Below are positions 1-64,000 of a stretch of DNA of 64,000 nucleotides, piece after piece. The number at the start of each line of letters is the position of its first letter. Within the stretch, counting starts at the first letter, position 1. This DNA is from the human T2T-CHM13v2.0 reference genome, Homo sapiens. The notes under the pieces were generated by a model, which had not been told where the DNA came from, did not search any database, and saw only the letters and a program-made list of their open reading frames with translations. A program made the translations under genes and the position numbers. The DNA lies in the NCBI RefSeq assembly GCF_009914755.1, contig NC_060945.1; one strand, written 5' to 3'.

Positions 1-164
1 GGAGGTGCACAACTTTGCCATCCCAGAGGCTGAATTTATCATTGCACTTCAGCCTGGGGGATGTGACTCTGCTCTCTGAACTTGGGGAGGCCAGGAGGCA
101 AGAACCCAAGTATTTGAGACTTGAAACTGGATCCATCTTTGACTTACAGTCAGTCAAGTGACTA

Positions 165-328
165 CAGAGAAGTTACCTACCTCAAGTAGCCAGTTTCTTT
201 AACAGCAAAGTGATGATAAAATCTTTGTGGTAAGGTGGTTGGCAAAGTGTTAGGAATTTAGAATGAGGCAAAATGCATGAGTGTCTGGCTCAGTGTAGGT
301 GTCTAATAAATGTAAGCTGTCATTATTG
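165..328 (+). mobile_element. MIR-like SINE fragment (degraded)
   Basis: Resembles the MIR core and 3' end (cagtttctt...aaagtgatgataa...gtgtctggctcagtgtaggtgtctaataaatgtaagct...attatt). Confidence 0.5.
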
Positions 329-899
329 ATAAACCAGTGTGGTAAAGAGTCAACCATAGCTTCCCTTATCAACATGCAACACACAACACTTCACTCAACT
401 GAAGCCATGGGACTCAGTTTCCCTTGGCTACAGCCAGTTGGACCAGTGGTAGGCACTTGACTCAAGGGGTGGGCTCAGCCTGTCTGAATATTTCTCTAGT
501 GATTCTGAATTAACCTTCATGGGAGCTGAGCCAGTTAAGGTGAGGGAGATGTTGAGCTGGGACAAGGCTGGTGTGGTGACAGGTAAAAGTTGCAAAAAAG
601 GTTTTAAAAAACTTTTTTTTTTTTTCAAGGAGCTGCAAAAGCCCATGTGGAGACAGGTGCAGGAAGAAGGAGAGGACTTGAGACTCAAGGTACATGAGCC
701 CATGAGAGATGAAGAGGTAGCCTAGGTTGAGTTAGTCATTTGGTAGCAATGAATAGAAACCCACTCATACTAGCTAAAAAAAGAGAGAATTATTCAGGTC
801 TCACAGACATCCAAGAATAGAACATCCAAGACACCCAAGAAAAGAACAGAACACCATGGGCAGGCAGAATTATATTAGATTTATAAATAAACTAGGGCA

Positions 900-1270
900 C
901 AGTGGGGAAGAATTGACGTCTTTATATTATTGTTTTTATAGCATTTTATGACGTTTGGTGGTTTTGTAGTTTTCTTCATATAGGTCTTGCACATTTCTTT
1001 TTGTTCTATTTCTAAGTGTTTCATAGTTTTTGTTGTCCTTGTAAGCACGATATTTTTCCAAAGCATTCTCTAGTAGGTGTTGCTGTTATCTCAAAGAACT
1101 ACTGATTTCTGTAGATTTAGCTCTGTAACCATTCATCTTACTGAACTACATTCCTGATCATTTTCCAGTGAATATTTTTGGATTTCCAGGTCCTATCACT
1201 TGCAAATAACAATAATTTTGTCTCTTCTTTCCGACTACTTTCAATTCCTTTTCTTTATTCTGTCTCATCT
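900..1270 (-). mobile_element. Old L1 (L1M) ORF2 fragment, antisense
   Basis: T-rich antisense L1 pattern (ttgtagttttcttcatataggtcttgcacatt...aactactgatttctgta). ORF 881..1066(-) 'TKTMKHLEIEQKEMCKTY' resembles the L1 ORF2p segment TKRIKYLGIQLTRDVKDL. Confidence 0.7.
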
Positions 1271-1635
1271 TCCTGTGTGTTGAGGGAGGCTTGGGCATGA
1301 TTTCAGTCTCAACAGTTATAGTGACAGACCATCTCACGGGTTGTCATTTGCATGGGTCAGCTATTTTGGGTTGATTGATTTTAACTTCATAAGATCATCT
1401 TTTCTCAAGTTTTATGAGTCTCTTATTGTACCTTTGAATGCACACATTTTATAGACTGTGGAGATTAACCTAAATAAATTAGTATAATTGTAAGGGGAGA
1501 TTGAACAGGAAGAGTTTAGGGTTAGGGCTTATTTAGGATTTGCGTTTAAGATGAGGATTCACACAAATGTCATGTTTAGGAGATTTCACTTGATTACAGC
1601 TCAAATCGTGGACAATCAAGGTAGAGTCCCTTGGT

Positions 1636-2311
<676 letters not shown>

Positions 2312-3419
2312 TTCAGCTCACCCTTGGGCTTCATTTTCTGTAATTTGATCAGACTGAACAGTAGATTGGACTTTGTTTACTGCCCATCAATTTACTGCAC
2401 AACGTGGATTTATGCTCATTGCCTGCCACTCTTCCCCTCTGGTTGCTGCTTCAAGACTGGCTCCATTTTCCCTACAGCTGTGACAATGCACTATGTTCAG
2501 TGCCCCATTGCCCTTTAGGAAGTCTTTTGCTCTTTTGTTAACAGTTGCTTAATTCAATAAGAATTAAGGGTAAACAGAATGCTGCTATGCTTTATGTGCC
2601 CTCCATGGGAGTTAGGAGTCTGCAGAGAGGGGATGATGATGGGTTTGGGCTGAGGCATGTGTTGGAGGGCACCTGCTGGAGGGCAAGGCTTGATCAGGCT
2701 TTATGAATAAAACCGCCAGAGGATTGTTAAAGTAGAGCCACTGTTCTTGCTCTCTGCCCTGTAAAGCTGATTTGAATATGAAATTTTTGCCCCGCACCAA
2801 AAAAAAAGCTAACCACTCATTATATTATATGCCTGTGCTTCAGGCTTTCTCTGGCATCTGACGGTTTAAAGAGCTACTACCATCACATGGACCATGACAG
2901 CTCACAAAGGAGAGAGATGTACTTCTCTGTTAGTGCTTCTGGGGCTTCTACTGGGGGTCTTTCTTGTAGCCCCCAAGCTAAGTAAGAATTTTCTAGGCTA
3001 CCTACAGCATGAACTATGTTGTTAGATGTTGTCTTGTTCAAAGCCAGGCTGAGTCTTTGATTTAATGAGATGGATTCCTGCACAGAAATGCCTAGACTCA
3101 GGTGAAATCACATGGTATTCGATGTAACTAGGAGGAGTCCATGCCTTCCTGCTGTATTCTTCCTGCTGTATTCTTATGTGAACCTTACTGATGCCAGAAA
3201 TATTAGGCTGGCTGCTTTCCTCCCTCTGCTGCAGCCAGGCCACCTGTACCCAGGCCTTCTAACCAAGCACTGTGGTTTGGGAACCACACATGCGGCATGT
3301 CTGGCTCTAGACAAAATCACTTGTGGCTGACTCTGTAACTCTTGACAGGTGCAAAGGCTTAGACAGTGCTAATCCTGAGAGCTAACACTGTTCTATACCT
3401 GGATACTTTCAGTGACCAT

Positions 3420-4310
3420 CCCTCCAATATCACCACATCATTTCCTCTTTCTAGTATATTCTGTAACAACCAGAGTAATTTTTAAAAACTGCAAACCTGG
3501 TCCTATCATCTTTTCCATGCTTACCTCCCCTCAAACTTCAACATTCTTTAATGTCTTAACTGTGCTCATAGGATAAAGCCAATTTCCTCTGTGTGGCACC
3601 CACACTGCCACCTCTCCTCTTGTTCTGGAGGCTTCTGATGTTCCTGGGATGTGCTCTCTTGCCCGCCCCAACATCAAGATGCTTGAGTCTGCTTCTCAAT
3701 CTCACCCTGCCCCTCTTTCTCTGCATCTGGTACTTCCTATCATCTTAGTTCTGAGCTGACCTGTTACTTTCTGGAGTAGTTGAGGGAGAACGAACTGATG
3801 GAAAGACAAACCCCCAAATCCCGGTGCCTGAACCCAGTAGAACTTTATTTCTTGCTTACAGCAGAATCCAAGACTGGTGCTCCAGAGTCATCTGCATTTT
3901 CCATGCGGGAGGCTGTGTCAAAAGTTTCTGATGGGTTAAACCCAGAAGTGACTGATTGACATTGATTCCACTGGCTGGGAGAAAACACCTGGTCTCGCCT
4001 ATGTGCAGGTGAGCAGGGAAATGCAGTCCACCTGTGTGCTCAGGAAGTGGAGGAAGCAGATTTGGGGCATCACTGCAGTTTCTGCCACAGCCCCCTCCCC
4101 TCACACCCCAACCCTTCCCACATACCTACTCACCCGACTCACCTAAGGTCCTGTTCCTGATGGCACTTATTACAACTGTAATTCACAGGCATCACTGTGA
4201 TTGTCCAATCAATACTCGTCTCCTCCATGCTGCTCCATGAGGTCAGGGACACCCGTTTTACCAGCGGTTCAGGTGCTCTGTAAGAACTTGCAGCAAGAAT
4301 GAATAAATAC
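3420..4310 (+). mobile_element. L2 3' fragments interrupted by an old MLT1-like LTR (~3800-4090, minus)
   Basis: L2 motifs ccagagtaatttttaaaaactgcaaacctg and ctccatgaggtcagggacac...gaatgaataaat. The internal segment ends ...gggaaatgcagtc...tctgccaca, typical of old MLT1. Confidence 0.55.
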
Positions 4311-4734
4311 ATCCATGCCCACATTTGTGGCATGCACTCTACAGAAATCATCTTTCCCAGTGTATTTGAGGGCAGAGGTACATAAAGGAACCCTAATGTT
4401 TTCATTCAGTAAACAGTCAAGGAAGACCTTGATCTGGTCAGAGTCCAAAGTCAGCCGGTATGCTTCAGCTTTTCATTTTCCTCTCTAAGGAGGGTGTTAG
4501 AAAGCCACTGCACTGTAGATTTTCTTGTCATCCTAGTTTACAATGGCTAGACATAGAGTGGAATTCAGGACAGATAGGCACCAAGACACAGGTACGTTTC
4601 TAGGCCTCTGTTTATTCCCCCAAAAAGCTGAACAAATCCCCAAGCCTATGGTGGTCTTGAGGTCAACAGGCACCTGAAAACTGCAAACCCAGGATCCTAC
4701 TTTATTCCATGCTATTCTTTCTTTTACAGGCTCT

Positions 4735-5101
4735 TTGCAACCTGCAACTTCCACCTCCTGGGTTCAAGTGATTCTCCTGTCTCAGCCTCCCAAGTAGCTA
4801 GGATTACAGGTGCTCACCACCATGCCCGGCCAATTTTTGTATTTTTAGTAGAGATGGGGTTTCACCATATTGGCCAGGCCGGTCTCAAACTCCTAACGTC
4901 GGGTGATCCATCCACCTCAGCCTCCCGAGTAGCTAGGATTACAGGTGCTCACCACCATGCCTGGCTAATTTTTGTATTTTTAGTAGAGATGGGGTTTCAC
5001 CATATTGGCCAGGCCGGTCTCAAACTCCTAACATCGGGTGATCCATCCACCTCAGCCTCCCAGAGTGCTGGGATTACAGGCGTGAGCCAACATGCCTGGC
5101 C
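4735..5101 (-). mobile_element. Alu with 135-bp internal tandem duplication and no poly(A) end
   Basis: ctcagcctccc recurs at 4781, 4916 and 5051 (period 135). The two copies share private variants (gctaggattacaggtgctcacc, ccatattggccaggccggtc). Confidence 0.95.
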
Positions 5102-5344
5102 ATGTCATTCTTTCTGTATAGAACAAATGCCTGCTGTTAGCCTACCCTCACTGTAGGCAGTGGACTGCCCTGGGCTTGTGGTCAGCCAGCCTAGTACTGG
5201 AGTTGTCCTGGGAAAGAAGCACAACTTCCTCTGGCCGCAACCTTCCCCTCTATAAAATGGACATAACTCCCAGGATGGTAGGGAGGGATTAAAAGCAACC
5301 TATGTGGAGCTCTTCCTGTGTATCAGGTTGTGGCAAGCTATTAA

Positions 5345-5515
5345 GGGCTTCACACATATTATTTCATTGAGTCTTAATAGTCTTAAAGAGGATGTACTTT
5401 ATCCGCATTTTACAGATGAGAAACCTAAGGCTCAGAGAGGATGAGGGTCATGCAGCTATTGAGAGATGAGGTTGAATTCTGCATCTGGGTTTGACTTGAG
5501 AGCCTGAAGTCTTTG
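5345..5515 (-). mobile_element. MIR
   Basis: Antisense MIR core cattttacagatgagaaacctaaggctcagagagg. Confidence 0.8.
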
Positions 5516-5688
5516 ACACCCTATTCATCTAGTAGGAGGCATTGAACACCAATGTGTTTTGTAACTTACAGTGCTTCCTATCCATGTGGGGCACCATTTG
5601 GGTTCTGTAATCTCCAGTGCCCCCATGATGCCTCTCATGATTCAAGTCCTTTGGGGATCCTCTGCCTCTGCATTCCAATAGTGATGAC

Positions 5689-6125
5689 TGTAGACAGAAT
5701 AAGACCCCTAAAGATGTCCATGTCCAAAACCCCAGAACACATGAATATGCCCAAAAGGACTTCATGGATGTCATTAAGTTAAAGATTTTGAGATGGAAAG
5801 ATTGTACTGGATTGCCTGAGTGGGTTCAATGTAATCACAAGCATATTTCGAAGAAGGAGGCAAGAGAGGATCAGCATTGGAAAAAAGGGTGGGAGGAATG
5901 TGCTTTGAGGATGGAGGAAGGGGCCAAGAACCAAGGAATGCAGGTGGCCTCTAGAAAAGGAAGGAACAGATTCTCCCTAGGAGTCTCCAGAAGGAACACA
6001 GCCCTGCCAAAACTTTGATTTTTACCTTATTATAATAGACACATTTTGGACTTCTGAGCCCCAGAACTATAGCATAGTAAATTGTGTTGTTTGAAGCTAC
6101 TAGGTTCGTGGTAGCTTGGAAATTA
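5689..6125 (+). mobile_element. MLT1D-like ERVL-MaLR LTR
   Basis: cccctaaagatgtccatgtcc...gttaaagattttgagatgg...ccaaggaatgcaggtggcctctagaa...cagattctccctaggagtctccagaaggaacacagccctgcc. Confidence 0.85.
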
Positions 6126-7829
6126 TAATGCAGTGGTAATTTCTGTGCCATGTCTCTAGTACCTTAATGCTTGGTGTGGTCTTGCAGCTCACCTGTTATG
6201 CATGCACTGATTACTATCACCCCAGCTCACACAGCATCCCTCGAGACAGTCATCCAGTACATCCCTCTCTGTGAGGACACTGCAGATACAGAAGAGCTGA
6301 TGAAATGTTTTCTGGTCTTTAAAACTGTGGTACGGTGGTGAGGCTACTGAGATGGCTGGCAGATCACACTGTCCTCAGCCCTGGTCTCTGGGAATGGGTG
6401 GGATCTGCAGCAACATGATTATACCACAGTCTCTGTAGGACCCCCTTGGACAGGGAGGTGCCAAGGGCTGAGGCGAGCCAGCAGCATCGTGGTTCGTCAG
6501 CTGCTGTGGCCTGACAACCGTGGGTGAGCTTTGGAGGCTGGCCTGTGGCCAGCACTGGCCACAATTTTCTCCTTGTTCAGGTGTTGCTCAGGCTCTTTCG
6601 TGTGATTTGTTTGCAACCAAGCCAGCAGCCTCTGCAACCCCAGGCACGGAGCCAAGCCAATAAATCTGGCTGCCATGCAAATGGCTGTGCCATTGCAGAG
6701 CTGCAGGCCGAGAGGGAGCTGTGAAGATTCTGCACCATTTGTATTCCTGCCTGAAATACCATGCCATTCCCTGCATTCCCTGGCCCCACTTCTGTCAAGC
6801 TCCCAGGGGAGGAGCTGCCCATCCACCCAGTGTAAAGGACCGGTGGGGTGGTAAAGCAGAAAGTGGGTGTTCTATGACTTTGATAACCTCCTTGTGGGTG
6901 TGTGAAGGTGAGGGAACTCCGTGGGACAGTGATTGGAGTTGTTGGGTCCCCCTTTTCGATTGTCTTGGTCTCAATGAACAAAGGCATTCTTCAGCTCCTT
7001 TCTGAATGCCTGGCTCCCAATCCAGGTCTCATTTACTCAGTGCCTCTCACCCACATCTACTGGCTCCCTGATGTGTTTTCATGTTTATAAATCAAAGAGC
7101 GTGAATGTTGCTAGCTACCTTAGGGACCTCATCCAGCCCTGCATTTTATAAACAAGTGAAGCAAAGCTCTGAGAAATGGAGCGCTTGCCTGCAACCACAG
7201 GTCAGGCCCAGGCATAGCATCCTTCAGGGCCAGTGCATACCCTGATGCAGCTGAACCCTCAGCAAGGCTGCTGCCACCCATCTGCAACTCTCCACCAGAG
7301 ATGGGAGGCTGTGTTTTGTCCATCTAGGCCCTGAGACGCCCCTTGCTGGCTAGGTTGCCCAATCACTTGCTTGAATTCCCTGGGAATAGACATGGAAGAA
7401 AGAGCAAAAGCAAACAAACAGTGGCCCACTCCATTGCTTTTTCAGTGTGAATTTCAGAAGAGTGGAGGGGAGGGATGTGGCCATTAGGATGGAATCTCAG
7501 CGCTTTATCTGACACCCCCAGTAACGGTGGCTTCAATGACAGGGCTCATGTGTCTCATCTGTAAGAGTCTGGATTAGCAGCAGCTTCCTGGTATTAGGAC
7601 CAGAACTTCTACCTTGTCTGGCCATCTTTAATGTCCTGCCCTTTCTCTCATAGTCTGAGATGGATCACCACTGCATTCATGTCCAGCCACAGGAAGGGGA
7701 CAAGGCGGTGGACAACTGGGAGTATGGACGGAGAAGAGCACAGTCTCTGCCTCATGGGCCATCTTTTGTGGCCTAAACTAGGTAGATAGGCACACATGTG
7801 GCCTGAGTTCCCCAGACGGTTGACACCTG

Positions 7830-8290
7830 TCCAATTCTCCTGGTGCTGTGTGGCCTGGAGACATGTGATTGGAATGGCAGAAGATGGTTTCCATCCATGC
7901 ACGCATCTTCCCAGCACTCATCCTTCCAGCTAATGCTGATGCATCTCCTAGCCAGCACACAGGGCAGCTGGAAGTGATTGGCATTCCTGCCGCTCAGCAC
8001 CGTTCCTGGCCAATGCCTGGTGGGACTTGGAGGATAAATATCCCAGCTAACTTGCTCTCTATGTGAAATCACTCTGAGGCTGTACTGTTCTGCCTTCCAG
8101 AGTTCTGTTGTAGGGGTGAGCCCCAGGTCACACGCAGTAAACTGCTGGAGGGTGCACTTTGCATGGGCTTTGCTCTGTGTCTCACATGCTCACTTCCCTC
8201 CTGATACTCCCCAGAAAACCTCCCAAACAAACCACTTATATTTAAATGCTTGTCTCAAGGTTTGCATCTAGGAGAACCCATCCCAAGACA
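7830..8290 (+). mobile_element. LTR16-family ERVL solo LTR
   Basis: ggataaatatcccagc and the 3' end aaaccactt...ttgtctcaaggtttgcatctaggagaacccatcccaagaca match the LTR16 terminus. The 5' boundary is approximate. Confidence 0.65.
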
Positions 8291-8325
8291 TATGGCAAAG
8301 GAGACACGTGGGCATTTTTAGCTAA

Positions 8326-9494
8326 AACTCCAGGTTCCAAGAATTCTGGACCATATGCACCATATGTTTTGTTTACATCTTATGTTTCACAACCTCGTTT
8401 TTTTAATTAAGAAATCAGCCTCTTAAGATATAAGTGGGCAGAAATTAACTTAGTTTTTGTCCATCAAGAGTTATTTCCTTTCCTTGAAGGAAAAGCTTCC
8501 CTACAAGGGAAGGAAGGTGGAGTAGGAGGACCCATCTGCTCTGTGTTGGAATTCATCTAAGTCCTGGAAGTACGAAGACGAGAGAGACATGGTCTCTACT
8601 TTCTCTGGAAGCTTCATTCAAATGGGAGACTTAAGAGACATATATATGAGAGGTCAGCTAAGAGCATGAGAGAAAAATGCAAGATGTGTCGCAGTGAAGC
8701 TCACATTTATGAAAAAGCAAATGTGTCCTTGAGAAAGGGACAGGACTCCATGGATAGCTGGGAAGGCAGAAGCTTCTAGAAGAGGACCAGAGAGGTAGGA
8801 GGAGGAGAAAGGACCCTCAGCCCAAGAGTGAGGGTCTCAGTGTCTATCACAAGATCACGTGCTGCTGCGTCAGCCTCACCTATTTGATCACAGGCATTTC
8901 AGCCATGAACCCCTCTCTTCTGCCTCCTTGGGAATTGTATACGAACTCTCCCTCTGCTTTTCTAGGCTGGTGGAACATGCATTTCGGTGGCTTCAGGGAC
9001 TCTGCTTTCTTTACTGATTTGCATGTGTGACTTGGTGCTCCACTCTCTGGGATACGCTGACATCTTGAATCTGCTTCTGCATCTCAGGTTAAAACAGGGA
9101 TGTGCTCTGTGCACATGTTCATCCCCTCCCTTCCCTGTGCCACGTTACCCATGGCCTGGCCCCTCTCTGTCTTCCTGATGCTTGCCTATTTGCTCTCTGT
9201 TGAAGAACTTCAGGTTCCAAGCATTCTGGACCATACGTACCATGGTTTGTTTATGTCTTATTTTTCACAACCTCTTTTTTTTAAATTAAGAAATCAGTGC
9301 CTTAAGATAAAAATGGGTAGACATTAACTTAGTTTATGTCTATCAAGAGTTATTCCCTTTCCTTGAAGGGAAGGAAGGTAGAGTAGGAGGGTGTGACCCA
9401 ACTGCTTTGTGTTGGGATCCATCTAAGTCCTGAAGGTATGGTGATGAGAGAGATGTGGTCTCTATTTTTTTCTGGAAGCTTCATCCCAGTGGGA
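8326..9494. repeat. Diverged ~300-bp direct duplication (8326-8627 and 9206-9494)
   Basis: Colinear shared blocks: caggttccaag.attctggaccata, aattaagaaatcag, attaacttagttt, tcaagagttatt, catctaagtcctg, ctggaagcttcat. Confidence 0.9.
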
Positions 9495-10587
9495 TGCCCA
9501 TTACCCTCAGACCATTCATGGAATGGTCCTCACTCCCTGAGAACAACTCTGTGTTTGGTCACCTCAGTCACCTTGAAGCTCTCTGTCCTTGGGATAGCTG
9601 CTTCCCAGGAGGCTCCCTGATGCCTTGTGCCAATGTTCTTTGGTGGACAAAAGCTCTCAGCCACCCTGGCTGCAGAGAGGCATGACCCTATAGCCTGCAA
9701 ATAGCAGAGCCCACCTCCCAGCACCTGTGCTAGTCTAGGACTGTGAAAAGCTATTCTAACTAAAATCAATTCAGTTTGGGGTGAAATTGATTCCACTGTA
9801 GCCCCTCAGCATTTTCCAGGGTCCTGTCTTTCCTCTTTTCCTATAGTTTTTAAGTCCCATGCTGTGATTTTCTAGTTTCCTTTATGGGCAGTGTAACAAG
9901 CTGAGTTACCATCTAGATAGATTACATCATTTTTAACTTGCTTTAAACTGGATGCTCATTCTGGATTGAATCAGTCCTGGGGTGTTTCTCTTGGCTTCCT
10001 CTGGTCTGGAATCACACTCATTCCCAATCTGAGGTCTCCCCAGTGGCTTTCCATAGGGTTCATGGACTCTATCATTCTGTTTGTAATAAGAAGTCTGACT
10101 TAGTCTCTAAGACAACAGTTAGTTCAGTAGGTTGTGGGGATAATGTGGGGCTTAGCAGGACTGTGTGGGTCGCTCTATCCTGAACCCATATCCACTAGAA
10201 AGGTCCAGAACTTGATATGCTACTGAAGGTGAGGGGCTGGAACTGCTAACTACAGTTACTCAATCATTGTAATTAGTTATTCACCACCTTTCCTAATATC
10301 CAGGCTTCTTTTCCTCTCTATCTAGATCCCTACTATAGATCCCTTAAGAATAATAGTCATATTGCTTGGATAATCAATGCCAGATGCTGTTACTAACAAC
10401 CCCACCATTCAGTGATTTAATACACAGGAAGTATTGTTCTCACTCCTGTGAAGCCTGATGAGCTTTGTGCAGCTATCTAGGCAGCTCTCCATCCAGGCAG
10501 TGACTCAGGGATGCAGGTTCTGTCCCTTGGATGACTATGTCTTTGGGTCATTTGCTTCTGAGAGAAAGAGTTTGGATGATCACAAAA

Positions 10588-11060
10588 TGTGTTAGTTTCT
10601 AGGGCTGCCATAACAAATTTCCACACTGGATAGTTTACACAACAAAAATTTATTGTCTTACAGTTTTGGAGGCTGGAAGTCTGAAACCAAGGTGTTGGCA
10701 GGGGTGGTTCCTTCTGGAGACAGAGGGAGAATCTGTTCCATGGCTCTCTTAGCTTCTGGTGGCTGCCAGCAGTCCTTGGCATTCCTTGGAGTGTAGACAC
10801 GGAACTCCAGTCTCTGCCTCCATCCTCACATCACCCTTTGTGTCTGTGTGAATCTTCTTCTTTTTTTTTTTTTTTTTGCCTCTTACAAGGACAGCAGTCA
10901 TTGGATTTAGGGCCTACCCTAAATCTAGGATGATCTCATCTTTTGATCTTTAACTTACATCTACAAAAATACTTTTTTTCAGATAAGGTCTCCTTCACGA
11001 GTTCCATGAGTTAGGGCTTGGGTACATCGTTTAGGGGGGTGATATTCAACCCACTGCACA
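10588..11060 (-). mobile_element. MLT1C LTR nested in an older MLT1 LTR (~10355-11235)
   Basis: tgtgttagtttctagggctgccataacaaat...cagttttggaggctggaagtctgaaaccaaggtgttggcaggg...gtcattggatttagggcctaccc...attcaacccac. Confidence 0.88.
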
Positions 11061-11249
11061 CGTTTGTTTGTTTTATTATCATGCCTAGAAGTGGCGCCCA
11101 TGCCCACTCACATTCCATCGGTCAGCTCAAATCACACAGCACAGCCTCGGTTGCAAGGGAGGGTGGGAAGATCATCCTCCTATTTGCCCAGATAAGCAGA
11201 TGGAGGTGGTGAGCACCTAGCCAGTCTCAGACACGTGGCCAGTGTTCAA

Positions 11250-11480
11250 GGAGTGCTTCTTCTGTGCCCGATGCCATGCTGAGGACTTTGCAAGGATTAT
11301 CTCCTTTTAATCCTCACAAGAAGCCTCTGAGGCGGACACTTGTAGTTATCCAATCTTCAGACAAATAAACAGAGGCACAGAGTCCCTTGACAAATTTCCC
11401 AGGTCATTCATGAATGGTAGAACCACTGATTCCATCTAAGCAGACTTTTCAGAGCCTGTGCCTTTTGCCCCATAGGATGC
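11250..11480 (-). mobile_element. MIR
   Basis: tttaatcctcacaagaagcctctgagg...cagacaaataaacagaggcacagag. Confidence 0.65.
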
Positions 11481-13273
11481 TGCTTCTAACTGTACTGACT
11501 CCTGGTCTTTTATCCTTGTGGGACAGTTGTCACAGCCCCCATGCCTAGCCTCAGATTTCCTTTACTTATCACTGGGGGCTGAGCTCGTTGGAACTGAGTG
11601 CTTAGAGCTAAGTGCTGACTGGGGGCTGCCTTTCCTTGCAAAAGTTCTTTCTTTCACCCTAGACACTGTCTCAGCTTTCTTGTCCCCACAGTGACTTGTT
11701 CAAGGACACATCAAAGACTGAAAATATAGCCAAAGTTCTCACTTTCTGGTCCAGAAACTGGATGAAAGCAATTGACGGGAGTGACAATGCAGATGTCTCA
11801 AGTTGATGGAAGCAAATATTAACAAGTTCATCTGCCAAAGAAGAGAAGCCGGCTAGGTGGAGCCTGATGTTTTATTCTTCAAGCACAGCTATCAACTTTG
11901 AGTGAGAGGATACAGAAAATTTATTTCTACTTTGGCTGCTTTCAGAACTGCATTTATCAGCAGCTCCAGCATAATCTACATCAAGCTGCAAAGCATCAAT
12001 TGGCAGCCTGTTTGAAGCAGATCCAGGCTACCTTGTCTGAATAGAGCCACATACCATATTTGCAAGCAAGAAGGCTGTAGGTTCTTGGCAGGTGGGGAAA
12101 GGGACCAGGTTCACTTTCCTATTCTATGCTACCCCTTCTGTTCTGGAAAATTTTCTGCTGGCTTGCAGAAGATCAAAGCGGGAAAAATAAGCTTATGTAA
12201 TTTAGTACCTCATTACTGATTATTGATCCAGATCTGTCTTGTACACATAGCAGATAAAAAAGTAAATAATGTTTTGAAAGAAATAAAGACCAAGAGAATA
12301 ATGAAGCTGGAGGAAGGGCAAAAAGAAGGAAGAAAAGAATCAAAGGAAGGAAGAGAGACTGGAAGGGAAGAGAGAAAAGAAACAAAGTCACTAGGTGGGA
12401 AAGAAAATAACTTCCCTGTAGTTTGGTTTTGAGGTAGGAGAAAACATGTTCTACCATGCCTTTGATAAGTACATAGTTAGTGGATAACCCTGTCTGCCAC
12501 AAATTCTGGCAAGCCCACTCTCCGTGTCTGCAGATGCAACAGATTTCATTCTAGGAGTTGGATAGCCATGGTCAGTTTGTGACGGGGGCAGGTGACACCA
12601 GAGAGCATGAGTTGGGCTCTAGTTCACTCTGCATCTACCATGTCCAAGGCATTGTACCAATTTCATGGGGACAGAGTGAAGGATGCAGTCAGGCACAGGT
12701 AGTGCTTATAGGTTTTCTTCGGTGAGGCACAATGGCAAGACGTGGCCATCTGTCTTCAAGGAGTTTGCTTTTTCATGGAAGTGACAGACATGTTCCTTAA
12801 TGAGGTAAAAGTGGTGAGTCCTTTGAGAGACAAACAGATGAAGAATGGGAAGGGGGAGAGATCAATGTTGACTAGGGGAACACTTGATAGAGAAATATAC
12901 GTCTCGAAGAAAGCATAGAAGTTGAACAGGTGGAGATAGGGAAAAGGACATTTTAGGATGGGCCACACTCAGAGGCAAGAAAACACTTCTTTTGAGGAAT
13001 AGCAACTCTTCCAGGCTGGGAAGTGCATAGGGAGCTTGGAGGGGTGCAGTGGAATCTAAGTCTGGAGAGGTAGGTGAAGGCCAGGCTGGACGACAGATGG
13101 CCACTGTGGCCGAGCTGGCTAACAGCTCACCAGCCTGTCTTCTCTTCATCTTGGGAACAGCCTGTCAACACTGGCCAGCCTTCCTGGCAGTGAAATGTGG
13201 CCACGTGCCTGAGTCCAGGCCAGTGAAACCACAGGGCAGAAGCCACATGAGCCACTTTCAAGCCAGGTGCATA

Positions 13274-13370
13274 GAAAATAAAAGTGCTATGTGTGGTCCT
13301 CCATTCTCTTTATCCTTGTTTCCATGATGGGGAAAGAGAATGGAGGATCACACATAGCACTTTTATTTTC
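13274..13370. repeat. Inverted repeat with 38-bp arms and a 21-nt spacer
   Basis: 13274-13311 gaaaataaaagtgctatgtgtggtcctccattctcttt is the reverse complement of 13333-13370 with one mismatch (G:T). Confidence 0.97.
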
Positions 13371-13409
13371 ATGCCCATTAGGGTGACTTTGGAACTGGTT
13401 TAAGAGGGC

Positions 13410-13769
13410 TGCTAGTATTTGAATGTTTGTGTTCTCCCAGAAATCCTATGTTGAAATCTAATCCTCAGTGTGACAGTGTTAAGAGGTGGGATCTTGGATG
13501 GGGGAGGGGGGTCATGAGGAGGAAGCCATTATGAATGGAATTTATGCCCTTATAAATGAGACCTGAGAGAGCTCCCATGCCTCTTCCACCACATAAGAAC
13601 ACAGCAAAAGGGTACCCTCTATGAACCAGGAGACAGACCCTCACTGGATGCAGAATCTATGCCTAGACCTTGGACTTCCCAGCCTCCAGAGCTGTGAAAA
13701 ATAAATTCCTGTATAGAAGCCACCCATTTGATGGCAGTTTTGTTTTAGCAGTCTTAACAGATGGAGACA
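13410..13769 (+). mobile_element. MLT1A/A0 solo LTR
   Basis: ttgaatgtttgtgttctccc...tatgttgaaatctaatcc...gcccttataaa...ttggacttcccagcctccagagctgtgaaaaataaatt...gagaca. Confidence 0.88.
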
Positions 13770-13928
13770 ATTGCAGAGTCCCACAGGATGGAAAGCATCC
13801 AGGTCACTGAATGGTCATATAGAAGGCCTCCTGATGTTCAGGAACACTTCTTTTGGATTTAACTTGAGCAATAAATGAACTACTATTGTGTGCATCCCAG
13901 AGATTTGGGGACGTACCTGTTATAGCAG

Positions 13929-14152
13929 CTAGCACCACTCTAACTCATAGAGTTATAAATGAAAGTGAGGTGCTTATGTTTTATTAACAGGCAGTGAGAA
14001 GTCGGGGGTCTGTATCTTCCAGGGGGTCTGTATCTTCCAGGGGGTCTGTATCTTCCACCTAGCACCACTCTAACTCATAAAGTTACAAATGAAAGTGAGG
14101 TGCTTATGTTTTATTAACAGGCAGTGAGGAGCCAGGGGGTCTGTATCTTCCA
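13929..14152. repeat. ~94-bp tandem duplication with an 18-bp unit triplicated at the junction
   Basis: ctagcaccactctaactcata starts at 13929 and 14059. gggggtctgtatcttcca occurs at 14004, 14022, 14040 and 14135. Confidence 0.95.
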
Positions 14153-15499
14153 TCTATCAAGGAGCACATCTGAGATGGAACTGTTGCCAACCCATGTCCC
14201 ATGGATGAAATAAAAGGAAAGTCCATAGGTTCCTTATTGTGGAGCCTCAGACAACAAATTCTCTGTCACCCTTTAGAGTGGATAAACATCCTTGAATGGT
14301 GGGTCATGCTCATTATTTCAAAAATTTCTTATTTCACTGTAGTGTTGAGCATCTATTATTTTCAAGTCCCCCTACTCCAGCATGTTGAAAAATCAATGAT
14401 ACATGAGATAGAGCTCTTGCTTTTTGAAACATTTCAGCCTAACAAGGAAGAAAAGTCAGGATCAAACTAAAGTGCATTACAAAGCAGGGTGTAAACTTGC
14501 CGCCAAAGAGGAGCAGACTCTATGTGCAGGGGGAAGGTGAGCTTGCATGGTGGTACCACACATGCTACCATGCCAGCTGCCACCAGCAGCTGTGACCACC
14601 ATGGCTGTGACTATGAACACGTGTCCAGCTCACATGCCATGCCAGATGTCATTCTAAGTGCTCTCATTTTTTTTTTTTTTCATTTAACCCTGACACTGAC
14701 CCTACAGATTGGGAACTATTATCTCCATTTTGAAGATGTATATAATGCCATTGGTTGTATTCTGTATTTAGGGGCTTTAGCCTGTCTATGCTTTTAGACT
14801 TATTTGGAGCCAATTCTTAAAAGCATAATATTCATGTCATGGCTTAGGCTTTGTTTTCTTAATCATGTTCATCATGAGTCCTGCAGACCTTTAGTTAATC
14901 TGGTAGACCAGGGTATGTAAAGAGAAGCACATTCATCTGCCAAAGGCAGAATTTCCAGCAAAGCGTTACAGCATGTAAGTGTTTAGTGCATGTGTCCCTT
15001 GAAAACTTGGGCAGCGGCAGTACTGTCTTGATAACTGTTCTTCATTATTATGACTCTTTATTGATAAAATGATTTAGCATAGAACAAAAGGGACATTTTG
15101 TTTGAAAAATGAAGTGCTTGAAGAACTGACCTGCAGATGAACAGAAAATTGATGAAGATGGTTTTCGAAACACATTGTTCTGATCCGAATGCTGAATTCC
15201 ACCCCTACCCTCTTGCTGCCTCCATTAATTCCCTCTGCATGTCTGCAACCACAGCCGTTTACTGACCTTGCTCCACAGCCCCACTATGACTGTGTCTCTG
15301 CCCTCTCATTAATTTCTTCCAACCACCCCCATTAACCTTCATTTTCTTTTTAGCCTCTGCCTCTAAGTCAGCCTAATTTTTTTAGCATACACATTCCCCT
15401 TCCCTCTTGGCCCATTGCCTGGCTTTTGTTTCTTACTTGTGAAAACATTACATGATTCTACTAAGCTGATAAGAATCTATCAGCATTCTATACCCCAAA

Positions 15500-17605
15500 T
15501 TTTCCATTTCCATGTCCTGTTTCCCTGCCAAAATAGCTTTCAACTTTTTCAGCTGCTCCTTTGGGCACTTACTTCCATATTTCTAAAACTTGCTTATGTA
15601 GCTCTTTCTTAATTTTTCAGTTTCAGATATTGTATGATGACTTCCTACATGAAACATGAGGATTTGCCTCTCCTCCTGATCTTTCCTTTCCCTTATTTTC
15701 TCAATACAATTGATGTTTTGATGTTTTCTTTATTATGTCTTTGTTAATGTAATCCACAGCTGAGTCATTTAACATACTGTCATCGCATTTTCTTTCCTGG
15801 AGTTAATAATTTTCTAATTTTACCTTTGCTTAGTTTTTATGTAGTTACCACTATTTTAATGCTGGACTTTCCACCAAAAATATATTTTTCCTTAATATAT
15901 TCAAAGGTCTCAAGAGTAACCTGTAGTTTCCTTTTTTCAAATTTTTTTTCAGAGACTCTTCCTCCATCTTCATGCTCCAGTAGGGCTCTGGCACAGATTC
16001 CATCCTGGAGTGTCTATTCATTATCCTTCAGGGAGCTGTTCAGTATTTCTCCTGTCCTAGGTCATCATATGTTCATTCCTCTTTCATGGTTGTCTTTCTC
16101 ATGTGGATGGAATATATCTTTAGGATCCTGTTAAGAAAGGTGAAGAAAGGGGACCTAGAAGGTATTGAATTTCTGCATTTTTAAGATGTATTTTTCTTAA
16201 CACTTTAATTGAATGATAGTTTGGCTAGGTATACAATTTTAGGGGGTGAACAATTATTTTTTTGGTTTTTAATACTCTTTTATTAGCTTTACTGATACAT
16301 AATTTACAAGCAATAATGATCACTCATTAAAAAGTATACAGTTTTATGATTTTGGTGACTGTATACAGCTGTGTAACGGCTACTACTATCAAGATACAGA
16401 ACAGTCCTATCACCCTAAAACAATTCCTCATGCCCCTCTATATTTGAACCTCAGGCAGCCAGTGCTCTGCTTTGTGTCACTATAGATTTGCCTTTTCCAG
16501 AACTTCATATAAAAGGAATCATACATTACGTAGACTGTTGTGTTTAACTTCTTATTTAGTATGTTTTGTGATTCATCCATGTTGTTGTGTATGCCAGTAT
16601 TTCATTTCAATTTATGGCAGAGTAGTATTCCCTAGTATGGATATCCTGTACCATCCCTTCAACAACTGATAGACAATTTATTTGCATCCATTTTGGGATT
16701 TTATTATTCATTCTGAAACAAACATTAGCATACAAGTCTTTGTGTGCATATATGTGTTTATTTCATTTCTTTTTCAATGAGTGGTATTGCTAGGTCATAT
16801 GGTAAGTTTGTACTTAAGTTTATAAGAAATGGCCAAACTGTTTTCCAAAGTGGCTGTGCCATTTTGCATTTTTGCCAGCAACGCATGAGATTTTTAGTAG
16901 TTGCCCATCCTTTTCAACACGTGGCACTGTTTCTTAAGACTCTGAATTGTTCTTTATTGTATAGCTTCCATTATTGCTGAAGAGGAATCCAACACCATTC
17001 TCATTTCCAATCTTTTGTGCCCTAGTTTTTACTCTAAAATACTTAAAATTCTTCTCTTTAGCCCCAGTTTTCTGAAAATTTACATGGATTGCATTGAGGT
17101 AAGTGTCTTTCATCCATTTGTACTGGATGTTTAAAGGTAACTTTCCAACTGGAGTCTTGCATCCTTCAGTTCCTGGAAATATTCCTAAATTATTTATTTG
17201 GTAATTTATTCTCCATTTTTATCTGAAGTAACTTTCTAAAATATCTGTTATATGGATGTTGGCTTCCTGGAATGATCCTTTTATTTTGTTTATTTTTCTC
17301 TCCCATTTTCATCTCTCTGTCACTTTGTCTTACTAGCTGGAAGATTTCTTTTTTCAATTTTGCCTTTCAATGCATCTGTTTTTCATTTTGACCTGATATT
17401 TTTAGTTTCCTATGTCTATTTTTAGTTGCTTGAATCTATTTTTTTTGTAATCACACTTTTTTCTGATTTTATTTAAAAAGTATCTACTCATAGCTATTAG
17501 GATGTTAATTACAGTTTTTTCCCCAAAAGATATATTATGCTCCCTGCAACATCTCTTTTTTTCTATTTTTTATTTTTTAGAGTTTGTCTTTCCTTTCATG
17601 TTAAA
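15500..17605 (-). mobile_element. Old L1M/HAL1-like fragments with a nested L1M 3' end (~16278-16930)
   Basis: Antisense L1M 3' UTR (acataatttaca...atcaagatacagaacagtcctatcaccc...atttgccttttccagaacttcatataaaaggaatcatac...ccaaactgttttccaaagtggctg), flanked by T-rich antisense ORF1-like sequence. Confidence 0.75.
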
Positions 17606-17606
17606 T

Positions 17607-18388
17607 AAGTGATTCTCAACTGGGTTGGGAGTAGGCAGATATTTCATCTTCAATAGATATTTGTCAATAGCTGGAAATAGTTTGAGTTGTCACAACTGGC
17701 GTGGGTGCTGCTAGCATCTAGCGGGTGGAGGCCAGGGATGTTGCTAAGCATTTTACAATGCACAGAATAGCCCCCTGTGATGGTTAATACTGAGTGTCAA
17801 CCTGATTGGATTGACGGATGCAAAGTATTGTTCCTGGGTGTGTCTGTAGGGGTATTGCCAAAGGAGATTCACATTTGAGTCAGTGGACAGGAAAAAGCAG
17901 ACCCACCCTCAATCTGGGTGGGTACAATCTAATTAGCTGCCAGTACAGCTGGAATAAAGCAGGCAGACGAACATGGAAAAACTAGACTGGCTGAGTCTTC
18001 TGGCCTTCATCTTTCTCCCGTGCTGGATGCTTCCTGCCCTCGAACATTGGACTCCAAGTTCTTCAGCTTTGGGACTCTTGGACCTACACCAGTGGTTTGC
18101 CAGGAGCTCTCAGGCCTTTGGACGCAGACTGAAGGCTGCACTGTCCCCTTCTTAGTTTTGAGGTTTTGGGACTTGGAGTGGCTTTCTTGCTTCTCAGCTT
18201 GCAGATGGCCTATTGCAGGACTTCACTTTGTGATCGTGTAAGTCAATGCTCCTTAATAAACTCCCTTTCATATATACATCTATCCTATTAGTCCTGTCCC
18301 TCTAGAGAACCCTGACTAATACACCTTGCCATAGCAAAGGATTTTCCAGCTGCAAATCATAATAGTGCTGAGGCTGAGAAACCCTGTG
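17607..18388 (+). mobile_element. MER20 (hAT-Charlie) split by an MLT2A LTR
   Basis: gttgtcacaactgg...gcatctagcgggtggaggccagggatgttgctaagcat...gcacag; resumes with aatagtgctgaggctgagaaaccctg. Confidence 0.85.
17776..18323 (+). mobile_element. MLT2A (HERV-L) solo LTR
   Basis: tgtgatggttaatactgagtgtcaacctgattggattga...aataaa...cctattagtcctgtccctctagagaaccctgactaataca, with TG...CA termini. Confidence 0.93.
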
Positions 18389-19712
18389 CTTGTAGATGCT
18401 TTTGTGAAATGTCTGCTGATAGTTCATATTTAAAGGCAGTGCATTCCAAAGTATCTGTGGGCAAGGCTTGCTGACCCGTGGCTTCAAGGTAGGGAGGTTT
18501 GGCTGGGTCTTTCCATTGTTATGTTTGGATCATTGTTAGGGCTCAGGAGAAATCCTCAAAGTCCTAGCATGAGTGTGTAGCGGGAAGAGTATAAGTCTGG
18601 CAACGCATGTGCTCTGAACTGAAGGGGCTCAGGGGTCTTACCCTTTAGTGTGTCCATTTTTATTGAATTCTCTTAACCTCAGTGATGCCTCTATTTCAGT
18701 CTCTCTAGAGAATGAACTTCAGCCTCATGCCGGGTGGAGGTGGACAGCTTGGGAGGTAACTGCCCTTACACAGACTTTCAATCAATGCTCCTGTTTTTGG
18801 GAACACCTGCTCCCCAGTGTCCCCCTGAGCTCTAACCTCTGTCCATCCTCCCTGCAGGTCATTCCTTCTTTCAGAGTTGACTCTGCTGGTTTTCCCCAGT
18901 AGCTGCCACATACCCTTTAAATTCTCTTTAAACGCTTATCCACTGTCAGCTGCTCCCTGAAGTCTTAGCAGATGATCTCACCTCCCATGTTACTGAGCAG
19001 ACTGAAGCCATTCCAATATAAATCCTAATTTCATTCCTCTTATGGACGGCGTGGCTTAGCCTCATCTCTCTTCTCACTCCTGTTTATGAAGAAATATCTG
19101 TTCCCTTATAAAGGTGCCCCGTTGCCCTGTGTGCCGGATCACTCTCCTCCTAGCTGTCCAAAAAAGCTGCTCCACAGTTCTCCTTTACGTGAGCATTCCG
19201 TTTCTTCCACATCATGGTCCCCGTTCTTCCCGTAAAAATATGGTCAAGTCTACTCTGGCTTTAAAAACAAAGTCATTCCATTACTCTGGTATTTACTAAG
19301 ACTCCTGTCCTTCTCCTCACAGCCAATTTTCTTTAAAAAAGTTGTCTGCATTTCTGGAAAAAAATTACCCACCTGGCATATGAGAGCTGGCCCTCCCTTC
19401 CTTCCCTCCAAATATCACTGGTGATAATCCTGGCTGACCCTCTGGGGGACAATCCCAGAGTTCCCTATCCTCTTGTCACTGTGTTTCCTCTCTGCTGGTT
19501 TCTTCTCTCCCCGTTATTGGGTGTTCCTTTCCTCCTGCTCACTAATACATGGAAGAGTCGCTCTGGGCACCGCACTCCCCTTATTCCTTCTCTGCGGGAT
19601 AATCGTAGGCAGACCCATGGTTTCTACTCAGTTGGCTCCCAGATCTGCATCACCAGCTTCCCGGTTTAACAAGCTCAGGTTCCCTATGAGGCATACCTGA
19701 GGGTAAGAGCCC

Positions 19713-20175
19713 TGTGATTTTAGATTATGTGGGTATATTAGTCATATGTGTATTTTTTGCATTTTATGATGCTTTGCTGATGCTTTGCTATTCTGGGGCC
19801 TGGAGAGACGATCCCTTCCAGCGCTAGCGAATTCCCGACATAGCAAACATTTTCCCTGCAAACACGCCTTTCATGTGCAAAACAATAAAAGAAAGCCCAA
19901 ATCACCAACCACCTCTTTTATCAAACGCTCATATACCAAGCCAATGTTTTCTCTGCCCTAAATTGCCCCAAAGGTCAGGTACTGGACAACTAGAGACCAT
20001 CTCTCTAGCCCAGAGCCTGCTGAAATTATTCAAACTATCCAATCCTAAACTTGCTCAAACTTATCTACTCTGCTTCACCATGGAAACCATCATGAGGGCT
20101 CCGGGCCAGGATTTCCCCAGCCTCCCGACTGGTCCTGCATGGCATGGTGTACTCCCTTCTCTTGGGAACTGCGAG
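19713..20175 (+). mobile_element. LTR47-like ERVL LTR
   Basis: ctggagagac...gctagcgaattccc...gcctttcatgtgcaaa...ggacaactagagacc...cctgctgaaattattcaaactatccaatcctaaac...cttgggaactg. Confidence 0.65.
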
Positions 20176-20879
20176 GGAATCCTGGCCACAGCTGCAGCAG
20201 TGCGGAAAAAAAGACAGAAGTCAAAATATTGCTGCAATGGCTACGTGCATAATGGCAGAGTGCGGCATCCCCTGTCAACCTGCTGTGGTTTCCTGGTGGG
20301 CTCACGTTGCCAGGTGTGGAAAATAGCCTCTCACCTCAGAGAAAATATTCGGCATTTCTACCCTTCCTCCACATCACACCTTCATTGTGTTCTATCTTAA
20401 TTTGGGAACTTTTGTTTTGTTTTGTTTTGCTCCTAAGCTATTCACATACTTCTGCTTGCCAAATTACTCTGAAATTACATTTTGTTGTCCATCTGTAGAT
20501 GTAGACCAAGGAAATATGGTCTTTCACTCTTTTTAAGTTCAAAATAAAAGCCTAGTGCGTATTCTGTGATTTAGTGCACAAAGGAGCAAGCAACCTCTTG
20601 GGAGCCCCGCACTTGCTCACGTGCTCATTAAGCTGCTCTTGGATGGAGCCTCGTGGCTTAGGTGCTGAGTCCTGCCACACATAATAGTCACCTGGGAAGC
20701 TCTGTAAAAGCACCATTGTGTGGGCTCCTCCCCAGACCAATTATAGGGCTTGGGCATCAGGATTTTCACAAAGCTTTTCAAAGGATTCAAATGTGCTGCC
20801 AGCACAGAGAACTAACGTTCCAGTTGGGTTTTGTTCTCTGCTTTTTTGTGCTTTTTTGGCCAAGACTTAAGTTTTTCTC

Positions 20880-21065
20880 CAAAGGTTCTCAGACTTCAGT
20901 GTATATTGGAATCACCTGGAGAACTTGCTAAGACGGATTTTGGACGCTCATCCTCAGCGTTTTTGATTCAGTAGGTCTGGGGTGGGGCCTAAGAATGTGC
21001 ATTTCTAACAAATACCCAGTTGATGCTGGTACTGCTGGTCCAGGCCACTTCTTTGAGAACCACTG
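20880..21065. mobile_element. MER5A (hAT-Charlie); a second MER5-like piece lies at ~20670-20810
   Basis: gaatcacctggagaacttgctaa...tgattcagtaggtctggggtggggcctaagaatgtgcatttctaacaa...ctttgagaaccactg. Confidence 0.88.
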
Positions 21066-21472
21066 CCTAACTCTGCCTAAGGGTGTTCCTCTTCTGGGAT
21101 CTGTTTCTCAGAGTTAGGGTAATCAATTAGTCTCCATTTTGGCATTAAACCTCTTATGTTCTGGGAAACCCCTCAGTCCCTGGAAAACCGGGATAGTTTG
21201 TCCCCAAAAAGATATGTCTGCATCCTAATCTCCAGAATCTGTCGATGCGACCTTACTTGGGAAAAGGCAGAGACCCCAGACCCTGTCTCTGCATATGTAA
21301 TGAAGTTAGGAATCTTGAGATGAGATTATCCTGGGTTATCTGGGTAGGCCCTAAATCCAATGGCAAGCGTCCTTATAAGAACAACACAGAGGAAGATTAC
21401 ACAGACAGAAGAGAAGGTGACCATGTGACCACAGAGGCATGGAGTGCAGAGAGACAGTCCCAAGCCAAGGAA

Positions 21473-22444
<972 letters not shown>

Positions 22445-23561
22445 GGAATGCAGATGGCCACCAGAGGCTGGAAGAGACAAGGTATCCATTCTCCCCTAGA
22501 TCCTTTGGAGAGAGCATAGTCTTGCTGATATCTTAATTTTGGATTTCTTCTGCAGAACTGTGAGAGAATGCTTGTCTGTTATTTTAAGCCACCGGGTTTG
22601 TGGTAATCTGTGACAGCAGCTCTAGGTAACTAATACCATCCCTTTAACTCACCACTACTATTCTAGAGGGATATTGGGGGCAGTTTCCACCTCTCCTGCC
22701 TATCAAAAGTGAGATGTTCTGAAATCACGTAACCTTCACAAAGACCAGCTGATTGACTAATGAGTCTATAAAAACACTTCCCAGAAAGAACAGTCTAGAA
22801 ACCAATGAAGCACAGCTAATCTGACCTATTACAAGTACGGAAGACTATCTACGGTAGGTCATTAAGCAGCCAATGATGTAAATAAAACCTCTGCTAATGT
22901 TAAATGTGCCACTTTGTTTTGCAGGATGCAGCAGGCCGACAGTCATAGGCGGCCTGTTGGAAGCGCTCTGCAGCAGCTGTGCTCAGGGTGCAGCGAGACC
23001 TGGTGGAGAGAGCTGGTGGCTTCGTTGAGGAGGGATGGCAATGTTAGAGCCCAGTGTGGATGGCCTTTCCGTGTTCTGTGAAGGCGCTGGCAACTCCACA
23101 GAGCTGGAAAGGCTGGGCCATGAACAGGGCTCACCCTGTCAACTCCAAGTCACCTCCAGGACCTGTGGCTAAAATGATTGGAAGAGGAAGGGCCAGAAAC
23201 ACATGGAAAGCTCTAGAAGTGTCAGATTGGCCTCGTACAGCCCTTGGGCTAGCTCCACTCTGGAAAACCAGGTATGAATGTATTTGGGGCCCCGGACTGG
23301 GGTGCTCTCTTTTCCCCATTTCTTCTGGCTGTTTAGCTGCTGCCTCTGAGGGGTTTCTGGCTCCTATACCTTTGCTGAAGTTTGAGTCATGATTTTCTCT
23401 TGATGCTCGTCTTTTGGACTGTTTGCTGACGTCCCACTGTGTGAACAGTCTTCTTCAGGTTGCCCGTACTTAGTGTCCAGCGTATGCTGTGATGTATTGT
23501 ACTTAAAGAAAGCTCCTCCGTTGTCTGATAAGAATATATTTCTGCATACAGAGATTACAAA

Positions 23562-23907
23562 TTATTTTATTATTTTATTTTATTTTATTTTATTTTATTC
23601 TATTTTATTTTTTGAGACGGGTCTAGCTCTGTTGCCCAGACTGGAGTGCAATGACGAGATCTTAGCTTACTGCAAACCTGCAACTTCTGCCTCCTGGGCT
23701 CAAGCAATCCTCCCACCTCAGCCTCTGGAGTAGCTAGCACCGCAGGTGTGTGCTACCACACCAGTCTATTTTTTTTGTTTGTTTTTTTTAGAAACAGAGT
23801 CTTGTTTTATAAACAGGTGGGCCTCAAACTCCTGAGCTCAACAGATCTGCCCGCCTTGGCCTCCCAAAGTGCTCATGGATTACAGCCATGAGCCACCATG
23901 CCTGGCC
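23562..23907 (-). mobile_element. AluJ with (TTTTA)n tail
   Basis: AluJ-type ctcctgggctcaagcaatcctcccacctcagcc; tail expanded as TTTTA repeats. Confidence 0.93.
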
Positions 23908-24297
23908 TAAAAATTTTTTTAACAGTTTACTCTGCATGTAATAAAGCAGTCTTGAACTGGGAGACTTCTAACCAAAAGTGCTAAGTAGCTCAGGTCATAG
24001 CATTTACAGTGTAGCTCATGAAGCACAAATGAAGAAGAACACTGACTTTATTGTTACGGGCTATTATAAACTCTCATTCCTTTTAGGCCAAGTAGAACTG
24101 TATAAGCTGTTTTGTCTGTAGCTGATTAGCTCAGAATCATGCTGACAAAATAAAATCTTAAGTTTTGTTTACAGTTAAAGCTAGCATTGCAAGGAAATCA
24201 GGATGGTTTGTTAGCTATGTGGCTGTGGGCAGTTGGCCCAGAGGTATAGCCGAACTGTAACCTCTGTTTTCTCTTTTTAAATATTCTCATTATATGA

Positions 24298-24700
24298 ATT
24301 TAAGGTTTACAACATGTTGCTTTGATGTATGTGTACATGGTGCAGTCATTTACCACAGTCATGTAAATCAACGTATCCATCACCTTGCATAGTTCTTTTT
24401 TTTTTTTTTGTAGTAAGAGTACCAAAAATGGACACTTTTTAGCAGTCCTCATATTGTATATTAGATTTCTAGGGTAATCCATCCCAGCTAACTGCATCTT
24501 GATATGCTTCCATGTCTCCACATTCCTACCAAGCCCCCACCCCTGGTAATCAACTTTCTATTCTGTTTGTATGTATTTAATTATTATTTTTGTATTCCAC
24601 GTATAAGTGAAATCAGGCAGTATTTTTTTTTTCCCTGTCTGGCTTATTTTACTTAGCATAATGTCCTCTAGGTTCATCCATGTTACTGCAAATGGCAGGC
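24298..24700 (-). mobile_element. L1MA-type 3' end, antisense
   Basis: tttaaggtttacaacatg...atccatcacct...ttccacgtataagtga...gtctggcttattttacttagcataatgtcctctaggttcatccatgtt. Confidence 0.85.
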
Positions 24701-26665
24701 TCTCTTACAAATTATTTAAGGGCAAGAATCAGGCTATCTGCTTTTTCTCACTTTCAACACACCCAGGCCTCTCACATCACCATACAATGGAATCTTAACT
24801 AGCACAGGTTTATTCCATTTCCCACCATTCAAAAACTATTATCGAGTCTAAATATTATTGAAAACTTTCTGGTTCAGCTTTCAATTGAAGGGGGCCCCCA
24901 AATGGATCTCAGCAGCTGGCTACTAAATGTTCCAAAACATGAGGCAAGAGGATCCACACACTGTACCTGGGAGAGGGTGCTGTGGTCACAGGAAAAGCTC
25001 AGTACCCGGCACCTCTGCAGACACTCAGTGACTTTGCTGAATGAATGCAGCCCGAGGGAATCAGCGGCACCTGGTAATAGAAATACATAGATGCATTTTG
25101 CATGACAGAGAGAATCCATTTGGAAACTCAACTTTTGCAGTAATGGTTGTTATGGGACTCAGTTTCAGAGACCATAAAAGAGAAATTCTAAGTTATGTTT
25201 AATGTCATGTCCAGCCCAGGACATGACCTGACCAAAGGCTTCAAATGTGTTTGAAATCTGGTGTTTCAGTCTAAAAATTCACATAAACGTTGCATTCAAT
25301 TCTCTAGTACTTGCACTTTACTCACCAGGGAAAGAAATCACTTTTTCAGGAAGATGCGCCATGTTTGCTTTGTGACTTTCTCACTCCTTCACTGCTAGGT
25401 ACTCTAGAATTCAAGGTTCGCATGCACAGCTCTTCAATGTGACTGGCTCATAGAACAACTGTAAGTAATTGTGTTAAAATAGTAATTTTAAAGAGGGAGT
25501 GTGTTTAACATAGTTTATAAAATGTAAAAGATGTAAGATCCAGTACATAGTTCTAGCCACCTCTACAGCTAGCTATGAAGGATGATCTTAGAGAAAATTT
25601 AAAGTGCTTATTGCTAAAAATAGAAGCAACCTGTCAAGATGCAATGGGCTTTTGTAACAGGCTCTGCAACCTCTTCTCAAAAAAGTAGAATTGTTAGTAG
25701 GCTAAAATGCTGTGGGATTTTAATACACAGGTTTACCACTGAAGTTTTTAATTTGGGATGGCTAACATAAAAATGATCTTCTATCAACACTTTAGAGGAT
25801 GGTTTCTTTGGGATTTATTTATAATTTTACTGAAAAATTACTGTGTAGGGAAGAGAGAGTGACTGTTTCTGAATATCATTGAAATTACGCTATGCAAAGG
25901 CCTTAAACTGGAGAAAGAAGAGGAGCTTAAAGAGAAAATAGAAAACCTCCCATCGATGGGATGATTATTTCAAAAACTAAAAATTTTGTGTCAGTCACTT
26001 TGGTGCAAAATTACAAAGACTCTCTGTTGGTTCCTTACACATTTCAATTGGATTTGTTTTTGGCATTTTATTACTCAGTCCCAAATCCAAAGGGAATTTC
26101 ATAAAATTAATTTGTTCACTTCCCCACCACCCCACCAACAAAAGCCCCCAAACGCAATGTTGTATCCAAGGATAGTCAGGCTTCCTGCTGATAAAAGCTG
26201 ATCTTGTTCTTCTAGCTAATGTTCTAGGGAACTATTTCTAGAAGCTTAGGAATGTCTTTAAAACTTAGAAGCTCAAGTCAATGTCATGTAAATGAAACTA
26301 AGCTTATGAAAAATTAGTTTCTTTCTACTTTTGGCACCCTCAGTAAACACTGCAGCACAGATTTTTTTTTTCCACAATGTCTGACCTTGGGAAGTTATGG
26401 CACATGACAGAATAAAACAAAGTAGAAAGAGTATTTTAAAAATATTATGTGAGCCTGCTAACTCTTGGTTTTAAATGTAGACGTTGGCTTCTAAGCAACT
26501 AATTTTTAAAAACTTAAAGATAAGAAACTAAGTTTTATGAAAAGAAGTGGTACTTCTGAGGTTTTAAGAGTTAAACTTATCTGAGGAGGAAGAAATTTCT
26601 ATGAATGTGTGGCGAAACTTTGAGGGGTATTTGATATACCTTCTGCGAACTGACTCTCAAAGTGA

Positions 26666-27026
<361 letters not shown>

Positions 27027-27852
27027 TAACAGGTAAGGCAGGAGAGAAGGGGAGGCTGTGGATTGAGTCATATTTTTCTCAAAGTTGTGTCCAAAATATG
27101 CTTCTATCAGTGTCGGTGTTAATAAGCCAAGCAGTCACGTGAAATGGGATGTTCTTTCTTGCTTCTTTTTTTGAAACTTGCTGACCTGATGTGTTTTCCA
27201 CCTCAAATTTCAAGAGTCAGGTGGATTTTTCTTTCTTTTTCTTTTTTTGAAGTTCAAATTCTGCCAGTTTGTATATTTTTGGCTGGGGCTCAAAAATAAA
27301 ATAGGCAGGCATTTATTAAATACAGTGACTTTTCAAAAACTGTTATTTCTATATTTTTATTTTTAACAATGTGAATAGAAATTTTAAAAGAATGCTTCAT
27401 GTTAGCAAGAACGCTTACAGAATGAAACTTTTCTTAAAAATTTGAATTTAACAACCCCAGAAAACACTGCATTTTAGCTTAAGTCAGGAATCCAAGGAGA
27501 GGAGAGGAAATAGAGGGATGAGAGAATGGGTCTGACTTGAATTCTACCTCAGATGTAGGGAAACACAGTAACAGTTTTTCAACCCTTTCGGCATCAATAA
27601 TCATCACTTGCATTTCAGTTCGGTTCAGAAATTGTCATTCATGGCCTTTTTCTGGGTCTTATAAGCACTCAGTGCTACTCTGCTTACAAGGAGGGCAAAT
27701 TCCTCACTTTGGTTATGACCTTTGGTCTCTTCCACTTCCTCACTCTCACTGCTTTTATTTTCATTTATTAAATTCACCTCTGTGTGTGTCCACGTTGCAT
27801 GTGCAGTATTTTTTTTTTCTAGTCTTGACTTTGAGCTTCTAGATACTGCTAG

Positions 27853-28205
<353 letters not shown>

Positions 28206-28499
28206 TAGAAAATTATTTCAGATAGCCTCAGTTGAGTCCTCCTTCGTATGTGACATTTCTCATCAGTTATCCTAGTTAATTCCCTAGTGGGTTGCTCACA
28301 GTGGCTAATCTGTCCCTTTCCTAGTCTCTCCAATTTTCAAACTTACTTTCTTAAACCTCCTTATCCTCTGAAAATCAACTTGTGTTCTACTTCACTGAGA
28401 AGACATGACTATTTAAATTTTCCCTCTCTCTCAGCCTGTTTCACCCCACCAGTATCAGAATTCTCTACATCGCCTGTTCTCTTCTCTTTTAGTAATATT

Positions 28500-30902
<2,403 letters not shown>

Positions 30903-31617
30903 TCTAAACACGTTTTTAAAACTCTGACGCCCCTTAACACCACCTCCTTTCGCCCCCTCCCCTTTTACTCCAGTGTTAGGGCTGTCTTTTTCTCCCCATC
31001 TCCTACTTATTACACCCCTTGGCACTTTGCTTCTTAGAGTTCTGGGTAAGGTCCTCAAATGTCTTCTACATGACAAAATCGAGAGGCTTCTTCTCAGTGT
31101 TTCTCACACCCAAACATCCAGCTGCTTTTACTGTTAAAATTCTCCCCCTCTGGACTTTTTTTCAGCATTTCCCTTGATGTAACCTTTCTGGGTCTTTTCC
31201 ACTTTCTCTTCTTTTTCCTCTTCTTACTGGACATTCTCTCCTAATTTCACTAAAACTCATGTCTTACACTTCCATTTCTATTTGAATGACTTCCAAATTT
31301 TCACCTGTAGTCTCTTACCTTTCTCTCTGGCAACAAACCAGATTTCAAGTGCTTATCAGACGCCTCCATATAATTGGCTCATTATTACCCTAAACACAAT
31401 ATGTTGACCTGAAATTTAAGTTGCATAACCTCCATTTGGCCTTCAAAACTCAAGTCATATTGCTCTTTCCCCTGGCATCCTCTGGGTCCTCAGGCTGCAT
31501 GGAGTGGTTTGGAGTTGGGGCGGGGGGAAGTTTTTCTCTGGGATCCCTGTGTTCCTCCATCAGGACAGTCATCACTGCATTGCATTTTCGTTAGCTGTCT
31601 CTCCTGTTTCTTAGAGC

Positions 31618-31829
31618 AGTAATTCTTGACCAGGGGAGATTTTGCTCTCTGAAGGACATTTGACAATATATGGAGACATTTTCTGTTGTGACTATTTGGC
31701 ATCTTCCACTTGCATCTAGTGAGTAGAGGCCAGATATGTTGCTGAACATTGAATGATACGCAGCAGAAGCCCCACAACAAGGAATGCCTCAGTCCCAAAT
31801 GTCAGCAGTGCCAAGGTTGAGAAACCAAT
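31618..31829 (+). mobile_element. MER20 inserted in L2 fragments (~31080-32200)
   Basis: ggggagattttgc...ggacatttgacaat...gcatctagtgagtagaggccag...cccaaatgtcagcagtgccaaggttgagaaacc. Confidence 0.85.
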
Positions 31830-33785
31830 CTAGACTATGAGCCTCTCACAAAGTGGTAGCATGGTTTTCTGATCCGTGTACTTGGCACATCAGATGTACT
31901 CAGTAAGTGTCTATTAAATGGAAGACAAGAAACTCATTAAATACATTCTTCCCTTCTTTTCTACATGCTGTGCTATCTTCTCCTTTTTGCTTACTAAAAT
32001 CTTATCCATTCTTTATGATTCAGCTCCAATGCCAGCACCTCCCTGAGGTCTGTCGTGTTTCCTCCAGAATTCCTCTCTCTATCCTCTGTGCTCCGCAGCA
32101 ACTTGGGGGTAGCGTTTATCACCTCTTCTGGAGTAATATGTTTACCTGCCTCCCTGGTCACCTGAGTAACTCATAAGTCCCTTGTGAGCACTGTTGGCTA
32201 ACTGCTCTTTTTCAAATGCTTCTCTAGGCTGGTATGTGCCTCAGGATTGGAAGTATTTATTTCATTGTTAATGCGTGGACTCCTGTTACCAAATGGCCCT
32301 CAGTCTTCTCTCAATTCAGAGTCCTTTCCATGTACCAGGCCCTCTCCCCTAAAATGGTGCAGAGCCCATTGGATCATTTGGACCTCCTGTTTGCTGTCAT
32401 TTGTGGTGTAACACTAAATGCCTGAGACCTTCCTGTGGGCTGGTAATGCCCTATAGAACTTGTTAAAAAAAAATCCCAACAAAATGGTTTCCAAAAACAT
32501 CCTGTACAACAACAGCATCACTGGAATTTATGTCTATCTTTCCAGTTGGTGGAAAATTTTTATTTCAAAGTGTAAGTGTCAGCATATTTATGAAAAAAAG
32601 CAAGCATATTGATAGTCACATGGCTTAAAGTGTACACCCAAACCATTACAAGCAAGTATGGCCATTTATTTAACAGATAATATGATCTGGGCACTAAGCA
32701 TATAGTGGTAAACAAAAAAGTTCTTTCAAAGACAGGCACATTCTTCTCACTGCTGGCAAATTCCTGCTCTTTGATGGTGAATTTGAGTTTTTGAAATGTC
32801 CAGATGATTTCAAAATGATTGGACATTTTGAAATGTCCAAATGGGAACAAACAGGTCAGAGTTGAGAACCAAATTGAGAATTGTCTGAAATCATTCAGAG
32901 TTGAACAAAGGGGGTTAGTCCTAGGCCTTTTCTGCTAGTTAAATACAGGATTTAAATAAATAATTAAGCCTGTATTTCATATGAAATTTTTTATAAAGCC
33001 TGGATTATTTATAAACGAGCTCCGAAAGCCATTTCAATATGCCCTTATGTGTTTCAGCATCACTGAAACATTACTTTCAGAGTCAAACTCATTTTGAGAT
33101 ATAAATTCTGTCATAGTCTCATTATCTCTCATTCATACCTTGTTTTGAAACAAGTATGTTTAAATACCTTGTGAAGAAGGCAATGGTTCCTACTCTATTA
33201 GCAAAGACTAGAGTATTCACAAGATTTGGGGAAAAAGCACATTCAATATCCTTCTTGCATGACTTCTTAAAGATTTCTATTGCTTTTAATGATGGTCTCT
33301 TTTCTGCCTCTGGCTAGGAACCTTCCAGGCATTTTAGATTAGATTTTCTGTGCTTCCAACAAAAGCCCATCACTGGGGAGCTAAATTACATTTAGAAGCT
33401 GCATTTTTATTTTAATGATATATTGTTGATTGATTTTGCGCTCAATTTAATAGAGTAATCATCCTGTTCCCCAGTGGTTCTGACATGCTCAGTGCCCTAG
33501 GCCAGAAGCCAGAATCAAGATCCTTTAAGAATAGAGAAGAGAGAGATAATCAATTCCTCACTCCACACCCTGCACCCCCACCAGCTGCTTGAACTCATTT
33601 TCATTTGGATTCCTAAATTAATGAATTGTCTTTTCCAAAATAGCAATCCCAGTTTATATAAACTGATTTATACTCAATGCACAAAATAGGTGGTGCTTGC
33701 TTGTTTTGCTAAAGGAAAGGAATGAACTTCCATGGTTATGATTTTATTAGACACTGAGTTTCCCTTGCCTTTTTAAAATCTGCAC

Positions 33786-33823
33786 TCACACACAAGCACA
33801 CACATGCACACACACACACACAC
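33786..33823. repeat. Imperfect (CA)n microsatellite
   Basis: cacacacaagcacacacatgcacacacacacacacac. Confidence 0.9.
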
Positions 33824-34392
33824 GGCAAATTGCAATTAAGAACTCCAGAACATCTCATTCTGCAGTGCTGGGATTGGATTACAAGGGATATTACAATTCT
33901 ACATAATCTCATTATTTACAGCACACATTGTATTTTATATTTTAATTTATTTAATATCCAAAATGATCACTAGAGGTAAAATAACCCACCAGAGGAAAGA
34001 ATGATGGAGCCAGGATTGATCATGTTTTTAGACCGAGGTCTTCTATGCTCTTTATTACAAGAGTGTTTCTCAAACTCAAGTATTGTAGAAACTCCTTTGA
34101 AAGAGGAAAATCCTTTTTATGGATCCTCAAGGGAAATGCTAGAGTTAAATGCTGCCATTTTTGGCGGTCAGCTAGTCTCATAACATCAGAAATCCTGAGG
34201 TGAACATGAGCATCCAGCCATTCAGAATAATCTTGGGCTTTAGAGAGTTGACATCAAGGAAATAACACATGTTATATAATATAAATGTTATCATAGGAGT
34301 TGAAGGATCTCCGCAAATTTATAGACTCCAGATTTAAAAACACAATGACTTAAGACAAAGAGTATTTTATAACTTTTCTGAGTGAAGATGGA

Positions 34393-34764
34393 TGTATTAG
34401 TCTGTTTTCAGGCTGCTGATAAAAACATACCTGAGACTGGGCAATTTACAAAATAAAGAAGTTTATTGGACTTACAGTTCCACATGGCTGGGGAGGCCTC
34501 ACAATCATGGTGGAAGGCAAGGAGGAGCAAATCACATCTTACATGGATGGCAGCAGGCAAAAAGAGAGAGCTTGTGCAGAAAAACTCCCATTTTAAAAAT
34601 CATCAGATCTTGTGAGACTCATTTCACTATCACAAGAACAGCCCAGGGAAGACTCACCCCCATAATTCAACCACCTCCCACCGGGTTCCTCCATGACACA
34701 TGGGAATTATGGGAGTTATAATTCAAGATGAGATTTGGGTGGGGACACAGCCAAACCATTATCA
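34393..34764 (-). mobile_element. THE1B/C solo LTR
   Basis: tgtattagtctgttttcaggctgctgataaa...cacatggctggggaggcctcacaatcatggtggaaggc...gatgagatttgggtggggacacagccaaacc. Confidence 0.95.
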
Positions 34765-35276
34765 AGGGATAATTTACCATCTTTGTGCTCACAATTCTGC
34801 AGAGAGGATGGATCTCAGTCTTCAAACACAAGGAACCAAAAATTCAACCTTGTTTTCATGTTTATATTCTAACCCTTACTGGATGGTGGGGTCAATTAAT
34901 TAAACATAAGCACAACCAATTCAGAGTTTCCTCTGGCACTTCAGGGTCTCTTCTCCCTCTGGTGGTGTCTAAATTCAAGGGTGGGTTCAGAAAGTGCCAC
35001 AGCCTGGGTGGGATTGGGCATCATGTCCTTTGAGGTCACAGTCCATTCCTGCAAACTCTGAGACTCCCATGTTCCTATTTGATCAGGGATTATTGGTCCA
35101 CTCGGAGCTCTCTATGTCTGCTTTGTCCTGAGCTTGAGCCCTCAGCAGATCTCCTTGTCCTCCACTTCAGCACCTGCTGAGCAGTTCTCAGTGAGGAAGG
35201 GACACTCTTCTATGCTTTGGGGAACTGTGTGGGGCTGTCCCAGCTGTCACTTCTGCTCTCCTGCATCAAAACACCA

Positions 35277-36046
35277 GGGTGGGTGGAAAGCTGAAGAATC
35301 GGTCCCCAGCTGGGAAGTAAGGCACAGGTCACTTCTTTTCTTGGACCCTCAAACTCCGCCAGGAGGGGAGGGGGAAACTTATTCCTCCCTCATATTAGTC
35401 AGGGGTCTTCAGAGAAACAGAGCCACTAGGATACATACATTGGTCTATATCAATGTCTATGTCTGTATCTGTCTCTTTCTATTTCTATCTTTATGTACAT
35501 GTAGACATACACAGATAAATTTATTTTTAAGGAATTGGATCATGTGATTGTGGGTGCTGGGAAGGCTAAAATCTGCAGGGCAGGCTGGGAGGCCAGATAT
35601 CCAGGTGAGTGCTGATGTCACAGTCTCAGGATTGAGTTCTACAGAGCAGTAGGCTGGAAGCTCAGGCCGGACTTTTGTGTTGTAGTCTTGAGGAGAATAC
35701 CTTCCTATTTGGGAAACTTCAGTCTTTTAAGGCTGTTAACCGATTGGAGGAGGCCTCCCCAAAGCATGGAGGGCCATATGCTTTATTTGAAATCTACTGA
35801 TTTAAATGTTGATCACAATTACAAAATACCTTCACAGCAACTTCTAGGCTGGTATTTGACCACAAAACTGGCACCAGCCAGTATCGACAAGACAGGGCCC
35901 AGCCAAGTCAACATGTAACATTAACCATCACAGGGTAGACGGAAAGCTGAGGAATCAGTCCCCAGCTGGGAAGTAAGGCACAGGTCACCTCTGTTCTTAG
36001 ATCCTCAAACTCATCCAGGAGGGGAGCGGGGAAATCTATCATTCCT
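35277..36046. repeat. 114-bp direct repeats (35277-35390 and 35933-36046) abutting the MLT2 LTR
   Basis: Both copies share ggaaagctga.gaatc.gtccccagctgggaagtaaggcacaggtcac...cctcaaactc..ccaggaggggag. Confidence 0.93.
35391..35932 (-). mobile_element. MLT2 (MLT2D/B-like) ERVL solo LTR
   Basis: tattagtcaggggtcttcagagaaacagagcca...aaggaattggatcatgtgattgtgg...tgatttaaatgttgatcac...cagccaagtcaaca...attaaccatcaca. Confidence 0.88.
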
Positions 36047-36626
36047 GCATGGCTTCCCTCCAGAGGACGAGAACCAGCCTGGGCATAGGGTTCCTTCTCA
36101 GCACACCCACTGACCCCTAACTGTCAGACTTCCTTTCTTGTACTCCTTCACCCAAAGGCCAGGGACATCTGAGAGTTCTGGCATGGGGCAGAAAAACCTG
36201 GCTCTCCCTTTATCCTATGTTCTTCCAAATCTATTGTTTAGGGTGTAAAATGTATTTTCCCCAGCCCTTCCAAATCATGGTTTCTGTGACTCAAATAGCT
36301 TTTCTTGTAAACTGTGGCTTCTCCAATGAGTTTCAAAGGTTATTTATAAGCTCAAAAGTTGAGCCTTGCTGCCCTGGTTCTGCATGTCATCTTTTCTCCA
36401 GGAGGGGACCCTGCAGTGCCTTAGCTGCCACCTGACACAGGGGGCGCACCACAGGCACAAAGAGTCACTGGGTATGAAACGCCGAGTCAATTCATTAATG
36501 GCTGTATGTCTACAATAGCAAACAATTACAGCTTTGCACTGATGAGATTGCCTGTGTGTTCTGTTCACTGGGACCAGAACTTCCTCCATCACTGTCTCTG
36601 CATCTTAGTCATCTTGCTTTCACTGG

Positions 36627-36980
36627 TGTCTTAATCCATTTGGGCTCCTATAACAAAATACCATACACTGGGTGGCTTACAAGCAACAGTAATTCATTTC
36701 TCATGGTGGTTCTGGAGGCTGGAAAGTCTCAATTTGGTGTCTGGTGAGGGCTCATTTCCTGGTTCATGGATGGTATCTTCTTTTTGTGTCCTCACATGGT
36801 GGAAGGGGTAAGGAGTCACTTTGGGCCTATTTTATAAGGGCACTAATCCCATTCATGAGGGCTCCACCCCCATGACCTAATCACCTCCAGTGGCCCCACC
36901 TCCAATACCATCATCTTGGAAGTTAGGATTCTGATATCTGAATGCAGTGGGGAGGGGACAAAAACATTTTGTCCATTTCA
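36627..36980 (-). mobile_element. MLT1A/MSTD-type solo LTR
   Basis: tgtcttaatccatttgggctcctataacaaaataccatacactgggtggctta...ttataagggcactaatcccattcatgagggctccaccccc. Confidence 0.9.
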
Positions 36981-38267
36981 GCTGGTGGATCACTGTCCAC
37001 CACACTAAAAAAAAGAAAATTGAATGAAACTGAAGGACATTTTCAAATTTTCCTCAAACCTGATGACTGGGACAAGATAAGGAATATTCACAAGCATTAG
37101 TTTCTTCATATAGGAACAGAAATTCTTGGTGATCTCTGGCTGGCACTGTTCTACTTGAATGTTTTCACATCTACTAAGGCCAGGGCTTAATGCATTTGCA
37201 CCTCTCTATTCATAAGCCCTTTTCTGTGGTTTGATTACAAAGCCAAAACCCATCTATTTTGTCACTTAGATCAATTATTATAATTATGCTTTGAAAAATA
37301 AAACTTTTGAAGCCCAGACTTAGAATGAGGATCTAGCTGCATCATAATTATAGTTAGTCCTGTGTGTCCTTGAATGAAGTTTCAATTTGTCTCAGAAAAA
37401 TCTGGTTCTATGAAATATGGCATATCTTTTAATTGCTGATTAAGACCTACACAAATCCCGGACCCTATTTCTTTGTTCAAAGACATACCATCTTAAATAA
37501 CTAGTGTAGAGGTGGCTCCCAATAATATTTGTTGAATGAATGAATACAAGGTAGGAATATAGATGCTTATATAAAATGTAAAATAGTTGCCAAGTCTGAG
37601 GGGTACACTTGTCCATGTGGCTTAAACCACTCAGCATTGCTGGCCCAGATATTACCATGTCCATCTGATTCCTGACCTTGGGGGCTGTTTTGTAGGTGAG
37701 CACCTTGTCAGAGGGTGTAGGGTGAATGCAAAACAGCCTCTGCCAACTGCAGTAGGGAGGAATGCACTGGAAGTTTCTAGAACCAAAGAGAAGGCTGGAG
37801 AATGTGGTACAGAGGAAGGGCAGTATCCAAGGCAGGTGTAGCACAGCGATGAAGCCCAGAACCTGCCAGCCTGGGCCTCGTTGTTGGCACTGTGGCTACC
37901 ACTGGTTGCTTAATGCCCATGCTGATACATCCTGGGGGCAGAGGCCCCTGGACATCTGCCTCCATGTGGCAGCCACCACACTATCCCAGCATCTCTGGGT
38001 CACCCTCCTGAATGTGAAGGCTGGGGCAGGAGCTTCTCTTTGGCAGAGTGGCAGTCCCAGGCCCACGCAGTAGCAGTCAAGGTGGCACTGCCGCTATGCC
38101 TTCCACCGCAAGTCACACAATGGGGTGACTCCCTCAAAGTAAGAACCATGTTCTGAATCTGAGTGAGCAAAACCCCCACTGATTTTCACTGCTGTGTGCA
38201 ACAGAGTCATGAAGAAATGTAGTTTTACTGAAAAGAAAGGAGCATTACACCAAGGCAAGCAAAATTA

Positions 38268-38647
38268 CAAAACCGGCCCAATTTTCCTATAGAACTGAAG
38301 CTTGAGCAACTTGCATTTGTTTCACCTGAGTTACCTTCTCAGGAAACTAACCATCAGGCCTCCCAGATCACATCAAGGAACTGAAACTTCCCAGATCACC
38401 ACAACCGGACAATCAGACGCACCTGCTTCCTCTTTACTAACTGCTCTTCCTTACCCCTCCCTAATTCTCTGGTATACAAACCCCGAATTTTACTTGGTTA
38501 TAGAGATGGATTTGAGACTTGCCTTCTATCTTCTGGCTGCCGTCACCTGCAATAAAGCCTTTCTTCCCTGGCAATACTTGTCTCAGTGACTGGCTTTCTG
38601 TGTGGTGAGCATCCAGACCTAGGCTGAACCCCTGGTATTCGGCAACA
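38268..38647 (+). mobile_element. ERV1 (LTR26-like, MER4 group) solo LTR
   Basis: aaaccggcccaattttcctatagaactga...gagatggatttgagact...aataaagcctttcttccctggcaatact...gacctaggctgaacccctgg...aaca. Confidence 0.7.
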
Positions 38648-39465
38648 ATTATGTGAACATCAAATTCTCTGAGCTCAGAGTTGAGCTTGTAATAAGCACT
38701 TGACAAACAATGGTTATTATTTACATTATTATTATTTTAGTATCATCGTTTTTAATAGTATGAAATTGGCCAGATTTTTTAAAATTTTAAGTAAAGACTA
38801 ACTGCCCATGGGCTGGTTCTTGGTAAAATTTTGAAGCAAGGGAGTTTAGCCTTGACTCCACGTCCTTGCATTTTCAACACTCTATTTACCTGCCTCCTTC
38901 CCATCCCAAATTTCTTTCCCTGTGCTGCCGACTCCTCTCTCCCAGTGCCACAGGGTATTATTCTTTGCTGGTGATCAACTAATGTTCACTAACATAGTTA
39001 AGCCTGAGAGTGTTTTAAATGCCAGCTCTGCAGAGCTGTTTGAATTTATACCACAGACGCTCAAAGATCTTAAAGCTTGCAAGGCCAAATGAGTGAATCT
39101 TTCATGGTGACAGCTAACCACTGTAACTAGGATTCATTAAATACACACATACAAGTTGGGCACTGAGCTAAATGCCTTAAGTGCATTATTTCCCAGGCAT
39201 TAACACTTTTAATTCTCACAACTCTTTGAACTCTTTGAAATAGTGACTATTATTATCATATTAATTTTCAAATCAGAAAATTGAGGTTTGGAATTTAGGC
39301 TTGAACCCAGCTCTGACTGACTCCACAGCTCACACTAGATACTGTGAACTAACTACCTCATCTTTAGCCTAGTTGCACACATTTTCAGCACCATTTTCTA
39401 CTCAAATGATAAAGAAGATAATTCAAGGAGCATTAAGGAGCCCTAATCTTCTAAGGTGCTTTGAG

Positions 39466-39870
<405 letters not shown>

Positions 39871-42017
39871 TTATGCTGAGTCAAATGACTGTGCACTAAA
39901 CCTAACTTCAGCACATGGGGACAATTCCAGTGGTTTAATGAGGAATTACGTGTCTAAAATGCCCAGAGTAGAGCTGAAAGAGTCTAGTTTCAAGTCTTGC
40001 ATCAGCAACAAATTAAGTAAATAAATATCTCCAAGTCTCGTTGTTTTCTTTGTAGAATGGGAGAAAGCAATGTCTATTTCCTAGGTTTGCTGTGAAGATT
40101 AAAGAGTACATAGGAAAAAAAATGATTGCTGTTATACGAGGAGGAAACTGAAATAGATTTTCCTTGCCATGATCAAAGATGGCAGCTTTTTACCAATTGT
40201 GTCCCAAAGTGATTCAGGGAGAGGGTCCTCCCCAAATCACCATCATCAATTAGCCACTGAATTTTCGTGTGTGTGTATGCAGTTTATCCAGGATGACTTC
40301 ATTTAAAAGACATCCAGCATGCCTGCTTTTAAAAGATAAATCATGGAAACTCTGACCTTTGTGTTCTAAAGCAGCTTTTATCTGGTACAAACAAAATATT
40401 TGAAATGCTGAGAAAGCCTTTTAAGTGGAGACCTTTGCTGCAGACTGGCACAATCAGGGCTGACGACTTTGTTAATTGATGTTGCAGCAAGCTCCTCTGA
40501 AAAAATCAAGTTCAAAGTTAGTTTGTCAAACAAATTTTCATTTAAAGAGTTGAAAGCTGTGATTTCTTCCTTTCTAACAATAACAGAGGGATTTTCATTT
40601 TTTTTTGTTAGCAAAGTATTTGCCCCATCTTTTAATATCTCTACCACCCCCAGCATCTCTGAGGCTTTGACATGGAAGTTAATTCTCTATAGGTCAAGGC
40701 CTTTGCCCTGAGTGACAGATTAGCTTCAGGAAGCACAAAGGCTTACAAAGAGTTCCCAGAGATGCAGAAGGATAACGTTGGGTCCTACGTTGCCGGCCAG
40801 GGAAAATCCATTTTGCTACTGAGTCTTGATGCTGGAGTCTGTGTGCTGAGTCGTCACAGAAGTCGAGGGTAAATGCAAGAGAACACTTGCCCTTTGGTCT
40901 TGCTAAGGCAAACAGAAGAATCATTGAGAAGGTGTGAGCCTGCAGGTGTTTCATTGGACTCTAAGTAGACCTCACCTGCCTGGAAGCCTTTCATGTTGCA
41001 GACGCCCATCCAGTTCCCCAATTTCCTGGACATCACAGCTTCTCAGCAGCCGTGTCTATGAGCTTATTTCCAAGCATCTCTTTGGATGGGAGGTTTTCTG
41101 TTCCTTTCAGTCACCAATATCTGTGCAAACATTCAGTTTGTTTTTGTTTAGTGTGTCCATTTTTATCCAATAGTATGTTTGGCTCTGTAGGGCTTCTAGA
41201 ATGTTCCATGTGGTGATGGGTCTGTTACCCACCTCTGATTTCCCGGACTCCTGATTTGTCTTAAATATATCAGGCATACGTGAGTGCAGGTGGCCTGAGG
41301 TTTCCCGTGCAATCCCATGTCTGGCAAAGGTATGGACTATGGAATGTCCCCTGTTAATGGCCACCACTAGCCTGGAGCCATTCCAGACACATGTATCACC
41401 TCTCCCAGGAAGGTCAGCTTCTCCTCCGCCCTGCATCTGTCTCCCCTGGGGTGGCCTACAGAGGCAGGTAGAGGAAACCGCTCTTGGTGCTTGGCCCCGC
41501 CACCCAAAGTTCTGACCCACGAGTCCTTCCCTGCGGTCCTGCTGCTGCTCAAAGCACGCCCAGTCAACTTCAGACGGAAGGAAATCAGACTTCGGACTGC
41601 AGCCCAGCATATTTTTGGCTCAAGCTAGCTAAGAACCATGAAATGCTGATTTTTACAGTTTTTACTTTTTGCCAGAAGCATGTAACTGCCTCTTTAAATT
41701 ATTTCAGCTAACTTCTGTTGATGATCTGTGGATAAACAAAAGTGTCTGCTGAACTGAATTTGTGGGGTGCTTTCACAGAAAACAGGCATACTGTAAGTAG
41801 GAAATCTGCATTCTGGAACATCTAATTAGGTAAACCTAACGGCGGCCTCCATAAATATCTCCCAGGGAGCTTGCATCTGTGCTCAGTGCATCAGTTGCAT
41901 ATTAAAGAGTCATAGCTTGTGTGAGTCGCTAAAACTACGTAACAATCATCAAGGCATGTTTGGCTCTTGGGGAAAATGGAAAGCATAGTTTTGGTTTTAA
42001 AATAATTTGTTTTATTA

Positions 42018-42020
<3 letters not shown>

Positions 42021-42063
<43 letters not shown>
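42021..42063. repeat. (GT)n microsatellite, ~21 units
   Basis: Perfect GT run. Confidence 0.98.
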
Positions 42064-42065
<2 letters not shown>

Positions 42066-42393
42066 ATACGAAAATGTCCAGTAGGTGACCTTTGTTGATC
42101 TTTGTTGCTGCCTCTTCAGAGCCCTGACTTCCACCTTGGACTCATCTCCCTTGTAGGCAACTAAGTGAAATCTCATGACTATAGGTTCTTGATATTTTGC
42201 TCACTACCAGGTTTAGAAAATTAATAACCACCAAATTTCTCAACAGCTTAGGATGCCACCTTTTAATATGCAACTTCTAAAAACTGAAAACTGTTCACAA
42301 TTTGCAAAAATCTGTGTCAAATGATGGCATGTGGGCTTCCTAGAGAGTTGATTGGAAGGTGGTGGTGGTCAGGGGTGTCTTCTCCACCACCCA

Positions 42394-45300
42394 CGTGTGA
42401 GTTTCCTGGGGCTGTCGTCACAAATTTCCACAAACCAGGGACGTAAAACAACACACATTTATTTTCACAATTCTGGAGGCCAGAAGTTCAAAATCAAGTT
42501 TTTGGCAGGGACGCATGCCCTCTGAAGGCTCCAGAGCAGGAGGCGTGTCAGGCTTCTGGTGTGGCTGGTGGCCTTCACACTCCTTGGGTTGTGGACACAT
42601 CTTTCCATTGTTGGCCTCCTTTTCCTATTGCCTTCTCCTCTATGCCTGTGTCTGAAATTGCCCTCCACCCTTCTCTTATAGGTGTTGGCCTCCTTTTCCT
42701 ATTGCTTTCTCCTCAATGCCTGTGTCTGAAATTGCCCTCCACCCTTCTCTTATAGGTGTTGGCCTCCTTTTCCTATTGCCTTCTCCTCTATGCCTGTGTC
42801 TGAAATTGCCCTCCACCCTTCTCTTATAGGTGTTGGCCTCCTTTTCCTATTGCCTTCTCCTCTATGCCTGTGTCTGAAATTGCCCTCCACCCTTCTCTTA
42901 TAGGTGTTGGCCTCCTTTTCCTATTGCTTTCTCCTCAATGCCTGTGTCTGAAATTGCCCTCCACCCTTCTCTTATAGGTGTTGGCCTCCTTTTCCTATTG
43001 CCTTCTCCTCTATGCCTGTGTCTGAAATTGCCCTCCACCCTTCTCTTATAGGTGTTGGCCTCCTTTTCCTATTGCTTTCTCCTCAATGCCTGTGTCTGAA
43101 ATTGCCCTCCACCCTTCTCTTATAGGTGTTGGCCTCCTTTTCCTATTGCCTTCTCCTCAATGCCTGTGTCTGAAATTGCCCTCCACCCTTCTCTTATAGG
43201 TGTTGGCCTCCTTTTCCTATTGCCTTCTCCTCAATGCCTGTGTCTGAAATTGCCCTCCACCCTTCTCTTATAGGTGTTGGCCTCCTTTTCCTATTGCTTT
43301 CTCCTCAATGCCTGTGTCTGAAATTGCCCTCCACCCTTCTCTTATAGGTGTTGGCCTCCTTTTCCTATTGCCTTCTCCTCTATGCCTGTGTCTGAAATTG
43401 CCCTCCACCCTTCTCTTATAGGTGTTGGCCTCCTTTTCCTATTGCCTTCTCCTCTATGCCTGTGTCTGAAATTGCCCTCCACCCTTCTCTTATAGGTGTT
43501 GGCCTCCTTTTCCTATTGCCTTCTCCTCTATGCCTGTGTCTGAAATTGCCCTCCACCCTTCTCTTATAGGTGTTGGCCTCCTTTTCCTATTGCCTTCTCC
43601 TCAATGCCTGTGTCTGAAATTGCCCTCCACCCTTCTCTTATAGGTGTTGGCCTCCTTTTCCTATTGCCTTCTCCTCAATGCCTGTGTCTGAAATTGCCCT
43701 CCACCCTTCTCTTATAGGTGTTGGCCTCCTTTTCCTATTGCCTGCTCCTCTATGCCTGTGTCTGAAATTGCCCTCCACCCTTCTCTTATAGGTGTTGGCC
43801 TCCTTTTCCTATTGCCTTCTCCTCTATGCCTGTGTCTGAAATTGCCCTCCACCCTTCTCTTATAGGTGTTGGCCTCCTTTTCCTATTGCCTTCTCCTCTA
43901 TGCCTGTGTCTGAAATTGCCCTCCACCCTTCTCTTATAGGTGTTGGCCTCCTTTTCCTATTGCTTTCTCCTCAATGCCTGTGTCTGAAATTGCCCTCCAC
44001 CCTTCTCTTATAGGTGTTGGCCTCCTTTTCCTATTGCCTTCTCCTCTATGCCTGTGTCTGAAATTGCCCTCCACCCTTCTCTTATAGGTGTTGGCCTCCT
44101 TTTCCTATTGCCTTCTCCTCAATGCCTGTGTCTGAAATTGCCCTCCACCCTTCTCTTATAGGTGTTGGCCTCCTTTTCCTATTGCCTTCTCCTCTATGCC
44201 TGTGTCTGAAATTGCCCTCCACCCTTCTCTTATAGGTGTTGGCCTCCTTTTCCTATTGCCTTCTCCTCTATGCCTGTGTCTGAAATTGCCCTCCACCCTT
44301 CTCTTATAGGTGTTGGCCTCCTTTTCCTATTGCCTTCTCCTCTATGCCTGTGTCTGAAATTGCCCTCCACCCTTCTCTTATAGGTGTTGGCCTCCTTTTC
44401 CTATTGCCTTCTCCTCTATGCCTGTGTCTGAAATTGCCCTCCACCCTTCTCTTATAGGTGTTGGCCTCCTTTTCCTATTGCCTGCTCCTCTATGCCTGTG
44501 TCTGAAATTGCCCTCCACCCTTCTCTTATAGGTGTTGGCCTCCTTTTCCTATTGCCTTCTCCTCTATGCCTGTGTCTGAAATTGCCCTCCACCCTTCTCT
44601 TATAGGTGTTGGCCTCCTTTTCCTATTGCCTTCTCCTCTATGCCTGTGTCTGAAATTGCCCTCCACCCTTCTCTTATAGGTGTTGGCCTCCTTTTCCTAT
44701 TGCTTTCTCCTCAATGCCTGTGTCTGAAATTGCCCTCCACCCTTCTCTTATAGGTGTTGGCCTCCTTTTCCTATTGCCTTCTCCTCTATGCCTGTGTCTG
44801 AAATTGCCCTCCACCCTTCTCTTATAGGTGTTGGCCTCCTTTTCCTATTGCCTTCTCCTCAATGCCTGTGTCTGAAATTGCCCTCCACCCTTCTCTTATA
44901 GGTGTTGGCCTCCTTTTCCTATTGCCTTCTCCTCTATGCCTGTGTCTGAAATTGCCCTCCACCCTTCTCTTATAGGTGTTGGCCTCCTTTTCCTATTGCC
45001 TTCTCCTCTATGCCTGTGTCTGAAATTGCCCTCCACCCTTCTCTTATAGGTGTTGGCCTCCTTTTCCTATTGCCTTCTCCTCTATGCCTGTGTCTGAAAT
45101 TGCCCTCCACCCTTCTCTTATAGGTGTTGGCCTCCTTTTCCTATTGCCTGCTCCTCAATGCCTGTGTCTGAAATTGCCCTCCACCCTTCTCTTATAGGTG
45201 TTGGCCTCCTTTTCCTATTGCCTGCTCCTCAATGCCTGTGTCTGAAATTGCCCTCCACCCTTCTCTTATAGGTGTTGGCCTCCTTTTCCTATTGCCTTCT

Positions 45301-46473
45301 CCTCAATGCCTGTGTCTAAAATTGCCCTCCACCCTTCTCTTATAGGTGTTGGCCTCCTTTTCCTATTGCCTTCTCCTCTATGCCTGTGTCTAAAATTGCC
45401 CTCCACCCTTCTCTTATAGGTGTTGGCCTCCTTTTCCTATTGCCTGCTCCTCAATGCCTGTGTCTGAAATTGCCCTCCACCCTTCTCTTATAGGTGTTGG
45501 CCTCCTTTTCCTATTGCCTTCTCCTCTATGCCTGTGTCTGAAATTGCCCTCCACCCTTCTCTTATAGGTGTTGGCCTCCTTTTCCTATTGCCTGCTCCTC
45601 AATGCCTGTGTCTGAAATTGCCCTCCACCCTTCTCTTATAGGTGTTGGCCTCCTTTTCCTATTGCCTGCTCCTCAATGCCTGTGTCTGAAATTGCCCTCC
45701 ACCCTTCTCTTATAGGTGTTGGCCTCCTTTTCCTATTGCCTGCTCCTCAATGCCTGTGTCTGAAATTGCCCTCCACCCTTCTCTTATAGGTGTTGGCCTC
45801 CTTTTCCTATTGCCTGCTCCTCAATGCCTGTGTCTGAAATTGCCCTCCACCCTTCTCTTATAGGTGTTGGCCTCCTTTTCCTATTGCCTGCTCCTCAATG
45901 CCTGTGTCTGAAATTGCCCTCCACCCTTCTCTTATAGGTGTTGGCCTCCTTTTCCTATTGCCTTCTCCTCAATGCCTGTGTCTAAAATTGCCCTCCACCC
46001 TTCTCTTATAGGTGTTGGCCTCCTTTTCCTATTGCCTTCTCCTCTATGCCTGTGTCTAAAATTGCCCTCCACCCTTCTCTTATAGGTGTTGGCCTCCTTT
46101 TCCTATTGCCTGCTCCTCTATGCCTGTGTCTGAAATTGCCCTCCACCCTTCTCTTATAGGTGTTGGCCTCCTTTTCCTATTGCCTTCTCCTCTATGCCTG
46201 TGTCTGAAATTGCCCTCCACCCTTCTCTTATAGGTGTTGGCCTCCTTTTCCTATTGCCTGCTCCTCAATGCCTGTGTCTGAAATTGCCCTCCACCCTCCT
46301 CTTATAGGGAAACGTATCACTGGATCTAGAGCCCACTTGGATAGTCCAGGATGACATTATCTCAAGATGTTTATCTTCATCACACCTGCAAAGACCCTTT
46401 CTCCAAATAAGGTCACACTCACAGGTCTCAAGTGGACATCTCTTGGGGGCTGCTCCCATCAAACCACAATACA
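42394..46473 (-). mobile_element. MLT1C/D LTR hosting the 74-bp minisatellite
   Basis: Left part: agtttcctggggctg...cacaattctggaggccagaagttcaaaatcaag...ctctgaaggctc. Right part: cactggatctagagcccac...ctgcaaagaccctttctccaaataaggtcacac. The LTR is colinear once 49 units are removed. Confidence 0.88.
42608..46307. repeat. Minisatellite (probable VNTR): 50 x 74 bp
   Basis: Unit gtgttggcctccttttcctattgccttctcctctatgcctgtgtctgaaattgccctccacccttctcttatag. 3700 bp = 50 x 74 with no indels and four recurrent variable positions. Confidence 0.99.
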
Positions 46474-47639
46474 CAACACAGAAAGGCCACTAAGTGTTGT
46501 AACTCAATTTTTGGGAGATATTTGTTAGAAAACCAAAGCCTTTGACAGCAGGAGTTTCACTCTGCATTGACCTGACCCATTTTCTTTCCCCCAAGATAAT
46601 GCTTTAAAGTTCCCTGCATGGTGGCTAGAGGGGGGCGCTCCCCATAGCTCTGAAATTCTCTGATTTTGCACATAAAAATTGGAATTTGAGGGTAAATCGT
46701 TGAATTAGGCAGTACTACTCAGGCACTTTTTCACTTAAGGAATGTTATAAGTAAAAATCCAAAAGAATTCCTCCAAAATAATGGCATTTGTGCTCTCTAA
46801 AGAGTTGATGGGGAAGATCTTTGTGGTCAGAAATGACTTCTCCCCATTCCTCAAACCACAGTGCGTGGACTCCCACTGCAGACTCATGGTGGCCCTGCCG
46901 TGGATTCAGGGCAGGAGTGCCCCTTCCTGGAGGAGCTGTCAGAGCGGACTGTGCTCACAAAAACACACTCCCCTGCTGAGGGGTCAGCAGTGAAGTGATG
47001 GGGAGGCCTGGGGCAGGGAGAGGGCAGCAGTGACTACAGGGCGAGATGGTATTGGGATAAATAGAAGAGGAAGAACCCCAGTATGGCGGAACAGAGGGAA
47101 TGGGCCCAACCAAGGTGGGGAATGGGCCCTCGCAAGGGCGAAAATAGAAGCTAAGATATAGATGGAGGCTCTGGAACAAAACACAGGGAAGAAGGCAAAC
47201 TTGCCCTTGTCAGTACTGCCGTTCAGAATTTTTCTATTAGTTGAAGTCAGTAAAGATGGTGGTCCAACTGGAAGTCATACTAGACTTCTGTGGTTCTATA
47301 ATTCTAACTAGGAATCTTCAATTAGAACCTGGACTTGGCAGAGGGAAGAGCCTGCAAAGATCCAGCACAATCTGAAATCAAGGCTCCTATTTATTTGTTT
47401 TCCTGTTTACTACCCCACCCCCTTATCAGAATGGAAGCTCCCTGTGGTCAGGGTACTTGCCTGTTACGTTCGTTGTTGGATCCCAGGTCCTATTCCCAAT
47501 GTTTGACATAGCAGGTGCTCAATAAATACATGATGTGAAGGAATGAATAGTGAGCACGAGGCTTCATTTATGCGTATTTTGTTCAAATTTAACTCTGAAT
47601 TTTTTGACTTTCACTCCCTGGTCTGGTCCTTCCCAGAGC

Positions 47640-47914
47640 TTTTTTATCTTTATTTTTATTTATTTATTTTTTTTTGACAGGGTCTCACTTTGTCACCCAG
47701 GCTGGAGTGCAGTGATGCAATCTCAGCTCACTGCAGTCTCGACCTCCTGCATTTGAGCAATCCTTCTGCCTTAGCCCCCCAAGTAGCTTGGACTATAGGT
47801 GTGCACCACCACGCCTGGCTAATATTTGTATTTTTTGTAGAGATGGTGTTTTGCCATGTTGCCCAGGCTGGTCTAGAACTCCTGAGCTCAAGTGATCCCC
47901 CAACCTCAGCCTCC
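47640..47914 (-). mobile_element. AluJ, 5'-truncated, TSD agagcttt
   Basis: T-rich tail followed by gacagggtctcactttgtcacccaggctggagtgcagtg; ends at ctcagcctcc. Confidence 0.93.
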
Positions 47915-47943
47915 TTAGAGCTTTAATTGCCTCCTGTTTACCC

Positions 47944-48412
47944 TGTTGGTGAGGGAGGGTTCTCTCCCTAGGATTTGGAATGTGGCTAAACACACAACAC
48001 CTGACAGTGGACAGATGCGATCGACAGCAGCCTATTCCTAACATATACCCACAGCCCAAGGGAGGAGGACACCATGCCACGCAGGCCATTTAAGGACAGA
48101 GTGAATAACCAGGGGCTGTGGGAGGCAGGCTTTGTAGTAACAAGAGACTGCAATGTCTCTCGGTTCCTGTGGGAGGATGCAACTGGCTTATTTGAGTAAT
48201 TCCACCGGCTGGCAGGGAATGAAACTCACTACTCAAGGATAAGCAGTATCTGCCTGGTCCCTTGATAAGGAGGGTTGCTTGGCTGGGGGACCTTCTCTGC
48301 AGGAGCAGACTGGGGAGGTGAGTTTGTGGTGATGCCATCTGAGGCCCTCCTGATTTTGACAGATGTAAGGAAACAAATAATACTTAGCTTTAATTTAAAC
48401 CTTAGACTATAC
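47944..48412 (-). mobile_element. MER74-like ERVL LTR
   Basis: ggacagatgcgatcgacagcag...cacagcccaagggaggaggacacc...gaataattccacc-like gagtaattccaccggctggcaggg. Confidence 0.65.
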
Positions 48413-48593
48413 AGAGTTACAAGAACAGGACACAGAGTCAGTGCTTATGAGGTCAAATAACCTACTAAGCTGTGTGTCTTGAAGTTATGTAGCCTCTCTC
48501 TGCCTTTCTCAACCTATTAATGAGGAATGATAATAACATTCACTTCATAAGCTGCTGTCCAAAATAAGTTGATGTGTAAAAGACACTTGTACC

Positions 48594-49110
<517 letters not shown>

Positions 49111-52100
49111 TGAATAGCCATCCACTCACGTCCACAGGGGTTATTCTATTCATAATACTATAGAAATAGCTTCCACTTACAGAATGCCTACTCTATGCTG
49201 GGTGCTGACCCAGGCACTGGCTCAGGGGGTCTAAGGCCCTGGGAGGGTGGAGGCTCCAGGGTGAGGGACGGGATGGGTCAGGGCAGGAAGGATGTTGTAG
49301 ACTGTGGTGAAGAATTTGGAACATGTGGTTGTCACCCTGGGGTCTGGAGTTATGAGATGGGAAAATAGTGTAGAAATTATTGAGACGGGGGCGTTTCAAA
49401 GTTCACGTGACCCCAAGAGATCTGGCCACTCCTTCCACTGGGAAACCTGCACATCCTTCTTCCCCTCTGCATGCACTGGCCTTGGATTGATGAGAGTGGC
49501 TGCTGTGGGTGTGTCCCTCAGGCTTGCTGGGACAGAGACAGTATGGAGGGCTGCTGCAATGGAGGGACGTGGAGACTCGGGAGAGTGTGAGCTGGGGAGG
49601 ATAGGTCAGGGTGTGGGTGGAGTGAACATTCAGGCTGCCCTGCAGAGGACAGACTGCAGCTGAGAAAGACCTGAGAGAGAGAGAGAGAGCAAGGATGGTG
49701 TGCCCATGTCTGGGAGAGACAGCATGAGCAGGGCAGCCAAGGAGAGGATGAGAAGGATTTGTGACCATGCAGCTCTCTTTCCAACCAAGGGCGTCATACC
49801 AGTGCAGACACCTTTTCTTCTCAATCTGGGAGAATTTCACTTCTGGTACTTGTAAAATAGGAGTTGCTCCTGCGAGTAATTTTTTGAAAACAAGGCGAAT
49901 AAAAATACATATTTTTGTACTGAAAGCCTTGGGAGATGGAAAGGATCTCAAATCTCAGATCCTGAGGAGAGAGGGTACAGAGGTATAGGTGAGAGGGGTT
50001 GGGGACAGGGGCTGCAGACTGAAAACATGGAGGGCTTGAGAAATGCCCATTCTGCAGTCTTCAAGGAAATATTCCAATGTATCTCCAATAGTCATGCCAT
50101 ATAGCCTCGCTGGGGCCACAGAGCCATTGTAGAGGTTAGCAACTCAATCCCGCAGTCAGAAAGTCCCGACAGGACATCAGATGCAGGGATGAACTGCGGT
50201 AAGCAGAGCTGCAGTCAAGCAAAATGAGGGTCAGAGCAGCTCACTGAGCCTGGGCAAGGTGGAGCGCTAGAGAATTCCCTGGCAAGCAAGGAAAATACAT
50301 GGAAATAAATCTCCCTGCAAACAGCATTGCTAATTAAAAATGTATCCATGCCATTGATGATGTGGAGTTTTGTTGCTTTATATTAGTGACTATAAATGTA
50401 TTTACATTGGCTTTCAAGCTTACTGCACTTTGAAAGTTCTTAAATTCCTCAACGTCAGATTCTACAATCAAATTCTATGACCCATGGGTCTAACCCTCCA
50501 GTAGCGGTGCAGGGAAATCTGTAGTATTTAAGGGTTTGGATCCCCAGAACTTAGTGATGTACTTGGTGGAGAGGGGGCTGGAGGTGGCTGGGGCAGGAGT
50601 CAGGACTGGGCACAGGGAGGCAGCTACATGAGTTGTGGGGGCAGGGGCTTACGGGGCTCCTGTGGGACAGGCATAGTCACGTGACTTGGAGCTGGAGGCA
50701 TGTAGTCAGCAGGTCGGGCTCTCCCAGCAAATCCTCTTAGGTCACAGATTCCACCCGGTTCATGTGTTAGACGTGCACTCACATGGGTGCCACCTTTCCT
50801 AGTGGGAAACAACCGAATAGCAATACGCTGATATCAGTATCATTTTCTTTTTTTTTTATCAGTATCATTTCCTTTTATTTGCCAAGAAAAGAGATCTCTG
50901 TGTTTTGGAATGAGACTGGGCCATTTTCTTGACCTGGGGAAGTCGGTTACCTTTACTTAGCTTCAATTCCTCATTTATTATGTGTGGAGAGTCACCTGTG
51001 ATGCAGATTAAATGTAAGGGAGTAACATGTACAGTCTCCTAGCACAGTGTCTGGGGCATAACAGACATTCCGCAGTAGTAATGATCGTCATCAGGATCAT
51101 ATAGCTGGTTCCTTTGAAATACCTCCGCATAAGCCATCTATAAGGTTCTTTCTGAAAAAATACTAGTTGATTTGAATGTGGATTAGGAAAAGGCCACTGG
51201 GTTTGGGGAAGGTGGAGATATGGCCACATTCTAAATTTTAATGGTATGCTCCTTTGAAAAAGGAGTTCCAGGCATGACTTCCTCCTTTGTGTTCATGTAT
51301 GATTGCTTGACGGTAAGACTAATGTCCCATACATTTTATTAGTCCACATATTGGCCATCAAGGATGGGGCAAGTCCTTCTTACTGGGTCCCAGGAGTGGC
51401 ATGCCTTGTGGTTAGCCTGTGTTCCTTCTCTGGTTGCCTCAGCCCCTTTTCTTTCTTCTTTCTCCTGACTTTTTCTGGGCAGGTTTCTCTGAGAACTAGG
51501 TAGAAAGATCACATTAGTCAGAGGAAAGATGAAAAGAAATTAGTGGTTACAGTCTTATAGCTCACTTGGGAAATCTGTGCCCGTTCTCCAGGGGTTTTCA
51601 GCTTTAATTTTTCTAATTCAATCATTTTACAGTCTGAACCCGCTGGCAGGCAGTGAATTTCTTTTAAGATTGCTGCAGCAGGGAGCTTCTATTGGCAGAA
51701 ATAATTTTTTAGTGCTATAAAAATCTTGGCGGAGTTTGAGAAACATCCTGGTGGTCCCAGCCCATCTCCTAGTGACCACTCCATTAAATCCAGGAAACAA
51801 ATCCTTCATCGACTGCTATCACAAAGTTGAAATTTATTATACAGTTCAGAAGTGTAACGATTCTGGGAAATCAAGAAGAAATGGAGATGAAATTCCCAGC
51901 TCCACAGCATAATTCTCTCAGTAAATGGACACAATCCTGCCTCTTATTTTGAGCTCAAAAGACAGACTTTGAAGATCTGAAAGTTTCTATTATTGATGCT
52001 ACTTAAAAGAAGTTGGCTCCAAAATCATCAAGTACTCTGTTTGTGGAATAAATGGAGTTTTAATGGCCTGTGGTGCCATATGAATATTCATGCTAATAGG

Positions 52101-54238
52101 TATTTTCCATTTAGGATATTAACCACATAGTAACCAAGAATTAATTCTAATGGCTGGCCGTTGTTATAGGCAACTAATTTATGTTGATTCTTGACTAGAA
52201 AAAGCAAATTGCCACATCCATTAAGGACATTAAGGGAAGCTATCTTTTTTCCTTCACCTGCACCAGCCCACAGGCAGACTCCCCCTACATCTGCTGAGCA
52301 TCCAAATGTCTTCTAAATGTGTTTACCAGTTTTATTTCAACCAGTAAGTGCCCTGTTTTCCATTTGCTGTTACTCAGTTAACAAGAAAGGAACCCAATAT
52401 GGAAAATTTAGATTAAGCATCAAGAGCTGAATACTTACAATCCATTTAACTAGGTCCTTTATATCAGAATGAGGCCTTGCAGAAGGCAAAAGAAATCTTG
52501 TTGGTCACTGTTTTGTGCAGATCAGAATGAGTGTCCCTGACCTCAAGTATTGTAGATGTCAAAGCTGACTGGGTGAGGAGGATAGCCTTTCTTTTTGCAC
52601 ACTTGGATAAGGCAAAAGTAAAGGAGTCTCAAGGAAGAAAATAATGAACCATTTATTTTCCAGTCTTTAACCAAGATCATAAGAAACTTGTTGTGATCAT
52701 AAGAAACCAGCCTTCCCTCAAAATCAACATGTTAGATGTCAAGTCTCTGCTTACAGAGCCCGGCTGAAAAGAATAATTTTTCTGAGAGTTATTCATTGAG
52801 GGTTCTCTGCTTATTTTCCCCTTTTCTAGCCAAGAGTTATGATCTTTAGTAAGACCACCTGGTGGCAGACCACCTACTACTACCAAACTCAAAAATATAC
52901 TTTAAGTACTCTAACAGAAAAATAAAAAGGAAAAAGAGAAAAGCAAAATTCTAGGAGTTTAATGGGAAACCAGAATATCTTTGGCATGAAAATATTGGAA
53001 ATATATTTTATATACTCTAGCACAGTAACTTCCCTCCAGCTCCTTTTCCTATGTAAAATTCAGCTATGATGTAGATCAGCCTCGAGATGCCTGGCCTGCA
53101 AATGCACAACTTTGGAATCAGTACGTGCAAATTTCTCCAAAATGCTCTCGTATTTTTCAAGAGAAGATCTTTTCATATAGAACAGATCATGATTAGGACA
53201 TAATTTGTCATATTTCGATTCTATGTCATGAATTTATCTTCTTTGTCATATTCCTGGGGTGTGCATAACCGTTGCTCACTGTTTTACTCTCATGGCCCTG
53301 CTTATGGTAGGTGATCAATAAATATTTATTAAATGTGTAAGTAAATAAATGAATATGATCTTTATGTAGACCACATGCTGTTGAGCATAAAATATTCAAC
53401 AGTAATGGCTTGATCTGCTGTTACTGGAGAAGGGAAGAGGATGATTTCTGATGGTGCAATGGAGGATCGCATCCATTTTCATCTTACATCCTAGCAGGAT
53501 CTCTTTTAACCACAGGGTGTTTAAAGGACCCTACTACCATCGCCACCAATGTCAGTGGACATAGGTTCCAATGATTTCAGAGCCCATTTCATTAGAGAGC
53601 TTTGTTTTCACACCTTTCCATGTTCGATAACATAGGCAGCCTGGATTTTGTGCAACAAAGAAAAGCATTTCATAGGATTCAGTTGACAAGAACTAGAACT
53701 TAAAGCATCATTCCTTCCCTTAATTAATAGATTTAAAAAAATGCATCTATGGGCTAGGGACTCTGTTTTGTGCTGGGGACTAAAACAGGATTAAGATAGG
53801 AGTCTAGTTCTCAAGGAGGGAAGGCCTGTCATTGCTCACTGTAGTTTGAGGTGTCATGACACAGGCGCACGGACTGCATTGGGGGAATTGATCCCCAAAC
53901 TGAGATTCAGATTCAGGGCCCAAATCACGCTGTACTTAGCTGCCATGTTTGTCATTATCAGCACCATGTCTCCCTCTGTGCCATTGCTAATGCAGTAGTT
54001 CTGCAAAGAACAACTAACCCTGGATTTTCTGCAAGTTTCAATTTGGTGCTTACCAGGATGGGTCAAGGGAAAATTTCTCATGGACTGTGGTACTCGTTTC
54101 TATCACTAAATGATGCTTAGCAAGTTTGCTGATGAAAACATCTAGCGGAAAGAAGCAGACGGTGGCATGGCTTTGGAAACTCCCTACATTCCCCACAAAA
54201 ACACCAGAGCACAAAACTAAAAACCCACATACACCAAC

Positions 54239-54816
54239 TGAGCCAGAGTAGGGACAGGTCTGAGCCCACCCCCACCTACATGTTTCTCCATACATGCCTG
54301 CTGACCATCGGACCTCCTGGCATCACCCCAGCTGGCTCATACCCGCTGACCAGACCTTGCAAGCTGTCTAAAAAAACTAAGCTAAGAAGCATTTCACCAT
54401 AAATTCCACTCAGGAGAGTTAAGTCTATTGCCCACATGTGCACAAGACCAGGAGAATGACCAATCCTTACTCTGAGCCTCATTGTAATACCTTCGCCCAG
54501 GGAGGGGCTTAGCTGCCATTTTCTAATCATGCAAAATATGTGTTAGCATGATTTCTTACTGCATCTGCACACCCTGCACTCCACCCTGCACGTGAAATGA
54601 CCCTCACCTACCTCGTGAGTTATGCATGTCACCCTTCTTAAGACACCGCAAGGCATTCCCCTGGGGTGCCAGCCAGAGGACCCTTCTTCCTGTGCTGTCT
54701 CCCAATGTATGCCCAATGTTTCAGGCAGAAGTCTTAATAAAGCTTGTCTAGGAAACTTGCTTGGCCTAGTGACAATTTCTGTTGCATGGGGGCCTAAGAA
54801 CTTGTGGTCAGTAACA
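54239..54816 (+). mobile_element. ERV1 solo LTR (MER66-like) with perfect 4-bp TSD CAAC
   Basis: tgagccagagtagggacagg...aataaagcttgtc...ggtcagtaaca; CAAC at 54235-54238 and 54817-54820. Confidence 0.8.
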
Positions 54817-54939
54817 CAACCACCATGAAACTTAGTGAGAGGAGCCCTGCAAATCCCATCATCTAAGGGAGCAGAATCCTGGATCACCAGATGCCATCAC
54901 CCCACCTCTTCTGCACCACATCCTCATCCCACCAAGTTT

Positions 54940-55093
54940 GCCTGCCTCCCTCCCTCCCTTCCTTCCTTCTTTCCTTCCTTCCTTCCTTCCCCCTTCTGCA
55001 CCACATCCTCCCCATCTCTTAACACTAACATTCCCTCCCTCCCTCCCTCCCTCCCTCCCTCCCTCCCTCCCTTCCTTCCTTCCTTCCTTCCCC
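54940..55093. repeat. (CCCT)n/(CCTT)n pyrimidine tracts
   Basis: Two runs of ccct/cctt. cttctgcaccacatcctc occurs twice, once before each run. Confidence 0.9.
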
Positions 55094-55927
55094 ATTGTCC
55101 TCTGAAGCTGAGGCTGAAAGGGAGTAGGAGAAACTAGTATGTATTGGGCCACTGCTCTCTGCCCAGCAGTGGTACCCATGAAAATATCTCAAATCGGAGA
55201 ATGGGATTTTCCAGAATCTCTGTGGTTTCATCTAATTTTGTTATTTTCAATAAATTTAATTTGTTGAACTTACATAACTAAATGTTACTTTTTGTACACT
55301 TGTAAAACTTCTCATAAATAAATCCATAAACCCTAAAAATACTCTTATTTCTAAATGTGTACCATGGTTTTGGTTTGGGAAATACAGTTTTATGCAAAGG
55401 GATAAATTTAAATTGAACAGCTGGAGAAACAAGCTTGAAAAAAAATTCAGCCTCCAAATAAGACAGAAGGATTTGATGGTGAAATGTACTTCAACGAAAT
55501 TTAAAATAATTGCCTATGGGCTTTCGTTGTGGTGGTTTGTGTTCTTAAGACATTACCCAGCTGGAGTTAAAATGCCGGTGGTCCAGCGCTGTTTGCAGCT
55601 CTCTGGTGTGGGGGCTTCTTCTTCAGTTTGCTGACCCCTTCCCATCGGCCTGTGGACTGCGTGAGGCCGTCCAAATTCCCCCTTGAGTCTCCCCACTTCC
55701 CGCGGAATGTCTTCAGGGTTCATGATCTTGGACAAACATGTGCTGGAGATTTCCAACTTCATGTCTCTGGCTTTGACTAGTCTCTGGAAATCCAGCCACA
55801 TTTCCGAATATCTGCAGGACGCCTCTATGGAGATTGGAACGATTTAGCCTGGATCCATGAGCATTTAACAAAATCCGCCACGGCTGCTGGGAGCCGATAG
55901 TTCCGGGGAAGTTTTATGCAAAATTGA

Positions 55928-55955
55928 GTGTGTGTGTGTGTGTGTGTGTGTGTGT
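55928..55955. repeat. (GT)n microsatellite
   Basis: GT run. Confidence 0.95.
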
Positions 55956-56695
55956 CCGTGTCCGTGTGGTGTGCATACCTATGGATGTGGGGGTGTGGGG
56001 AGGGTGTGTTTGCACAGTGCATTTTTCTGGGAAGAAAGTACATAGATTTTTTTCAGATTTTCAAAGTGTACTTTGGTGCTTCTCTTCCCCCACAGTAGCT
56101 AATGTTCTAGGAATGCTTATCTTGCGCCAGGCATCATACCAAGTGCTTTATTGGTATTGTATATTTAATAATTTCAGTCATCTTTTGAGGTATGATCTGT
56201 TCATATTTGTCATTTTGGAAATACGAAGCATAGTGAGATTGGTAAACTCCAAGGTCATAGCTAATAGACATTGGAGGGAAGGTTCAAATCCTGCCCTTGC
56301 CCCAAGGCAAGATCCTGGCTCCTAATTCAAGTTCTCCACCAGCATTGCATCACTGGGACCTACCTGTCTCCCCTACTTGGTCATGGATTTTGGTGTTTCT
56401 TTTTAAAACTCTGTCTCCCAGACATTCTCACAGCCTCTCCTCTAGTTCAACCCCCAAATATGATGTTAGTTGGCCTATGGAGGCTGACCCATCTCCAGAA
56501 TGGATTATTGTCACACTGGCCTTCCCGCCCCTTCCCTTCTTCCTCCATCCCTGCATCATCTGGGGCCCACAGGGTCTCTAAAGCATCCATGGGCTCCCAA
56601 TCTACAGTCCAGTCTGTCAGCAGGAGGTCATGTTACTCCACGGTCAGGGTCACTCTGACCTTTCCAGACACGGTTCTGAAGGGCTCTTCAGGAGA

Positions 56696-56714
56696 CACCA
56701 CACATACGCACCAA

Positions 56715-56754
<40 letters not shown>

Positions 56755-57424
56755 CAAATACATCAGACACCCCCACACTACACACACACACACTCACTCA
56801 CATACAACACAAACACGCCGAACACACGCACGCCACCTCTCCACACTACACACAAATATACACACACTCACCACCCACGCAAATGTACATACACCACCAC
56901 ATCACACACACCACACACACCCACCAAACACATCAGACACCCCACATTACACACACACACTCACATACAACACAAATACACACACACCTGACACTTTCCA
57001 CACTACACACACATGCACAATCACCACCCACACAAAACACATCACACACACCACACAAACACGCACACCATACACTGTGCACACACACTCACATACCACA
57101 CAACACACCAAACCCATAGACACCAGACACCCCTCACACTACACACACACACTCACATATAACACAAACACACACCAAACACACACTCCCAGACACTCCC
57201 CCAACACCACACACACTGTGCACACACATACACTCATACCACACACCACACATACCAAACACACCCAAACACCAGACACCCCACACATATGCACACCACA
57301 CACAAATAGCACACCACACACTACACATACACTTCCACACACCACAGCCCCCTACCTTCCCACACACCCTGCTCCCCTACACCATACCCCACATCCTACC
57401 TCCCACATCCCACACCACATCCCA

Positions 57425-57468
<44 letters not shown>
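56696..57468. repeat. CA-rich low-complexity tract with degenerate higher-order repeats
   Basis: Bounded by pure (CA)n runs. The motif ca(t/c)cagacacccc...acta/ttacacacacac...tcacata(c/t)aacacaaa recurs at ~56761, ~56931 and ~57121. Confidence 0.95.
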
Positions 57469-57470
<2 letters not shown>

Positions 57471-57494
57471 TTGATGTCTCTGAGGCCTGGAACC

Positions 57495-57711
57495 TCTGCC
57501 ATGTGAGGACACAGCATTCACCCCTTCCCGAGGACACAGTGTTCAAGGCGCCATCTTAGAAGCAGAGGCCAGACCCTGACTAAGCAATGAACCTGCTGGC
57601 AGCTTGATCATGGACTTCCCACTCTCCAGAACTATACAAAATACATTTCTTTTCTTTATAAATTACATGACCTGTGGTGTTCTGTTATTGCAGCACAAAA
57701 CAGGCAAAGAT
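57495..57711 (+). mobile_element. MST (MSTC/D-like) LTR, 3' half
   Basis: gccatgtgaggacacagc...ttcaaggcgccatcttagaagcagag...ggacttcccactctccagaact...tttataaattac...tctgttattgcagcacaaaac. Confidence 0.8.
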
Positions 57712-57931
57712 AATTGTCTTCCCTGAATGAGTATAATTGTTCCCAAATTTCTCCTTTTTGTAAGGACACCACTCATATTGGATTAAAGTTCACCCTAAGC
57801 ACCTCACTTGAGCTTGATTACCTCTGTCAAGACTGTATCTCAAAATAAGGTCACATTCTGAGGTACTGGGAGTTAGGAAGCCAACATACCTTTTCTGGGT
57901 AGCAGGGGATGTAATTTTACCCATCACAACA
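57712..57931 (-). mobile_element. MLT1B-like LTR, 5' half
   Basis: taaggacaccactcatattggatta...aaataaggtcacattctgaggtactgggagttagg. Confidence 0.8.
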
Positions 57932-58091
57932 TTTGATCACTCTCTTGGTTTCTGTACTCATCTTAGGGTCAGCAATGAGCCCCCGAAAGGTTCTTCTTTC
58001 CACCAGCTCTTCCTTCTTCAACATGGACAATTTACATTTTCATCTGTGCTCTTATCACCCTTGGTCTCCTGTAGTTAAGAATCCTGAATCG

Positions 58092-58446
<355 letters not shown>

Positions 58447-59471
58447 TCAGCTTTGAGGTCACTGCGGGGTGGTTTTGTTTTAATTAATTTATATTTTTCT
58501 TTCCAGCCAGGCTGCTGCAAGTGCTTGGCTTTCTGGAAGAGGTTTTGGGATGCTCAGATGTACACAGCAGGCCAGAATTTGGCCATGCGAATGGTCTTAG
58601 GGTTAGAGATGAAGCATGACTATTAATAACAATTATCACAGGGTGGCTGCTCAGAGTCAGTGTCATCTGCATAATCATCTTTCACCTCAGCATCTGCTCC
58701 CTTCAAATACAGGTGTGTGATTTTTAAAGAACCAAATATTCAGAATATACCTTTCTTCTCCCCCACTTCTGAGGAACTCAGATCACTTTGTTGTGAGATC
58801 TAACATGATTCCTTTGCTCTTCATAGGCACTTCATGATAAGGTGGTAATTTCATGCCTTGGGGAATTAGATGCAGTTATAGCTGTAGATGTACTTGAGTT
58901 ACTGGAATCCAGACAGGCAAAGATGATTTACTGGTAGAAGCACCACAGCTCAGCAAGGAGAAGGAAATAGGGCCAACATTTCTGACTCTTGGCTTCCAAC
59001 TTCTAACCATATTTTATCTAGGTTGATCAACTTTGAAGCACCTGTCATTGCAATTTCAGGGTATGTGCTCTAACGCATGTCTTCTGCAAAGGCTTCAAGT
59101 CATTTTGTTTGATGTGCTTTTTATTATCTATTGCATCCTGAAGCACGCGCTGGGTGCAAAACTCTGACATTTTTGGCAAACTCTGCCGTTGGCCGACCAG
59201 ATGTCAGGGATGCCCTGTGGACAGGATCCAGGTGTGTGATGGGCTCCATGGGTCTAGCTGCCCTTCATATTTCCAGATGAGTCCTGTTGCAGCCTCGAGC
59301 TGAAGATAAAACAAGGGATGCAGGGAGGGGCTCAGGAGGTTACATTTTCACTACCACTTTTGAGCTTCAGCAAAGGAGAAATGGAAATGTCAGTGAGGGC
59401 TGTTATCTTTAAAATATGTGCATTCTAAGGAGAAGAATTAAAAACAAACAAACAGAAAAACCTAAAATCTA

Positions 59472-59516
59472 TGCAACTCTGGATTTCTTTGCAACTCTGG
59501 ATTTCTTTGCAACTCT
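59472..59516. repeat. 18-bp tandem repeat, 2.5 copies
   Basis: tgcaactctggatttctt twice, followed by tgcaactct. Confidence 0.9.
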
Positions 59517-59519
59517 AGG

Positions 59520-60368
59520 TTCCATATCACACACTGGGTAGCTTAAAATGGTAGCGCTTTATTCTCTCACAGTTCTGGAAGGTAGAAGTCAGAAGTCAAG
59601 GTATCAGTTAGAGACATGCTTCATATTCACTTACCCACAAACTAGTGGATGACACATTTTGGCCATTTGGAAGATCTTTATTATAGGAGTATGTAGATTT
59701 TCCATAGAGTGCTGTTGTGTGATTTGAATTTTAGTTGTGGCCCTGCCTCTGACTTTGTCAGTGATTTATCCTGGTTCCAGGAAATAAGAATAGCCTTTTT
59801 CTCATGATAGTCTTTGGTAGTTTTTAAAACATTTGTTTAACTCAACAGATGCACCATGTGCCTGACACTGCTCTACACCAGTGAAGAATTTACACTGTAA
59901 TGGGGGGAGGTAACTATAAAGATGATAAACATAACATCTTAATTGGAGTGAGTATGAAGATGGTTGTTATCTTTTCCTAAAAGAAACAACAACAACAAAA
60001 CAAAAAAGGAAGTCAAGGTATCAAGAGGGAGATGCTACCTCTGAGACACTGGAGAGAATCCTTCATTGCCTCCTCCTCGCTTCTGGTGGTGGCCGTTAAT
60101 TCGTGGTGTTTCCTGGTTTGCAGCTGTGTCACTCTCATCTTGGTCTCCGTCTTCACATAATGTACTCCTTGTGTGTGTCTATGTGCTCAATTTTCCCTTT
60201 TCTTATAAAGACACCAGTCATTGGACTTAGGACCCACCCCAATCCAATATGACCGCATCTTAATTTGCTTACATCTGCAAACATTCTATTTTCAAATAAG
60301 GTCCCATTCACAGGTACAGGGGTTAAGGATGCCAACATATCTTTCTGGGGGACACAGTTCAACCCAGT
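59520..60368 (-). mobile_element. MLT1C LTR interrupted by a ~400-bp insertion
   Basis: tttattctctcacagttctggaaggtagaagtc before the insertion; after it ggagagaatccttc...gcttctggtggtggc...ttataaagacaccagtcattggacttagg...gggacacagttcaaccc. Confidence 0.88.
59607..60008 (+). pseudogene. Unidentified retroposed sequence with 15-bp TSD and A-rich tail
   Basis: gaagtcaaggtatca at 59592-59606 and 60009-60023. Tail aaaagaaacaacaacaacaaaacaaaaaa at 59979-60007. The body matches no repeat I recognise apart from a short L2-like stretch. Confidence 0.75.
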
Positions 60369-63234
60369 GCATGCTCCATTATCATCACATGGCGGCATTT
60401 GTCTGGTTGGCTTTCAGGGGCTCTGTTATAAGAATGTAAAATCCTAGGAAATATTGAACGTTGTCTGAACTTGGGGTTTTGAGGTTGCGTCTATAGTCCT
60501 CAGATGCTTTTTTTTTTTTGATAGGGATAAAGAAGTAAAAATTGGAATGGGTTTTGGTTTCTAGGAATCAGGTGAGTTGCCTGAGAGATAGTTACATGGG
60601 GTTGATCCCCAGCCGGTTGCCATCAGAACCCGTAAACACCAGGTTCCTCCAGTCCAGACAAATCCAGACCCACAGCTCTGTTTCACATTAGTGTCATAAA
60701 AGATTTTCCTGTGCTTCTGTGTGTGGAATCAACATAGAAATTAAACAGTGCATCAAAAATCACTGACATTTTGTAATAACGTTCCTTGGCTTTCATTGGG
60801 AATTGGCAAATCTCAGAAAGAAATAATTGAGTAACTTGGGTGCTTGACTCGTGTCTATCACTCTTAGGAAGGGAGTGTCTGTGGTCCAGAATCACAGCCT
60901 AAGGAGAGCCCATCTCTCCAAGGACCCTGTCCATGCGGCTTCTCTATGTTCCTGATATTGGAGGAATAAAGGGGATAGGTCATCATCTTCCCACCATGTT
61001 AAGAAGCCATCTGTGTGGTCATTGGACTGGCAAAAAGACAAAGAGAATGTCCATTTCCATTTTTGATGCACTTGCTTCATGACCCTGAGCAGAGCCATTT
61101 GACTATTTTGGTTTTGCTTCTTTATTTGTGAAGATCATGAGAAGGAAGCTCACACCAGGAAAGCCCACCTTTGCTGTATTCCAGAAATAAATAAACGGGA
61201 CTTTTAAGGCAGGTTTTTGAGGATTTTTGTGAATGATTCTATAGGTACCTCAAACCAGCTTTCAAACATGCTCGTTAATGTTTTCAGGGTGCCAGGGCAT
61301 TATTGAGTAAATTGCAACTTTAGACATAAAAAACAAAATATGACTGAAAAAGAATTCTAAAAATCATGACAATTGTACATAAACTTAAAAAACTAGGTCA
61401 CTGGAAATTTTTGAATACTTAAGATCCGCTCCCATTCAAGGACTTTCCTTACAGTCAAATTAACTGGAATGCTTGGGTCCTGAAACCTGCTTTGTAGCAA
61501 ATGGTTTATTTTACTGGATGTTTCTTTATGTAAATATGGCTTTTTGCATATATAATATTTCTTCGTAGGGTAAATGTAGTGCTCACCAAAACAACCACTG
61601 TCTGGGAATTTTCTGTCAACTGAAATTGAGGTTGTTGTGAATTAGGGGAAATAGCTTTTATTGTCACTTTGGACTGCAGCAGGGCAAAAAAGGAAAACAA
61701 TAAGCATTGTGAATTATATGTTTTATGCTCCTATTATGAAGCTAATGATTTCCTATTTACTCTTTCTGATTCCTTGATAAGAAGCACCTGCAAAGGTATT
61801 GACAAAGCTTGAGCCATAGGTTTATGTAGAAGCCCGAAATGCTAACTTTCAGGAACGTGAACATATTCATTTCTCACAAATACAAATGAACATTGGCTTC
61901 TTGTGAAGTGTCAGTTCACTGGCAGGATGCACAGGAAACCCTGTAGTTTTATTTTTTCCAATATTTGCCCCTTCCAACTCTGCTAGGATGAACCCTTCCT
62001 TCTCCAGGCATCCTCAATGACTTTCTGCTGCAGCCCCACTTCTTTCTCAGCCCCACTGATTCTCAGCACAGTTTCATCTTGCTACTCAGGATTCAGTGCT
62101 GTTCCCCTGCAAACGTCACTGTCGAGATGGGTTCAGATCTCTTGTCTCCTGCCTACAGAGCAAGTACACCTCAGCTGTTTCCTCCTCATCCCCCTTATCC
62201 TTCTCCTCCTCCTCCTCCTTCTTCTCCTCCTCCCTATCTCTCTTCTAGGATCCTCTGAGTATAAGGTCAGGAAGTTGGCAAGAAAGTGCAAGTGCCCCCC
62301 GAGTGACTGGGTGAGATGACAGTCTGCTTTGCTGTGTATTGTGGCCTCGGTGGCTGACGCTGGCCTTTGGTGCTCTTGCTAAGCTGGAAATCCAAGGGTC
62401 CATCATTGGTGGACACCCATATGGTTCTTTGGAGACCGAATGGAGATCTCCAACTCCTTAGCTCCCACTATAGGAAGTCATGCCCTCAGTTTTTGCTTCA
62501 TGTCTAAAAGACCCCTCTTGACTGGGTATCCACATGCCAGAACAACCTTTGGTATTCATTCAATCCACAGGGAACTCCTGGATTCTTGCAACGTCTCATG
62601 AGGAGGTTCAGGCTGCTTTGGGGTGCCCAGTCTTGAAGACCTCTCACTGGTCTTCGTGGAGGAGGAGTGCTGCTTTACCCCACTTTTCCTCTACTCCGAG
62701 GAGAGCTGTGGGGAGCAGCAGACAGAGCAGTAGGGTGGGGCTAGTGGTATCTCAGGAGGGAGAGAGGCTTATGGGGGAATCTTCTGATTGGCTACAGGGA
62801 CTCATTCTTCCAAGGACCCCATGGCTTCTAACTTCCTCATCAGGCTTGAATTGAAACACACCAGCTACCTAAATTTCCTGTCCAGAGAAATCCAATAAGG
62901 CTGAAAAGACTGATGTTTTTCTCCTTTTACAGAAGAGAAAACATCCCAGCCTATGTTGCCCCTCCATTTCACATTTCTTCCTCACACACGTGGTTCTTGA
63001 GCATCTAGGTCTTTCCTCCATCATCCAAATCAGTCCTTTTAATACTGAGATAACTATGTCCTCGAAGGCTCCTATGGTTACCTTGGCCTTATCTTTCTTC
63101 CTGAATGCATAATTCAGCACTAAATTTAATCAGTTTTGTCTTATTATGTATGCGAAGTCTACTCATCTCACTTCTCTAATCAGATGATACAGTTTTAAAA
63201 GTGGGAATCATATTTTCCAGGACTTATAGTTGCC

Positions 63235-63328
63235 TCTTTATTGAGTAGGAAATGCTGAACATTTGATAGAGTGTTCTTTATTGAGTAGAAGATGCTCTTT
63301 ATTGAGTAGAAAATGCTGAACATTTGAT
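63235..63328. repeat. Short local tandem triplication
   Basis: tctttattgagtag occurs three times, and aaatgctgaacatttgat twice. Confidence 0.85.
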
Positions 63329-64000
63329 TGGGAGGGGCAGCTCAAACTAGTGGTAGAAGTTTGAGTTATTCTGATCTTTCTCTGAGTCCTTCTTTATTGG
63401 GAAACTGTGATGTGCTTGAAAAGATCCATAATTGATAGATGCTCCCCTTTTCCCTTATTTAATTTTATGTACAAATGTATGACCTTGGGCAGACTCAACC
63501 AAGTGGGGGCCCCATTCACAGGCTCTGATGGAGGAGACATCCCAGTTCCACCTATTCTGAGATCCAGAACCTTAACACCGGATGGTGGGTGACCTCTCCT
63601 GTTCAGCTTCCTTCCCAGTCTCCCTAGAAGGGGCCTCTCCATGGTGCCTTACAGAGGTAACCAAGGAAAAACTTGGGAAGAATCAAAATCATGCTAGGGA
63701 AGATGTATACACAGCTGGCTAGGCAGGAGACTTTGACTATAATATGTGCTTAAGAAACCAATATTCCTATGTACCCTAGAATAGCCTGGTTCTGGTACTG
63801 AGTGCAAATCCATTTCCCCCTGAGAGTTGGGGCCACTGAAGAGACCCTGTCTCTGCCCTCTTCTTTCCACTGGTGTGGTTCTGCGGCGTCCTTTTCTTTC
63901 TGGCCATTCACTGACTGCACTGGATGGACAACCACTTGTGTTCTGGCTGATTTAAAAACGGTAAGCCAGTCTCCAGCAATTATTCCTCAAAGTACTGACT

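What the first reader, a model, noticed from the sequence alone, without database searches (positions are those of the whole stretch)
42608..46307. 3.7-kb, 50-copy minisatellite amplified from inside an ancient MaLR LTR
Seen: exactly 50 indel-free 74-bp units that differ at only four recurrent positions. They sit within an MLT1C/D LTR whose flanks are heavily diverged from consensus. The unit is 74% pyrimidine on + (55/74) and contains no CpG. Known: MLT1 elements are old eutherian MaLR LTRs. Inference: near-identical units in an old host indicate a recent, possibly lineage-specific and still length-polymorphic expansion, likely collapsed in short-read assemblies.
Basis: partly seen in the sequence, partly recalled or inferred. 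Interest (0 to 1): 0.72.

Follow-up and report, generated by a model that had tools for sequence, protein, structure and literature searches.

The report
Minisatellite grown inside an ancient LTR
A 74-base piece of an ancient retrovirus-like LTR between PCP4 and DSCAM on human chromosome 21 has been copied head to tail 50 times; this is an ordinary, already described kind of tandem repeat that shows no sign of function.

Summary
Window 42609-46308 holds exactly 50 gap-free 74-bp units (TRF score 7078). Only 5 columns vary: 4 recurrently and 1 once.

The array lies inside a solo LTR of about 42396-46473. Both LTR arms match hundreds of dispersed copies at 70-86% identity. Both arms also match, in the same order, the LTR at MIR558, which two papers call MLT1C. 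Other copies carry one unit's worth of sequence between the arms and no array. The array occurs nowhere else in CHM13. So the amplification happened at this locus, not in the family.

The LTR is old. Its K2P distance to relatives has medians of 0.23-0.25, and print gives MLT1C and MLT1D a eutherian distribution. The units are young or kept alike: they differ by 0.017 per site, with repeated multi-unit blocks and mosaic variant combinations. That pattern points to unequal exchange and conversion.

I found no ORF, gene, functional annotation, hairpin, or exact PRDM9 or CTCF-like motif.

I could not test subfamily C versus D, length polymorphism, or presence in other primates.

TE-derived minisatellites are a described class (PMC3389668). 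Verdict: a genuine but ordinary feature of low interest.

The parts
42396..42608 (+). 5' arm of a solo MLT1-type (MaLR) LTR, starting with TG
   Evidence: 15 of 18 permissive HSPs to fetched copies begin at 42395-42405. Identity to 20 dispersed copies is 71-82%. It matches the MIR558 LTR, named MLT1C in print, over 42400-42526 at 71%, E 1.7e-9. It has 4 CpG against 13.2 expected.
42609..46308 (+). Minisatellite: 50 head-to-tail units of 74 bp, derived from the middle of the LTR
   Evidence: TRF; unit table; found only at this locus in CHM13. Homology of other LTR copies runs into unit 1 in 1 of 20 copies and into unit 50 in 12 of 20.
43719..44384 (+). Units 16-24, the first copy of a 9-unit block of unit types
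   Evidence: The same order of unit types appears in units 16-24 and 26-34. Only 4 of 2000 permutations reach a repeated run that long.
44459..45124 (+). Units 26-34, the second copy of the 9-unit block
45125..45420 (+). Units 35-38, the first copy of a 4-unit block that carries the only A variants at column 46
   Evidence: The same four unit types recur in units 44-47. Column 46 A is found in 4 of 50 units.
45791..46086 (+). Units 44-47, the second copy of the 4-unit block
46309..46473 (+). 3' arm of the same LTR, ending with CA
   Evidence: Identity to dispersed copies is 70-86%. It matches the MIR558 LTR over 46355-46426 at 76%, E 1.6e-9. Most HSPs stop at 46426; two reach 46471 and 46473, so the 3' end is good to about +/-25 bp.

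Best explanation
An MLT1-type MaLR element inserted here tens of millions of years ago and survives as a solo LTR of about 452 bp when counted with one unit. Much later, a 74-bp stretch from its middle was duplicated in place. Unequal exchange or replication slippage then built it up to 50 copies. Multi-unit block duplication and gene conversion between units keep the copies alike.

What is shown: the anatomy, the uniqueness of the array, the LTR origin of the unit, the block and mosaic structure, and the lack of coding or annotated function.

What is inferred: the mechanism, the young common ancestor of the present units (very roughly 4-9 Myr or less), neutrality, and probable length polymorphism.
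For: The array itself.

The arms are members of a dispersed family.

Name anchor: the LTR overlapping MIR558 is called MLT1C in PMC4330264 (passage) and in PMC10671384 Table 1 (passage). Both window arms match it in the same order.

The unit comes from the LTR, and the array is specific to this locus:
- 11 of 13 two-arm copies have the spacing expected for a single unit.
- TRF finds no array of period 20 or more in the 22 fetched loci.
- A three-unit query hits only chr21.

Ages:
- K2P of arm versus copy has medians 0.233 (15 of 19 HSPs were 80 bp or longer) and 0.247 (13 of 18).
- Units differ by 0.0174 per site, and there is one private change in 3,700 bp.

Turnover:
- A 9-unit block and a 4-unit block each occur twice.
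- Types C and D occur only in units 1-34; types B, F, G and H occur only in units 35-50.
- All four allele combinations are present for columns 26x33 and 33x46.

No sign of function:
- No ORF longer than 46 aa lies wholly inside the array.
- No RefSeq gene or functional element lies on it.
- Rfam finds nothing there.

The class is in print. PMC3389668 reports 7,276 TE-derived tandem repeats, 1,597 of them from ERVs (abstract and sections 3.1, 3.2, 3.4 read). PMC8327921 describes structured motif maps shaped by duplications and deletions in human VNTRs (passages).
Against: - Only one haplotype (CHM13) was seen, so polymorphism and the time of first expansion are unobserved.
- Concerted evolution could keep an old array homogeneous, so unit identity dates the last common ancestor of the units, not the array.
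- The first 23 bases of the unit are tied to the LTR by one copy only (L034, 72% over 201 columns).
- No short direct repeat or truncated end unit marks the founding duplication, so the initiating event is unexplained. Print says the same of about 94% of TE-derived repeats.
- The 20 copies were the best-scoring candidates, so the distances are lower bounds.
- The target-site duplication is not clear: the 5 bases on each side agree at 3 of 5 (read).
- Matches in closed regions of the reference are not shown.
Confidence: 0.88

Rival explanations
1. The array is old and shared with other primates, and concerted evolution merely keeps it homogeneous. It would then not be a recent or human-lineage expansion.
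For: Block duplications and mosaic variant combinations show active homogenisation. That process can hide age. PMC8327921 reports that most of the human-specific VNTRs it studied were already expanded in ancient genomes and rarely change within a generation (passages).
Against: There is only one private substitution in 3,700 bp. Mean unit difference is 0.017 per site against 0.23-0.25 for the arms versus relatives. This bounds the age of the units, not of the array, so it does not exclude this reading.
Confidence: 0.3
2. The repeat belongs to the LTR family itself and was spread by transposition, as print describes for LTR12.
For: PMC3389668 describes this situation for LTR12 and L1PA.
Against: 11 of 13 two-arm copies have single-unit spacing. 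The other two carry about 310 extra bases, and TRF finds no array in them. The three-unit query found only this locus.
Confidence: 0.02
3. The array, or its copy number, is an assembly artefact.
For: No direct evidence. Reads were not available, so this was not tested.
Against: The unit map is irregular and position-specific, and both junctions with the single-copy flanks are clean. A 3.7-kb array is shorter than the long reads behind this assembly; that point is recalled, not tested.
Confidence: 0.03
4. The array is a working element, either a length-dependent regulatory site for PCP4 or DSCAM or a pyrimidine-rich RNA.
For: Every unit offers the same pyrimidine runs: 138 runs of 10 or more bases, and TCTT once per unit. 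Each unit junction reads AG then GT. The array lies 45 kb from the end of PCP4 and 36 kb from the 3' end of DSCAM.
Against: No gene, transcript or functional element is annotated on it. There is no CTCF-like match in it: 0 of 9 window hits. It has no significant fold, no ORF, and no paper on the locus was found.
Confidence: 0.06

Closest known systems
TE-derived minisatellites (Ahmed and Liang 2012, PMC3389668)
   Same: A stretch inside a transposable-element copy is amplified in place. The array meets that paper's criteria: unit longer than 20 bp, GC at least 40%, identity at least 95%, and overlap with a TE by at least one period. As for most of their cases, it has neither flanking direct repeats nor a truncated end unit.
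   Different: Most of their arrays have only two units; this one has 50. They also find that younger TEs start repeats more often, whereas this host is an old family.
Human VNTRs with structured motif maps (Course et al. 2021, PMC8327921)
   Same: The size range matches: their units are 7-341 bp and copy numbers 2-300.5, with a mean of 39.8. So does the pattern of a few motif variants arranged in blocks shaped by duplications and deletions.
   Different: Their set excludes repeats associated with retrotransposons. Whether this locus is expanded only in humans is unknown.
Tandem repeats intrinsic to a repeat family (LTR12, L1PA, SVA)
   Same: A tandem repeat lies inside a retroelement sequence.
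   Different: In those families the repeat is part of the family sequence and spreads by transposition. Here the array is confined to one copy.

Membership tests
MLT1 LTR (MaLR; ERVL-MaLR, placed under ERV3 in Repbase) | Sequence likeness over both halves of the LTR to a copy named MLT1 in print | tested here: met
   The LTR at MIR558 is named MLT1C in PMC4330264 and PMC10671384. It matches 42400-42526 (71%, E 1.7e-9) and 46355-46426 (76%, E 1.6e-9), same strand and same order. The MLT1H2 locus at MIR3927 gave only a 21-base hit at E 0.002.
MLT1 LTR (MaLR; ERVL-MaLR, placed under ERV3 in Repbase) | Member of a very large dispersed family | tested here: met
   There were 1006 and 568 first-look candidates, with 40 scored each, on many chromosomes. 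Print gives 19,824 MLT1C and 20,741 MLT1D copies (PMC4419796 Table 1).
MLT1 LTR (MaLR; ERVL-MaLR, placed under ERV3 in Repbase) | LTR ends TG...CA and a length of a few hundred bases (the usual length is recalled) | tested here: met
   TG is at 42396-42397 and CA at 46472-46473. The length is 213 + 74 + 165 = 452 bp with one unit. The ends are placed by homology edges, and the 3' end is uncertain by about 25 bp.
MLT1 LTR (MaLR; ERVL-MaLR, placed under ERV3 in Repbase) | Short target-site duplication (5 bp, recalled) | tested here: inconclusive
   The 5 bases on each side agree at 3 of 5 (read).
MLT1 LTR (MaLR; ERVL-MaLR, placed under ERV3 in Repbase) | Subfamily C or D rather than another MLT1 subfamily | not testable with these tools
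   No curated library of family models was on hand, and building a consensus is barred. Single named copies at 66-78% identity cannot separate subfamilies.
MLT1 LTR (MaLR; ERVL-MaLR, placed under ERV3 in Repbase) | Solo LTR rather than a full element with an inner part | tested here: met
   The nearest other arm-like fragments in the window are at 21285-22631 (- strand) and at 57813 and beyond. None pairs with this LTR.
Minisatellite / TE-derived tandem repeat | Head-to-tail units longer than 20 bp, at least 95% alike, GC at least 40%, overlapping a TE by at least one period (criteria of PMC3389668) | tested here: met
   The array is 74 bp x 50 at 98% identity, with GC 48.7%. The overlap with the LTR is shown.
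VNTR in the strict sense | Copy number varies between people | not testable with these tools
   Only CHM13 was readable. Supplementary tables of VNTR catalogues, which may list this locus, were closed.
Family-intrinsic LTR repeat (LTR12-like) | The repeat is present in many copies of the family | tested here: not met
   None of the 22 fetched loci has an array of period 20 or more. Only the chr21 locus was hit.

The most novel reading that the evidence does not exclude
The array is a length-variable working element in the PCP4-DSCAM interval. If its + strand is transcribed, it would give about 3.7 kb of pyrimidine-rich RNA, with one TCTT and three pyrimidine runs of 10-12 bases in nearly every unit, and an AG-GT junction every 74 bases. 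Such an RNA could hold pyrimidine-tract-binding proteins or trap splicing. Alternatively, the array could act as a copy-number-dependent regulatory site for the neighbouring neuronal genes.
Probability: 0.04. Interest if true: 0.55.

Novelty: new member of a known kind. Interest (0 to 1): 0.2.

Why it matters
This is a clean, fully resolved case of a long minisatellite born inside a very old LTR, and its unit map records block duplication and conversion. In practice it is a likely length-variable marker 45 kb from PCP4 and 36 kb from DSCAM, one that short reads would measure poorly. It teaches nothing new about the retroelement: only a solo LTR remains, with no viral gene.

Tried and rejected
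- PRDM9 13-mer (motif recalled). There is no exact match in the array: 3 matches in the window, all elsewhere. With one mismatch every unit matches once, giving 50 of 153 window hits. But that is a single near-match copied 50 times, so it is only a weak lead.
- CTCF-like 15-mer (recalled): 0 of 9 hits fall in the array.
- DNA hairpins that could favour slippage: z-scores 0.21 and -0.21.
- Rfam: the only hit is a sub-threshold SCARNA7 match on the GT repeat at 42000-42134.
- Coding potential: nothing longer than 46 aa lies wholly inside the array.
- Founding direct repeats or a truncated end unit: none at the junctions.
- Ancestral state of the variable columns, judged from dispersed copies. 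Too few copies cover columns 24, 26 and 33 (2 each). At column 46 the copies show mostly C (6 of 8), which is neither array allele. At column 64 they show T in 7 of 8, so the C in unit 50 is a private change.
- RefSeq soft-masking: neither the array nor the LTR is masked, so this gave no help.
- Papers on this locus: none found. Searches were 'MLT1 + minisatellite', 'VNTR + PCP4 + DSCAM' (0 papers), 'VNTR + ERVL-MaLR + long-read', and a five-term search including DSCAM. In the one paper the last search listed, DSCAM matched only DSCAML1. PMC3059204 holds no MLT1 entry.
- One search was a script error of mine (wrong column) and gave only useless output.
- Mutation and substitution rates used for dates are recalled, not taken from any call.
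Full report
**1. The observation**

TRF reports a single array at 42609-46308: period 74, 50.0 copies, 98% matches, no indels, score 7078. Cut into 74-base slices, all 50 units are in register and 69 of 74 columns are invariant.

The variable columns are:
- column 24: C44/T6
- column 26: T38/G12
- column 33: T27/A23
- column 46: G46/A4
- column 64: a single C, in unit 50

These give eight unit types. The array has no CpG, is 73.4% pyrimidine on the + strand, and has 48.7% GC. The 74-mers on either side are 32% and 26% identical to the edge units, so the copy number is a whole 50. Otherwise his description holds, apart from the unmentioned singleton.

**2. Setting**

No gene overlaps the window. 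PCP4 (+ strand) ends 45 kb to the left of the array, and the 3' end of DSCAM (- strand) lies 36 kb to the right. The only RefSeq functional element in the window is a silencer fragment at 55693-55893. Neither the array nor its host LTR is soft-masked. Both outer flanks, 42064-42395 and 46481-46980, are single-copy in CHM13. A three-unit query finds only this locus. Matches in closed regions of the reference would not be shown.

**3. Is the virus remnant real, and of what family?**

I searched with two unbroken window stretches: the sequence left of the array plus unit 1, and unit 50 plus the sequence right of the array. They gave 1006 and 568 first-look candidates (40 scored each) on many chromosomes, at 71-85% identity.

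I fetched 20 of these copies. Thirteen carry both arms on one strand. With permissive scoring, 15 of 18 HSP starts fall at 42395-42405. Most HSP ends fall at 46426, and two reach 46471 and 46473. The element is therefore about 42396-46473. It begins with TG and ends with CA. Counted with one unit it is 452 bp.

No partner LTR lies nearby. It is a solo LTR with no inner genes, so nothing needed translating.

For the name I used print:
- PMC4330264 (passage) states that miR-558 derives from MLT1C, with a simple repeat beside it.
- PMC10671384 Table 1 (passage) states that human miR-558 derives from MLT1C.
- The same table says miR-3927 derives from MLT1H2.

I fetched both loci by their RefSeq gene positions. 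The LTR that overlaps the 3' part of MIR558 matches the window's left arm (42400-42526, 71%, E 1.7e-9) and right arm (46355-46426, 76%, E 1.6e-9) in the same order. It also matches most of the 20 copies over 170-460 columns. The MLT1H2 locus gave only a 21-base hit at E 0.002.

So the remnant is an MLT1-type MaLR LTR. Repbase places MaLR under ERV3 (PMC5753468 Table 4, passage). Subfamily C or D could not be tested.

**4. How old is the LTR?**

K2P distances between the window's arms and the fetched copies have these medians:
- left arm: 0.233 (15 of 19 HSPs were 80 bp or longer; range 0.153-0.342)
- right arm: 0.247 (13 of 18; range 0.209-0.301)

Halved under a star-like history, this is about 0.12 per lineage. 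It is a lower bound, because these were the best-scoring candidates and local alignments favour conserved parts. With recalled neutral rates of about 1 to 2.2 x 10^-9 per site per year, this gives roughly 55-120 Myr. Print gives 'Eutherians' as the minimal distribution of both MLT1C and MLT1D (PMC4419796 Table 1, passage). CpG depletion in the arms fits an old age: 4 against 13.2 expected, and 1 against 8.1.

**5. The unit is LTR sequence and the array is local**

- Twelve of 20 copies align from inside unit 50, as far in as unit column 24.
- One copy (L034) aligns through unit 1 to column 41.
- In 11 of 13 two-arm copies the distance between the arm matches is within 50 bp of the window's distance counted with one unit.
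- The other two carry about 310 extra bases. For L039 a second left-arm HSP gives near-equal spacing (120 against 118, my arithmetic).
- TRF finds no array of period 20 or more in any of the 22 fetched loci.

The repeat is therefore not a family trait.

**6. How the array behaves**

Mean pairwise difference between units is 0.0174 per site, about a fourteenth of the arm-to-relative distance. Only one substitution in 3,700 bp is private to a unit.

The order of unit types is not random:
- Units 16-24 and 26-34 have the same nine types in the same order. Only 4 of 2000 permutations reach a run that long.
- A four-type block that holds all four A variants at column 46 occurs at units 35-38 and again at 44-47.
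- Types C and D occur only in units 1-34. Types B, F, G and H occur only in units 35-50.
- Columns 26x33 and 33x46 show all four allele combinations.

These are the marks of multi-unit duplication by unequal exchange or slippage, and of conversion or recombination between units. PMC8327921 describes the same pattern for human VNTRs (passages).

Scaling 0.0087 per lineage against at least 0.12 for the LTR puts the common ancestor of the present units within about 7% of the LTR's age. That is very roughly 4-9 Myr or less. This is inference. It dates the units, not the first duplication. An older array kept homogeneous is not excluded.

**7. Function**

Nothing points to one:
- No ORF longer than 46 aa lies wholly inside the array.
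- Rfam has no match there.
- There is no significant DNA fold.
- There is no exact PRDM9 13-mer and no CTCF-like match.

Each unit carries one 12-of-13 near-match to the recalled PRDM9 motif. It is one sequence copied 50 times and counts as a lead only. The founding duplication left no flanking direct repeat and no truncated unit. Print says the same of about 94% of TE-derived repeats.

**8. Comparison and verdict**

TE-derived minisatellites are a described class. PMC3389668 reports 7,276 of them, 23% of all minisatellites and satellites, with 1,597 from ERVs and most having only two units (abstract and sections read). This array meets their criteria and stands out only by its 50 units and its old host.

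I found no paper on this locus. The supplementary catalogues that might list it were closed.

It is a genuine, well-resolved, ordinary feature: a new member of a known kind. Polymorphism, lineage specificity and the LTR subfamily remain open for want of other assemblies and a curated repeat library.

Noticed in passing
window 42021-42063: A perfect (GT)21.5 microsatellite lies 330 bp upstream of the LTR. It drew a sub-threshold Rfam SCARNA7 hit (26 bits against a gathering score of 65), which I take for chance.
   Followed up: partly
window 42682/42683 and every later unit junction: Each unit ends in a 12-base pyrimidine run followed by ATAG, and the next unit begins with GT. A splice-acceptor-like and donor-like pair therefore recurs every 74 bases on the + strand. 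No transcript is annotated here.
   Followed up: no
window 55032-55088 and 55693-55893: A (TCCC)14 tract lies 600 bp before the only RefSeq functional element in the window, an MPRA silencer fragment.
   Followed up: no
window 56695-57468: A long degenerate AC-rich tract (period 2, 63% matches) contains a 35-bp sub-repeat at 57204-57321.
   Followed up: no
window 10589-10703 (+), 21285-21362 and 22532-22631 (-), 1686-1740, 5980-6092, 57813-57864, 60271-60315: Other fragments resemble the arms of this LTR at 73-80% identity. They are further old copies of related LTRs in the same window.
   Followed up: partly
window 4781-5102: A 135-bp unit is repeated 2.4 times at 93% identity. This is a second, much smaller tandem duplication, possibly inside a dispersed repeat.
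   Followed up: no
L045 933-1060 (chr2, MIR558): The MIR558 gene spans a dinucleotide repeat (933-985) and the first 42 bases or so of an MLT1C LTR. This agrees with the remark in PMC4330264 that two repeat families meet at that locus.
   Followed up: partly
L027, L039: These two dispersed copies show about 310 extra bases between the arm matches. In L027 this is probably a later insertion. In L039 a second left-arm HSP gives near-equal spacing.
   Followed up: no
window 42396-46473: RefSeq's soft-masking (stretches of 100 bases or more) covers neither the 3.7-kb array nor the LTR.
   Followed up: no
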